A DNA stretch of 64,000 nt from an uncultured Actinomycetes bacterium (GTDB lineage: Bacteria > Actinomycetota > Thermoleophilia > RBG-16-64-13): assembly GCA_963841735.1 (NCBI GenBank), contig CAWJDT010000004.1:352001-416000 (forward strand). The letters are read 5' to 3'. Below the pieces are notes generated by a model. That model saw nothing but the letters and a program-made list of their open reading frames with translations, made no database searches and was not told where the DNA came from. Positions 1 through 64,000 of this stretch are shown here, piece after piece (position 1 is the stretch's first letter; every line of letters starts with the position of its first letter). The position numbers and the translations under genes were made by a program.

Positions 1-264
1 GCCCTGGTCAGACCGATGCCGGCCAGCAGCTCGGTCAAGAGCCGCCCGGCCCTGACCCACGAAAGGCTCGCCCTGTTTGTCCTCATGAAATCCAGGGGCC
101 TCACCCACAAACATCAGTTCCGTCTCCGGGCTACCCACCCCAAAGACCACTTGGGTCCGCCCCCCGCACAGCCCACAGTCTGAGCACTCGCGGAGCGATT
201 CGCCCAGAGCAGCCAGTGCCTCCGCGGCGGTTGCGGTCCCTGCTGATGTCACCTCGGGATTCAT
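1..264 (-). CDS. Uracil-DNA glycosylase family 4, N-terminal part (runs off the window; one frameshift near nt 50)
   Basis: Manual translation MNPEVTS...CSDCGLCGGRTQVVFGVGSPETELMFVGEAPGFHEDKQGEPFVG shows the CxxC Fe-S ligands and the GEAPG motif; absent from the ORF track. Confidence 0.9.
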   Translation of the reverse strand, partial: MNPEVTSAGTATAAEALAALGESLRECSDCGLCGGRTQVVFGVGSPETELMFVGEAPGFHEDKQGEPFVGQGRAALDRAAGRHRSDQG

Positions 265-530
265 GCCCACAGGGTAGCAGAAGACCCGCTCAGCGGGTTT
301 GCCGGCCGTTGCCGACGCACACGCGGGCTGTTATCCTACCGACGCGCCGCGTGGTGGATCTCTGACTCCTGCCAGCGCCCAGAACGCCTACCCGACGGAG
401 GCAAAGCCTGGGCCCCCGGATTGTCCCCCCATCGGCTCAGAGATAACTCCGGCCACGTCTGGTATCTGCGGGCAGAACTGGAACAGGCAGGTATTTCATC
501 GATACTGGAAGCACAGGCCTCCGCTTCGCG

Positions 531-1438
531 GTGATCGGCGCGGGACGCGTCGGCGCCAGTCATGGCGCTCGCCCTCCAAGCCCGGGGGGCCAGTCTCGTC
601 GGATTCACCGTCCACTCCCCGGCCGGCGGCGCTCGCGCCCTGGCCTGGCTCGGCACACCGGCTTCGTCGCAAATCGCCGATATCGTCGCCCTCTGCGCCT
701 GAGGTCTACTTCCTTACCGTTCCCGACCAGGCGCTGCCCGAAGTAGCTGAAGAACTCGGCAGCTGCTTGACGGCTCCTGCCGTGGTAGCCCACACCAGCG
801 GAGCCACCTCGGTGGATGTGCTGCGTCCCTGCGCCGAGGCCGGGGCCGCCACGCTGGTCTTCCACCCCCTGCAGACCTTCAGCGACCCCTTGAGCGGCTG
901 CAAGCGATTCGCCGGCGCCGCGGTGGCCATAACCCCTTCTTCGCCTGATGAGCGGCGTACCGCCGAAGAATTCGGCTTCGCCCTGGCCCGCGCTACTTGG
1001 CGCTGACCCCTTCCTGCTCCCCGACGACCGCGCACCCTCTACCACTCGGCGGCCACACTGGCCTGCAACTACCTGGTTACGCTCGAGCACCACGCCCAAC
1101 GCCTCTTCACACTGGCCGGCCTCCCCGCCGATGAGGCGCTCTCCCTGTTCCTCCCCCTGGTCAAGTCCACCCTCTGCAACGTGGAGACCCAGGGCACGGT
1201 CGCCGCCCTCACCGGACCACTCAGCCGCGGAGACGCGCCCACTATCGCCGGTCATCTCGCGGCCCTGGCGGCAGACGCCCCGGACGTGCTTCCTCTATAC
1301 AGGGCGCTGGGCATCGCGACGCTTGACCTGGTCAAGGCCAGGGGAGAACTAGAACCGGCAGCGCTCGACCGACTCAGGCTCCTGCTTGAACACCCCCCCG
1401 CCGCGACCCAGCCGCCTGAGGCAAATCCCGCCCTCTAA
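531..1438 (+). CDS. Rossmann-like/DUF2520 oxidoreductase (PanG-like ketopantoate reductase), frameshifted; start uncertain
   Basis: IGAGRVG, LTVPD, HTSGA, FHPLQTF and ALTGPLSRGD motifs spread over several frames; panC nearby. Confidence 0.8.
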
Positions 1439-1540
1439 TCCCGAAACGAGTCTCAAGGACTATGATTGCCCGCAGCGACTACGACCCACACCGACCGAGC
1501 CAAGCGGCCCGCCTGGGCCCGCGATAGAGAGGATCGCAGC

Positions 1541-2005
1541 ATGACGTCAGCATCTCGGACCACCGGCATCGCCACCGTGGTGACCGACCGTATACACTTC
1601 GACAGCAAGGGCAACGCCGACATGGTCAACCTCACCGCCGACGTGCGCCGTATCGTCACCGAGTCGGGACTCGCCGCCGGGGCCGTGACCGTCTTCTTCC
1701 CAGGAGCTACGGGAGCGGTCACCACGCTCGAGTTCGAGCCGGGAGTAGTGCAAGACTTTGCCAATCTCTTCGATCGGATAATCTCGCCGCAAGAACATTA
1801 CGAGCACAACGTCACTCACCCGGACGTAAACGGCCATGCCCACGTGCGGGCCGGCCTGCTGGGGCCCTCGCTGGTCTTCCCCGTCGAGAACGGCGAGCTG
1901 TGCCTGGGCAAGTGGCAGGAGATCTGTTTCGTCTGCTTCGACAACCGTCCCCGAGAACGCACCGTCATCGTCCAGATAACCGGCGTTGCCAAACAGGACT
2001 CCTAA
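1541..2005 (+). CDS. yjbQ: YjbQ/UPF0047 family protein
   Basis: TTLEFEPG, YEHN, NGHAHVRAGLLG, LGKWQ motifs. Confidence 0.85.
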   Translation: MTSASRTTGIATVVTDRIHFDSKGNADMVNLTADVRRIVTESGLAAGAVTVFFPGATGAVTTLEFEPGVVQDFANLFDRIISPQEHYEHNVTHPDVNGHAHVRAGLLGPSLVFPVENGELCLGKWQEICFVCFDNRPRERTVIVQITGVAKQDS

Positions 2006-2038
2006 GAAGGTCCGCTATCTCCCCAGGAGGACGTCCTC

Positions 2039-3327
2039 ATGAAACCGGTAATTCAGCTGGCCCTTGACTTCGTCGATCTTCCCCGCGCCATCCAGGTAGC
2101 CGAGGAAGCGGTCGCCGGCGGCGCCGACTGGCTGGAAGCCGGCACTCCCCTGATCAAGAGCGAGGGGCTCGAAGCCATCAGGGCACTCCGCGCCCACTGG
2201 CCCGATCGGGTCATCGTGGCCGACATGAAGACCATGGACGCCGGACGCGCCGAGGTGGAGTGCGCAGCCAAGGCGGGCGCTCGGGTGGTCGGCGTGCTGG
2301 GCGCGGCTTCCGACGCCACCATCAAGGAGTGCATCGAGGCGGCCCGCAACTACGGCGCCGAGATCGTGGTGGACATGATCCAGGTGGCCGACGTGGTCGC
2401 TCGCGCCAAGGAAGTCGAGGCGATGGGCGCCAACTACGTGGGCATCCACCTGGCCATCGACGAGCAGATGCAGGGCAAGACCCCGTGGGACACGCTGCGA
2501 GCGGTAGCCAAGGCCGTGTCCATACCCATCGCGGTGGCGGGCGGCATCAACTCCGAGACGGCCCCTCTGGCCTTGGAGGCTGGAGCCTCCATCGTCGTGG
2601 TGGGAGGCGCCATCACCAAGGCGGTCGACGCCACTGCCGCCACCCAGGCCGTGAAGCAGGCCATGGAGACCGGCGTCGCCGTCAAGTCGGAGTTCTTCGT
2701 GCGCGCCACCGGCCCCGACATCCGCGAGATGCTCACCCGGGTCTCCGCCGCCAACGTCTCCGACGCCCTGCATCGCAGCGGCGACATCCCCGGCATGCGT
2801 CCCCTGGCCCCCGGGACCAAGATGGTAGGTCCGGCCCTGACGGTGCGCACCGGGCCCGGGCGACTGGGCCAAGCCGGTGGAGGCCATCGACAAGGCTCAG
2901 CCCGGCGACGTGCTGGTGATCGACGTGGGCAACGTCCTCCCGGCCGTCTGGGGCGAGCTGGCCACCAACTCCGCCATCCAGAGAGGTCTGGCCGGCGTGG
3001 TCATCTACGGAGCCGCCCGCGACACCGGCGACATCCGCGCCCTCGGCTTCCCGCTGTTCTGCACGCTCATCACCCCCACCGCCGGTGAGGCCAAGGGCTT
3101 CGGCGAGATCGGACGTGCCCATCCGCATCGCCGGCGTCAACATCTCGCCCGGCGACTGGATCATCGGCGACGACGACGGCGTGTGCGTCATCCCCAAAGA
3201 GAAGGCCGTGGAGTACACCAACCGGGCCATGGACGTGCTCGAGAAGGAGAACCGTCTGCGGGCCGAGATCCAGGCCGGCAGCACGCTCAGCCAGGTGGGC
3301 TACCTGTCGCGCTGGGAGAAGAAGTAA
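2039..3327 (+). CDS. 3-hexulose-6-phosphate synthase fused to an RraA/MenG-like domain, frameshifted near 2860 and 3110
   Basis: IQLALD, LEAGTPLI, ADMKTMDAG, AVAGGIN, followed by NVSDAL, AVWGEL, GAARD, GDDDGV. Confidence 0.88.
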
Positions 3328-3374
3328 GGCGAGGCTAGACTCCGAGACCGCGCCGACGCTCGGCCGGGGCATTC

Positions 3375-3950
3375 ATGTCGCTCTTTCGCTGGACCGCTCC
3401 ACTGTTCAAACTGCGCTTCCCGGCGCTGGTCGGAGGATGACTTGCGCACCACTCGCCGAATGGCTTCGCCCCTACGTGGCCACCGGCGGCATCTTCGCCG
3501 ACCTGGGTGGCGGCACCGGAGATCTCGGGGCCGGCTTGGCGCGCGAGCTTGCGGCCCGGGTGATCATCGTCGACCTGTACCCCTCAGATGCTCCGCCGAG
3601 TCGACGCAGATCCCTTGGTCTCGGTGCGCCTGGCGTCGGCTGACGCGCTGCCCTTCGCGGACGCATGCTTCGACGCCGTGCTCTGCTGTGACTGCTTTCA
3701 TCACTTCCGCGACCAGGACGCTGCCGCCCGCGAGATAGCCCGGGTGGTCAGGCCGGGTGGCGGCGTGGTCATCATGGACATGGAAGGCGTGAAGAACCTG
3801 GTGCGACTCGAGCGTCTCCTGGGTGAACCGGGCGCGTTCATGACGGCGACCGCCATGGAGAGTTTCATGAGCGTCCGTGGCATCACGGGCACCGCGACCC
3901 GGCAGGGGACCGGCAGCGGCTACGTGTTCGTGGGGTCGGTGACCGACTGA
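3375..3950 (+). CDS. Class I SAM-dependent methyltransferase, frameshifted
   Basis: DLGGGTG, LPFADACFD, RVVRPGG motifs. Confidence 0.8.
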
Positions 3951-3973
3951 GGTAACGCCGGCCCTGCCCACTC

Positions 3974-4831
3974 TCAGACGGTGATCCTGACGTTGTCGAT
4001 CAACCGCACGTCTCCGAAGCGTACGGCCAGGGCTACGAGCAATCGCCCGGCCAATGTGGCCACCGGCGCCAGGTCGTCCGCCCCAACGATCTCGACGTAG
4101 TCCACTTGCCCCAGCGAAGCCTCGCCCAGGATCGCACGCACGGCGGCGTCCAGGCGCGCGGCGTCGCGTTCTCCCCTACCCACCAAGTCGCGGGCGGCGC
4201 GCAACGCCTTGTACAACACCGGCGCCTGTTCGCGCTGCGCGGCGCTCAGGCGCGTGTTGCGCGAACTCATGGCCAAGCCGTCGGCCTCGCGCACTATGGG
4301 GCAGGACACGATCTCGGTCCGCAGGTTCAGGTCGCTGGCCATGCGGGTGATCACCGCCAACTGCTGCGCGTCTTTCTCTCCAAAATAGGCCCGTTGGGGC
4401 TGGCAGATGTTGAGGAGCTTGGTGACCACCGTGCACACCCCCCGGAAGTGCCCAGGGCGCGAGCGCCCGCAAAGCCCCTCCGTGAGACCCTCCACGTCCA
4501 CCCAGGTGGAGTAGCCCTCAGCGTACATCTCCCTCACAGCCGGACTGAAGATGAGGTCGGCGCCGGCCCCCCCAGCCATTGCGCGGTCGCCCTCGAGATC
4601 GCGCGGGTAAGTCGCCAAGTCCTCGGTCGGCCCGAACTGCGTAGGGTTGACAAAGATCGAGACCACCACCACGTCGTTCTCGGCCCGAGCCTCCCGGATG
4701 AGGGAGAGGTGCCCCTCGTGTAGTGCACCCATGGTCGGCACCATCCCGACTGAGGCCCCACGCCCACGGGCCTCGTCCAGCGCGGCCCTGATACCGCCAA
4801 TGGTGTCGAAGCAGGGGATCCCGGCGCTCAA
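3974..4831 (-). CDS. panC: Pantoate-beta-alanine ligase
   Basis: VPTMGALHEGH, FVNPTQF, RPGHF, GEKDAQQ, MSSRN, RLIDN; TTG start overlaps the upstream stop. Confidence 0.97.
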   Translation of the reverse strand: MSAGIPCFDTIGGIRAALDEARGRGASVGMVPTMGALHEGHLSLIREARAENDVVVVSIFVNPTQFGPTEDLATYPRDLEGDRAMAGGAGADLIFSPAVREMYAEGYSTWVDVEGLTEGLCGRSRPGHFRGVCTVVTKLLNICQPQRAYFGEKDAQQLAVITRMASDLNLRTEIVSCPIVREADGLAMSSRNTRLSAAQREQAPVLYKALRAARDLVGRGERDAARLDAAVRAILGEASLGQVDYVEIVGADDLAPVATLAGRLLVALAVRFGDVRLIDNVRITV

Positions 4832-5796
4832 CGGCTCATGTCCCCGACGGCCGGCACTCCAGCCACGCTCGTCGCCAGCCGGACAGCCCGCCTGATACTC
4901 ACCGCCACGGCTTCGGCAGCCGCCGCCCCCACTTGGAACACGTTGGTGGCCCTTTCGCCGGTGGCCAAGACGAACACGCAGTCGCCGTCCACCGGGGTGT
5001 GCACAGGGTCGATCGCCCGCGCCATGCCGTCGTGGCTCATGCGCGCGACCATGCCGCACTGCAGTTTGTCCAGCCGGGCGTCGGTCATGACCACCGACAG
5101 CGTCGTGCTTTCGAGTGCGCTGAAATCAGGCGCGCAGGCCAGGCTCAGCAGCAGGTCCTTGCCCCCCGCGAAGCACCCATCTCTCCGCACACCGGCCAGT
5201 GTGGCCCCCTTCTCGTCTAGAACGTCGCCTAGAGCATTCACGACCGTCAAGGCAGTAACCGTGACCCGCCCTCCGTTAGCATCCTCCGGACCCACGCACA
5301 CTGTCGCAAGACCGATGCCCCCCTTCATCATGCCCGCCGCGCCGCACATCTTGCCTACGGTCGCCCCGAGACCGGCCCCCACCGACCCTTCCTCCACCCG
5401 CACTCCCGCCGAGGCAGCGGCCTGATACGCATCATCCGGCCGGGGGAACGCGGCAGCGCTACCCACACCCAAGTCGTAGATCACAGCGGCAGACACAAGG
5501 GGAATGCGCGCATAGGGAGTCCGATAGCCGTGGCCACCCTCGCGGAGAAAGGTCGACACACCCGCGGCCGCTCCTAGGCCCGGCGCGCTGCCCCCGGTCA
5601 ACATGACCGCGTGCAACTCACCCACCGACGCGTACGGAGAAAGAAGAGCCGTCTCCAGGGTCCCCGGCGCACCGCCGCGAATGTCCACCGACGCGGTGAC
5701 TCCCTGGGGCGCAAGCACCACGGTGCACCCGGTGAGTCCCTCCCAGTCAGAGTAGTGCCCGACCGTGAGGCCCACGATGGTGATGTCGGCCGTCAT
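4828..5796 (-). CDS. P1/S58 family peptidase (DmpA-like)
   Basis: TGCTV, RGGAPGT, LTGGS, VNALGD, PVHTPVDGD motifs. Confidence 0.9.
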   Translation of the reverse strand: MTADITIVGLTVGHYSDWEGLTGCTVVLAPQGVTASVDIRGGAPGTLETALLSPYASVGELHAVMLTGGSAPGLGAAAGVSTFLREGGHGYRTPYARIPLVSAAVIYDLGVGSAAAFPRPDDAYQAAASAGVRVEEGSVGAGLGATVGKMCGAAGMMKGGIGLATVCVGPEDANGGRVTVTALTVVNALGDVLDEKGATLAGVRRDGCFAGGKDLLLSLACAPDFSALESTTLSVVMTDARLDKLQCGMVARMSHDGMARAIDPVHTPVDGDCVFVLATGERATNVFQVGAAAAEAVAVSIRRAVRLATSVAGVPAVGDMSR

Positions 5797-5814
5797 AGCC
5801 CCCGGCTCCCGTGC

Positions 5815-7065
5815 CTACCGGGAGTTCTTGCGCATCTGATCAAGAAACTCAGAGTTGGATTTCGTCTCTTTGAGCTTGCCGATCAGCAATTCGATGGCAG
5901 CATTCGGATCGAGCGCGTGCAGCACGGCCCTCAGCTTCCACACCATCGCGGCTTCGGCCGGCTCCATCAGAAGCTCTTCTTTTCGAGTGCCCGAGTTCTC
6001 GATGTCGATAGCCGGGAATATGCGCTTGTTGGCCAGTTGCCTGGTGAGCCGCACCTCCCAGTTGCCCGTGCCCTTGAACTCCTCGAAGATGACCTCGTCC
6101 ATCCGCGAACCGGTCTCCACCAGAGCGGTGGCCAGGATGGTCAGCGATCCGCCTTCTTCGATGTTGCGGGCCGCGCCGAAGAACTTCTTGGGAGGATACA
6201 GGGCCGTCGAGTCCACGCCGCCCGACAGGATGCGGCCGCTCGCCGGAGCCTGCAGGTTGTAGGCCCGGGCCATACGAGTGATGGAGTCGAGGAGCACGAC
6301 CACGTCCTTGCCCACCTCGACCAGCCGCTTGACCCGCTCCAGCACCAGCTCGGTCACCTGCACGTGGTTCTCGCCGGGCATGTCGAAGGTCGAGCTGACC
6401 ACCTCGCCGTTCACCGTGCGCTCCATGTCGGTGACCTCTTCGGGCCGCTCGTCCACCAAGAGCACCATCAGGTGCACTTCTGGGTTGTTGGCGGCGATGG
6501 CGTGAGCGATGTCCTTGAGGATGGTGGTCTTGCCCGCCTTGGGCGGCGACACGATCAGACCCCTCTGCCCCTTGCCCAGCGGGCTCATAATGTCCATCAC
6601 CCGGGCGGAGAGGTTATCCGGGGTAGTCTCAAGACGCAGCCGCTCGTCGGGGAACAGGGGCGTCAGCGAATCGAAGGTGGGGCGATGACGGGCCTGCTCG
6701 GGATCCATGTCGTTGACGGTCTGGATCTTCAGGAGCGCGTGGTACTTCTCGTTGTCGCGCGGGGTACGGACCTGACCGTTGATCTCGTCGCCTCTGCGCA
6801 ACTTGAAGCGCCGGATCTGCGACAGCGATACATAGATGTCGGAGTCCGACTGGGTGTAGCCTTGAGTGCGCAGAAAACCGTAGCCGTCGGGCAGGATGTC
6901 CAGCAGTCCCGTCCGCAGATGAAGCCCCCGGTCCTGCGACTGCTCGTTCAGGATCTTCATGATGAGATCCTGCTTGGAGTACTTGCGGAAGTTCTTGATG
7001 CCCAACTCGCCCGCGACGAGGTGCAGGTCGGACAGGAGTTTGGGCTCCAGTTCAGCTATCGCCAT
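5815..7065 (-). CDS. rho: Transcription termination factor Rho
   Basis: DGYGFLR, GKGQRGLIVSPPKAGKT, DERPEEVTD, EEFKGTGN, SGTRKEELL. Confidence 0.99.
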   Translation of the reverse strand: MAIAELEPKLLSDLHLVAGELGIKNFRKYSKQDLIMKILNEQSQDRGLHLRTGLLDILPDGYGFLRTQGYTQSDSDIYVSLSQIRRFKLRRGDEINGQVRTPRDNEKYHALLKIQTVNDMDPEQARHRPTFDSLTPLFPDERLRLETTPDNLSARVMDIMSPLGKGQRGLIVSPPKAGKTTILKDIAHAIAANNPEVHLMVLLVDERPEEVTDMERTVNGEVVSSTFDMPGENHVQVTELVLERVKRLVEVGKDVVVLLDSITRMARAYNLQAPASGRILSGGVDSTALYPPKKFFGAARNIEEGGSLTILATALVETGSRMDEVIFEEFKGTGNWEVRLTRQLANKRIFPAIDIENSGTRKEELLMEPAEAAMVWKLRAVLHALDPNAAIELLIGKLKETKSNSEFLDQMRKNSR

Positions 7066-7153
7066 GATCTTCCTCTTCGAACAGTTGTCATGCCCCTACC
7101 TCTTCTTCCCTGATTGCCAGTGTCGGTTGAATAACGGCCCATCGGCATTCTGG

Positions 7154-8185
7154 TCATCTAACCCCCAGACCCACCTGTGGACCCTCGTTGTCAGACCTGT
7201 GTATCGTCATGATCTTGCGTACCGCGTGACAGGCCGAGCACGCAATGAGAGTCTCGGTGCGAGTACCATCGGGGTCAAAAGCGACCGCCTTGAGGAACCT
7301 GCCGGCGGTTACCGCAGTAGCCACCATGATAACCCCTTCTCCCACAAGATCGCGAGTGGTAAGTCTCGCCTCGATGTCTTCGATCCCGGCCGCCCTCGCC
7401 AATTCGACCTGGTGCCGCGAAACCGGCCAGAACCGCGCCTGTATCTCTCCACCCAAGCAACGCAGAGCAGCCGCCGTCGTGATGCCCTCAGTCGATCCCC
7501 CGATGCCTATGTACATGTCCACACCCGCGTCGCCCGTGGCCGCGGCCAAGCTGGCAGACACATCCCCGTCGAGTATGAGCCTCACCCGCGCCCCCGCCAG
7601 CCGGATCTGCTCCACCAATTCCTCGTGACGAGGCCGGTCGAGCACTACCACCACGATGTCCGCCGGCTTCCGGCCCAGAGCAGCCGCCAGCGCCTTGACG
7701 TTCTTCTCCACCGGCGCGTCCAGGTCCACCGCATAGGCCGCCTCGCGGGGAACGACGAGCTTCTGCATGTACATTTCCGGTACCGGCATCAGGCTACCCG
7801 CCGGCCCCACCGCCAGCGTTGTCATAGCCCCGTCGACACCGCGCGCTAGGGAGCTGGGAGCCTGCAATGGGTCGAGTGCCAGATCCCAGGGCTCCGGGTC
7901 GGCCGTCAAGCCTTCAGAACCCGAACGGCTCGAGAACCACGGCCCCTTAGGATCGCCCACTTCTTCGCCAACGCTCAGAGCGTGCGGACCCGAGCCCCCC
8001 CTACGCCCGGCGACCACGCGGCCACGAATGAGCAACCTGCTCAGCTCTGCTGCCATCGCCTCCCGCGCCGCCGTATCAGCGGCAAGTCCGTCGCCCCTGC
8101 CCAGCCACTGCGCGGCCGCGAGAGCGGCACCCTCAGTGACTACAGTGAATCGTTGGCAGATGCATCGCCCCTCACTCGTGGCCAC
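7154..8185 (-). CDS. glpX: Class II fructose-1,6-bisphosphatase (GlpX) homolog with altered catalytic motifs
   Basis: VTEGAALAAA, GRGD, YMQKL, LDRPRH, DGDV, GIGGSTEG present; GEGE and DPxEGT motifs changed. Confidence 0.85.
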   Translation of the reverse strand: MATSEGRCICQRFTVVTEGAALAAAQWLGRGDGLAADTAAREAMAAELSRLLIRGRVVAGRRGGSGPHALSVGEEVGDPKGPWFSSRSGSEGLTADPEPWDLALDPLQAPSSLARGVDGAMTTLAVGPAGSLMPVPEMYMQKLVVPREAAYAVDLDAPVEKNVKALAAALGRKPADIVVVVLDRPRHEELVEQIRLAGARVRLILDGDVSASLAAATGDAGVDMYIGIGGSTEGITTAAALRCLGGEIQARFWPVSRHQVELARAAGIEDIEARLTTRDLVGEGVIMVATAVTAGRFLKAVAFDPDGTRTETLIACSACHAVRKIMTIHRSDNEGPQVGLGVR

Positions 8186-9182
8186 CGGTCACCTCCTCGC
8201 CGCGCTCGATGACGTCGTACAGAGCGTCGACCACCAGGCCCACCGTGTCGTCTATGCTCACATTGTCTACAACCAGCGTGCCCTCTGCCGCGGCCCGCCC
8301 AAGGATGAAATCCTGCACCTTGCGTATCTCCTCGAACTGCTCCAGATATCTGGCTATCGCCCTGCGGCCCGACGTCTGCTGCTCCCTGACCAGGAAGTGG
8401 CTGCGATGAAGTTTTGCGTCTCGCACCGCGACTACCATGGACAACAACTGGATCTCCCCCATACGCTCCCTGGCCCCCGTAACCGCCAGCATCCCGGGGA
8501 CCAGGTGCACCCCTTCCACCACTATGCTGGTGCGCTCCTCTATGGCCCTGTCGAGCACGGCGAGCAAACCCACATTTACCATGTCCACCTGCTGCATGAA
8601 GCCCACCAGATCCGGGTCCAGGTCGGCCCCCAAAGGGATCCGCACTCCCTTCCCCGCCTCATACGACGAGTAGTGGATCGCCGGCAGCAGGCTCTCCGAG
8701 AAGAAGGCCCTCATGACCTGTCGTATGGCGTCGGTCGAGATGATACGCACGATACCCAACCGGTCGGCCACTTTGGCGGCGATGGTGCTCTTGCCCACCC
8801 CGGTCGCTCCCCCGATCAGTACCACCACCGGATTGTCCTCCCCGGCCATCCGGTTCCACAGCTGGTAGCGACGCAAATAGCGCTCGCCCTCCACTTCGGC
8901 GAGCACGACCTCCACCATCGAACGCAGATCGTCGAGATGCACCTCCCGGTCGGCCCTCTGGAGCAACTCGCGCTCGACGTCCATGGCGACAGCGAATGCC
9001 CGTTCTGGAGCCAATCCCGTCGCGGTGAGGGTGGTCGCCAGAAGCCCCTTCGAGAAGGGGACCTTGTGCCCTTCGCTGACCAGTTGCACGGGAAAGCCTT
9101 CCGACGGTGCGGTCTGCATGCGCCGCTCCCCTGCCTTCTCTGAGCCGCTCACCGATTCATGCCTGGCTTTCGAACCGCTCAC
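8172..9182 (-). CDS. pgk2: 2-phosphoglycerate kinase (ATP-cone plus P-loop)
   Basis: PFSKGLLA ATP-cone, GGATGVGKST, STDAIRQVMR, VEGVHLVP; adjacent to cpgS. Confidence 0.88.
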   Translation of the reverse strand: MSGSKARHESVSGSEKAGERRMQTAPSEGFPVQLVSEGHKVPFSKGLLATTLTATGLAPERAFAVAMDVERELLQRADREVHLDDLRSMVEVVLAEVEGERYLRRYQLWNRMAGEDNPVVVLIGGATGVGKSTIAAKVADRLGIVRIISTDAIRQVMRAFFSESLLPAIHYSSYEAGKGVRIPLGADLDPDLVGFMQQVDMVNVGLLAVLDRAIEERTSIVVEGVHLVPGMLAVTGARERMGEIQLLSMVVAVRDAKLHRSHFLVREQQTSGRRAIARYLEQFEEIRKVQDFILGRAAAEGTLVVDNVSIDDTVGLVVDALYDVIERGEEVTGGHE

Positions 9183-10545
9183 TCGCCATCGCCGCCAACT
9201 CCTTCGTCAACTCCGCCAGTCGACCCCGGCGAGCTGGATACACCTCGACGGGAACGTTGTCCACCGCAACAATCGGAAGGCCTCGCGCCTCCGCCTCTTC
9301 GGCCACTACGTCGATAGCCGCCGCCTTTATCTCGCTCAACACTATCTCCACATTGCTCATCCGCTCCCCTGCCAAATCGGCCTTCAGGGCCATCCGATCG
9401 GCGAGGTTGGTGGATACCAGTTCCACCTTGCAGCCCCACTCCTCTTCCAAGTGCCCCCGCAGCACGCCCTTCTGCGCCTCCGGCGCAGTGGTGAACAAGG
9501 CGACCCGCCGGCCCTCCACGGCTGAGACCGGGTGGGGCCTCAGGACCACCGGCACTATCTCCATGCCGGGCCTGACCTCACTCACCGCGTCCATAACGGC
9601 CTTGACCTTCTCCCTCGTGGCCGCAGGCTCCTCCGCCATCGTCAGCGCCACCGCGTCGCTGATAAGAAGCCTATACCTCCCCAGATAGCCCGTCAGGTGC
9701 TCAAGGGGCTGACCCGCCCCTGCCACCAGAACGCACACATCACTCGCGGCCGGAGGGATAGCGGCCCCGCTTCCCTCAAGCAAGATCAGACCAGGACGCA
9801 GGCTGTTCGCCAATTCGATCCCATCCGCCACATTGGAGACGAAGGGACTACCCGCCATGCCTCCCCCGCACCGCCGGCAACCGATCGTCTTCACCCGGCT
9901 GAGAACCGCATCCTCAAAGTGATCGGAAGCCGCATGGCGCCCCTGTCTGCTCCACTTGAGCAGATCGGCAATCGTCAGCAGACCGCTTCCTCCATCGATG
10001 ACCTCCGGGACGGCCGGACCGCCACGACCCATGGCCACAATCACAACGCCGGGACTCCCGCCCCGTCCGATCACGACTTCTTGAAGGACCCGCGCCATGT
10101 AACCGCTTATCGCCGTCTTGCCCACTCGCTTGCCGGTACCTATGACCGAAAACGATGGACTTGTGCAAAGGCGCTTACAACTCGCGGGGCTGAAGTGAAA
10201 ATCGGAACCTGAGTAGCCTACGTTTCGCGCGAGGGTCTCGCTGATAAGGCGGAAACGCTGCTCGTATCCTAACACCGGTTCATCACTCAGGTCAACGACC
10301 ACCTCCGGCCGGTACTCCTCGAGCAGACGAGCAAGGCCTCGCGTCCAGTCCTCGTCGAACACAACCGGTAGACCGTAGAGCGCCCCGGCTTCGCTCTCGA
10401 GTCGCTCGCTCCTTATCTTCTCGGTGCCTCCGAGAAATAGAGCAGCGCGAAAATCAAACCGCTCTGCGGCCTGGCGCAGAGCATCCGCCACCACCTCCGG
10501 GTAGTGCTCACCATCGATCAGAGCTACCGCCGCCGGCCTAATCAC
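9157..10545 (-). CDS. cpgS: Cyclic 2,3-diphosphoglycerate synthetase
   Basis: ALIDGEHYP, GGTEK, DLSDEPV, GTGKRVGKTA, AMGRGGP, HAASDHFED, GCRRCGGG, EIKAAAID. Confidence 0.95.
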   Translation of the reverse strand: MIRPAAVALIDGEHYPEVVADALRQAAERFDFRAALFLGGTEKIRSERLESEAGALYGLPVVFDEDWTRGLARLLEEYRPEVVVDLSDEPVLGYEQRFRLISETLARNVGYSGSDFHFSPASCKRLCTSPSFSVIGTGKRVGKTAISGYMARVLQEVVIGRGGSPGVVIVAMGRGGPAVPEVIDGGSGLLTIADLLKWSRQGRHAASDHFEDAVLSRVKTIGCRRCGGGMAGSPFVSNVADGIELANSLRPGLILLEGSGAAIPPAASDVCVLVAGAGQPLEHLTGYLGRYRLLISDAVALTMAEEPAATREKVKAVMDAVSEVRPGMEIVPVVLRPHPVSAVEGRRVALFTTAPEAQKGVLRGHLEEEWGCKVELVSTNLADRMALKADLAGERMSNVEIVLSEIKAAAIDVVAEEAEARGLPIVAVDNVPVEVYPARRGRLAELTKELAAMASERFESQA

Positions 10546-11291
10546 ATCGCGTCGAACTCCACGATGTCCTCGCCCCCGTGGAACGGATAGCGCCTGGAGA
10601 TCTTCGCATGGTCACCCTGTATCTCGATCACGTTGTAGCAGGGTTTCGTGTCGCCCCGCAGGCGTAGCGTCGCCACGGTGCCCGCATTCACAATGTACAT
10701 GTTCTCTAACCGCCAGGCATAGGGCACGTGCTTGTGCCCTGAGAGCACCAGGTGCACCCCGCACTCCACCAGGACCTCCAGAACATCGCCGGCGTCGTTC
10801 ACGATGTTGCGTTCGCGCCCAGTACCGGGGATGGGCAGCAGATGGTGGTGCAGCAGGAAGATCTTGAAAGCATCCGGATCCTGCGTGAACGCCTCTTTGA
10901 TCATGGGATAGCGGTGCCTGCCTATGCGCCCATTGTCCAGGTCGGGCTCGGTGGAGTCCACCCCAACTAGTGTGACTCCGTTCTTACGAATCACCATCTC
11001 CCTTGTAGCGAAGAGCCTCTCAAAGTGCGCGTAGCCGACGTTCCGGCTGTCGTGATTACCGGGCACCACGAGTACATCGGGACAGGTCAACCGGTCTAGG
11101 TATTCCCTGGCTTCGCGGAATTCCTGGCGATAACCCATGGTGGTGAGGTCGCCCGTCACCACCACCACATCGGGAGCGAGGTCGTTCACCTCCACCAGGG
11201 CGCGGTCGAGCAGATTGGGCACGAAGTACTGCGACCCCGTGTGAAGGTCAGAGAGGTGCGCTATCACGCACGAACGACTTGCTCTGTCCAT
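10542..11291 (-). CDS. Calcineurin-like metallophosphoesterase (CpdA/Icc type)
   Basis: SDLH, TGD, PGNHD, HH, SGHKH metal-binding motifs. Confidence 0.93.
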   Translation of the reverse strand: MDRASRSCVIAHLSDLHTGSQYFVPNLLDRALVEVNDLAPDVVVVTGDLTTMGYRQEFREAREYLDRLTCPDVLVVPGNHDSRNVGYAHFERLFATREMVIRKNGVTLVGVDSTEPDLDNGRIGRHRYPMIKEAFTQDPDAFKIFLLHHHLLPIPGTGRERNIVNDAGDVLEVLVECGVHLVLSGHKHVPYAWRLENMYIVNAGTVATLRLRGDTKPCYNVIEIQGDHAKISRRYPFHGGEDIVEFDAM

Positions 11292-11365
11292 ATAGGCTTC
11301 CTCCGCCCGCCGGTCAGACTGGGGCTCGAGCCGACTTGGTGGAAAGGACTGCTACGATGCGCCCT

Positions 11366-12430
11366 CTACGTGGTGGCTATGAGATCCTCCACGGCCGCCA
11401 AGTCCGCGCGACAACGCTTGATGGGAGGAGACTGCTCTATGGCTGTCTGCGGATCTTTGAGTCCATGACCGGTGATTACCGCCACCAGCGTGTCTCCAAA
11501 CGGGAGTCCGGCATCCCGGTACTTCAATACCCCGGCGATACCGGCCGCGGAAGCAGGCTCGCAGAAGACGCCCTCTTTCTGAGCCAACAACCGCTGAGCT
11601 GCCAGAATCTCGTCGTCAGTAACATCACGGATGACGCCCCCCGAGTCGCGCGCCGCCGCCAAGGCTTCTTCACCCCGAGCGGGCTTACCTATGCGGATGG
11701 CCGTAGCCACTGTCTCTGGGAACTCCACGGTCTCGCCCCGCACCAGTGGGTTGGCGCCCTCAGCTTGAAAGCCCCACACCACTGGCAGCCGCGAAGACTT
11801 GCCCAACTCATGGTATTCGCGAAAACCCTTCCAGTAGGAGGTGATGTTGCCGGCGTTACCCACTGGGATAGTCAGCATGGCCGGCGCGTCGCCCAAGACG
11901 TCCACGATTTCAAACGCTCCCGTCTTCTGTCCCTCGATGCGATACGGGTTGAGTGAATTCACCAGCGTGATGGGCTGCCGTTCCGCGATCTCCTTGACGT
12001 AGTCAAGCGCCAGATCGAAGTTGCCTTCGATCGCGATGGCCACCGCCCCGTGCAGTAGCGCTTGCGACAGCTTACCCATGGCGATCTTGCCCTCGGGGAT
12101 AAGTACCACGCAACGCAGACCCGCGCGCGCCGCGTAGGCCGCAGCCGACGCGGAGGTGTTGCCTGTGGAAGCGCAGATGACCGCCGTGGCGCCATCTTCC
12201 ACCGCTTTGGTGATTGCCATGGTCATCCCCCGGTCTTTGAACGAACCGGTGGGATTCAGCCCCTCATACTTCAAGAACACTCGGCAACCCAACTCGGCGC
12301 TTAGCCACTCCGCGGGGATGAGCGGAGTGTCGCCCTCACCCAGCGTCACCGCGACCGTCTCCGCTTTCAGCGGCAGGTAGGGCCGATAGCGCTCGATCAA
12401 CCCAAAGGGCTTGCGCTCTTGGTCGGCCAC
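11366..12430 (-). CDS. thrC: Threonine synthase
   Basis: [31 protein letters not shown]. Confidence 0.97.
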
Positions 12431-12431
12431 C

Positions 12432-13709
12432 TTATAGCACCCTCAGCGTCAGGGGCTCGTTCCGGCAGCACATCAGGTTCTTCATCTGCTCGATAGCATC
12501 GAAGAAGTTCCGTTCTTTGGTGGGGTGGGTGATCAGCACCAGTTCGGCCTCGTCTCCTCTACCCTTCTGGATCATACTGGCGATCGACACGCCTAGACCA
12601 CCGAACACAGCCGCGATCTGGGCAAGAACGCCCGCGCGGTCGATGACGTTCATCTTGATGAAGAAGGCCGACTCCACCTGTTCCGAGGGAAACAGCTCTA
12701 GGCTGCGATAGCAGGAGCAGCTCTGCAGAAAGCCGACGTCCTTGGTGTTGGCGATCGACACTATGTCACTCACCACAGCGGTGGCAGTCGGCGCGCCGCC
12801 GGCGCCCGGGCCCATGAGCATGATCTCGCCTATGGCACTCCCCCGCAGGAAGACGGCGTTGTTAGAGCCGCTGATAGCAGCCAGTGGGTGGTCTTTAGGC
12901 AGTAGAGCCGGGAACACCCGCACGCTCACCTTGCCGTCGATGAGCCGCGCCGCGCCTATCAGTTTGACCACGAAACCGAAATCCTTGGCGTAACGCACAT
13001 CGTCCAAGGTGATGTCCTGGATGCCCGAGAAGGCGACATTACCCAACGTCACTCGCGAGTGGAAGGCGATAGAGGCGAGAATAGCCATTTTGGCGGCAGC
13101 GTCCGCCCCTCCCACGTCGGCGGTGGGGTCTGCCTCTGCGTAGCCCAGCTCCTGGGCTTTGGCCAGGATCTCGGGGTAGTCGCCCTCTTCGTTGTACATC
13201 CGAGTGAGGATGTAGTTGGTGGTGCCGTTGACAATGCCGTACACCGTGTGGAGCTCGGCGGCGATCATGCTCTCGCGCATCACCTTGATTATGGGGATAG
13301 CTCCGGCCACCGACGCCTCGAAGCGCAGATGCCGTCGCTGATCACGCGCCAGAGTGAACAGCGCCTCTCCTTTGGAGGCAAGCAGCTGCTTGTTGGCGGT
13401 GACCACGTTCTTGCCCTTGCGCATGGCCGCGTCGATGAAGGTGAAGGCGGCACCGGTGCCACCGATGACCTCCACGATGATCTCGATGGTCGGATCGTCC
13501 ACGATCTCCGCGAAATCATCCGTGAAGAGCCCGGCCGGTGCATCGGACGGCATTTTCCTAGCGTCGATCTCCAGGACCTTGGCCACCTGCAGATCGACCC
13601 CCGTGCCCTCCAGGATGCTGTCGTGCTCTTTCTGGATGAGCTGGTAGACGCTCGCCCCGATAGTGCCGAATCCCAAGAGTCCTATGCGTACGATCCTATC
13701 CCTATCCAT
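12432..13709 (-). CDS. hom: Homoserine dehydrogenase with C-terminal ACT domain
   Basis: [31 protein letters not shown]. Confidence 0.97.
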
Positions 13710-13717
13710 GCCTTCCC

Positions 13718-15055
13718 CTACAGTACGGGTTGGTCTTGGTCGTGCAGCGGACGGTGCTTCGCCACCAGATCCGCGTATTGCTCCCGTTCGATGATCACCC
13801 TGGCTTGACCTTCATTCACCATAACAACGGCGGGCCGAGGGCTGCCGTTGTAGTTGGATGCCATGGCGTAACAGTAGGCGCCCGTAGTCGGCATCACCAA
13901 TATGTCTCCCGGCTCTGGCTTGGCGATGACCGCGTTGCGGATAAGGATATCGCTGCTCTCGCAGTGTTTGCCCGACACAGTCACGGCCGAATCAGCCGGA
14001 GCATCCGCCCGGTTGGCGATCATCCCCTGGTACTCCGCATCGTAAAGCATGGGCCTGATGTTGTCACTCATGCCCCCGTCAACACTGACATAGGTGCGCA
14101 CACCCGGTATGTCCTTGATGGTGCCCACCCGGTAAGCGGTAATGCCCGCCTTACCGACGATGGACCTGCCCGGTTCTATGAGCACGCGCGGCATGGCTAG
14201 CCCCATGGCGGTCATCTCTTCCCTGACGCCCTCCACCTTCACCTCGGCATACTCGCCGATGGTGGCGGGTGTGTCCGCCTCGGTGTAGCGGATGCCGAGA
14301 CCTCCGCCCACGTTCAGATACCGGCAGTCAAAGCCGAAACCCGCGTGCGCCTGCCCTATGAGCCGCACCAGGATATTGATGGCCTTACGAAACCCGTCCA
14401 GCTGGAATATCTGACTGCCGATGTGAGCGTGCAGGCCTACCAGATCCAGGTGCGGCGCTGCCATGGCCTCCCGGATGGCCTCCAGCGCCACTCCATCCCC
14501 AAGCCCGAAACCGAACTTGGAGTCAACCTGCCCTGTCTCGATATACGAGTGTGTGTGCGCTTCAACCCCAGGAGTGATACGCAGCAGAACCCCTTGCTTA
14601 CCGCCGCGGGCTCCCACCATCTCCTCCAGCAGGGCCAGCTCCTGGAAACTGTCGACCACCACGAAGCCCACACCGCCGGCAAGAGCATAATCAAGCTCCG
14701 CGCGGGTCTTGTTGTTACCGTGAAAGAAGATGCGCTCGGCGGGAAAACCGGCCGCCTTGGCCACGTAATACTCCCCGCCTGACGAGACATCGATGGAGAG
14801 GCCCTCCTCCAGAACGATCTGCTCCACGGCCACTGACGAGAAGGCCTTGCTGGCGTAGATGACCTCAAAGTCGTCGGTATGCTGCTTGAAGGCCGCCATA
14901 TACCGGCGGCACTGGTCGCGAATGGACTTCTCCTCATAGATCATGAGGGGTGTGCCGAACTCGGCCACCAGTTCAACCACGTCGCACCCGTCAACCTCCA
15001 GGTGCCCCGCTGAGTTGTGTGTAGCGGTGATGGGATAAACGAGCGTGTGAGTCAA
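13718..15055 (-). CDS. lysA: Diaminopimelate decarboxylase
   Basis: YASKAF, HGNNK, SKFG, HIGSQ, EPGRS, CESSD, GAY; GGAGG RBS before TTG at 15055. Confidence 0.97.
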   Translation of the reverse strand: MTHTLVYPITATHNSAGHLEVDGCDVVELVAEFGTPLMIYEEKSIRDQCRRYMAAFKQHTDDFEVIYASKAFSSVAVEQIVLEEGLSIDVSSGGEYYVAKAAGFPAERIFFHGNNKTRAELDYALAGGVGFVVVDSFQELALLEEMVGARGGKQGVLLRITPGVEAHTHSYIETGQVDSKFGFGLGDGVALEAIREAMAAPHLDLVGLHAHIGSQIFQLDGFRKAINILVRLIGQAHAGFGFDCRYLNVGGGLGIRYTEADTPATIGEYAEVKVEGVREEMTAMGLAMPRVLIEPGRSIVGKAGITAYRVGTIKDIPGVRTYVSVDGGMSDNIRPMLYDAEYQGMIANRADAPADSAVTVSGKHCESSDILIRNAVIAKPEPGDILVMPTTGAYCYAMASNYNGSPRPAVVMVNEGQARVIIEREQYADLVAKHRPLHDQDQPVL

Positions 15056-15137
15056 GAAAGCCTCCAAGAACGACAAACACCGGTACGTTACCACAAGCGG
15101 CTAGGGGCTGCTGTAGCTGCTAGAATTCACCTTCACG

Positions 15138-15494
15138 ATGAGTGAAGAGACACCGACCTTCTCCTATTATCGGGGAACCAAGCAGCCCAGCTTTGCCACC
15201 CGTACGGAACTCGAGGCAGCCAAACTTTTCGACTACCACCGGATAGCCTGGGAATACGAACCGCGCACCTTCATACTCGAGCAAGACGAGCGCGGGAACA
15301 TCCTTGAAGCTTTCACCCCCGACTTCTTCCTGCCTGACCTAGATCTGTTCGTGGAAGTCACAGAGATGAAGCAATCGCTTGTCACCGCCAAGAACCGCAA
15401 GGTCCGCAAGGTCCGGGAGAAGTACCCGGACATCCGCGTGAAGATACTTTACCGCAAGGACTTCATGCGCATGGCCCAGAAGTACGGCCTCTGA
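15138..15494 (+). CDS. Small PD-(D/E)xK nuclease-fold-like protein upstream of hpt
   Basis: WEYEP..F, FTPDFFLP, FVEVT pattern. Confidence 0.65.
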   Translation: MSEETPTFSYYRGTKQPSFATRTELEAAKLFDYHRIAWEYEPRTFILEQDERGNILEAFTPDFFLPDLDLFVEVTEMKQSLVTAKNRKVRKVREKYPDIRVKILYRKDFMRMAQKYGL

Positions 15495-15501
15495 GGCCCA
15501 G

Positions 15502-16104
15502 ATGTATACGCCGCCGCCCACTCCATCCACATACCGCGGACCCAAGAACGCCCAGGAACACATCGGGGAGGCCTTCTTGGACGCGGAGGCTATCGCACAT
15601 CGTGTCCGCGAGTTGGGGGCAGAGATCACCCGCGACTACCAGAGCCGCGAAATATTGCTGATATCGATCCTACGGGGCTCGCTGTTCTTCATGGCCGACC
15701 TGGCCCGTGTCATCGCCGTGCCCCTCGAGATGGACTTCCTCGCAATCAGCTCATACACCGACGAACACTCCGAGACAGACGCGCGGGCCATCCGCTTTCT
15801 CAAGGACCTCGATCAGCCGGTGAAAGACAAGCACGTCTTAGTGGTGGAAGACGTGATCGACTCAGGGCTCACCTTGCACTACATCCTGCGCTCACTTGCG
15901 CTGCGAAGGCCCCAGACTCTGGAGGTGTGCACGCTGTTCGACCGACCCCATCAGCGATTGGTGGATATCGAGGTGCGCTACCGCGGCTTCGAGGTTCCCG
16001 ACGATTTTTTCGTTGGCTACGGCTTCGACCACCGCCAGTCGTTTCGAAACCTCCCCTATGTGGCCTATCTGAAACAGGGGCCTGACCAACCCACACTCTT
16101 CTAG
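15502..16104 (+). CDS. hpt: Hypoxanthine phosphoribosyltransferase
   Basis: ILRGSLFFMADL, VVEDVIDSGLTL, FVGYGFD, RNLPY. Confidence 0.96.
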   Translation: MYTPPPTPSTYRGPKNAQEHIGEAFLDAEAIAHRVRELGAEITRDYQSREILLISILRGSLFFMADLARVIAVPLEMDFLAISSYTDEHSETDARAIRFLKDLDQPVKDKHVLVVEDVIDSGLTLHYILRSLALRRPQTLEVCTLFDRPHQRLVDIEVRYRGFEVPDDFFVGYGFDHRQSFRNLPYVAYLKQGPDQPTLF

Positions 16105-16167
16105 CCGGACGCCGCTGCATCCGAACGCACGCGGCGTTCGAGACCACGTACTCGCACAGGGGAAAAA

Positions 16168-16243
16168 TGGAGCGGAGTACGGGGGTCGAACCCGCGACAT
16201 CCAGCTTGGGAAGCTGGCACTCTACCAACTGAGTTAACTCCGC
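16168..16243 (-). tRNA. tRNA-Gly (CCC)
   Basis: 76-nt cloverleaf GCGGAGTTAACTCAGTTGGTAGAGTGCCAGCTTCCCAAGCTGGATGTCGCGGGTTCGACCCCCGTACTCCGCTCCA with encoded CCA. Confidence 0.97.
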
Positions 16244-16436
16244 CCGCCGACAGGTCATCCAAGCGGTGGCGATGATACCACAACAGTCGCAACGGTCATA
16301 TTCATGGAGCTGTCGCGGGCGGCCGATTTCGCTGCCCAAGCGGCCTAATGGCCCGTCCGCTCTAAGCGTACACTCGTTCCGCTAACGCCGGACGCATACA
16401 CCGGCATTTTTCCGCGCCGGCGGCCTGCCGCGCACC

Positions 16437-16464
16437 TTGACTTCCCCGGCGAGATAGCTAGAAT
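16437..16464 (+). promoter_or_regulatory. Housekeeping-sigma promoter of the ncRNA
   Basis: TTGACT-N16-TAGAAT. Confidence 0.7.
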
Positions 16465-16471
16465 CAGTTGC

Positions 16472-16618
16472 AGAGTCCCGAGAGTTCAGACGCAGCGTCT
16501 GAGGAGCTTACAAAGGGACCCGCAGAGGAAACGCGGAGGTAAATGGCCGCGAAGTACAGCGAAGCGGGTGCAAAGTGAGAGCCGTTGAAAGACGAAAAGC
16601 GAGTTCACTCGGGACTCG
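16472..16618 (+). ncRNA. ssrS: Probable 6S RNA
   Basis: Closing stem GAGTCCCGAG (16473-16482)/CTCGGGACTC (16608-16617), inner ACCCGC/GCGGGT stem, purine-rich central region, own promoter and T-tract. Confidence 0.7.
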
Positions 16619-16625
16619 CTTTTTG
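16595..16625 (+). terminator. Intrinsic terminator, possibly bidirectional
   Basis: AAAAGCGAGT...ACTCGCTTTTT hairpin between the ncRNA and convergent mutM. Confidence 0.7.
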
Positions 16626-16673
16626 CTTTATCGATGCTGCCTCACGACACGCACCACTCCACCGCCGGCGGCC

Positions 16674-17495
16674 CTACGATTGGCAACCGGGGCAGTAAGC
16701 CGTTCCCCGGCCCCCTACCACCACCCGCTCTAGGCGAACGCCGCAGCGCCCGCACTCCTGCCCCTGCCGGCCGTACGCGCGCAGCCAATCCTGGAAAGTG
16801 CCCGGCTCGCCCTGAGTGTCCACGAAGTCGGAGATGGAGCAGCCCAGCAGACGCACACCCTCACCCAGTCGCCGCGGGATCTCCTCGGCAAGCCGCGCCA
16901 CCTCGTCGCCTGAGAGTGACCCACAAGGACGAAGGGGCGAAAGCCCTGTCCACCAGAGGATCTCATCCGCGTAGATGTTGCCGATGCCGGCCAGGTGCCT
17001 CTGGTCCAACAAGAAGGCTTTGAGAGGCGCGGTCCTGCCGTGCAGTCTCCGCCCCAGATAGTCCGCGTCCCACGACCCCCGCCATGCGTCGGGCCCCAGA
17101 CCCGCGATGCGAGGAGCAGGCCCGTCGACGGTCACGTGCACTCTCCCGAACTTGCGTACGTCGCGAAACTCAAGATCGAACGGCCGGCCGACGGGATCCC
17201 CAAGCCGGAAGAGAAAACGGGTATGCGAGCTGTCGCCAGCGGCGTCGATTAGCAACTGCCCCGTCATACCCAGGTGCAGTGTCAAATACAAATTGCCCTC
17301 AAGCCTTATCAGCAAGAACTTGCCGACACGGTCGACCGACTCGATGCGCCTTCCCGGCAGCAGGCTCTCCGCCTGTTCCGAGGTGCAATCGCGAAGCATG
17401 GCCGGCTCGATCCGCTCCACGGCGACAAACACCGCACCCTCGAGGGCTGGGGCCAGCTGGCATCTGACAGTCTCGACCTCCGGTAGCTCGGGCAC
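16674..17495 (-). CDS. mutM: Formamidopyrimidine-DNA glycosylase
   Basis: PELPEVE N-terminus, HLGMTG, GIGNIYADE, C-terminal Zn finger. Confidence 0.97.
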   Translation of the reverse strand: MPELPEVETVRCQLAPALEGAVFVAVERIEPAMLRDCTSEQAESLLPGRRIESVDRVGKFLLIRLEGNLYLTLHLGMTGQLLIDAAGDSSHTRFLFRLGDPVGRPFDLEFRDVRKFGRVHVTVDGPAPRIAGLGPDAWRGSWDADYLGRRLHGRTAPLKAFLLDQRHLAGIGNIYADEILWWTGLSPLRPCGSLSGDEVARLAEEIPRRLGEGVRLLGCSISDFVDTQGEPGTFQDWLRAYGRQGQECGRCGVRLERVVVGGRGTAYCPGCQS

Positions 17496-17505
17496 AGCGC
17501 CCCCC

Positions 17506-19293
17506 CTACATGCTCTCCGGGGCACTCACCCCCAACAGGTCGAGACAACGGTGGATCACGTGGCGGGTGACCAGGCACAGCGCGAGACGCGATGCCGCCT
17601 CTTCGGAGGCCACTCCGATCACGCGGCAGTGCTTGTAGAACACATGGTAGTCGGCCGCCACTTCTTGAGCGTAGCCTGCGATGCGGTGCGGCGCTCGTCT
17701 CTCGGCCGAGTCCTGCACGACCGTGGAGAAGCTCTCCAGCCGTTTGATCAGCGCCCGCTCATAGGGCGACGCGAATACGGTGGGGCCCTCCGGCACCGCC
17801 GCCTCCATACCCTCGGGCACGTTGCGCACGATGCTGGCTATGCGGGCATGAGCGTACTGCACGTAGTACACCGGGTTGTCCGCCGACTGAGTCCGGGCAA
17901 GATCCAGATCCAGATCGAGCGTCTGGTCTTGAGAACGGGAGACCAAGAAGAACCGGGCCGCATCGACACCGATGGCCTCCACCAGTTCGCCCAAGGTGAC
18001 CATCTCTCCCCGGCGAGTGGACATCTGCCGCAACTCACCCTTCTCGAGAAGGGTGACCAGCTGCCCGATGATGACTTCCAACGTGCCCGGACGGCCAGAC
18101 AGGATCTCGACGGCTGCCATCATGCGCAGCACGTAGCCGTGATGGTCGGCGCCCCAGATGTTGACCAGATGGTCAAACCCGCGCTCGAGCTTATCCTCGT
18201 GATAGGCGATATCGGCGGCAAAATAGGTCGGGTGACCATTGGCGCGGACGAGTACGCGGTCTTTGTCGTCGCCCCGGGTGGTGGTACGGAGCCACACGGC
18301 TCCTCCTTCCCGAAAAGCTTCGCCCGACTCCAGGAGGCGTTCGACTACTTGAGCCAGCCGCCCGCCGGTGTGAAGGGCGGTCTCGCTAAACCAGCAGTCG
18401 AAGGTCACGCCGAACTTGTCGAGTTCCTCGCGCATCTCGTCGAGCATGGCGGCACAACCCTGCCCTCTGAAGAAGGCGACGGCCTCCTCCACCGCCGGCT
18501 CTACCGGCCAAACAGAGGCCTCCTCCGCCGGCTCCTCTTGGTCGGCCTCGTCCGGGACAACAGCTCCCTCCGCCACCCCGGCCACCTTTGCCGGCGGCAG
18601 ACTCTTGGTGAGCCCCTCCGCTGCGGAGACCAGCGCGCCCACGTAGCGGTCGCCCACCTGAGACCGGATAGCCTCGGCTATGCCGGCTACGTAGTCGCCC
18701 TGATACCCGTCGGCGGGAACAGGCAGGTCTATACCGAAAGACTGCGCATACCTGGCTGCGACGCTACGACCGAAACGGTCCATCTGCCGACCATAGTCGT
18801 TGATATAGAACTCGGTGGAGATATTCGCCCCGCTGAAGGCCATGAGCCGCTTCAGGGAGTCCCCGTATGCCGCGTAGCGACCGTGTCCCACATGCAGGGG
18901 CCCGTTGGGATTGACGCTGACGAACTCAAGGTTGACCCGAGGTGCGGGCCGAGCCGGACCACGCCCGATGTCGCCGGCCTGGGCGAGCATCTGCTTCATA
19001 GCTTCGGTGTACGCACCGACACTGAGCGTGAAGTTGAGAAACCCGGGGCCGGCCACCTCGATCTTGTCCACCAGCTTCGCGAACGCCGGATCGGCGGCAA
19101 GGCGCCTGCTAAGTTCCTCGGCCAGTTTGCGCGGCGGCTGCTTGACTGCCCGCGCCAACTGCATGCAGATGGGCGTAGCGTAGTCGCCGTGAGCTTCCTC
19201 GGCCGGGCGCTCCAACAAACACGCTGGCATATCCGTCCAACCCTGCTCCGCGGACCATTCCGCGACAACTCTCTGAAGCAATTCAGCCAGCAC
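17506..19293 (-). CDS. argS: Arginine-tRNA ligase
   Basis: EFVSVNPNGPLHVGH, GADHHGY, MSTRRG, YVQYAHAR, APESM. Confidence 0.98.
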   Translation of the reverse strand: MLAELLQRVVAEWSAEQGWTDMPACLLERPAEEAHGDYATPICMQLARAVKQPPRKLAEELSRRLAADPAFAKLVDKIEVAGPGFLNFTLSVGAYTEAMKQMLAQAGDIGRGPARPAPRVNLEFVSVNPNGPLHVGHGRYAAYGDSLKRLMAFSGANISTEFYINDYGRQMDRFGRSVAARYAQSFGIDLPVPADGYQGDYVAGIAEAIRSQVGDRYVGALVSAAEGLTKSLPPAKVAGVAEGAVVPDEADQEEPAEEASVWPVEPAVEEAVAFFRGQGCAAMLDEMREELDKFGVTFDCWFSETALHTGGRLAQVVERLLESGEAFREGGAVWLRTTTRGDDKDRVLVRANGHPTYFAADIAYHEDKLERGFDHLVNIWGADHHGYVLRMMAAVEILSGRPGTLEVIIGQLVTLLEKGELRQMSTRRGEMVTLGELVEAIGVDAARFFLVSRSQDQTLDLDLDLARTQSADNPVYYVQYAHARIASIVRNVPEGMEAAVPEGPTVFASPYERALIKRLESFSTVVQDSAERRAPHRIAGYAQEVAADYHVFYKHCRVIGVASEEAASRLALCLVTRHVIHRCLDLLGVSAPESM

Positions 19294-19307
19294 CTGGGTC
19301 CTCTTCC

Positions 19308-20330
19308 CTATTCCTGTGTCTTCTTTGGAGCCCCGACGAGCTCCTCCAACTTGACTATCTCGGCCGGGGTTCCGATGGCAATGATCGTATCCCCCGGTTC
19401 GAGGATCACCTGTGGCGACGGATTGGAGTCAAAGGCCCCGCTCTGCCCGTGTCTAACCGCTAGAATGGTAGCTCCCGTCCGCTTCCGCACCGCCATGTCC
19501 TGTATAGACCGGCCGATGGCGCAGCATTGAGGGGTCAGTTTCAGCTCCTCCATGCGGAACTCGAGCTCACCGCCACTGGTGACTACATCGAGGTAGTCGC
19601 TGACCAACGGCTTCAGCATCAGAGTGGCCATCTGCTTCCCGCCGATCCCATAGGGAGACACCACACGGTCGGCGCCGGCCCGCTTAAGCTTGCTGACCGT
19701 GTCTTCAGACCCACCCCGGGCCACGATGAGCAGTTGTGGGTTCAGCACCCGAGCCGAGAGCGTTACATAGATGTTGCCCGCGTCGGACCCCACCGCTGTG
19801 ATCAGACCCCTGGCCCTCTCGATACCAGCCGCTTCCAGAGTCTCATCGGTCGTGGCATCGCCCCTCACCACCAAGAGACCGTCGGCCTCAGCCCGGGTGA
19901 GACTCTCAACGTCGTTATCGACGATCACGAAGCTCGCGTTGTGCGTCGCCAAATGACGGGCGACCGCTTCGCCCACACGACCGTAGCCGCAGATGACGTA
20001 GTGTCCCTCAAGCTTGTCCACCTTCTTCTTCACGACCCTCCTCCTATACGCCCCCGAGAGCTGGCCTCCCACGACAAACTCCACCATGGATCCGAGACCG
20101 TAGAGTATGGTACCGACTCCCCCGATGATCAGCACCAGTGTGAACACCCTCCCGGCCGTGGAAAGGGGTCGCACCTCCCGGAACCCCACCGTGGAGATGG
20201 TGGTCACGGTCATGTAGAAAGAATCCAGAGGCCCCCAACCCTCGATCAACATGTATCCGACCGTCCCTACGACCATGGCAGCGACTATCGCCGCCAGGAT
20301 CCTCAGCCCAGTCTTCGCCTCCCGGCTCAC
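19308..20330 (-). CDS. Two-TM potassium channel with TrkA-N/TrkA-C (RCK) domains
   Basis: STVGF selectivity filter, CGYGRVG, GDAT. Confidence 0.92.
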   Translation of the reverse strand: MSREAKTGLRILAAIVAAMVVGTVGYMLIEGWGPLDSFYMTVTTISTVGFREVRPLSTAGRVFTLVLIIGGVGTILYGLGSMVEFVVGGQLSGAYRRRVVKKKVDKLEGHYVICGYGRVGEAVARHLATHNASFVIVDNDVESLTRAEADGLLVVRGDATTDETLEAAGIERARGLITAVGSDAGNIYVTLSARVLNPQLLIVARGGSEDTVSKLKRAGADRVVSPYGIGGKQMATLMLKPLVSDYLDVVTSGGELEFRMEELKLTPQCCAIGRSIQDMAVRKRTGATILAVRHGQSGAFDSNPSPQVILEPGDTIIAIGTPAEIVKLEELVGAPKKTQE

Positions 20331-20428
20331 CGGGTATCACCCCGAACGTCCGCGCAGTCAACATTTGTTTCGATCATGCTCGAATTCTAGCCCAAACCTC
20401 CGCTCAGCTCCCAAGAATGAAACGGCGC

Positions 20429-20458
20429 TTGACAGCGGTCGTGCCCACCCCCCACAAT
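20429..20458 (+). promoter_or_regulatory. Putative promoter of the DUF485-actP operon
   Basis: TTGACA-N18-CACAAT. Confidence 0.5.
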
Positions 20459-20537
20459 ACCGGCAGGCCGCACCCGTGGCGACCGGGGACGGTGCTTCGT
20501 TGTTCGGAAAGGGCAACCGAGAGTCGGAGGAGTGCAT

Positions 20538-20825
20538 ATGCTCCATGAACCAGCACCCGCAGAAGTACACGGAGTAGAAGAGGCCGCTGCCTACAAACAG
20601 CGCCTCGGCTTGATCATGCTGGCTGTCTACGGTGTGATCTACATTGTCTTTATCATCCTCAACGTGGCAACGCCCAGAACAATGGGCACCCTGGTCGTCG
20701 GCGGTCTGAACCTCGCAATCGTCTTCGGCTTCGCCCTCATCGTGATCGCATTGGTGCTGGCCGTCGCTTACAACTGGGCGTGCACTCGTCACGAGAAGTC
20801 CTTCGAAACCGAGGAGAAGGCCTGA
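20538..20825 (+). CDS. DUF485 (YjcH-like) small membrane protein
   Basis: Two TM helices, GLNLAIVFGF, YNW; directly upstream of actP. Confidence 0.85.
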   Translation: MLHEPAPAEVHGVEEAAAYKQRLGLIMLAVYGVIYIVFIILNVATPRTMGTLVVGGLNLAIVFGFALIVIALVLAVAYNWACTRHEKSFETEEKA

Positions 20826-20826
20826 C

Positions 20827-22762
20827 ATGGGAGAAGTCAAGACCTTGGCCGTCGTCATCTTCTTGGTGATCGTAGGTATCGTTCTCTTTGTATCGTTCTT
20901 CACCGCCCGCCGGGCCCGTTCCTCCAGCGGCTACTACGCTGCCGGCGGGCGCATCCACTGGGGCGTCAACGGTATCGCCTTCGCGGGTGACTACCTCTCG
21001 GCTGCTTCCTTCCTAGGCATCTGCGGCATGATCGCCGTAGCCGGTTACGATGGCTTTTTGTACTCCATCGGCTACCTCGCTGGATGGGTCGTAGCTCTGT
21101 TCGTCGTCGCAGAGCCCATGCGCCGCCTGGGAAGATACACCTTCACCGACGCCCTGGACGCCAAGTTCAACAAGCGTAGCCTCAAGCTCTGGGCGGCCAT
21201 CGCTACGCTCATCGTCTCGATCTTCTATCTGATTCCTCAGATGGTGGGCGCTGGGGTACTCATCGAGCCGCTGCTGGGCTTTCCGCACTGGGTGGGAGTG
21301 GTGCTAGTCGGAGCCATCGTTATCGCCATTGTGGCGACCGCCGGTATGACCTCCACTACGTACGTCCAGTTCATCAAGGGCTCACTGCTCATCAGTATTC
21401 GCGTTGGTTATCGTCGTAGCCCTCTGCGTCCGCGGTCTATCGACCTCTCCGGACCAAGGTGGCCGAGTCCCCTTCTATGACTACAAGACCATTACGGCGA
21501 CAACCGACACAAACGGCGCGATAGTGCCCGAGGACACCTCATACCAGGTTGTCGGGCAGCAGGCTCAGACCATCAAGGGCAAGGAAGTCACCTTCGTCAA
21601 GCTGTCGAAGGACGGCATGGCTACCTGGTGGAAGGCCGACACCGCCAATGACGTCGTGGCTCTGCACGAGACGCAGGAAGTGGTGACCCTGGCGGATGGG
21701 ACCAAGTACATCAACGGAGCTCCAGAGTCCAAAGACAACAAGCTCAGGCTGGTCGGCAACCTGAGCGCCATCGACGGCCAGACCGCGGTACAGACAGGGG
21801 CGATCAACCCCTTCCGGTTCCTTGCCCTGATCGGCGACCCGGACACCACCATCAACCTCTGGAAGTCGACGTCCTTCAAGGATGGTGGGGACAGCGTGTC
21901 CGTTTACTACTCCGTCTCGGTCGCGGGTGACACCGTCGCTCGACCGGGGCAGTCGTTCAAACTCGAGGGATCGTGGACCGACAAGGTGGACTTCATCTCC
22001 CTCATGATCGCGCTGTTCCTGGGCACCGCGTCATTGCCGCACATCCTCATCCGCTACTACACAGTCCCCAGTCAACGGGCAGCTCGCAAGTCTACTGTGG
22101 TCGCAATCGCAGCCATCGGGTTCTTCTACATCCTCACCTTGTTCCTGGGCCTCGGCGCCATGTCGAGCTCCACGGTGAACCCGCTGGACAACAACATGTC
22201 CGCGCCGCTCTTGGCGGAGTCGTTCGGCACCTTCCTGTTCGCGATGATCTCGGCCATCGCCTTTGCGACTGTGCTGGGCACTGTCAGCGGTCTCATCATC
22301 GCCGCCTCCGGCGCTGTGGCGCACGACCTGCTCGACCGCTTCGGCGGCCACATCAAGAACGACAAGCAGAAGGTCTACGCCGGCCGCATCGCCGCATTCG
22401 TGGTGGGGGCGGTCGCCATCCTGTTGGGTATCGCTTTCCAGGGCATCAACGTCTCGTTCTTGGTGGGCTTGGCATTCGCGGTCGCCGCGTCGGCCAACCT
22501 GCCCTGCATCATCATGATGCTGTTCTGGAAGCGCACCACCTCAAAAGGCATGGTCGCCTCGATCATCGTGGGAATCGTCGTCTCGGTGGGCATCATCCTC
22601 TTTTCGCCCACCGCTTGGGAACTCTACGGCCTCAACCCGGCCGACGCCCCGCTCCCACTCAAGAACCCGGGCATCGTATCTATCCCCGCGAGCTTCCTCG
22701 CCATCTACCTGGTGTCGAAGCTGACCAAGCCGGACATGCTGGAGGAGCACGCCAAGGCGTAG
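20827..22762 (+). CDS. actP: Cation/acetate symporter ActP (SSS family), frameshift near 21400
   Basis: NGIAFAGDYLSAASFLG, YLIPQMVGAG, GTASLPHILIRYYTV, AFATVLGTVSGL, AASANLP. Confidence 0.92.
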
Positions 22763-22801
22763 CGTCTACCAGCGCCGAGGAGCGCATGTCGCTCAACAAA
22801 G

Positions 22802-22838
22802 AAAGCCGCCGGATGCTCGTTCGCATCCGGCGGCTTTT
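22802..22838. terminator. Bidirectional intrinsic terminator
   Basis: AAAGCCGCCGGATGC-loop-GCATCCGGCGGCTTTT between convergent genes. Confidence 0.85.
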
Positions 22839-22889
22839 CCTCTGCCCGGGCCGGCCCGCTATGCGGCCGGCCCGGTTGTATAAAGCGTC

Positions 22890-23947
22890 CTAGAATACGT
22901 CTTTCGCCTTCAGCGGGTAGCCGGTGTAGCCGGCCGTCGCGTAGTAGACGGCTCTATCGAAGAACCGTCCCAGTTCGCGGTTCAGATCGACTGCTCGCTG
23001 TAGGTCCATGGCCGACTCCCACACTCCGTGGGTGCGGGCCGTCATCCAGACTTCCCTCTTCAGCAGCAAGATCGCGCTGACCAGTTCCGGCAGTGGCAGA
23101 CCCTGGGCAGCCCTCGTCTCGCCCAGCTTGTGAAACCATTCGCCGAGGTTCTGATCGGAGGGTTGGCCGCCGAAGTACTGGCCCACTTGACTGAGCGCGA
23201 ACTCGCTCGCGTTCACCAGCTCCTCGTCCGACACGACTCCGTACGACGGTGTCTGTGAGCTGGCCCTAAGGTCCTGAAGCCACAGCCGAGCGATCTCTTC
23301 TCCGTAGCTGTCGACGAATCCCTTAGGCAAACGGCTGATCGGGCCCAGCGGGAGCACCACTCGTCTGAACACTTCGTTGATCGTCTGCGCGCAAGCAGCG
23401 TAGACGGCGGACAGACCGGTGAGTATGCCCTCCCAGCCGGCGATCTTGCCCCAGTACGGCTCCCCCGCCGAAGTCGCGGATGGCCAGCAGGAAGAACAGG
23501 ATCGTAAGCAGACCGAATACCACCTGCAATGCCCGGTTGAGCTTCAACGTACCTATGAACATGTAGGCCGTGAAGACACCCCAGGCAACGAAGAACCAGG
23601 CCATAGCCATTTCGCTCGGAGCGGCGGCTTGTTTGGCATCGGGGAACATACCGGGCATCAGCCAGAGAGCGACCAACGTCAGCCAGAAGAAGCCCGTAGG
23701 AGGTGAAGGCCAGCGTTCCGAACGTGTTGTTCTTGCGATACTCCATGATCCCGGCGATAACCTGTGCGATGCCGCCATAGAAGATGCCCATGGCTAGGAT
23801 CATGCTGCTCAGCCCGAAGAAGCCCGCGTTGTGGATGTTGAGCAGAATTGTCGTCAGGCCAAACCCCATAAGGCCGAGTGGCGCGGGATTGGCGTTGGTA
23901 TCCAGCAGTTTGGTAACCGTTTCGTTAGAACTGATCGAGGTGGCCAT
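22890..23947 (-). CDS. satP: Acetate/succinate channel SatP (GPR1/FUN34/YaaH) fused to a C-terminal RsbRD_N/globin-like domain; two frameshifts in the TM part
   Basis: [22 protein letters not shown]; last helix [32 protein letters not shown] continues in frame into about 145 aa of helical domain. Confidence 0.82.
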
Positions 23948-24132
23948 ATGCCCTCTTTCTCCCTGCCCTTGCTGCAGGATGGTCGGATTGTCATCGGTCA
24001 CGGGCATCTAGAAACCACGCTCAGGCGCCCGGACCGGCGGACAATATACCGGCCATCCGCACCCCCTTGTCTACTGCAGCCCTGTTTCTTGTAGAATGAC
24101 TGCACGTTCTTGGCCCGCTCTTCGAGGATCAA

Positions 24133-24952
24133 GTGATCGAGACAATCAGGGTCGACCTGCACTGTCATTCGTCAATGAGCGATGGAGATCATGCGCCCGC
24201 GTACGTCGCCCATTCGATCGCCGCGATAGGAGCCGTCTGGGCGTCTCTGACCGACCACAATACCCTCTCCGGACAACCGCAGTTCCGAGCCGTGCTCGAA
24301 AGACGGGGACTCAATTCCGTCGTCGGATTAGAGATGGACGCGCGCTCACCCGCCGGAGTGCTGCATCTGCTGGGATACGGGCTCGACCAGCACAACGAAG
24401 CTCTGCTCGACGCGCTGCGCACGCTCCGCCAGCCCTGGCGCACTTCGGCCCGCCATTGGTTCGAGCAGGGCCCACTCGCTTGCCGACGCGCCCCTTCCTC
24501 GCCCGCGTCTCCGACGGGCCAGGCCGGAAAGCGACACAGGTCCGCCGCGACCGCCTACCACCGCGGAGGCCATCGATCTCATCCACGAGGCCGGCGGCCT
24601 CGTGTTCCTGGCCCACCCGCTGGCGGGTATCGACACCATTGCTAGCGCTCGAGGAGGCGCTGACTTCGCTGCAGCCCGAGGGGCTGGACGGGCTTGAAGC
24701 GTTCTCACAAACAGTACCGGCCGGAGACACAGGATGCGCTGCTCGAGGTCGCTGAGCGCCGAGAGTCTTCTCACCGTGGGCGGCAGCGATTTTCACGGCG
24801 TACATCACTCCGATGGAGGTAGCCCCGGGGTCGACATGCCCCTGATACACTGGAGGCAATTTATGGCTGCACTCGGGATAGGGCCACAAGAGGCCCTTCC
24901 CACTCCCTATCCAGACCGGGTCACTGCACAAAGGGGGCATGATGGAGACTAG
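24133..24952 (+). CDS. PHP-family phosphoesterase (TrpH/YciV-like), frameshifted
   Basis: DLHCHS, SDG, LTDHNT, GLE, HLLGYG, AHP, GGSDFHG. Confidence 0.85.
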
Positions 24953-27922
24953 CAGGCGCTCGACGGGCAAGTGGCTACCGCAGAGATGGTCAAGCTTCGT
25001 CATCCGGATCGTGCTGCCGGCGGTGCTGGCAGTGGTGCTTTTCATCCTGGCAGTCTTCCTTATCCTCATCCCTTCGGTCGAGCGTGAGTTGCTCGACGGT
25101 AAGAAGGAAACCACCCAGGAGCTGACCCGCGCCGCAGTCAGTATCGTCAATGAGTACTACGCCGAGGAGACTGCCGGGAGCATGACCCGGGAGCAGGCCC
25201 AAACGCGAAGCCGCCGCCCGCGTCGAACTGCTGCGTTACGGCGATGAGGGCAAGGACTACTTCTGGATCACCGACACGCATCCGACCATGGTGATGCACC
25301 CCTACTTGCCGGAGCTCAACGGCCAGGACCTCACCGACTATGAAGACCAACGCGGCAAGAAGCTCTTCGTCGCCTTCGTCGACGCCGTACGCGAGAACGG
25401 CTCCGGTTTCGTCGACTACTACTGGCAGTGGAAAGACGATCCGGACCGCATAGTGCCCAAGCTGTCATACGTTGAGGAGTTCAAGCCCTGGCAGTGGGTC
25501 ATAGGCACGGGCATCTACGTCGAAGATGTCAACGCCGCCATCGCCCGCGTGCAGCGGTACTTGACCTACATCTCCCTGGCCATCGCCGCCGCCATCGCTC
25601 TACTCCTTCTGTACGCGGCACGGCAGAGCCTCAAGATCGAGAAACGCAGAGCCACTGCCGAGCAGGGGCTCAAAGAATCCAACGAGAAGTACCAGGCCCT
25701 GGTGGCCGCTGCTACCGAAGGCATCATCATGACTCTCGACGGCAAATGCGCCTACGCCAATAAGCCCTTGCACGACATGCTGGGATACGAAGCGCACGAA
25801 CTCGCCGACATGATCCTGTCACTGCTGGTGGTGAACGAGAACCCCGGCGGACCAGCAAGCTCTGAACTACATCCAGGCCCTGGCTGCCACCGGTACACGC
25901 ACGCCGGCCGACTCAACTGCCTCCCCCCACTTTCGAGGCCCGGTTTAGAGCCAAGGACGGTCGCGCCGTCGACGTGCTGCTCACGGCGACGCCCATCTCA
26001 CTTGCCGGCAAAGAAGGCGTGATCCTGATGGCCCGCAGCCTCATCGGACAGAAGGCCATGGAGGCCGCCTTCGACGAAACGCGGCGGCAGTTCCTGACCA
26101 TGTCCGACGCTCTCAGCCTGGGAGTGTTCCGCAGCACCTGGGGCCGCAAAGCCACCCTCGTCGAGGCCAACCCAGCCATGCGCGGCATCCTGCAGCTCGC
26201 CCCCACCGCCGACATGGCTGCCTCCGACTGGCTCGACAAGATCATCGACACCGACGAACGCAGCGCCCTGGTGGACCGTCTCAACAAGGACAAGGTCGTG
26301 CAGGACTACCGGGTAGGCCTGTGGAGGGCGGACGGCACACGTACCGACATCTCCCTCTTCGCCGTTCTTGTGGACGACGAGAGCGGGCAGCCTCGCTTCT
26401 GCGACGGCATCGTGGAAGACATCACCAAGCAGACCAAGGGTGAACACGAGCGCGAGGCACTGATCGCTCAGTTACAGACGTCGCTCTTCTACCTACGCGA
26501 GCCCGTGACCCGAGCGGTCAGTCCCGCCGTGTCGGTGGACATGACCGAGACCGTGCGCAGGGCGGCTGCTCTAATGACCAAGAGCCGCGCCGGAGCCGTG
26601 TTCGTTATGGGCCCGGACAACGACGTGGTGGGCATCGTCACCGACTTCGACTTCCGCGTGCGAGTGGTGGCCGAGAACCTTGATCTCGGCACCTCGGTGC
26701 GTGCCATCATGACCGCCCCGGTAGACTCCATCTCCGAAGACGCTCCTGTTTACGAGGCCCTGCTCAAGATGCGAGAGCGCAACGTGGAGCACCTCGCAGT
26801 CACAAGACGAGTCGGGCGCTATCACAGGCGTTCTTCGGCTCCGGGATCTTGTCCAGTACCAGGAATCATCCTCGGTAATCATCACCGACTCGATCAAGCG
26901 GGCGACCTCGCTCGAGCAGATTAGCAGAGGCACACGACAGACTACCCGCGTTGATCAAGGCCGTGGTCGATTCCGGCGCCGATACCCGCTACGTCAACAG
27001 GATCGTCTCCGGAGTCGCCGACGGCGTGGTACAGAGACTCGTAGGGATGGCTCTGGATGAACTGGGGCCCGCGCCGGTGCCCTTCGCCTTCCTCACCCTG
27101 GGCAGTGAAGGCCGCGAAGAGCAGACGCTCCTCACCGATCAGGACAACGCTCTCCTATACGACGACCCACCGAACGAGAGGGTCGAGGAGACCGCAGCCT
27201 ACTTCCTCTCGCTTGGCACCTGGGTCTGCGACCGCCTCGATCAATTGGGATACCAGTACTGTGAAGGCGGGGTCATGGCAAAGAACCCCCGCTGGAACCT
27301 TTCGCGCTCGGTTTGGCGGCAGCAGTTCTCCCACTGGATCCACAACGCCGATCCACAGGAGCTGCTTGAGCTCAACATGCTCTTCGACTTCCGCTGCGTC
27401 GCCGGACAGCAACAGTTCGCCCGCGAGCTACGCACCTGGGTGTTCGACGAGATGCAGGCCTATCAGCTGTTCTTCATACATTTCGCGCAGAACGCCTTGC
27501 TCTACAAACCGCCCATCAACCTGCTGGGGCACATCCAGACCACCTCTTCCGAAGAAGGCACCAAGACGCTCAGCCTCAAAGAGGCTCTCTTGCCGGTGGT
27601 CAACTTCGCGCGTCTCTATGCTTTGCGTCAGCGCATAGACTCTACCAACACCCTGGACCGCCTAGCCGAGTTGAGAGAGCGGGGAGTCCTGGGCCGTGAG
27701 TCTTACGAGCAGATCGTGCCTGACTACGAGACCCTCATGAGCATCAGGCTGCGCCGGCAGGCCATCGCCATCGAAGAGAATCGCAAGCCCACCAACCTGA
27801 TCTCTCCCAGCGAGCTCTGACCTCTGCCGAGGAAGCCAGGCTGAAGCGCCTGTTCGCTCTGGCCGAGAGATCTGCGCAAGAAGATCAGCTACGACTTCTT
27901 GGGTGGCATCGCCGGCTTCTAG
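24939..27922 (+). CDS. Membrane sensor: TM-sCache_2-TM-PAS-PAS-CBS pair-DUF294 nucleotidyltransferase-DUF294_C; several frameshifts
   Basis: KDYFWI..MVMHP..YYWQW..KLSYV..WVIGTGIY (Cache); GIVEDIT (PAC); GIVTDFDFR and IMTAPV (CBS); LGSEGREEQTLLTDQDN, FDFR, LKEALLPVVNFARLYAL (DUF294). Confidence 0.85.
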
Positions 27923-28044
27923 GACACAGCCGATCCTCGCCAGTGCACGCCGGGCGCCCGAGCACCAGCTCGGGCGCCCGGTAGTTCTTTGTGAGCTCAC
28001 CGACGCTCCGAGTGACTCCGCGCCTTACGTCGCCCCGCCGGGCC

Positions 28045-28899
28045 TCAGCCCTCGCGTCGCCGCCCGCGCCTGTACTTCCAGAGCAAGCCTCTGCCCGGGG
28101 CGAACAGGAACGCCAGTACGAAGATGGCAGTAGCCACGAGCACCATGGCCCCGCTGGGCGCCACGCCCAGGTAGTAGCTCGCGTAGAGCCCTCCTACCGC
28201 CGACATCGCGCCGATCAAGCGCCGACACCGCCATCATGACCGGCAGGCGACGGGTGAGCAGATACGCCGCGGCCGGAGGAGTCACCAGCATGGCAGTCAC
28301 CAGAGCCACCCCCACGGTGCGCAGCGCCACCACGATGGTGGCCGCGATCATCAGGAAGAGCCCGGTCCGCAAGCCGTGGGTGCTGAGACCCAGCGTCTCC
28401 CCCAGGATCGGATCGAAGGACATCACCAGCAGCCGCCTATAGAGGAGCACTATCGATACCAAGATCGCGAGGGCGAGCCCGCCGCTCACCCATAGGTCCG
28501 ACGCGGTGACCCCCAGCACGTTGCCAAAGAGCACATGGGCGAGATCCACCGCATAAGTACTCATGGTGCTGATCAGCACGACGCCAAGCGCAAGGGCGGC
28601 CGCGAAGAAGATGCCGATAGCCGTGTCTTCTCGGATCGTCCCCGCTCGCGAGACGAAGCTTATGCCCACACGCCACCAGCACCCCGGCGATGAGCGCGCC
28701 CACCAGGAGGTTCGCGCCCACCGAGATAGGCCACGGCCACACCGGGCAGTATGGCGTGGGCCAGCGCATCGCCCAAGAACGCCATCGAACGTAGCACGAT
28801 GTAGCAGCCGATGACGGCGCAGACCACACCGACTATGAGCGAGGCGATCAAGGCCTTCTGCATGAACGCCAGGGCGAAGGGCTCGGTCAGCCAGTTCAT
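28045..28899 (-). CDS. Mn/Zn ABC transporter permease, frameshifted
   Basis: GDALAHAILPG, EDTAIG, LFGNVLG, FDP. Confidence 0.9.
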
Positions 28900-28912
28900 G
28901 CTCGCCGTCCCT

Positions 28913-29759
28913 TCACGGCCGCCGCTCGCCTTCAGACGCGCCCGGCTCGTCACACACGTCGCACCGGCAACTGTCGACGGCTCCCACCGGACCGTGTCCG
29001 CCGCAGCACTGGTCGACCACTATGGCCTTACCGTCCACCACCATCATCTGCCCGCCGAACGCCTGCTGCAGGTGCTGCTCGGTGAAGACCTGCGCGGGGC
29101 TCCCGGCGCTGATGAGCCGGCCGTTCAGCAGGATCACCTCGTCGAACCTCCCGGAGGCCAGGTCGAGATCGTGCGTGGAGACCAGGACTGTTACCGAGCG
29201 GGCGCGCAGAGCCGGCCACCAAGCTCCAGAGTGGCCTCGCGCGTGGCCATATCCACCCCGGTGAAAGGCTCGTCGAGAAGAAGCACGTGCGGCTCCTGCA
29301 CCAGCGCCCGGGCAAGGAACGCCCTCTGCTGCTGACCGCCCGGACAGCTCGCCTATGGGCCGCTTGGCCAGACCGGCGATATCCAGGCGTTCCAGGCTCT
29401 CGTGGACGAGCCTCCTGTCGGTGACCGAGAGCCGCTTGAGCCAGCGCCCCCGGCCGTACCGACCCATGGCCACCACGTCGAACACGGTCACCGGGAAGCG
29501 CCAGTCGACCTCCTCCTTCTGCGGCACGTATGCCACCGGATCGCGGCGGGCATCCGAGCGGGCGACCGTGGATGAGGATCTTACCGGTGCGCATGGGCAC
29601 CAGCCCGACGATGGCTTTGAACAAGGTCGATTTGCCCGCTCCGTTCGGCCCGATGACCGCCGCCTGGGATCCGTGCGCCAAGCTGAGCGAGACCGACTGA
29701 AGCGCGGGTCGGTCGCCGTAGTACACGCTGACGTCGTGCAGCTCGAGCACTCCGGTCAT
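28913..29759 (-). CDS. Mn/Zn ABC transporter ATPase, frameshifted
   Basis: [27 protein letters not shown]. Confidence 0.9.
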
Positions 29760-30703
29760 CGCAAAGCCTCGACTATCCGCTGGACGTTCCACCGCATCAT
29801 GTCCAAGTAGGTGGCCGCGTTCTCTCCCAGGGAATGGGTGTAGAGGTCGGTGACCACCTTCACCCCCGTCTCCCGGGCCACCTGTTGGGCCAGCGAGTCG
29901 TTGCTGCCGGTCTCCAGGAATATCGCGGGCGCCCCAGTCGCACGGATGGCCCCGATGAGGTCGGACAGCTGTCGGGCCGACGGACTCCCTTCGCCGGAGG
30001 TCGTGGCGAAGATCGTTCCTACCAGGTCGAACCCGTAGCGTGAGGTGAACCGCCCAAAGCTCTCATGATTGGTCACCAAGAGCCGCCGCTCGGCCGGAAT
30101 GGTATCTACCTGCATGACGATCCAGGCATCAAGCTCCCGCAGCGCCGACTGGTAGATAGCCGCATTGGCTCGATACACCTCGGCCCCAGCGGGATCGATG
30201 GTGATCAAGCCCTCTGCAATGTCGTCCACGGACGCCACCACGCTCAAGGGATCGAGCCAGAAGTGCGGGTCCTCATCTATGCCGGAAAGACCGGCGGAGG
30301 CGTCGATAACCGGAACGCCGGACTCCGCAGCTCCTGAGACCAACTCATCCACGGTGGGTATCAGTCCCGGCGCGCCGATGACCACGCCCTCAGCCTCGAC
30401 CACCCTCTTCGCGTCCTTGGGGGTGGGTTCAAACGAATGCGGGTCGGCGCCTGAGGGTACGATCGCCGAGACCGTCATCCGCTCGCCGGCGACGTTCTGC
30501 ACAATGTCCGCGAGGAAGGTGGTGTCGGCCAGCACCGACAGTTTTCCGTCGGCAGTCCCCCCGCCTCCTACCTGGCCGCCGCCGTCGTTTGCGCACCCCG
30601 CCGCACCCCAAATGAACATGAGCACCACGGCGAACGCCGCCGCTAGCGCGCGGCGCGGCGCACTCAGCCACCTGCCTGTGTTCTGGTCGCGCTGGCCCGT
30701 CAC
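29756..30703 (-). CDS. Mn/Zn ABC substrate-binding lipoprotein (TroA-like)
   Basis: AAGC lipobox, DPHSFEP, DPHFWL, NHESF. Confidence 0.92.
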   Translation of the reverse strand: MTGQRDQNTGRWLSAPRRALAAAFAVVLMFIWGAAGCANDGGGQVGGGGTADGKLSVLADTTFLADIVQNVAGERMTVSAIVPSGADPHSFEPTPKDAKRVVEAEGVVIGAPGLIPTVDELVSGAAESGVPVIDASAGLSGIDEDPHFWLDPLSVVASVDDIAEGLITIDPAGAEVYRANAAIYQSALRELDAWIVMQVDTIPAERRLLVTNHESFGRFTSRYGFDLVGTIFATTSGEGSPSARQLSDLIGAIRATGAPAIFLETGSNDSLAQQVARETGVKVVTDLYTHSLGENAATYLDMMRWNVQRIVEALR

Positions 30704-30738
30704 AAGACCCCGTTCTGCCGGTGTTCATGAACTGCGCG

Positions 30739-30760
30739 GCCCTTGACCTGGGTCAAGGGC
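30739..30760. promoter_or_regulatory. Crp/Fnr-family (HcpR-like) operator upstream of hcp
   Basis: Palindrome GCCCTTGAC-CTGG-GTCAAGGGC. Confidence 0.7.
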
Positions 30761-30863
30761 GCGCCTGAGAGACTATCTTAGCTTCTTCGTGGGAAACATA
30801 TGAAGGACGCTAGCCATCAAGGGGACGGCGAAGCGCCGTGATTTGACGACCAGGAGGACGCTG

Positions 30864-32495
30864 ATGTTTTGCTACCAGTGCGAACAGACCGCCAAGTCCA
30901 TCGCCTGCACCGTCAAGGGCGTGTGCGGCAAGGACGATGAGGTGGCCTCGCTGCAGGACGCCTTGGTATACACGCTCAAAGGGCTCGCTCTCGCCGCCGA
31001 GAAGGCCAAGCCCGCCGGCCTTGTGCAGTCCCAAACACTCCCCTTCCTCGCCCACGGCATGTTTGTGACGCTGACCAACGTCAACTTCGACCCGCAATCC
31101 CTCAAGGACTGGATCCACGAGACGGCCAGCAGGCGTGACGCTCTCAAGGCCGAGTTGCTCACACAAGGCCCGCCGGTCTCCTTTCCGGAAGGTCCGCTGA
31201 CCTTCGCCCCGGCCCGAACGATCGCGGAGCTTGCTGAGCAGGGCCGAGGGCACGGCATCAACACCGAGGCTTCGGCGGATGCCGACATCCGCTCGCTTCA
31301 GCACGCCGTCCTCTATGGGCTCAAGGGAGTCGCCGCCTATGCGGTGCACGCCGGTGAGCTCGGCTACCACGACCCAGTGGTAGATGGCTACTTCGTCGAG
31401 GCCTTGAGCCAGCTGTCGCGCTTCAACGAGGGCGACCTGAACGCGTGGATCGCCAAGGCCCTGCGTGTCGGTGAGGTCAACTACAAGGTCATGGAACTAC
31501 TCGACAAGGCCAACACCGAGACCTACGGGACTCCGGTGCCCACGGAGGTGCCTTTGGGGGTCAAGACAGGCAAGGCCATCTTGGTCTCCGGCCATGACTT
31601 CGCCGACCTGGAAGCCCTGCTCAAGCAGACCGAAGACAAGGGCATCAACATCTACACCCATGGAGAGATGCTGCCGGCCCACGCCTATCCCAAACTCAAG
31701 GCCTATCCCCAGCTCTACGGCAACTACGGCTCCGCCTGGCAGAACCAGAAGAAGGAATTCGCCGAATTCCCAGGCGCCATCCTGATGACGACCAACTGCA
31801 TCCAGATTCCACTGGAATCCTACGCCGACAATATCTTCACCCGGTCGGTGGTTAGCGTGCCCAACGCCACCCACGTAGGAGACCGCGACTTCAGCGCTGT
31901 GATTGAGCGCGCATTGGTCCTGCCCGGCTTCTCTGAGGACGTCCCCGGCAAGACGGTGCACGTAGGCTTCATGCGCAACACGGTGCTCGCCCACGCAGAG
32001 AAGATCATCGAGCTGGTCAAAGCCGGCAAGATCCGCCACTTCTTCCTGGTGGGCGGGTGTGACGGAGCCAAACCCGGCCGCGATTACTACACCCGGTTCG
32101 TGGAGCAGACTCCGCCCGACACCGTGGTGCTAACCCTGGCCTGCGGCAAGTACCGCTTCTACGACAAAGACTTGGGCAACATCGAGGGCATCCCGCGTCT
32201 GCTAGACATGGGTCAGTGCAACGATGCCTACTCGGCCATCCAGGTTGCCCTCGCGCTGTCCGACGCCTTCAAGGTAGACGTCAATGACCTGCCGCTGTCA
32301 CTGATCATCTCCTGGTACGAGCAGAAAGCCGCGGCGATCCTGCTGACTCTGCTCCACCTGGGCCTCAAGAACGTACACCTCGGCCCCACGCTGCCGGCCT
32401 TCCTAAGCCCCGACGTAACCAAGTTCATCGTCGACACCTTCGGCCTGAAGCGCATCACCACGCCGGAGGAAGACCTGGCCGCGATCCTGGGCTGA
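30864..32495 (+). CDS. hcp: Hybrid cluster protein (hydroxylamine reductase)
   Basis: MFCYQCEQT..C..GVCGK, YTHGEM, TTNC, GCDG, ACGK, GQCND, WYEQKA. Confidence 0.98.
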   Translation: MFCYQCEQTAKSIACTVKGVCGKDDEVASLQDALVYTLKGLALAAEKAKPAGLVQSQTLPFLAHGMFVTLTNVNFDPQSLKDWIHETASRRDALKAELLTQGPPVSFPEGPLTFAPARTIAELAEQGRGHGINTEASADADIRSLQHAVLYGLKGVAAYAVHAGELGYHDPVVDGYFVEALSQLSRFNEGDLNAWIAKALRVGEVNYKVMELLDKANTETYGTPVPTEVPLGVKTGKAILVSGHDFADLEALLKQTEDKGINIYTHGEMLPAHAYPKLKAYPQLYGNYGSAWQNQKKEFAEFPGAILMTTNCIQIPLESYADNIFTRSVVSVPNATHVGDRDFSAVIERALVLPGFSEDVPGKTVHVGFMRNTVLAHAEKIIELVKAGKIRHFFLVGGCDGAKPGRDYYTRFVEQTPPDTVVLTLACGKYRFYDKDLGNIEGIPRLLDMGQCNDAYSAIQVALALSDAFKVDVNDLPLSLIISWYEQKAAAILLTLLHLGLKNVHLGPTLPAFLSPDVTKFIVDTFGLKRITTPEEDLAAILG

Positions 32496-32582
32496 TCGCC
32501 ATGGCCCCGCGTGAGGCTGCCCAGTCCCCGCGGGGCCACCCAACCAAAGGAACCGGCGCGGCGCCTTGGCGACGTCCGACCG

Positions 32583-33452
32583 CTACATCACGATCTTGTT
32601 GAGCGGATACTCTACGATGCCTTGGGCGCCGGCCTTCTTCAGCCGGGGGATGATCACCCGCACCGTAGGCTCGTCCACGATGGTGTTGACGGCCAGCCAG
32701 TCCTCGTCGCTCAGGGTCGAGATGGTGGGGTTGCGCAGAGCAGGCAGCTGAGCCAGCACCTCGGCCAGATCAGCACGACGCACGTTCAGCATGAGGCCGA
32801 CTTTGCCGAGGGCCGCTATGGCGCCCTCGAGCAGCATGGTGATGTCTTCCAGCTTGTGCCGCTTCTGCGTGTCTTTCCAAGCATCCACGTTGGCGATGAG
32901 CTGGGTGTTGGACTCAAGCACCGTCTCGACGATGCGCAGCTTGTTGGCGCGCAACGAGCTGCCGGTCTCGGTGACCTCCACGATGGCATCGGCCAGTTCG
33001 GGGGGCTTCACCTCGGTGGCGCCCCAGCTGAACTCCACCTGTGCCTGGACACCCTTTTCGGCCAAGTAGCGCTTGGTGGTCGCCACCAGTTCGGTCGCGA
33101 TGATCTTGCCCTGCAGATCGTGGACGCTCTTCACCGTCGAGGCCTCAGGGACCGCCAGTACCCACCGCACCTTGCCAAAACTCTGCTTTGCATACACCAG
33201 ATCGCACACTGTCTGCACGCTAGCGTCGTTCTCGCGCACCCAGTCCAGCCCCGTGATCCCAGCGTCCAGGATGCCGTTCTCCACGTAGCGCGCCATCTCC
33301 TGGGCGCGGATCAGCAGGCATTCGATCTCAGGGTCATCGATGACAGGGAAGTAGGAGCGGCTGCTGACGGTCATGTTGAAACCAGCCCGCCGGAACAAAT
33401 CGATGGTCGCCGACTCTAGGCTGCCCTTGGGGATGCCGAGTTTAAGGATCAT
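32583..33452 (-). CDS. hisG: ATP phosphoribosyltransferase, long form
   Basis: [38 protein letters not shown]. Confidence 0.96.
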
Positions 33453-33575
33453 GGCTTCAGTCTCTCCCGCTCGTACGTCGATTTCGCCCAGGGGCGGCGA
33501 GGCCGCCCGGCGCAAGATAAGTAGACGCCACCCAGATGCGCGTCTCGGCATTATAACGCGGCCGGGCCCACGTGC

Positions 33576-33604
33576 TTGACGCGGGTTTCCAGTCCTCTTA
33601 GAAT
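33576..33604 (+). promoter_or_regulatory. Promoter upstream of the dapB-like leader
   Basis: TTGACG-N17-TAGAAT; a divergent TATAAT for hisG lies at about 33550. Confidence 0.6.
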
Positions 33605-33856
33605 GCTCTGGCACTCGTTGACCTCGGCATAGGCAAACGACAACGAGCAAGAAGAGTTCGCCCCCGGTGTCTCCGAAACAACAGGCCGCACGCGCGTCGA
33701 ACAATGAGAGCCATCATTCTCCAAGCAGCGATCATCCGGCGAAACCTCTTGGCTCCAGTGATATCCAAGGCCCTCCGCTCGTCGAAGTCTCTCTGGGACA
33801 AGTGAGTCGGCGGCACGCGAGGGCCAGCGTCGTACAACCTAGTTCAGGAGGATCCT

Positions 33857-34681
33857 ATGAAGGTTGGGCTAATCGGGTTTGGCAAGACCGGAAGAGCGGT
33901 TGCCTCGATACTGCTTCTGTCCAAGGAGACCAACCTCCAGTGGGTCATAAGGCGATCGCATTTGCTCGAACATCGGTCGGTGCCTGAGTTTCTGGGAGTC
34001 CAATCCGATGAGCCAGGGCTCATATACAGCAAAGAAGAGTTCACGGCGGAGGAACTCTTCACCAAGCATCCTGTCGACATGGTCATCGACTTCTCGTCCG
34101 AGAGCGGCCTGGACTACTACGGACGCGCGGCTGCAACACGCAACGTCGCCATCATCACCGCCATCTCCAACTACCATCCTGAGCAGATGGCCCGGCTGCG
34201 CCAGTTGGCTGAATTGACCACCGTGATGCACTCACCCAACATAACGCTGGGCATCAACTTCCTGATGATCGCCGCCAAGATCCTGAAGACCATCGCGCCC
34301 TACACAGATATCGAAATCATAGAAGAACACTTCAAGGCCAAGACCGAGGTCTCCGGAACGGCCAAACTCATCGCCGAAAGACTAGGCGTCCCCACAGACG
34401 CCATCAAGACGGTCCGGGCGGGAGGGATAATCGGGGTGCACGAAGTCCTGTTCGGTTTTCCTCACCAGACGGTGCGTTTGCGGCACGAGTCCATAGCCCG
34501 CGAGGCGTTCGGCAACGGGGCGCTCTTTGCGGCCACCAATCTCTACGGCAAGCCCAAGGGCTTCTACCGGATGGAAGACCTCATCTTGCCTTACTTCAGG
34601 CTGCAAGAGTCGGAGGCCGACATCCTCCAGTCCGGCCAGACTCCATGGTGGCGATTCTGGGTCAAGCGACCACCGGTCTGA
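33857..34681 (+). CDS. dapB: 4-hydroxy-tetrahydrodipicolinate reductase-like protein
   Basis: GFGKTG, IDFS, SPNITLG, EEHFKAK..SGTA, RAGGIIGVH, FGNGA. Confidence 0.85.
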   Translation: MKVGLIGFGKTGRAVASILLLSKETNLQWVIRRSHLLEHRSVPEFLGVQSDEPGLIYSKEEFTAEELFTKHPVDMVIDFSSESGLDYYGRAAATRNVAIITAISNYHPEQMARLRQLAELTTVMHSPNITLGINFLMIAAKILKTIAPYTDIEIIEEHFKAKTEVSGTAKLIAERLGVPTDAIKTVRAGGIIGVHEVLFGFPHQTVRLRHESIAREAFGNGALFAATNLYGKPKGFYRMEDLILPYFRLQESEADILQSGQTPWWRFWVKRPPV

Positions 34682-34840
34682 TAGGCCCCAGACTCACCCA
34701 CTTCTGCCCCCCGGGTGAGGATCTTTCGGTGACTGTCATTCCCACTGGACGACCCCCTGGTCTAGTGCCGCCTTTCGCGTCCGAAGGGCCGCGGCGCGCC
34801 GCATGGCGCGCGCTCGGGCCTGTTGGCCGGCGGGTTCAAG

Positions 34841-35773
34841 TCATCCCACTATCGTGGTGGCATCTCCGTACTTGCTCGCCATCCTTTGTGCGGGCAGATA
34901 CTCCTCTTCCAAGGCCTTGTACTTCTTGAGACCCACGAAGTCGGTGTACTCTTCGAACGACGTCACCCACTGGGTCTGCCCAGGCATAGTGCCGGTGGGC
35001 GAAGCTCTCAGGGCGAAGAAGAACTCCATGAGCGCCTTGTGCGCCACCATGATGGAGGCCACCGGGATCGACACTCGGCCCACGCCGATAGCCTCCAGGT
35101 CGGGGACGGGGATCAGCTCGGTCTGCATGCCGCTGATGCCATCCATGAGGTTCACGGAAAGCGGCCCCCGGATCCGTCTGACCGCCTGCTCCACGTCGGC
35201 CCGGGTCTTGATGCCGTCAATGAAGGCCAGGTCGGCCCCGGCTTCCAGATACAGGTTGCAGCGCCGCACGGCCTCATCTAGTCCCATGTCGGCAAATACG
35301 TCGGTGCGGGCGTTGATGATGAACTCCGGGTCCAACCGCTGGCGCGCGGCTGCACAGGCACTCACCTTGCCGGCCATCTCATCGGCGTCGATGCACTCCT
35401 TGCCGGCCATATGACCGCAGCGCTTGGGAAACACCTGATCTTCTATGTTCATCCCCGCCGCACCCATGGCGATCAGTCGCTCGGTAACCCAAGCGGCGTT
35501 CACAGCGTTGCCCCCGCCGGTATCCACGTCGGCCATCACCGGGATACCCACCGCCTGTACGATGTTCCAGGTCACGTCCAACACGTCCTTCATCTGCACC
35601 AAGCCCACGTCGGGCTTGGCAAGGAGCGAGCCGGCCACCCCATAGCCCGACACCTGGATGGCCTCGTACCCACACTCCTCGATAACTCTGGCGCTTAGGG
35701 CGTCGTATGCCCCCGGCACCACCACCGCCCGCCGATCCATGATGGCGTTGCGCAAAACCGTAGTCTGCTTCAC
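34841..35773 (-). CDS. Isocitrate lyase/PEP mutase family enzyme (PrpB or dimethylmalate lyase-like)
   Basis: YDALSA, DVDTGGG, IEDQVFPKRCGH, ARTD. Confidence 0.9.
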   Translation of the reverse strand: MKQTTVLRNAIMDRRAVVVPGAYDALSARVIEECGYEAIQVSGYGVAGSLLAKPDVGLVQMKDVLDVTWNIVQAVGIPVMADVDTGGGNAVNAAWVTERLIAMGAAGMNIEDQVFPKRCGHMAGKECIDADEMAGKVSACAAARQRLDPEFIINARTDVFADMGLDEAVRRCNLYLEAGADLAFIDGIKTRADVEQAVRRIRGPLSVNLMDGISGMQTELIPVPDLEAIGVGRVSIPVASIMVAHKALMEFFFALRASPTGTMPGQTQWVTSFEEYTDFVGLKKYKALEEEYLPAQRMASKYGDATTIVG

Positions 35774-35784
35774 GATCGCTCCTC

Positions 35785-36905
35785 TCAGAGATTGCCCGCG
35801 ATGGCGTCTGCCATCTGCGCTGTCGTGCCGCTGCCCCCCATGTCGTACGTGCGCACGGCGCCATCAGCGATAACAGCGGCCACCGCGGCCTCCAAACGCG
35901 CCGCTTTCTCCTCCTCCCCCAGCCAGTCGAGCATCATCTTGGCCGCCAGAACGGTGGCGATAGGATTCACCTTGTTCATGCCCGCGTATTTGGGCGCAGA
36001 CCCATGCGTGGGCTCAAAAACGGCAAGCTCTTTCCCGATGTTGCCCGAGCAACCAAAGCCGAGACCCGCCCACCATCTGAGCACAGAGGTCGGAGATGAT
36101 GTCGCCGTATAGGTTCGGCGCCACCAGCACGTCATACTTGAACGGGTCTTTGAGCAGCCACATGCAGACAGAGTCGACGTTGGCGTCGTCCACTGCGAGG
36201 CCGGGGAACTCCTTGGCCACCTCTCGCGCAGTCTCCAGAAACAGTCCGTCGGTAGCGCGCACCACATTGGCCTTGTGGACGATGGTCACTTTCTCGCGGC
36301 CGAAGTCGCGGGCAAACTCGAAGGCCGACCGCGCGATGCGCTCCGACCCAGCCCGGGTGTTAATCTTGCATGACACGGCCTATTGCTCGCCCCTAAGCGA
36401 CTGGAAGGGCGCGAAGCTCCTGGAGAGCCTGCCCAGCGTGGTGGCCAGTTCATCGGGCACGGGATCGAATTCCACCCCGGCGTAGAGATCCTCGGTGTTC
36501 TCTCGGAACACCACCAGATCGATGCCCTCCTTGAAGTTGAGCGAGTTGGCCGGATAGGCCTTACAGGGCCGCAGACAGACGTACAGATCAAACAACTGCC
36601 GCATCCGCACTATCGGCGACCGGTAGACCATCCCCCTGCCTCGTAGCGCCGGCTCCAACTCGGCTTCCGCCGTCCTCGCCGGCTTGGACGTGATGGCCCC
36701 GAACATGGCCACGTCAACGCTCTTCAGTAGGTCGATGGTGCGCTGCGGAAGAGCGTCTCCTTCTTGACACCAGCAAATCCCAACCGATGTCACCATGAAG
36801 GTATTCCGCCTCGAAGCCCAGCCGATCAAGCACCACCCGAGCCGCGGCCAACACCTCCACGCCAATGCCGTCTCCGGGAAGCCAAGCGATCCTGGGCCTG
36901 ACCAA
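35785..36905 (-). CDS. Isocitrate/isopropylmalate dehydrogenase family, frameshifted
   Basis: PGDGIGVEV, RENTEDLY, HKANV, NLYGDIISD, FEPTHGSAPKYAG. Confidence 0.92.
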
Positions 36906-36908
36906 AAG

Positions 36909-37082
36909 TCAGTCCTCCTTCAAAGACAGGGGCTCACCGCAGCAGGCGAACTCCGCTATCTTGCACACCTCCTCGGCTTCCTCCCCCTCCTCGTGGCTGC
37001 ACTCCTCTACCACCTCGATCTCAAGCCCACAATGCTCACAGTAGTAGACCTCACCTTCGCGCATCTCGTCACAGCGTGCCAT
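36909..37082 (-). CDS. 57-aa acidic desulforedoxin-like metal-binding protein
   Basis: Manual translation MARCDEMREGEVYYCEHCGLEIEVVEECSHEEGEEAEEVCKIAEFACCGEPLSLKED; RBS-like sequence upstream; below the ORF-track cutoff. Confidence 0.8.
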   Translation of the reverse strand: MARCDEMREGEVYYCEHCGLEIEVVEECSHEEGEEAEEVCKIAEFACCGEPLSLKED

Positions 37083-37193
37083 GGTTCGTCCCTACCTTTC
37101 CAAAACACGTAACACCCACGCCGCCGGGCCGGTCGCACCCACCCAACATAGCATCGGCGCAAGCCGCAGTCGACGCCCGTTGTGGCCGGCGGT

Positions 37194-37715
37194 TCAACAC
37201 ATAGCTTCAGGATGCCCCAGCAAGTACTCCCAATGTGCTACATGGCCTGACTCGTCGGCCTGATCCTTCTCGATGACAGCCCGTGTGTCTTCGTCCCAGT
37301 CGATGTCGGCCAAGATCTCACCGTAGTCGCGGATGGCCTTGCGCTCCGCCCAGGCACTCGTCTTGAGCATGCACCTGCTACCGAACATCCGTGAGCCCAG
37401 CCCAAGCGCGTAACCCACCAGCCAGTACCTCCAGCGCAGCTTGCTGGGCTTGAAGCCGTGCTCGTACAGTTTCGTCTGGAAATCCTGCATGTGAGTCATC
37501 TCATTGCACATAGCCACGGTCAAGTCGGTGTTGAGCGCGCAACAGCCGGAAGTGATCTGACACTTGTAGATGTTCACCGCCATGATCTCGAAGGCGTGCA
37601 GGGCAAGCAGCGCCTTCCGAACCGCGGCCTTTCTTCCCGGCGACAATTCGCCGCCTCGTGCCTTGACGTTCTCCGCCCGCATCTCAGGTCTTATCACCGA
37701 AATGTCATGGGTCAT
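37194..37715 (-). CDS. Ferritin-like diiron protein (COQ7/DMQ hydroxylase-like)
   Basis: FEIMAVNIY, NEMTH, AERKA, DESGH (two ExxH motifs). Confidence 0.8.
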   Translation of the reverse strand: MTHDISVIRPEMRAENVKARGGELSPGRKAAVRKALLALHAFEIMAVNIYKCQITSGCCALNTDLTVAMCNEMTHMQDFQTKLYEHGFKPSKLRWRYWLVGYALGLGSRMFGSRCMLKTSAWAERKAIRDYGEILADIDWDEDTRAVIEKDQADESGHVAHWEYLLGHPEAMC

Positions 37716-38178
37716 GACACCACTGTCCTTTCCTCTCGTACGACCTACTTTCCGCCGTTCCGGCCCTGCCGGTTGCATACCCCTTGCGCCGGCCTTCCAT
37801 GCGCGGTGATGGCACTCGTCCAAATGGCCGAATCCGGGTCGCCCGACCGACCCACGTGCTGCCCATCTGCATTGTGTAATGCAGGCCAGCCGTTCTGCTA
37901 CTGTCGTTGCACCTGCTAATTAGCTTATAAGGGCGGGACACGGCCACGTATGCGGCCGCGCCTTGCTCCAAATCCCAACTCTCATTAAGCTAGCCGTTGC
38001 GTCCTCGGTATTCTGCAATCCATATTGCATGTCACCGGGCGGCGCGACCCCACTCGTTGACTCCTGGTTGCTGTAACTCCTGGCAGTTGCCGCCGCGGGC
38101 TGTTCGCGAGTATCCTCTGACTGAGGAACTAGCCATGAAACCCGTCGGTCCAGCCGGGTCAAGGAGGGTCACAGAGGC

Positions 38179-38907
38179 ATGCAATGTCCGCACTGCCGTT
38201 CGGAGATAGAGGTCAAGCAGCACACCTTTGCGCTTGGTGAAGACCCCGATGGCGCCTGGCAGGTCTCATCCACCAGGTGCAAGGTGTGTGAGCGCCTTAT
38301 CGTCGAACTTTGTTCCAAGGATGGCTGTAGCTATCCCGTACGACCTCTCGGTTCAGGCCGGCCCAGGCTGTCAAGTGACGTACCTGCTGAATTTGAGAGC
38401 GAATACCACACAGCCTGCGAGATCCTCGCCATCAGCCCACAGAGTTCTGCCGCCATCAGCCGCCGGTTGCTCCAGCGCTTCTTCGCCGCCCAGTCTGGTG
38501 CTGCCGATGCAGAGCTTAGCGAGTTGATAGCCGCGGCAACTGAATCGACCGAGATGCAGCCCTACCTCAGGGGAGCCCTGCACACGCTGGTAGGCCTGGC
38601 CAATCTCGAGCCGCAGAGCGAGAAGAGCCTCCGTCCTCATACCCTCATCCCGGTCAAGCCGGGGGAAGCCGAGTGGATTCTGGACGTGCTGCAGAACCTC
38701 TTCGAGGTCCACTATGTCCAGCCGGCCCGACTCCAGCGCCTTCAGAGCGCCCTCGAAGAGAGGGTAGGCCCGCTTGCGCCGCCCGCCGTCGTCGTCGTCG
38801 AACCCGAGACTTCTACCGATGAGACTGACTCGGCTGGTGATGCGGTGACAGCCATTCAAGTCGAATCCGCAACCGGCGCGCCCCTGGTGCCCCCGCCCCT
38901 GCCTTGA
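38179..38907 (+). CDS. Zn-ribbon plus DUF4145-like protein
   Basis: CPHC...CKVC, then SPQSSAAISRRLLQ and LFEVHYVQP. Confidence 0.6.
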   Translation: MQCPHCRSEIEVKQHTFALGEDPDGAWQVSSTRCKVCERLIVELCSKDGCSYPVRPLGSGRPRLSSDVPAEFESEYHTACEILAISPQSSAAISRRLLQRFFAAQSGAADAELSELIAAATESTEMQPYLRGALHTLVGLANLEPQSEKSLRPHTLIPVKPGEAEWILDVLQNLFEVHYVQPARLQRLQSALEERVGPLAPPAVVVVEPETSTDETDSAGDAVTAIQVESATGAPLVPPPLP

Positions 38908-40646
38908 CCTCACCCGAGCACGAGGAGCTGGACCTCCGCGACCTCGAGCGCAAGTCCTCCGCTGTCACGTTGTCGGACATGGAGGTCTTCATCTTTCCCG
39001 AGTTGATGTACAGCCTACTGCTGGCCAACATCATGTCGCCTCGCATCTGGAAGTGGCGAGACGATCCCTGGTTTGCCGGCATAGAGAAGATGACGCCCTA
39101 CCGGCGCATCACCCGCCTTAAGCAATACATCATGGATCACTACGCCTTCAACCTTGACCTAGATACCTGGGGGCTCACCGACAAGACTCGCGAGATGGCC
39201 CGCTTCAAGGACTCCGTAGCGCCGGAGGCCTTGGCCCAATCCAATGCCCTCTTCGGCTACGAAGGCGACAAGTACTACTTCGACATCGACATCCGCACGC
39301 ACTTCGGCCTGGACAAATATGAGGGCGACATCATCCCCTACTGGAAGACCGAGACCGTGGAGGCCATGGATGCCTTTCGCCACAAGCCGGCGTACGCTTC
39401 CGGAGCGGGAGAATGCGTATCTCTGGCCGCTCTCTATGCAGCTGCCCTGTTTATAGTGGGGCGCATACCTCTCAGCGACATCTTCCTCATGGCTACCCCC
39501 CTCCACTCGCAGAATTTCGTCGACACCGGCATGGGCGTCCTCACGAACAACCGCAGACTTGTCACCAAGAACATGTGGTTCAACGGCAGCGCTCTGTCGG
39601 CCCAGGCCCGCCGGGCCCTAGAGAACGAGAGGGTCACAGTGGTGGCACACGAGAGCGGCTACATCCACATCCTCTTCCCCGGCGCAACGATCGAGCCCGA
39701 GGCCTACAAGAGATTCACCGGCAAGCTGAGGCGCTTTCTGCAGACGCAACTCACGCCCCAACTCCTGGGCAATTTCGTGCGGCACAGCGCCGATCTGCAG
39801 ACCTGCTTCCAGGTACGTTGGCGCAATTTTGGCGTCGAGCGGTACATCGCCATGGAGAAGCTCCTTGCCTACGAGGGCAGTTGCCCCTACCGCTTCAACG
39901 ACGACACCCGGGAACGGCTGATGATGGAGATCGCCGGCGAAGACTTCGAGTCCCGGCCAATAGCCGGGCGCATCGTCCTTGATGACCTCGAGGCCCTGAT
40001 CCACCAACGGCGCCTGGATATCCACACACAGGCGGGCTTCGAACTGCTGAGCGAACAGTTGACCTCGGAGTGCCCCAGAGCCCAGGACGCCATCGACCGA
40101 CTGCGCCGCTTCTGTTGGACCGATCCCCGCCTCCCCGACCAGACCACCAAGACCTTTCGGCGCGACCAGCCCCCTTTGGGCCTTGACGTAAACATGGAGC
40201 GCGCGGATGTGGTGGCACGCCTCGATTCCATTCGCGGCACCAACGAGCTTGCAGAGCTGGCTTTCTACGCCTATCGGGACCTGAACCGCGTCGAAGCCGT
40301 CCCCTTCCTGAAGGCGGCCTGGGAGCGATGCCCAGTGTCGATCGCAGCCTGCGCGGGCATGAGCGAAACCGAGCTGATAACAGCAGTACGGGCGCTACAC
40401 GAAGAGTCCATATACGACGAGCAGGGCCGCTTGGCCCAGCCCGACGAAGTGTGGAACTACGGTCGGGGCGACGGAGTGGAGAAGGCGGTGCTGTTGGCGA
40501 ACGTTCTGCACGCGCGACATCCGGATATGCCGCTCACCCTGGAAGTCACCCCTGACAGCGCCACCCTACGTATGGGCACAGAGAGCCACTCTTTTGCCAG
40601 CGGCAAGAGCCTCCGTCCCCAGACCTGGGAGTGCCCCCGCCGCTAG
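38904..40646 (+). CDS. Hypothetical protein with transglutaminase-like Cys/His motifs
   Basis: Intact 580-aa ORF; GECVSLAALY...PLHSQ; C-terminal GRGDGVEKAVLLA. Confidence 0.6.
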   Translation: MTSPEHEELDLRDLERKSSAVTLSDMEVFIFPELMYSLLLANIMSPRIWKWRDDPWFAGIEKMTPYRRITRLKQYIMDHYAFNLDLDTWGLTDKTREMARFKDSVAPEALAQSNALFGYEGDKYYFDIDIRTHFGLDKYEGDIIPYWKTETVEAMDAFRHKPAYASGAGECVSLAALYAAALFIVGRIPLSDIFLMATPLHSQNFVDTGMGVLTNNRRLVTKNMWFNGSALSAQARRALENERVTVVAHESGYIHILFPGATIEPEAYKRFTGKLRRFLQTQLTPQLLGNFVRHSADLQTCFQVRWRNFGVERYIAMEKLLAYEGSCPYRFNDDTRERLMMEIAGEDFESRPIAGRIVLDDLEALIHQRRLDIHTQAGFELLSEQLTSECPRAQDAIDRLRRFCWTDPRLPDQTTKTFRRDQPPLGLDVNMERADVVARLDSIRGTNELAELAFYAYRDLNRVEAVPFLKAAWERCPVSIAACAGMSETELITAVRALHEESIYDEQGRLAQPDEVWNYGRGDGVEKAVLLANVLHARHPDMPLTLEVTPDSATLRMGTESHSFASGKSLRPQTWECPRR

Positions 40647-40647
40647 A

Positions 40648-40730
40648 GACCATCAAGGGGTTCGGCGCGGCGCAAAAGCTCTTTGCACGAGTACGTGTCG
40701 CAACGCGCCTCGCCAAACCCCTTGATGGTC
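40648..40730. repeat. Inverted-repeat element (15-bp perfect arms) between convergent genes
   Basis: GACCATCAAGGGGTT ... AACCCCTTGATGGTC with internal GAGTACG. Confidence 0.75.
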
Positions 40731-40734
40731 GCGG

Positions 40735-41643
40735 CTACTCAAATTCCTCTGACTCATCCGACGTGTGAAACAGGTACAGCTCGGCCTCCGCCAAGCGATC
40801 CTCTTGGCCACTGAGTAGATACTGCTCGGCCCGCTCCCGGAAACGGATTGCGGCCTCCTCCATCTCCGCCAGGCGCGGTGCGACGCCCCGCTCCACCAGC
40901 AAAGCCTTCGCGGCGTCATACAGCTCTAGACTCCCGTAGAGCAGCTCCGCTTCGTCCAGGATCTTGCACGACACCATGCTCTTGAAGCCGTCGAAGGCAA
41001 CCTGCTCCACCATCCGGCCGAAGGGTTTGATCACGTAGTCGATCTCTTCCCGATAGGTGGGATGCGTTAGATGGCGGTGCTTGGCCTGATAGATGGCTTC
41101 GTCCAGCTGCTTCGTCAATGCCGGCGGAGTGACGTCGTCCATGATGACCACCAGATCGAGGTCCGAACCACGCACCATCCGCCCGGTACTCCTCTCCGGG
41201 CGTGGAGCGTCATGGGCCATCTCGTACACGATGTCACCTGCCAGAAGCACACAGAAGCGCTGCTCCCGGCCGTTGTCGGTCTCTAGCAAGCGAGCGCCTA
41301 TCTCACCGATGATCCGTTGCGCCAGCCGTAGTTTGCCCGCGCTGATCTCCCGGATGCGACGCGCCAGCTCCTCTGTCCTCGCCTCGAGAGCCGCCTGATC
41401 ATCGCGTAGTCCCACCACTGAGTAGGTTAGGAACTCCCGAAAGATCGATGGAGACAGCCGCGCGTAGCCCTCCACCCTCTGATCCAACCGCAGATACCTT
41501 CGGCCGACCCTGCGCACAGCAATCCGCTCGGAACGCATACAGGCCTTCCACTGAGCAAAACCGTCCTCCCCCAAGGAGGCATGCATCTCGGCCCCAGTCA
41601 ACGGCCCTCGCTCGGTCAACAGCTGGACGATCCTGTCTTCCAT
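40735..41643 (-). CDS. Hypothetical protein with a Pol-beta-type nucleotidyltransferase motif
   Basis: LAGD...GSDLDLVVIMD...EEIDYV. Confidence 0.55.
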   Translation of the reverse strand: MEDRIVQLLTERGPLTGAEMHASLGEDGFAQWKACMRSERIAVRRVGRRYLRLDQRVEGYARLSPSIFREFLTYSVVGLRDDQAALEARTEELARRIREISAGKLRLAQRIIGEIGARLLETDNGREQRFCVLLAGDIVYEMAHDAPRPERSTGRMVRGSDLDLVVIMDDVTPPALTKQLDEAIYQAKHRHLTHPTYREEIDYVIKPFGRMVEQVAFDGFKSMVSCKILDEAELLYGSLELYDAAKALLVERGVAPRLAEMEEAAIRFRERAEQYLLSGQEDRLAEAELYLFHTSDESEEFE

Positions 41644-41652
41644 CGTCCGGCC

Positions 41653-43023
41653 CTACGCTTCGGCGGGGCGTCCGGTGCCGAGCGCGGCCTTCACCGCGCC
41701 CGCCACCAGGGTGGCATATCTCTCCGTGACCTCCGTGGTAGGTCCCTCCACCATGACGCGGCACATGGTCTGGGTGCCTGAATAGCGCACCAGCACCCGC
41801 CCCTCGCCGTTGAGCCCGGCCTCCGCCTGCCTGACCGCCTCCACTACCTCCGGCACCAAGTCCAGGTCCGGCTTCCGTACCACTTCGACGTTGATCAGCT
41901 GCTGCGGGAACACGTCCATCAGTGCGGCCAGTTGGGACAAAGGCTTGCGTGCCTGCATCATGGCCGCCAGCAACTGGATGCCCGTGAGGATGCCGTCGCC
42001 CGTAGTCTGGTGGTCGAGAAATATCGCGTGGCCCGACTGTTCACCACCCAGCACTCCTCCCAGGCGCAGCATATCTTCGAGCACGTAGCGGTCTCCCACT
42101 TTGGCCGCATGGTTGCTGAATCCGAACCTCTTGCAGGCAGAGCTGAAACCCATGTTGCTCATGACCGTCGAAACCACCAGGTCGTCCTTCAGCCGCCCCT
42201 GTGCTTTGAGCATTCTGGCGCACGTGATGAGCAACTGGTCGCCTGTGACCTCCACCCCCTTCTCATCTACCGCGATGAGCCGGTCACCGTCGCCGTCGAA
42301 CGCCAGCCCCGCCGCGGCGCCGCTCTGCACCACCGCTCTGCTCAAATCGCCGGTATGCTGCGACCCACAACCCTCGTTGATGTTGACGCCGTTCGGCATG
42401 TTATGGATCACGGTCACGTCGGCTCCCAGCTCGCCGAAGACCGCGGGTGCGGCCTCATAGGTAGCACCGTTCGCCGTGTCCAGCACTATCTTCAGTCCAC
42501 CCAACGAGACAGACGTTGGAAGAGTGCTCTTGAGAAATTCGATATAGCGCCTCTCAACTCCCTCCGGCCGGACAAGACGGCCCATATCCCCGGCGAACGG
42601 CGCCCACTCCGCCAACCTTCCCCCCAGAACCAGCTCCTCCACCCGCTCTTCCTGCTCGTCCGACAGCTTGAAGCCCGCACCGGTAAAGACCTTGAGGCCA
42701 TTGTCCTGAAAGGGGTTGTGCGACGCGGTGATCATCACTCCCGCGTCGGCCTGCAGGTCCCTGGTCAAGAAAGCGACCGCGGGAGTAGGCACAACATCTA
42801 CCGGCCACACCTCTCCGCCCATCGAAATGACACCCGCGGTGAAAGCGCTTTCGAGCATGTGTCCCGAAAGACGCGTGTCTTTGCCCACGAGCACGCGGGG
42901 AGTGCGCCCCGGTGTCCGCAGTATCAGCGTCACAGCTTGGCCTACGGCCAGAGCCGTGACCGCGTCCAATGGATAGCGATTGGCCTCGCCCCGTATGCCG
43001 TCTGTGCCGAACAGCTTGCCCAA
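41653..43023 (-). CDS. glmM: Phosphoglucosamine mutase
   Basis: FGTDGIRG, TASHNP, FDGDGDR, GEQSGH, RYSGT. Confidence 0.96.
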   Translation of the reverse strand: MGKLFGTDGIRGEANRYPLDAVTALAVGQAVTLILRTPGRTPRVLVGKDTRLSGHMLESAFTAGVISMGGEVWPVDVVPTPAVAFLTRDLQADAGVMITASHNPFQDNGLKVFTGAGFKLSDEQEERVEELVLGGRLAEWAPFAGDMGRLVRPEGVERRYIEFLKSTLPTSVSLGGLKIVLDTANGATYEAAPAVFGELGADVTVIHNMPNGVNINEGCGSQHTGDLSRAVVQSGAAAGLAFDGDGDRLIAVDEKGVEVTGDQLLITCARMLKAQGRLKDDLVVSTVMSNMGFSSACKRFGFSNHAAKVGDRYVLEDMLRLGGVLGGEQSGHAIFLDHQTTGDGILTGIQLLAAMMQARKPLSQLAALMDVFPQQLINVEVVRKPDLDLVPEVVEAVRQAEAGLNGEGRVLVRYSGTQTMCRVMVEGPTTEVTERYATLVAGAVKAALGTGRPAEA

Positions 43024-43038
43024 GTCTTTCTCCTTACG

Positions 43039-44277
43039 CTAGGGCTTGCCGCCCTGAGTCTGTCTGCCAAAGAGGTCCATTGCAGCCAGCATTCCGCCGA
43101 CTTCGGTGCACGCCCCGTCTACGACGTCCTGCAGCCACCGCGTGCCTCGGGCGGGGAGATCCCCTCTGAGGCCCTGGATGGTCTGGATGTAGTCACCAAG
43201 CTCGGCGCAGTCGGGCACTTGAAGTCCGGCCACGAATGCCTCCCCCTCGGGGTCAGGCATCGGCGCCACCCGATCAAACACCGCGCATATATCGCCCACC
43301 CGCTCGCGGAACTCCCGGCCCGCCGCCTCACCATCCGGGACTTTCCCGGCCATCTCTTGGAGCCGGCTTGCCCGTTCACCCCTGGCCTGCGCCAAGACCC
43401 CGAGGGCCGCCTCGTAGATGAGCTCCCCCATCTCCTGCCGGGCAAAAAAGGGCCGCCTCACCCAGCGATACCAGGCCTCCAGCGCCCTCAGATTGGCGAG
43501 ATAGAGCACGTTGTTGCGCACCACTTGAGTCAGATTGCGGTAGGCATACGCCCGATATTCCCGCTGCAGCTCCCCTGTCGGCGCAGCCAGCACCAACCGA
43601 CCGTCCTCGACCACATCCTTGCGCAGTACCGACCCCGCGGCCACCACGGTGCCGTAGCCCACCCGCACCGGCCCTACCGCGCCGCCCTGACCGCCAAGAA
43701 AGATGGGCGACCGATTGAGCATCACTCCTCGGGTCACATCGCCAAAGAGCGAGGCAGTGGCCTTGTCACCGTCGGGCGTGTAGTTGAAGTGCACGTACGA
43801 GCTACCCACTTCGCTGTGGTCTTTGCGGCTGGTGCCCCCGGCCATCAGGCAGTCGCAGAAGTTCACAAGACTGCCGAGCGTCACAAACGGAAAGAGGATG
43901 GTCTGCTTGAGGCCGACGCAATGGGCCCCCCCGGCCTCCTCTTCAACCAGACAGCCCTCGCGCACGTGGGCCTGAGGGCCCATGCCGGACTTCTCGAGAA
44001 AGACTGAACGCCTAAAACAGCCGCCCCTCAATTCCACCTCGCGGCCAAGGGCGCAGTCGTCGATGGTCACCGGACCGTCGGCTCCCAAACGGACACCGGC
44101 GGAGATCACCGTCTTCGCCCCATAGACGCGGCAGCCCGGGTAGATGACCACCCCGTCGCCAGCGATACGGTCGACGTCGACCTCGTCCCCGATGTCGATA
44201 CTCAAGGGATTGGGGACCTTGACCCCTTTATCTAGCAGCCGGGCGACCTTCTCCTGGCAACGTGGTTGCAGATCCAT
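43039..44277 (-). CDS. GlmU-like left-handed beta-helix acyltransferase lacking the N-terminal uridyltransferase domain
   Basis: Begins at LLDKGVKVPNP (GlmU linker helix), hexapeptide repeats, NY..DGDK, VAAGSV; adjacent to glmM. Confidence 0.75.
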   Translation of the reverse strand: MDLQPRCQEKVARLLDKGVKVPNPLSIDIGDEVDVDRIAGDGVVIYPGCRVYGAKTVISAGVRLGADGPVTIDDCALGREVELRGGCFRRSVFLEKSGMGPQAHVREGCLVEEEAGGAHCVGLKQTILFPFVTLGSLVNFCDCLMAGGTSRKDHSEVGSSYVHFNYTPDGDKATASLFGDVTRGVMLNRSPIFLGGQGGAVGPVRVGYGTVVAAGSVLRKDVVEDGRLVLAAPTGELQREYRAYAYRNLTQVVRNNVLYLANLRALEAWYRWVRRPFFARQEMGELIYEAALGVLAQARGERASRLQEMAGKVPDGEAAGREFRERVGDICAVFDRVAPMPDPEGEAFVAGLQVPDCAELGDYIQTIQGLRGDLPARGTRWLQDVVDGACTEVGGMLAAMDLFGRQTQGGKP

Positions 44278-44370
44278 ACCCGCTCCTCCGCTCTTGGGAC
44301 CCGAGCAAGAGTCACTCACGGCGTGAATCTTGTCAAGCTCCCCGATCACATGGACTGTACAATCTGCACC

Positions 44371-45273
44371 ATGGCCGCCGAATCAAAGAGAGCCGTCATC
44401 GCCGCGATAATCGGGAATGCGGCTATCGCCGCCATCAAGTTCGTGGCCGGCGCCATGACCGGCAGCTCGGCCATGATCTCTGAAGGCATCCACTCCCTGG
44501 TCGACACTGGCAATGGTGGTCTGCTCTTCCACGGCCTCCGCCGCGGCGCTCGACCACCCGACGGCGCACACCCGTTCGGCCACGGCATGGAGCAGTACTT
44601 CTGGAGCCTCATCGTGGCTGTGAGCATCTTCGGCATAGGTGGAGGACTCTCTATCTACGAGGGCGTAGCCCACATCCAGCACCCGTCGCCTCTCGAGAGT
44701 CCCGTCATCAACTACATAGTGCTCGCCGCCGCGGTGGTGTTCGAGTCGCTCTCCTTCAGCGTCGCCTGGAAGGCCTTCAGCAAGCACAAGAAGGGAAGGC
44801 GTACGTTCTCTGCCATCCATCACGGCAAAGACCCCAGCCTCTTCACAGTGCTATTTGAAGACACCGCCGCTCTCCTTGGCTTGGTGGTCGCGTTCCTGGG
44901 AGTCTTCTTCAGCCATCTGTTCGACTCCCCTGCGATAGACGGTGCCGCCTCGGTGGTCATCGGCGTGATCCTCATATGCGCCGCCCTTTGGCTGGCCCGC
45001 GAAAGCCGCAGCCTACTAGTGGGAGAGGCGGCCGACCCCCAGTTGGTAGCCGCCGTGCGAGAGATCGCTCTGGCAGATCCAGCTGTCATAGGCCTGGGAT
45101 CTGTGCTGACCATGCATCTGGGCCCCGAAGAGGTTCTGCTCAACATCGAGGTACAGTTCACGCCCGGCCTGCCGGTGGAAGGGGTCCATACGGCCATTCA
45201 CCGCATCGAGGCCGCGATCGCCAAGTCGTTCCCGGAGGTCACCCGCATCTTCACCGAGGTACACGCCGAGTAG
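44371..45273 (+). CDS. Cation diffusion facilitator transporter
   Basis: SEGIHSLVD, HPFGHG, EDTAA, IDG, HLGP. Confidence 0.93.
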   Translation: MAAESKRAVIAAIIGNAAIAAIKFVAGAMTGSSAMISEGIHSLVDTGNGGLLFHGLRRGARPPDGAHPFGHGMEQYFWSLIVAVSIFGIGGGLSIYEGVAHIQHPSPLESPVINYIVLAAAVVFESLSFSVAWKAFSKHKKGRRTFSAIHHGKDPSLFTVLFEDTAALLGLVVAFLGVFFSHLFDSPAIDGAASVVIGVILICAALWLARESRSLLVGEAADPQLVAAVREIALADPAVIGLGSVLTMHLGPEEVLLNIEVQFTPGLPVEGVHTAIHRIEAAIAKSFPEVTRIFTEVHAE

Positions 45274-45511
45274 CCAGAGAGTGCGTACGCGTTTCCGCGA
45301 AGCACTGCGAGTACGCAACGCTTCGCTCCAGCGCGCACGCACTCTCTGGGCGCCCTACAGCTACGGAAAATTCACGCATCCTTCTGGTGGCCCGGGAGCA
45401 TAGACGTCAGGATTCCCCCATCAGCGCAGTCTCACCGAGGGGACACGGGGGTAGGAGCGAAGCTTTGCGGTACTCCGTTGTGCTTCGCGTAAACCCCTGT
45501 GTCCCCTCGGT
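45274..45511. repeat. Two palindromic REP/MITE-like elements in inverted orientation (45274-45349 and 45434-45511)
   Basis: 13-bp perfect arms in each; shared core CGCGAAGCAC..GAGTAC..GCTTCGCTCC. Confidence 0.7.
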
Positions 45512-45523
45512 CACTGAGTGCGG

Positions 45524-47557
45524 CTAGCAGGCTTCGTCCAGCGCCTCAGCGAACTGGCTGCTGTACAGGTCATAGTAGAAGCCGCCTTTGCACAGCAGCT
45601 CATGGTGCGTACCCTGCTCGACGATAGCCCCCTCGTTCATCACCAGGATGACATCGGCGTCGCGGATGGTGGACAGCCGGTGCGCGATGACAAAGCTCGT
45701 GCGTCCCTTGAGTAGCTTCGCCATGGCCCGCTGGATGAGAACCTCGGTACGCGTATCCACCGAACTCGTTGCTTCATCCAAGATGAGGATCTGCGGATCG
45801 GCCAAGAACGCCCGGGCGATGGTAAGAAGCTGCCTCTCCCCCTGAGAGATGTTGGTGGAGTCGTCCTCAACCTTCGTGTCATAGCCGTCGGGCAGAACCC
45901 GCACGAAATGGTCTGCGTGGGCCGCCTCGGCAGCCGCTGCGATCTCCTCCTTGGTGGCATTCTCCCGCCCGTAGGCGATGTTCTCCCGTATGGTGCCGGA
46001 GAACAGCCAGGCGTCCTGGAGCACCATGCCGAACAGCCTCCGGAGGTCATCGCGGGCCATGGCGCGAGTGTCCACGCCGTCGATCTCGATACTGCCCTCA
46101 TCAAGCTCATAGAAGCGCATCAGCAAGTTGACCAGGGTGGTCTTGCCCGCACCGGTCGGGCCCACGATGGCCACCGTCTGCCCAGGGAGGACCTCCAGGT
46201 TGAGCTTGTCGATGAGCGGTGTTTCGGGCAGATAGCGGAACGAGACGTCCCGCAGCACGATACGCCCGGTCGACTCCTTGAGCACCACAGGCTGAGCCGG
46301 GTCGGCCGACTCCTCCTCTTCGTCGAGCATCTCGAACACCCGCTCAGCAGAGGCCACCGCCGACTGCATGACGTTGGCAACGCTGGCGACCTGAGAGATG
46401 GGCTGGCCGAACTGCTGGGTGTACTGGATGAAGGCGAACACGTCGCCCAACGACATCGTACCGCTCGCCACCCGCAGGCCGCCCAGACACGCAGACGGCC
46501 ACGTAGTTGAGGTTCGATACGAAGAAAGTGGCCGGCATGATGATGCCCGAGATGAACTGCGCCTTGAAGCTGGCCTCGTACAGGCCGGCGTTCTGCTTGT
46601 CGAAGATGGTGATCGCCTCTTTTTGACGACCAAAGATCTTCACGATGTTGTGCCCCGTGAACATCTCTTCCACGTGGCCGTTCAGATCACCAGTCCGTTC
46701 CCACTGCCGCGCGAACTGCTTCTGCGAGCGCTTCGCGATGACCATGGCCAGCGCCGCGGAGACCGGCACGACGACCAGCGAGATAAGCGCAAGCAGAGGG
46801 CTGATCCAGAACATCATGGCCAGCACACCTATCAGCGTGAGAATGCTACCTGATGATCTGGGTGAGCACCTGTTGCATGCGTCTGCTGGATGTTGTCGAT
46901 GTCGTTGGTCAGCCGGCTCAGGATGTCGCCGCGGGCGTGACTGTCGAAGTACTTCAGCGGCAGACGTGCGATCTTCTGTCGACGTCACGCCGCAGCCTGT
47001 AGACCGTGCGCTGCACGACGCCGGCCATGAGAAAGCCCTGCATCCACGAAAGCAGCGCGCTGAGTAGGTAGATCGCGCTGACGATCAACAGGACCTTGTT
47101 CACGGAGGCGAAGTCCACTCCCTGGCCGGGCCGCAGATCCATTCCGGCCAGCATCTTCGCCCTGTCGGTCTGGCCGGCCGCCTCCAACTGCGCGATTATC
47201 TGCTCTTTGGTCCAGTCACCCTCCGGAAGGCCAAGAGCTTTGACCTGAGCGTTGATCTCTCGGCTCATGGCTCCTGCGAAGATGTCGTTGGTAGCACGGA
47301 CCATGATCTTCGGGGCCGCCGATCTGGCAGATCAGTGCTGACAAGCGCCAGCAGGATGACCACGATGATCGAGCGTCCGCTCGAGACGCAGCGTCCGCAC
47401 CAGGCGCTTGAACGAGCCCTTGAAGTTCTTGGCCTTCTCGCCCGTCCCGATCAGCCCGGGAGGACCAGGGGTCTGCTGCGCTCCGCCTGGGCCCTGCGGG
47501 CGCGCCTCGCCGCCGTCGGTGCCTCCCGCTCTCCGACGCTCTCCGGCGCCCGCTCAT
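45524..47557 (-). CDS. Heterodimeric ABC exporter subunit (TM288/MdlB-like), frameshifted
   Basis: TM domain, [26 protein letters not shown]. Confidence 0.92.
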
Positions 47558-49300
47558 GCCGCTTCCTCCGCCGACAACTGCGAGTACACGATCTCTTGGT
47601 AGGTCTCGCAGGTCTTCATGAGCTCCTCATGCGTGCCCAGGCCCACGATGGTGCCCTCGTCGAGCACGATGATCTGCTCGGCGTGCATGATGCTGCTGAC
47701 CCGCTGAGCCACTACAAGCACGGTGGCGTCGGTGATCTCGCGCTTGAGAGCCGCGCGGAGCAACGAGTCGGTCTTGAAGTCGAGAGCGAGACAGACTGTC
47801 GTCGAAGACGTAGACGCTCGCCTTCTTCACGAGAGCGCGGGCGATGGCGAGCCGCTGTCGCTGGCCCCCCGACACGTTCGTGCCTCCCTGCATGATGGGT
47901 TCCTCCAAGCCGTCCGGCATGGCCTCGACGAACTCCTTGCCCTGGGCGATCGCGAGCGCGCGCCAGAGATCTTCGTCGGTGGCCGTCTCGTCGCCGTAGC
48001 GTAGGTTGCTCGGCGACCGTGCCCGAGAACAGGAAGGCCTTCTGCGGCACGAAGCCTATGTGCTTCCACAGATCGCGCCCGCTCCATCTCCCGGATGTCG
48101 ACCCCGTCGATGGTTATGGAGCCGGAGGTGACGTCGTAGAGACGGGGGATGAGACTGATGAGCGTGGACTTGCCGCTGCCCGTGCTCCCGACGATGGCCG
48201 TGGTCTGCCCAGGTCGTGCCGTGAAGGAGATGTTGGTGAGCACCGCCTCCTCAGCGCCCGGATAGCGGAACTCCACGTCCTTGAACTCCACGACCCCTCT
48301 CGCACCACCGTCGGAACTGGGAATCGGTACGGGGCTCTTCGCGATCGCCGATGCTGGGCTCCACGTCGAGCACTTCCTGGACGCGTGTGGCCGATGCCGC
48401 CGCCCTAGGGATGAACGAGGCCAGCATCGACGCCATCAGCATCGAGAAGAGGATCTGCATGACGTACATGATGAAGGCGGTGAGATTGCCGATGGGCATC
48501 TCCAGGCTGTCCACCCGCATAGCCCCGTACCACATGATGGCGACGGTGGAGAAGTTCATGATGCCGAAGAGCACCGGGAACATGATCGCGAAGAGGCGCA
48601 TGACCTTCAGCCCCACGTCGGTCAGGTCCTGGTTGGCCTCCTCGAAACGCCGCGCTTCATAGTCGGTCCGGGCGAAAGCCCTGATGACACGCACCCCGCT
48701 CAGGCTCTCGCGCATGACCTGGTTGATGCGGTCGATCTTCTTCTGCATGGAGCGGAACAACGGGAGGGCGCGCCACAGGATCAGCCCAAGGACCGCGATC
48801 ATCACCGGCAGGATGACGGCCAGCGTCAACGACAGAGGCGCGTCCTGGCGCAGGGCCAGGATGAGTGCCCCGACGAGCATCATGGGCGCGAAGATCATCA
48901 AGCGAGAGCCGATGGCGACTACCATCTGGATCTGCTGCACGTCGTTGGTGCCGCGCGTGATGAGGGACGGCGTGCCGAAACGGTTGATCTCGCCCTGGGA
49001 GAAGCTCTCCACCTTGCGGAAGAGCGCGCTTCGCACGTCGCGACCGAAGGCCATCGCCGCTTTCGCCCCCAGGTACGCCGCGACGATGGTGCAGATGATC
49101 TGCAGCAGCGTCACCCCGAGCATGTAGCCGCCCACCCGCCAGATGTAACCGGTGTCGCCCGTGGCAACGCCCTTGTTGATGATGTCGGCGTTGAGAGTCG
49201 GCAGATAGAGGGTGGTGACGGCCCGCACAAGGACCAGGAAGAAGACCACCGCGATCGATTTCCAGTATGGCTTGAGATAAGGGCCGAGAAGCCGCTTCAT
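47554..49300 (-). CDS. Heterodimeric ABC exporter subunit (TM287-like, degenerate site), frameshifted
   Basis: SLITRGTNDV, GSTGSGKST, VSGGQ, FDDS, VAQR. Confidence 0.92.
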
Positions 49301-49823
49301 CGACTCGAATCCTCCGTCTGGGTTTTGCCCTGCGATTCCTCGTCCAGCACTTCCTGCGTTCGCGCGGCAAGCTCGCCGAGAATGCGCTCCAACTCCAGTC
49401 GGTCGGCTTCGGAGAGCGCCCCGATCGTCCGATTGACGTAGCTCTCGAGGACGGCGCGCTGCTCTCTTCTCGCGCGCTCGGCCCGCGGGCGTCACGAAGA
49501 TCCGAGTGAGTCGCCGATCATCGTCGTCGGCGCTGCGTCATCACCGCACCGGCCTTCTCCAGCGAACGCACCAACGCGCTCACCCGTGGAGGCTGACAGA
49601 TGAAGAATGGCGGTCAATTCCCGCTGGCTGACGCCCTCGTTTCTGCAGAGCAGCGGAAGAGCGAAAGCCTCACCGTGCTGGATGCCCCGCTGAGCCGAAT
49701 ATCCGACCCATGGCGAGACGATTGAGATGCAGGGCCCTGCCCAACGCGTGGAACACACGAGCCGTCACCGGGTCGACGTTCTCGAACTCCGGCCTCGGCG
49801 GCTTGGGATTCTGGCATGGTCAT
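49297..49823 (-). CDS. MarR-family regulator, frameshifted
   Basis: GVSQREL..LHLS winged helix; stop overlaps the ABC start (ATGA). Confidence 0.65.
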
Positions 49824-50004
49824 TCTCAAGTATCACGTTCTAATAAGCGTCCTCTACTAACGGGATCAAGGCGCATGGCCACAGAGGGCCATCCTTGACT
49901 CGTGTTGCGCAAAATAGTTTTGCACGAAACGATTTCCCTGTCAAGTGGTCGCTGAGCTGTGCCTCACGGTTGACGACTCGACGCCCAGCCGATACAGTCC
50001 TCGC

Positions 50005-51796
50005 ATGGATTCATCGATACACGCCCGCTCCGCGGACGCTGAGTGGAACAGACTGAGAACTGAGGCAGCCTCCCTCTACGAACAGGGGGAGTACGACCGG
50101 GCTTTCGGCGGTGGCGGAGCAGGCGGCCGCGGCGGCGGAAGCCGACTTTGGCCCCGAGGATCACGCGGCTTGCCGACAGCTTGGGCGACCTGGCCGTCAT
50201 CGCCGAGGATCGCGGGCGGTACGCCGCGGCGGAGTCCTCCCTACAGCGCGCCCTGGCCATCAGAGAGCAAGCCCTTCCGCCCGGTCATCCCGACCTGACG
50301 CTCAGCCTGGACAACCTTGCCAGCATGCAGTCGCTTTTGGGACAACATGCGGAAGCAGGCCGCCTATACCAGCGCTCGCTTGAGATCCAGGAACGACTCT
50401 GCGGCTCCGACCACCTCACGGTCGCGCGGGTGCTGGACTCCCTTGCCGAAGCCCGTGCAGCCCTACGCGCCTACTCTGAGGCCGAGCAGTTGCATCAACG
50501 AGCTCTGGCCATCCGCGAGAAGGCTTTCGGTCCCGAGCACCATCGGGTCGCTACCAGTCTGGACCACCTAGCCCGGCTCAGCCTTCTGCAGGGAGATCTC
50601 GACCGGGCCCAATGGCTCAGCGAGCGAAGCCTTGCTATTCGTGAGCAATCACTGGGTCCCGGCAACCCACAAGTCGCCGACAGCCTGGACGGTCTTGCCG
50701 CGGTCTTGCGCGCCCAAGGCAAAGCCGCCGAAGCTGAGACGGCCCTGCGGCGGGCTCTTGCGCTCAGAGAAGCAGACCCTCGGCGACGCGATGCATCCGT
50801 GGCCGCCGCTCTCTACGACCTCGCCATACTTTCTCCACCAGGAAGGCAGGCTGGCTTTGGCCGAACCGCTCTATCGAGCAGGCGCTGTCTGCTCGGAGAG
50901 AAGGCTCATGGCCCCGACCATCCGTCGTGTCGCCGAGACTCTGGCCGCATTGGCGCGGCTACGAGCCGCGGAGGGTAGATATGACGAGGCCCACCCGCTC
51001 TGCCGGAGGGCCCTTGCCATCCGAGAAGCGGCCTACGGGCCCGAACACGCCTTGGTCGCGACCGCTGCCGCGGAACTCGCCGATTGCCTTCGGGCCCACG
51101 ACCGCTACGCCGAAGCCGAACCTCTCTACGAGCAGGCCCTCGAAGTGCGGCGCAAAGTGCTCGGCCCAGATCACCCGGACGTGGCCGTCAACCTGGCCAA
51201 TCTGGCTGAGTTGTACTACGTCCAGGGCAAGTACGAGCAGGCCGAGACCATGTACGAGCAGGCCCTTGCTCTGGGCGAGACCGCCCTGGGCCCGGAGCAT
51301 CCGCAGATCGCCCAAATGCTGAACAATCTTGCGGTCTTGCTCTCGGTGCAGGGCCGGTATCAGGAGGCGGAGCCTCTCTACGATCGTTCGCTGGCCATCC
51401 GGGAGAAGGTCCTTGGGCCCGACCATCCCGACGTAGCCGCCAGCCTGGGCAATCTCGCTGTCATGTACGACGACCAGACCCGCTACGAGAAATCCGAGCC
51501 GCTTCACCGCCGGGCCCTGGCGATACGCGAGACCGCTCTGGGACCCGCCACCACCTGGTCGCCACCAGTCTGCAGAACCTTGCCGAGGTGTATCTCGCCC
51601 AGCGCAGAAACGCCGAGGCCGAGCCGCTCTTCGACCGAGCCCTTGCCATCACCGAGACCACGCTGGGCGCGCAGCATCCCGACTGTGGCCCTCATCCTCG
51701 AAGACCTGGCGCTCATCTACAGAGAGACCGAGCGCCCAGACCAGGCGGCAGACCGCCGAAGACAGGGCTGAGGAGATCCGAGCCGCCGAGCGCTAG
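50005..51796 (+). CDS. Tetratricopeptide repeat protein (kinesin-light-chain-like 42-aa repeats), frameshifted
   Basis: Repeated ALAIREKxLGPxHPxVAxxLxNLA. Confidence 0.9.
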
Positions 51797-51849
51797 ACAC
51801 CCGGCGCGGCCCGTCCGGGCCGCCATCCCACGGAGTCCGAGCCACCGCC

Positions 51850-52415
51850 CTACTCGAAGGCGACCAGCAACTGACCGCGCTCGGCCTGGTCTCCCTTCTT
51901 CACAAGCACGGCCGCGACCGTCGCCTTCTTGGTGGCGTGCAGCTCGTTCTCCATCTTCATGGCCTCAAGGATGAGCACCAGATCGCCTTCGGCCACCGTG
52001 TCGCCCACCTTGACCCGCACGTCGACGATCTTGCCCGGCACCGGAGCCCAGATGCCGTCCTTGACCTCTTCCGGAGCCGCGACGGATGGCAGCCGTCGTG
52101 CCGGCGTCGCCGTCGCCGGCAGCGGGCGCCGCTCCGGCGGCCGCCGCGGCGGCCTCGCCTGCCGGCCCCCTTGGTCACGCCGGTCACCGTCACGGGGATG
52201 CGCTCACCCGCCAGCTCGAGGACCGCGATGCCCGTGTCGGTGCAGTCGTCGACCGTGCGGATCTCGTAGGTGGTGTCGCCCACCTGCACCATCCTGCGAT
52301 CGGTCCCGGGGTTGCTCACCTTGGCCGCGAAGGTCTCGCCGTCGAGGACCACCGTCCCGTCGGCCCTCGCCTCCACCTGGTGCTCTTTGCTGTCGATGTT
52401 GATCTTGAACTTCAC
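51850..52415 (-). CDS. Biotin carboxyl carrier protein (1.3S-like), frameshifted
   Basis: MPGKI, LEAMKMENE biotinylation motif, Ala/Pro linker. Confidence 0.9.
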
Positions 52416-52417
52416 CG

Positions 52418-54003
52418 TCAGTACCTCCGCGGGCCCGAGCGGGCGGCGATGAGATCGCGGCGCCCGGCTGCGGCCCAGGCCGACCCGGGCCCCGCGAACG
52501 GGCACGTCCGCTGAGCGGTGTCCGGCCTGCGCAGGCTCGGGGAGCAGCTGCCACGACCACTGTCTGCCGAGCCGCGCAGCGCCTCGTCTTTCACGCCCAA
52601 CAGGTCGGCCAGCGGCCGCCGCCAGCGCGGCGATCTCCGCACGCGGCCTCTCGGCCCGGTCGCGGCGAGCGAAGAACTCCAGCGCCACCTGCGGGAAGAG
52701 GGCGTACGAGAGCAGGTCTTCTTCGCTGAACTTGATCCCTTGCTCCTCAAGCTCGGCCCTCCGCTTGGGCAGCTCCGGCTCGAGCGAGTCGGCCGGGCGG
52801 GTGGTGATGGGGGTCTCGTCCCCGATGCACAGCTTCTGCACCTCGAGGTCCACGGGACCCGGAGGCAGGCCGTAGAAGCCCTGCATGTAGGCCTTGGACT
52901 CCTTGGTGATCATCTTGTAGCGGCCCATCAGCACGTTCAGCGTCGCCTGAGTGCCCACGATCTGCGAGGTGGGCGTCACCAGCGGCGGGTAGCCGAACTC
53001 CTGCCTCACCCGCGGAACCTCGGCCAGCACCTCGGGCATGCGCTCAAGCTGCCCCTGCTCCTTGAGCTGAGACGAGAGGTTCGAGATCATGCCTCCCGGG
53101 ATCTGCCACAGCAGCACCGCCGGATCGACCGCCGTGAAGGCGCTTTCGTAGGCCACGTACTTCTTGCGCACGTCGCGGAAGTACTCCGAGATGTCCTCCA
53201 GCAGACCGATATCCATGCCCGTCGCCCGGTCGGTGCCGGCCAGCGCCGCCACCATCGACTCCGTCGGCGGGTGCGAGGTGCCCATGGACATCGACGAGAT
53301 GGCGCAGTCCAGGATGTCGGCCCCAGCCTCGACCGCCTTCAGGTAGGCCATGGAAGCCATGCCCGACGTGTAGTGCGAGTGCATGTGCACGAGCACGTCC
53401 GGATAGGCAGACTTGAGCGCGCTCACCAGCTCGTAGGCGTCCTGGGGGTCCAGCAGGCCGGCCATGTCCTTGATGCAGATGCTCTGGGCACCCATCTCCG
53501 CGAGCTTGCCCGCGTAGGCCAGGAACGAGGGCACGTTGTGCACGGGGCTCTTGGTGTAGCTGATGGTGCCTTCCACCCACTTGCCGTTCTCTTGCACGGC
53601 CGCGATGGCAGCCGCCAGGTTGCGCGGGTCGTTGAGCGCGTCGAACACTCTGAAAGACGTCGATGCCGGCCTCCGCCGCCAGCCGGACGAACTCGCGCAC
53701 CACGTCGTCGGCATAGTTGCGGTAGCCCACGACGTTCTGCCCCCGCAGGAGCATCTGCAGCCTGGTGTCGGGCATAGCCGCCTTGAGAGCGCGCACCCTC
53801 TCCCAGGGATCCTCGTTCAAGAAGCGCATCATCGAGTCGAAGGTCGCCCCGCCCCACACCTCCAGCGACCAGTAGCCGGCCCGGTTGAGCTTGTCGGCGA
53901 TGGGCAGCATGTCCTCGGTGCGCATGCGCGTGGCCAGCAGCGACTGATGCGCGTCGCGCAGCACTAGGTCGGTGATGTGGACAGGGTTCTTAGAGGTCGG
54001 CAT
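52418..54003 (-). CDS. Pyruvate carboxyltransferase (transcarboxylase 5S / OadA / PycB type), frameshifted
   Basis: [52 protein letters not shown]. Confidence 0.93.
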
Positions 54004-54030
54004 ATGCTGGCCTCCCGATGTCAGGGGTTG

Positions 54031-55472
54031 TCACAGAGGGATGTTGCCGTGCTTCTTGGGAGGCCGGCTCTCGCGTTTGGAGGCGCAGGCCTCAAGCGCG
54101 TCGATCAGGCGCGACCGAGTGGCCACCGGCTCTATGACGTCATCCAGGTGCCCCTTCAGCGCCGCCTCGTAGGGCGACACGGAGTCCTGACGGTCGAGGG
54201 CGCCGTCGGGAGCCGCGGCGGCGATCTCCGCTGAGGGCCACGCGAAGTTGAAGTCGGCGCCTGTGTGCTTCGAACACATGACCTCGAAGCCCTCGGCGTA
54301 GGCACGATGGGTGACGATGGTCACTTTCGGCACGGTCGCCTCGCAATAGGCGTACATGAGCTTGGCCGCCTCGCGCACGATGCGTCCGTGGCCCTGCTCT
54401 TCGGCCGGCAGGAAACCCGGGCGTATCGACGAAGGTCACCAGCGGAAGGTTGAAGGCGTCGCAGAAGCGCACGAAACGCGAGCCCTTTGCTGCCGCGTCC
54501 TGATCGAGCCTGCCCTCGAGATGACCGGGCTGGTTGCCCACAATGCCGACGGCTCTGCCGGCCAGGCGGGCGAATCCGACCACCAGGTTCTTCGCCCACC
54601 GAGGCATGATCTCCATGAACCGGCCGTCGTCGACCACGCCCGCGATGATCGCGCGCACATCGTGAGAGCCGTCCGCGTCCACTCGAGCCAGCGAGTCCAG
54701 CGTCCTCATCCATGCGATCCACCGGATCACCGGTCCAGCGCAGGGGAGTCTCCTCCAGGTTGTTCTGAGGCAAGTACGAGAGCAGCTCGCGGATGAGCTC
54801 AAGACATTCGGCCTCGTCGTCGCCGGCCAGGTGAGCGATGCCGCTCATCTCGCTCAGAGCCCTCGCCCCGCCCGCTTCCTCCACACCGATCTCGTCTCCG
54901 GCGCCGGTCGCGAGAGCACGCGGGTCGCCCAGCAGTACGTGGCCGCCGCCTCTCACCATGACCACGAAGTCCGTCAACGCCGGGGAGAAAACGGCCGAGC
55001 CCGTGCACGAGCCCATGACTGCCGAGATCTGCGGCACCAGACCGGAGGCCATCACGTTGCGCAAGAAGATCTGGGAATAGCCGCCCAGAGAGGTCACGCC
55101 CTCGTCCGCGCCGGAACCCCAAGACTGCCCGCCATCGTAGATGCCCACCAGCGGAGCGCCGTTCTTCGCGGCCAGGTCCATGACCTTGGCCAGCTTGCGG
55201 ACGAACCCGTCGCCAAACGCCTCCACGCCGGCTTCGCCGTCCTGCGAGAAGACATAGACGTCCCTGTCTCCCACACGGCCGTGACCTGCGACGGCGCCTT
55301 CTACGAAGACGTCAAGCTCCACGAAGGTGTCCGGGTCGAGCAGCTGCAGGACGCGCTCGCGCGCGGTCCCGATGCCGTCCTTGCGCCGAGCGGCCATGCG
55401 CTCCGGCCCCCCACTCTGGCGGGCCTCCTGCTTCATCCGGCGCAGCTCTTCTGTACTGTCGTCGGCGACCAT
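54031..55472 (-). CDS. Acyl-CoA carboxyltransferase beta/12S-like subunit, divergent and frameshifted
   Basis: ARERVLQLLDPDTFVE, SGLVPQIS, LSYLPQNN, RFVRFCDAFN, KKHGNIPL. Confidence 0.88.
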
Positions 55473-55581
55473 GTCTTTCGCACTCCGCCCTGTAGCTGTG
55501 GGTATGACTCTCACTGCTCGTGTCCGGCAGTCGGCCGTGTTATGTTACGGTCTCCCACCACAGAGAGCAAGGGGGAGTCAC

Positions 55582-56464
55582 ATGGACCGAGCAGCGAAGA
55601 GATCCCTTCCCCTGGCGTGTCTGGCACTTTCTGTGCGCGGCCCTGCTTCTTCTTGTCGCCACTTGCTCCAGGCTGCGGCAACGAGGACTACGGCCCCGAC
55701 ACCACTGTCCCACCATCGTCCCCCGGCACAACCGAGGGCACAAGCACCACCGCCACGGCTCCCCACGACACGACCGCCCCCACAGGCGACGGCACAGCCA
55801 CGACCGCCGGCGGCCCATCCCTCCACCGCGGTCACCTTCACCACCGAAGACGGCATCACCCTCGGCGGGCATCTCTACGGCTCCGGCCACTGGGGTGTGG
55901 TGCTTTCACACATGTATCCCACCGACCAGACCAGTTGGACCGCCGTCGCCGAGAGGCTGGCCCAGGAGGGCTATCTCGTTCTCACGTACGACTTTCGAGG
56001 CTACGGTGAGTCCGGCGGGTCCAAGGACATCGCGCACATCGACCGCGATGTCACCGCGGCCGTGAACTACCTCAGATCCGCCGGGGCCAGCGACATCGTC
56101 CTGGTCGGCGCCTCCATGGGCGGCACGGCCAGCCTGATGGCCGCCACTACGTTCCAGACCATGTCGTCCTTCCGGCTGGCCGGCGTGGCCACGCTGTCGG
56201 CCCCGGTGGAGTTCGAGGGCCTGTCGGCCGCCGACTCGGTGCCGCAACTGGTGGTGCCGCTTCTTTTCATCGCTGCCGAGAACGACGGTAGGAGCTGGAA
56301 GGCGCCAGAAAGCTGGAGGAGACTCTCAGGTGGCAAGGGTGATCTCCAGATCGTCCCCGGTAGCGACCATGGCACCGATCTCTTCTCCGGGAGCGCAGGC
56401 CGATACCGTGTGGCAGTTGCTGCTCGAATTCCTGCAGCAGAATCTTCAGGTGGGCAATCTCTAG
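55582..56464 (+). CDS. Alpha/beta hydrolase, probable lipoprotein with Thr-rich linker, frameshifted
   Basis: LAPGC, YDFRGYGES, GASMGG nucleophile elbow, DHGT. Confidence 0.8.
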
Positions 56465-56486
56465 GGCGACGTAGCGCCGCGTAGCG

Positions 56487-56536
56487 CGGCGCCCGCGGTC
56501 CGGACCATCTGCTTGGTCCGTTCCGCGGGCGCCGCC
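56487..56536. terminator. GC-rich hairpin between convergent genes
   Basis: CGGCGCCCGCGG...CCGCGGGCGCCG. Confidence 0.55.
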
Positions 56537-56567
56537 GGTCTTCAGGCGTTGCCGACCGTGCCGGCCC

Positions 56568-59500
56568 CTACTGGACAGTCAGGGCCTGGCTCACGGTCTC
56601 CCCTCTCCATTGAGGGGTGTAGTAGGAGTAGACGGCCGACGCGGCGCCCTTGCCGCGCACCGGATAGAGGGCTTTCGCCTGGAAGCTGAAGCTCACCTTC
56701 TCGCCAGGGTCCATGTCTTCGATGTACACGATCACCTTGCGACCGGCCACGTCGTATCTCTTGATGTTGGGGTTATCCAGCAGGACCGCCAGTGACTCCT
56801 CCACCGCTGCGAACCCGGTGGGCACCGAGATATCCAGCACCGTCATGTTGGCCTTGATGGGCTCCGGCGGATTGAAGGTGATGGTGACGTCGACGTCTAC
56901 GATGTCGTTCACAGCCACCTGCTCGGTACCGTAGTCAACGTTTATGTCGAACACGTTCGCGGTCTCCTCGGGCTCCAACAGGTTGTAGCGCAGGACTCCC
57001 TGCACCACGGCCTCGCCCTTTCCTTCCGCCGACACCTGCACGTCGGCCCCGGCGGGGATATCAACTACCTGGGTGACGTCGTAGTTCTCCGGGAGTGATC
57101 TCCACCTTCTTCGCGACGTCGCCGGCGGTGATGGTCACGGTCATGTCGGTGTCGGTAGCCGCCGAGGTGGCGAACTGGATGAGAGCCTGCAGCGCCACCA
57201 CCGTGTCCTGCGTGGTACCGAAGCCGCCCTGGCTGTTCCGTTGCCCCACCATCCACCTAGCCGCCTGCGCGGCGTTCACTCTGTCATCGCCTGCGATGAG
57301 GGCCAGCGTCGCGTAGGCGGTCGCCTCTACATCTAGACTCGGAAGCATGTCGGGCGAATACATTCCACCTTCGGGGGCCATGAACGGCTGCGGGCCACCG
57401 GGCTCCGGCATGACTCCGCCGCTGCTCCAGTGCAGTCCGTTCTCGTCCTCGATGGCTTTTGCCATGAGCTTCTGCATGGCCTCCTCCGCCCGGCCGCTCT
57501 TGCCCAATTCAAGAGCGTAGGTGACCAAGGCGAGTGCGTAGGAGTCGTCCAGAGCGTCGAGCCGGCCTTCCAGGTAGGCGAGAGCCTTGGCCGCAGCGGC
57601 GTTTTCTCCCGCCTCGAGAAGGGTCACGGCGACATAGGCCGTGAGTGTCTCCTTGCCCTGCACTCCGCCCATCATGTCTTGGTGATGCACGAAGCCCACC
57701 GACTCGAAGGACCCATCGGCCCGCTGCTTGTCGACGATCCAAGCGGCCGCGCCCGAGAGCACAGCGTCGTCGATGAAGGTGAGCTCCTTGGCCTGCGCGA
57801 AGGTCTTGAGCACGAAGGCCGTCAGCCACAGGCTGCCCGACTCGTCCTGGTCGCCGAACGCCGAGAAGCTGCCGTCGGAGCGCTGATAGGTGAGCTCGCG
57901 CTGGTAGCCCGTCACCAGCAGCATCTCCGCCTTGGCTTGAATCTCGGGCTTGAGCTGCCGAGTACCTTTGAGGTAGCTCAGGATGTACGTGTCGGGAGCG
58001 AAAAGGATCATGTTCTGCTCGCCGCAGCCGAAGGGCATCTGGAGAAGCTGGTCGAGGCCCTCGATGGTCTGCGCCAGCAGGCTGCCGGTAACGGCCACGT
58101 AGGCCCGCGCTGAATCCGACACAACTCCAAGCGGAGGCAGGACCATGCTGAGTGTCCGCTCCTGCTCCGCCTCAGGTACCACAGCGTTCTCCACGGTCTC
58201 CCGGCTCACGCCTTCGGGCTCGACGATCATGCTCTTGATCACCGCATCCGCCGCTTCGGAGCTGCGGGCGCTCACCTCGACCAGTTGCAGTGCCGATGGA
58301 CTTCGGCCTGATTGCGAACTCGGCACTGCCCACGTCGCCACCGGCGACCGTCACGGTCTTCACCGAGTCGTCGAGCAGCTCGAACCAGTCGGCCCCTTCT
58401 ATCTCCACCTGTATGTCTTGAGCGGTGTCGAGGTAGTTGTAGAGAGCGATCTTGATGGGGAACTCCTCTCCGCGGATGGCGGAGTAGGGCAGGTCGGCCT
58501 GCAGGAAGAACGGCTGGAACACGGTCAGCGATGCCTCCGCTATGCCCAGACCGTACTCGGGCGACAAAGCCACCGCCCGCAGGTCCCAGGTGGTGATGGT
58601 GTCGGGCGCCTCATAGCTGATGATCGCCCGACCGGCGTCGTCGGTGAGAGTCTCGTCCCAGATCCAGGTCTCGGGGAAGTACTGGCGTACCCTCTGCACC
58701 TCGGCCAGACCGCCGGTGTCGACGGCGGCGTTGGGGCCCATTGCCGGCGGCCGTGGTCGTGGCGGTGGCCTCGCCGCTGATCCTTGGGCGGCGCCGCGCC
58801 CGCCATGTCGCCCATAGCCGCCCTCAGCGGCAAACATCATCTGAGGCGTCTCGATCTCCTTGCCTTCGGGCACGTCCTTGTTGGAGAGCACGATGAGTCC
58901 GGCATCGCTGAAGGTCTCCTGCGCTCCAGGGATGACCAGGGTGCCGCCCATCATCCAGTCTGCGTCGTGGAGCTCGGCCTGCGGCTGCATATAGAGACGC
59001 TCCAACTCCGCGAAGACCTGGGCTAGATTGAGCCGGTTCTCGGCCAGGATGAACACCGAGTGGTCCACGGCCACCAGGCCGACTTTGGCCGGGCCCTGTG
59101 TCTGCACCTGCACATCCACCGAGGCCCCGGGCTCGACTTCGCCCGCGCTGAAGGACGCGCTCACCTCTTGGGGATACTCACCTTGAACTTCGAACGGCAG
59201 AGAATCGGCGGCCACTTCGCTGCTGGGCAGTATCTGGTAGACCAGCAACTTGGCCGACGGAGCCATCGCCGGCGTCACCTTGAAAGAGATGTCTCCGGAG
59301 GCGCTGCCGGTAAAGACCACGCGGTCACGCGCCACCACCTCGTAGTAGAAGGTGCCCGCCTCGGCCGTGGAGACCACGTCGAAGCTGACCTTGTCGCCCA
59401 CGGCGATGGTAGGCGATCCGTTCTGCTGTACGTGGACGAAACTCCCCGAGGGGGAGTACGCGGTGGTCAGCTCCTTTGAGGCCCAGGAGTCACCCACGCT

Positions 59501-60768
59501 CGCGTTTATGGACATCCGCACCGCGTCCGCGGGAGGCGTGAACTGCACCATGGCCGTCCCCCGGCTGGTTTCGACCCGCTGTGTCTCGTTTCCGACCTCT
59601 TGGTAGTTCTCGTCGCTGTAGTACACCTCCACTGTCACCTGCGCCTCCACCGGCTCGCCGCCCGGTGTCTCAGTGACCAGGACGACGCCGAAGGGAAGTC
59701 CGGGCTTGAAAGCGGTGCTCTCGGAGATGAGCCGCAGATTCACCGAGGAAGCCGCCACCGTGACCAACTCGGTGGTCTTCTGCTCGTAGCCGGTGGACTT
59801 CTCCACCAGCGGCGATGTCGAGCCTGCACGTTGCCCAGGCCACCGGCCTCAGGCACCCCGGCGACGTAGCCGGCAGGTTCGATGCTGAAGTCACCTTCGC
59901 CGTCGATCTGAGCCGTGTAGGTGGCGTATACCTCCCACTCACCCACGTACCGCGAGGCCGTAACCCGCAGTTCGCCCTCGACTGCCCGGCCGTAGCTGTA
60001 TTTGCTTGTGACATGCCCGGTGATGGGCTCGTCCACCAAGAACCAGTCTTTCGTGAGCTCAGCGGTCACCTCGTACTTGGGTAGCACGTACTTCTCCACC
60101 CGCACGTCCAGCTCGGTGGTAGCGTCGCCCGCATAGGCGGTAAGCTTCCAGACCCCCAGATTGGGCTCGGTCGATAGGGGCAGCTCGGCCGTCACCGTGC
60201 CGTACTCGTCGGTGGCTAGGGTCTGCTTGGAGATCTTGATGCCCTTGGCATCCTGGATCTCCAGAGTGGCCTGTGTCTGCACCGGCTTCAATTCAGAATC
60301 GAGGGCCACGAGCCTTACCAGCATGGTCTGCCCTGGCTTGTAGATGGGCTTGTCGGTTTCGAGGAAGAGCAATGTCCCGGCCTGGATCTGCACAGCCGTG
60401 CTCTCGGAAAAGCCATTGCCCGTGACTCTTACCTTGTATTCCCCCGGACTCACCGGGGGGAGTTCGAGCGTGACGGTGCCCTTGCCATCGATGCCACCGG
60501 TGGCCGAGGCGATGGTCTTGCCCTTGTCGAGAACGGCCACAGTCACTCCGCTCCTGGCGGAAGCGTCACCCCTGAACAGCGTGAACGAGAACGAGGCCGA
60601 TTCCCCCGACCGGAGCACCTGGGGAACCAGAGCCACGTAGCCGTCGACCTTGTCGTTCCACGACGACGAGACGTTGGTCGGCCCGGGGTCGGACGACTCA
60701 CACCCCACGACGATCGCGATGACCGCAAGCACAGCGCATAGAAGTGCAAGGACCCTACGGCGACTCAT
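56568..60768 (-). CDS. Alpha-2-macroglobulin/thioester-containing lipoprotein, several frameshifts
   Basis: VVGC lipobox, TDKPIYKPGQ, YVLPKY, FPETWIW, PDTITTW, MPFGCGEQNM, DGSFSAFG, WLTAFV, TQDTVVALQAL, YSYY. Confidence 0.93.
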
Positions 60769-61090
60769 GACCCACCTCCCGGTATTGGATGTCTGCTCTG
60801 ACGGGGTCTGCCCCGTCGCGGTTTCCTCCACCTCAAGGCCACTGTTCTTGTTGCGCATCTCGAAACAATGCAGGCTAGCCAAGGCAGGACCGTTGGGATC
60901 CCAGGGACCAGCATGATGGCGGAGGCGCTGGTTGCCCGGCGGATACCCCACACCGCGCGACTCCACCACCTGCAAACCCATCCAAGCATTAGCCTCAGGG
61001 CTGTTGGGAAGCGAGCCAACTGGCCGGCCGCGCTACATCATCAGATGTCGCCTCGTCCTACCGCATATTGTGATTACTCTTGCGTGAGCC

Positions 61091-61438
61091 TCAAGGCTTC
61101 TTGGTCGACTCCTTCGCCGGCGCCGCCTTCTTCGCCTTCTTGGCCTGCTTCGCGTCCCGCTTCGCCTTCTTGGCCGCTAGTTTCGCCTTCTTGGCCGCGA
61201 GCTTGGCTTTCTTCGCTTCCGCCTTTGCCTTCTTGGCGGCTTTCTTCGCCATCTTCGCGGCCTTCTTCGCCCTCTTGGCGTCCTGCGCCGGCTTCTTCGC
61301 GATCTTCCTGGCGACGCTCTTCTCGGCGCCCGACGACTTCTTATTCGTCGCTGTGGCGTTGTCATCCAGCTTCTGCTCGGCGGTTGCGTACGTCTCGTCC
61401 TTAGACTTGGGAGTCTCCTTGAGCAGCTTCGCCACCAT
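61091..61438 (-). CDS. Lys/Ala-rich histone H1-like protein; start uncertain
   Basis: AKKAK repeats on the minus strand. Confidence 0.6.
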   Translation of the reverse strand: MVAKLLKETPKSKDETYATAEQKLDDNATATNKKSSGAEKSVARKIAKKPAQDAKRAKKAAKMAKKAAKKAKAEAKKAKLAAKKAKLAAKKAKRDAKQAKKAKKAAPAKESTKKP

Positions 61439-61664
61439 GTCGGTGATCGTCTTCAGCGAACTATTCACCACACCTCCTACGACAAGGTCTCGCCCGGGCC
61501 GCCCAAGCATATCAATGCCGCGCCATCTCACAACAACGCGCGAAGCTAATTGCTCAAGGAAAGCCACCGGAAAGGCTTTTCCCTATGAAAGGAGGCGATC
61601 AGGCTTTACTATGGGTGCCGTTTGCTCACGGTCGGGAATGACCTAGCCAAAGGGAGGGGCGGGA

Positions 61665-63164
61665 ATGCCGTCAGACGAGACGCACCAGGGTGCCGGGACT
61701 GTACCGCGCCACGACGCACCAAGCGGAGAGGTGCCAATGGACGAGTCGCCCGCCACTGCAGCGGTCAAGTACTTTCTGTCGAACGGCCCCGCGACCGTAA
61801 TCTACGTGCAGGAAGCCGACAGATGGCACAGCAGCATCTCGGGTGGAGCCCTTCTGAGGCAAGAGCCCGGCACAATCCCCGAGGAATTGCTGAGCCGGCT
61901 CGAGGAGATCGACGAGACCCAAGCAAACGCACTCACGCAAGGTAGTCCGCTGGTCGAGGCGCCAGCGAGGTCCACCCTGAACGGCCCGTCGGGCCCTTCG
62001 GGGTTAGGTGGATGGATGGTCCTGCCCATAGTCATGCTCTTCCTGACGCTGATCGTGTCCGCATCGGCACTATTCGCTTCGCAGCTCCCGCTACTACGAA
62101 GCGACGTATGGTCCGACCTCACCACATCAGGCACAGCCGCATACCACCCTCTGTGGGCGCCGACTATAGTGTTCGACACCATCGTTACCGCCGTAATGTT
62201 TGTGTTCCCGCTATTGCTCCTTGTGCTCATCTTCCGGAAGCGGCAGGCAGCAACCAATCTCGTCATCGCGTTCGCCTTCTTCATACTCATCGCCAGAGTG
62301 CTGGACTCGGTGGCCGTGATCCCCCTGGCCTTGGACTCCCTCCGCCAAGCGGGGTACCTCGACGCGGCGCACGACGCGACCATCACCGCGCTGACGGGGC
62401 TGGTGGCAACACTGGTCCTTGCGGCCATCTGGATCCCCTACTTCTTCCTGTCGAAGCGCGTTAAGAACACCTTCACGCGGGGAAAAGCCATCGCATCGGC
62501 GCCCACTAAGCCCGCGGCAGGGAGGTCTCGCCTAATCTTGGCATGGACCTTCGGCGTGGGCGTGACAGCCGCGATAGTACTGATTGTTCTGCTGTCCTGG
62601 GGCACCGCGACTCTTGCAGGCGAGATCGGCGCGGTCACGACTCAGTCCGGAGACATCAAGACGTACACAGACCCCGAATACGGCTACAGTTTCGACTACC
62701 CGGCCAGCTGGGTGCTGGAGACCGGCGGAAACTCTGTGGGCGACAGCGTCGGCAATCCTCCGGGCAGCGCTGGAGTGTTTGACCCCGACGGCGCATTCGG
62801 CGGCGCCTACGCCCTAGATATGGCCACGGCAACAGCAAGCCGCTCAGGTTTCTCCTTCGAGGAATCCATGATGCCGAACCTGAAGATCGCCCTGGAGGAC
62901 TACATTGCCGACCCTTCGGGTCCGTTCGGTACCGCGACGATAGCCAAGCCTCTCTCGGAGACCACGATGGCGGGAATGAGGGGATTCTCGGTCACCCTCG
63001 CCGACACCCTGGCGGAGACTCCGGTGACGGTGACCCTCTACTTCTTGCTCACCGGGACTCTGGAGTATGACTTGACGGTCCAGGCGGCCACCAAGGACTG
63101 GCAGGCGTACCAGGCGACCTTGGATGACTTCCTGGCCAGCTTCAAGCCCGGCCCCCAGCAATAG
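61665..63164 (+). CDS. Membrane protein with DUF2569 domain and C-terminal PsbP-like domain
   Basis: GLGGW...IWIPYFFLSKRVKNTF; YGYSFDYPASW. Confidence 0.7.
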   Translation: MPSDETHQGAGTVPRHDAPSGEVPMDESPATAAVKYFLSNGPATVIYVQEADRWHSSISGGALLRQEPGTIPEELLSRLEEIDETQANALTQGSPLVEAPARSTLNGPSGPSGLGGWMVLPIVMLFLTLIVSASALFASQLPLLRSDVWSDLTTSGTAAYHPLWAPTIVFDTIVTAVMFVFPLLLLVLIFRKRQAATNLVIAFAFFILIARVLDSVAVIPLALDSLRQAGYLDAAHDATITALTGLVATLVLAAIWIPYFFLSKRVKNTFTRGKAIASAPTKPAAGRSRLILAWTFGVGVTAAIVLIVLLSWGTATLAGEIGAVTTQSGDIKTYTDPEYGYSFDYPASWVLETGGNSVGDSVGNPPGSAGVFDPDGAFGGAYALDMATATASRSGFSFEESMMPNLKIALEDYIADPSGPFGTATIAKPLSETTMAGMRGFSVTLADTLAETPVTVTLYFLLTGTLEYDLTVQAATKDWQAYQATLDDFLASFKPGPQQ

Positions 63165-63269
63165 GTCGCCGGCGTAGCCCCTATCCCCCACCGGGAATCG
63201 GCCGGCGTCAGGTTTTGGCAGCAGCTATTCCGGATACTCCTACCTCATCTACAGTAAAGGGGCGAGTCC

Positions 63270-63416
63270 ATGAGCTTGTTGCTGATCGTGTTCATAGTGG
63301 TCGTCGTGGTCGTGGCCGGATTGGGCTTCTTGGTCAAGTGGCTGTTTTGGGTGGCGGCGGCCCTGTTCCTGATATGGATCATCACCCTTCTTTGGGACCG
63401 CATTCGTAGAAGGTAG
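63270..63416 (+). CDS. 48-aa hydrophobic membrane protein
   Basis: MSLLLIVFIVVVVVVAGLGFLVKWLFWVAAALFLIWIITLLWDRIRRR with AAGGGG RBS. Confidence 0.65.
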   Translation: MSLLLIVFIVVVVVVAGLGFLVKWLFWVAAALFLIWIITLLWDRIRRR

Positions 63417-63493
63417 ACGCCGCCTCCTCGGCCGCCGGGCTTTCCACGAGTGGCGGCAGGCTTGGTTGGACGAAGGGAACCCGGTGTTGAGAT

Positions 63494-63826
63494 ATGGACA
63501 TCCTTGAGACCTCGCTCTCCGGAGTGCCCTTGCTCACGATCGTGGGAGAGGCCGACCAAGGCCTGCAGCTTGCCCAGGCTGCTCAGCGAGCCATGGGCGC
63601 ACATGCCACCCACATCCTCTTCGACTTGGAACTATGTCCGTACCTGGACAGTGGAAGCCTGACCGCGCTCTTTGGCTTGGTACAACAGGTGGAGCCGGCG
63701 GGCTGGGTGGGCGTGGTGAACTGCCCCCGGATGGTCCTGCGCCTTATCGGATTGGTTGGCCTCACTGAATGTAGCGGCTTTAGAGTCTTCCGGACTCTCT
63801 ACGAGGCCAGTGGGGCAGTTGCCTAG
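63494..63826 (+). CDS. STAS-domain anti-sigma factor antagonist
   Basis: GEAD, FDL, YLDSGSL with phosphorylatable Ser. Confidence 0.8.
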   Translation: MDILETSLSGVPLLTIVGEADQGLQLAQAAQRAMGAHATHILFDLELCPYLDSGSLTALFGLVQQVEPAGWVGVVNCPRMVLRLIGLVGLTECSGFRVFRTLYEASGAVA

Positions 63827-64000
63827 TAGCCCAGTTCTTTTGCCACTACGTTCACTAGGGGCTCACCCTTGCGATAGCGGGCCACATTGTCCAGGAAGAG
63901 CTGCATGGCGTTGTCCAACCAATCGGACGTGCGGTCGGCGCAGTGTGGCGACAGAAGGACATTCTCCAGACCGTAGAACGGGTGCCCTGGGGGCAAAGGC
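63823..64000 (-). CDS. D-2-hydroxyacid dehydrogenase, C-terminal end (partial)
   Basis: PLPPGHPFYGLENVLLSPHCA...NVV..ELGY*. Confidence 0.85.
   Translation of the reverse strand, partial: PLPPGHPFYGLENVLLSPHCADRTSDWLDNAMQLFLDNVARYRKGEPLVNVVAKELGY

Follow-up and report, generated by a model that had tools for sequence, protein, structure and literature searches.

The window, the whole 64,000-nucleotide stretch of DNA analysed here, contains a block of four minus-strand open reading frames encoding a metallophosphoesterase (MPE), a cyclic 2,3-diphosphoglycerate (cDPG) synthetase (CpgS), a kinase resembling 2-phosphoglycerate kinase (2PGK) and a GlpX-like protein. The block is flanked by thrC, with hom and lysA further upstream, and by rho:

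11366..12430, minus strand: thrC, upstream flank (TIGR00260, 311.5 bits; gene order lysA-hom-thrC)
11299..11304, minus strand: GGAGGA, ribosome-binding site of MPE, 7 nt before its ATG, read directly
10542..11291, minus strand: metallophosphoesterase (MPE), 249 aa, first gene of the block, Pfam Metallophos
9157..10545, minus strand: CpgS, cyclic 2,3-diphosphoglycerate synthetase, 462 aa, GTG start, related to PDB 8ORK/8ORU
8172..9182, minus strand: 2PGK-like P-loop kinase, 336 aa, N-terminal ATP-cone, start uncertain
7154..8185, minus strand: GlpX-like protein, 343 aa, PF03320, degenerate catalytic site
5815..7065, minus strand: rho, conserved downstream flank (TIGR00767, 661.6 bits)

An earlier, sequence-only reading of this locus described four overlapping genes upstream of rho. 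Profile and PDB matches bear out the identities it gave to the four open reading frames as well as the position relative to rho, which follows the block in most actinobacterial loci. The overlaps stand in two of the three cases: the MPE stop and the cpgS GTG start share 4 nt (GTGA), an overlap that is solid, and the 2PGK-like and glpX-like genes share 14 nt. The third, of 26 nt between cpgS and the 2PGK-like gene, exists only if the first GTG (9182) is the start of the kinase; starting at the GTG of 9152 instead would separate the two genes by 4 nt, and starting at the ATG of 9119, which has AGGGGAG in front of it, by 37 nt. The spacers to the flanking genes measure 74 nt (thrC to MPE) and 88 nt (glpX-like to rho). 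The arrangement is not due to chance, since the same order was found in 15 of 16 cpgS-bearing loci from relatives.

The identity of the synthetase is the clearest of the four. CpgS matches the solved Methanothermus enzyme (PDB 8ORK/8ORU) with an E-value of 1.8e-108 over residues 7-459 of 462. According to the structural study, the Methanothermus fervidus enzyme binds 2,3-diphosphoglycerate (2,3-DPG), ADP and Mg through E45, K46, K145, R146, K149, T150, D208, E305, P335, T353, E404 and K406 (PMC10690619). By visual inspection of the HMMER alignment to the PDB match, the equivalents in the window are E42, K43, K139, R140, K143, T144, D208, E305, P337, T353, E405 and K407, so that 12 of the 12 named residues are kept, and all are invariant in our alignment of bacterial CpgS sequences (A1). 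The Walker A motif GxxGxGK[T/S] is also present, with G136, T137, K139, R140, G142, K143 and T144 invariant in the same alignment. The kinase is less sharply defined. It carries a PF03477 ATP-cone (31 bits) and a P-loop, and scores 284.3 bits against both PRK04220 (2-phosphoglycerate kinase, cut-off 343) and PRK12337 (cut-off 603), under the threshold in each case; a PDB search with it returned no solved relative. By similarity and by its place beside cpgS it is a member of the 2PGK family, at a level that does not certify it as an equivalog.

There is a slim chance that CpgS and the 2PGK-like kinase of bacteria yield something other than cDPG, with MPE performing a biosynthetic trimming step in that pathway. 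The 2PGK family has other substrates (the NCBIfam model PRK12339 describes a mevalonate-3-phosphate 5-kinase), the kinase of the window falls under the 2PGK cut-offs, and our literature search found no report of cDPG from bacteria. Against a different product stands the invariance, throughout the bacterial CpgS alignment, of all twelve residues that bind 2,3-DPG, ADP and Mg.

MPE passes the Pfam cut-off for PF00149 (Metallophos, 63.7 bits; PF12850, 51.1 bits) and reaches no equivalog cut-off in NCBIfam. The metal-ligand motifs are all present (D15-x-H17, G47-D48, G78-N79-H80-D81, H148-H150 and G185-H186-x-H188) and are invariant or nearly so in a 56-sequence alignment with 32 invariant columns. 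By these motifs the protein belongs to the calcineurin-like superfamily, with its DxH, GD, GNH(D/E), H and GHxH elements for binding two metals. Loop motifs also contain many conserved arginines and lysines (R83, R125, R159, R161, K187, R210 and R212), which would suit a small polyanion as substrate. In an AF2 model (pLDDT 93) the nearest folds found by Foldseek are GpdQ (3D03, E 1.5e-16) and Rv0805 (E 4e-16) at only 18-22% identity, so these diesterase folds carry no information on the substrate of MPE; purple acid phosphatases, which are monoesterases, are among the fold matches as well. The GpdQ/Rv0805/CpdA group also supplies the best PDB sequence matches. Assignment as a CpdA/Icc 3',5'-cAMP phosphodiesterase equivalog was rejected, the NF008359 score being 42 bits where 225 are required. 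The names 'Icc/CpdA' that source annotations give to MPE relatives are generic.

In the MPE tree the cpgS-linked proteins form one group (SH-aLRT 83) whose branching follows taxonomy, and by sequence the window protein falls in this clade, which is part of a distinct subfamily of MPEs. Within the genus, identity is 84-92% for MPE, 61-72% for CpgS, 68-76% for the 2PGK-like kinase and 55-68% for the GlpX-like protein, which makes MPE the most strongly conserved product of the block. A protein conserved beyond the enzymes that accompany it, as expected of one with many contacts, and translationally coupled to cpgS through the GTGA overlap, could act on CpgS itself, as a stoichiometric partner or as a regulator within a complex that might also include the GlpX-like protein. 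It could instead hydrolyse a signal nucleotide (cAMP or a 2',3'-cNMP) that controls the module, as the Icc/CpdA names of its relatives and the presence of Rv0805 among the best fold matches might suggest. Both non-degradative roles seem to us distinctly unlikely. Since every catalytic metal ligand is invariant, MPE is probably an enzyme, and its unlinked paralogues and archaeal homologues, uncoupled from cpgS, keep the same invariant residues; the signalling role is further opposed by the low score against the CpdA model.

In 25 of 26 cpgS-bearing genomes of relatives the gene immediately upstream of cpgS is MPE, as it is in 61 of 80 species-level loci, including 56 of the 58 labelled Actinomycetota. 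Among 401 sampled Actinomycetota genomes, 222 have both genes, 5 CpgS only, 4 MPE only and 170 neither (209, 4, 4 and 170 when 14 unpublished genomes are left out); the pair is thus found in 222 of the 231 genomes holding either gene, a table that overstates its support because neighbouring genes tend to come and go as a unit and related genomes are not independent samples. Several of the exceptions (G402, G421 and G231) lie at contig ends. The conserved MPE-cpgS linkage that the sequence-only reading had set as a test therefore holds within Actinomycetota. The module is no peculiarity of a single bacterium: with CpgS in 227 of the 401 genomes, it is old and widespread in the phylum, and its synthesis genes are already machine-named in databases.

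Linkage is looser elsewhere. In one actinobacterial family (f9) the linked MPE is absent from five of five cpgS loci and only an unlinked paralogue occurs; a Bacillota locus (L055) has cpgS without a linked MPE; and in archaea an MPE homologue was adjacent to cpgS in 0 of 10 cpgS loci, with cpgS nearby in 0 of 20 loci. Co-occurrence is likewise loose in the 151 sampled Methanobacteriota, where 132 genomes have both genes, 8 CpgS only, 6 MPE only and 5 neither, and an MPE homologue is found in 138. Because branching in the linked clade mirrors taxonomy, most of the adjacency could go back to a single ancient event, and the lack of linkage in archaea would fit a history in which a phosphoesterase of unrelated function settled next to cpgS early in actinobacterial evolution and was then carried along. 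We regard this as improbable. The pair outlives rearrangements that moved 2PGK away, as in Rubrobacteraceae, where MPE stays beside cpgS and 2PGK lies elsewhere; the unlinked paralogue of f9 still co-occurs with cpgS (25/26 versus 26/26); and any member of the subfamily occurs in only 4 of the 174 cpgS-free genomes of the phylum sample.

The fourth gene departs from what its family name implies. The GlpX-like protein passes the Pfam cut-off for PF03320 (323.9 bits) and matches PDB 3roj (E 1.8e-56), and at 220 bits it falls under the TIGR00330 equivalog cut-off of 259.3. Ten catalytic-site residues have been defined in class II fructose-1,6-bisphosphatases, including an essential threonine (Thr90 in E. 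coli, Thr84 in M. tuberculosis), and the M. tuberculosis T84A mutant is inactive (PMC5892879). Seven of the ten are kept in the window; Arg stands in place of Glu57, Gln in place of Glu88 and Pro in place of Thr90, with the motifs GEGE and DPxEGT changed to GRRG and DPLQAP. The threonine is kept in one of 32 cluster-linked copies, a count that includes the window, one poorly aligned copy and one partial copy, and is absent from 30 of the 31 copies besides that of the window; it is present in four of four unlinked, canonical GlpX proteins from the same class. This loss of catalytic residues, shared by nearly all cluster-linked copies, is new here. A working class II fructose-1,6-bisphosphatase is improbable given the lost residues and the missed cut-off; having lost the threonine and two acidic residues, the protein is more likely, on its sequence, a non-catalytic or re-purposed accessory. 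The complete cycle earlier ascribed to the block is consequently not obviously closed by it.

In 1992 Sastry et al. reportedly described a cDPG hydrolase activity in Methanothermobacter thermautotrophicus. The enzyme is described as membrane-bound, converting cDPG to 2,3-DPG and inhibited by K+ and phosphate (PMC1224877). The activity was said in the sequence-only reading to have no assigned gene, and our literature search likewise found none. MPE is a good candidate, judged from motifs and gene context, for a phosphohydrolase of cDPG or 2,3-DPG. Our preferred reading, to which we assign a probability of roughly 0.4, is that the block represents the cDPG module as it occurs in Actinomycetota, with MPE as a soluble phosphohydrolase that opens cDPG to 2,3-DPG. 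By homology, the 2PGK-like kinase would convert 2-phosphoglycerate to 2,3-DPG, and CpgS, as its conserved ligand residues also suggest, would close 2,3-DPG to cDPG at the expense of ATP. MPE, presumably encoded on one message with the synthetase and translationally coupled to it, would act as a soluble two-metal phosphohydrolase; linkage, co-occurrence and chemistry point to the cyclic pyrophosphate of cDPG as the bond it opens, giving 2,3-DPG. Release of MPE activity, for example at low phosphate, may then return carbon and phosphate to central metabolism, with the GlpX-like protein as a putative accessory. Against a hydrolase, its translation together with a synthetase would waste ATP in a futile cycle if its activity were not restrained. 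The missing linkage in archaea, f9 and L055 and the soluble nature of MPE beside a membrane-bound archaeal hydrolase also count against it, as do the abstract of PMC10690619, which describes cDPG as exclusive to archaeal methanogens, and the lack of any report of bacterial cDPG in our literature search.

The same linkage and co-occurrence would serve equally well if MPE were a phosphomonoesterase for 2,3-DPG or a 2-pyrophospho intermediate, draining or policing the precursor and so setting the amount of cDPG, and not a ring-opening enzyme. The monoesterases among its fold matches agree with such a role, and with the GlpX-like protein degenerate some other enzyme must dephosphorylate 2,3-DPG if the pathway is reversible. 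We nevertheless consider it unlikely: MPE is paired most tightly with cpgS and not with 2PGK, the maker of 2,3-DPG, as Rubrobacteraceae illustrate, and its closest folds are diesterases.

The literature consulted treats cDPG, a phosphate-rich compound, as a solute of hyperthermophilic methanogens and assigns no gene to its breakdown. Over half of the 401-genome Actinomycetota sample nevertheless carries the synthesis genes, almost always with one phosphoesterase, which raises the question of what cDPG does in soil and gut bacteria. This pairing makes MPE a single, easily expressed candidate for the orphan activity, with the degenerate GlpX paralogue as a second, unexpected component of the module. 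What emerges is a candidate gene for an orphan enzyme that can be put to the test, and no new system; since cDPG can now be made enzymatically (PMC12136491), testing it is practical. A broader proposal, which we hold to be doubtful, is that cDPG serves many non-thermophilic Actinomycetota as a regulated buffer of phosphate and energy and does not protect them from heat. CpgS would charge this buffer and the co-translated MPE, as the long-sought cDPG hydrolase, would discharge it when phosphate falls; the catalytically dead GlpX paralogue would be a sensor or scaffold, and in methanogens this role would fall to unlinked homologues from the MPE subfamily.

Known systems resemble the block in part. 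Operons of the ppk-ppx type encode a phosphate-store synthase with its hydrolase. The logic is the same as in the cDPG block, a phosphoanhydride store made and broken by co-encoded enzymes, but the chemistry and protein families differ and the likeness is an analogy only. The block shares with cDPG synthesis in M. fervidus (2PGK plus CpgS) a full-length CpgS match and an adjoining ATP-cone kinase of the 2PGK family, whereas its host is a bacterium known from environmental metagenomes and M. fervidus is a hyperthermophilic methanogen. In Methanobacteriota, unlike the single block of the window, neither MPE nor 2PGK adjoins cpgS (0 of 9 Methanobacteria-type loci). MPE has the two-metal calcineurin-like fold and ligand motifs of GpdQ and of the Rv0805/CpdA class III cyclic-nucleotide phosphodiesterases, while its subfamily motifs HHHLLPxPGTGRERN, DSxEPDLDxGxxGR and GTxxxxRLRG have no matching residues in the GpdQ alignment. 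The GlpX-like protein shares the Pfam family and fold-level similarity of the E. coli and M. tuberculosis class II enzymes but lacks their catalytic threonine and two acidic residues (PMC5892879). The closest functional counterpart is the cDPG hydrolase of M. thermautotrophicus, whose reaction is the one proposed here for MPE. That enzyme is described as membrane-bound, whereas MPE and its archaeal homologues are proteins of about 250 aa. The MPE of the window has no membrane segment (highest 19-residue Kyte-Doolittle mean 1.31), though it could still bind membranes peripherally.

Four minus-strand open reading frames fill positions 7154 to 11291 of the window, with lysA, hom and thrC before them and rho after them, which confirms the block described in the sequence-only reading:

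10542-11291, minus strand: first frame, a calcineurin-like metallophosphoesterase (MPE) of 249 aa, identified by Pfam
9157-10545, minus strand: second frame, CpgS, the cyclic 2,3-diphosphoglycerate (cDPG) synthetase, 462 aa, matching structure 8ORK over its whole length
8172-9182, minus strand: third frame, a 2-phosphoglycerate kinase-like protein (2PGK) with an ATP-cone and a P-loop
7154-8185, minus strand: fourth frame, a GlpX-like relative of class II fructose-1,6-bisphosphatase (FBPase) that passes the Pfam cut-off

The genes had also been described as overlapping. This holds for the MPE and cpgS, where GTGA is shared by the stop of one and the start of the other, and for 2PGK and the glpX-like gene (14 nt). 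The overlap of cpgS with 2PGK is uncertain because two later starts are possible, one with a better ribosome-binding site (candidates in window 9100-9200: GTG 9182, GTG 9152, and ATG 9119 with AGGGGAG upstream), and it may be an artefact of choosing the longest frame. The 2PGK-like protein is closest to 2-phosphoglycerate kinase models, yet scores 284.3 bits against a curated cut-off of 343. A scan gave no signal for promoter-like sites (3 versus 2.2 expected) or terminator-like sites (3 versus 5.0 expected), and an Rfam search of window 5500-13000 returned nothing at E up to 0.1. The source assembly amounts to 2.8 Mb at 89.7% completeness, and the closest named relatives are metagenome-assembled genomes of Thermoleophilia and Gaiellales.

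CpgS has no family match in the Pfam and NCBIfam copies searched but aligns over its whole length with 8ORK, the solved cDPG synthetase of Methanothermus fervidus (E 1.8e-108). The residues that hold 2,3-DPG, ADP and Mg in that structure are listed in section 8 of its report (PMC10690619), and were transferred to the window protein by eye via a HMMER alignment to the solved enzyme. All 12 ligand residues named in that section are found in the window CpgS, and the 12 columns are invariant across ten actinobacterial CpgS proteins with identity down to 47%. Since the ligand residues are all kept, the most economical reading of the sequence would be a bacterial CpgS that catalyzes the same reaction as the M. 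fervidus enzyme.

The MPE had been proposed to turn over cDPG or 2,3-DPG, and its conserved linkage to cpgS was set beforehand as a genomic test of that idea. A whole or fragmented cpgS is present in 26 of 41 relatives' genomes, with an MPE orthologue immediately upstream in 25 of the 26. In the exception (G024, locus L008 1151-6981) the upstream slot is taken by a glutamate dehydrogenase-type gene and two PPDK_N genes; PPDK_N is a PEP-utilising, ATP-binding domain. Among the fetched loci, the order is lysA-hom-(thrC)-MPE-cpgS-2PGK-glpX-rho in the window's own family and MPE-cpgS-2PGK in other families of the same class. In the Rubrobacteraceae the MPE is still beside cpgS, and the 2PGK homologue lies elsewhere in 5/5 genomes searched.

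One genome per species was scanned, giving 580 stretches that encode a CpgS relative; the best 80 were analyzed. The MPE is directly upstream of cpgS in 61 of these best 80, including 56 of 58 loci labelled Actinomycetota. Besides the two remaining Actinomycetota loci, the 19 without an upstream MPE comprise ten from Methanobacteriota, four labelled Bacillota (two with less than 800 nt of upstream DNA), one from Fidelibacterota and two unlabelled loci with 2PGK upstream instead. The linkage is therefore conserved within Actinomycetota, but it is found in 0 of the 10 Methanobacteriota loci, and the proposal stands on the genomic test only within the former phylum. Three loci labelled 'uncultured archaeon' or 'Eubacteriales' (L037, L067 and L070) have the actinobacterial order lysA-hom-thrC ... 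cpgS-2PGK-rho, and the MPEs of L037 and L067 group with Actinomycetota in the tree; these taxon labels are probably wrong.

Co-occurrence was assessed in one sample of 401 Actinomycetota genomes searched with both proteins. CpgS (E up to 1e-30) is present in 227 genomes and the MPE subfamily (E up to 1e-50) in 226; both occur in 222, CpgS only in 5, MPE only in 4 and neither in 170. Without 14 genomes flagged as unpublished, the corresponding counts are 209, 4, 4 and 170. Some exceptions (genomes G402, G421 and G231) are located at contig ends. These counts overstate the evidence because neighbouring genes disappear jointly and the genomes, being related, are not independent data points. A partly independent case is provided by one actinobacterial family (f9), in which cpgS-2PGK lacks an adjacent MPE in 5/5 loci and a member of the MPE subfamily lies elsewhere in the genome; CpgS is found in 26/26 genomes of this family and the unlinked MPE copy in 25/26. 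In loci L116-L118 this copy adjoins frames whose N-termini, by eye, are acyltransferase-like and glycerol-3-phosphate dehydrogenase-like. A quick maximum-likelihood tree with 61 rows puts the linked MPEs in a single group (SH-aLRT 83) and makes the unlinked bacterial copies its sister group (SH-aLRT 89), with the archaeal homologues outside both. The neighbours of the unlinked paralogues (rhodanese, integrase, P-type ATPase) are uninformative.

Archaeal genomes bearing cpgS carry an unlinked MPE homologue of 42-52% identity. Among 151 Methanobacteriota genomes of unstated completeness, CpgS is present in 140 and the MPE homologue in 138 (both 132, CpgS only 8, MPE only 6, neither 5), a loose association. 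In Methanolliviera (L100, G044, 3-3645) the homologue sits between two PstS-like genes, beside permease and AbrB/MazE-type regulator genes, in what looks like a phosphate-uptake (pst-like) operon. Phosphate uptake was discarded as a general clue to context, as all of 20 other Methanobacteriota loci are free of cpgS, 2PGK and pst genes for about 5 kb around the homologue.

The metal-ligand motifs of the MPE are all conserved, and 32 columns are invariant in 56 sequences that include paralogues and archaeal homologues; the subfamily has its own Arg/Lys-rich motifs, whose conserved basic residues include R83, R125, R159, R161, K187, R210 and R212. The MPE is the slowest-evolving of the four block proteins at every distance sampled, and its conservation exceeds that of Hom and ThrC and approaches that of Rho. 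No hydrophobic segment was found in its sequence. Its AlphaFold model is confident (pLDDT 93) and best matches GpdQ, Rv0805, Lmo2642 and purple acid phosphatases at 13-22% identity; the predicted fold places the MPE in the superfamily without naming a substrate. Metallophosphoesterases such as LpxH, ApaH and ADP-ribose pyrophosphatase are able to cleave phosphoanhydrides. The literature found, subscription journals lying outside the search, assigns no gene to cDPG hydrolase and reports no cDPG from any bacterium. Turnover of cDPG or 2,3-DPG is the best available reading of the MPE, and its basis is genomic context rather than chemistry. As a candidate function we favor opening of the cDPG ring, with a probability of roughly 0.4. 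Dephosphorylation of 2,3-DPG instead is rather unlikely, and the remaining odds are divided among a role as regulator or partner, a different product, and simple hitch-hiking.

The GlpX-like gene differs from the picture given by the sequence-only reading. The window protein scores about 323.5-323.9 bits against PF03320 and 220 bits against the TIGR00330 equivalog, below the latter's cut-off of 259.3. In a study of class II FBPase (PMC5892879), ten catalytic-site residues are described and the Thr84Ala enzyme is reported to be inactive. The window protein retains 7 of these ten, the substitutions being Glu57 of the E. coli enzyme to Arg (GEGE to GRRG), Glu88 to Gln, and the catalytic Thr90 to Pro. 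Only one of 32 cluster-linked proteins (L002-L099 and the window; one poorly aligned, one partial) has the catalytic Thr, which is variously replaced by P, H, R, A, L, I, Q or V. The GEGE metal motif is usually lost in the linked proteins, and Rubrobacteraceae copies have an Arg/Lys-rich insert in its place. Unlinked GlpX proteins of the same class (L151-L154) have GEGE and DPLEGT in 4/4 cases and score 399-473 bits, versus about 323.5 for the window protein. No further PF03320, PF00316 or PF01950 member was found in the 89.7% complete genome. We read the GlpX-like protein as a putative catalytically degenerate paralogue that is preserved intact from class to class; its role is probably one of binding or scaffolding, and it may have a changed activity.

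Four genomes of the same genus (G013, G001, G012 and G002; L122-L125) have rho and lack the MPE, CpgS, 2PGK and the GlpX-like protein, and only about 330 nt separate hom from rho. Short remnants of CpgS (residues 83-159 and 82-120) and the GlpX-like protein (residues 290-335) survive in these spacers; therefore the block and thrC have been deleted, and the block is dispensable in this genus. In other actinobacteria thrB lies in the order lysA-hom-thrC-thrB-rho. By that order, the cDPG block, which meets thrC at window 11291-11366, occupies the place of thrB, and a search of the genome for thrB (TIGR00191) found none. The block was discarded as a thrB replacement, given a candidate on another contig, an apgM-type 'proposed homoserine kinase' (TIGR02535; G000:C7:10634-11806, L106) at 444.1 bits, just below the cut-off of 446.3.

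The module as such has a wide distribution and already carries names from automated annotation. It supplies a candidate, open to testing, for an orphan enzyme and, newly noticed here, an apparently dead enzyme as its partner, the degenerate GlpX.
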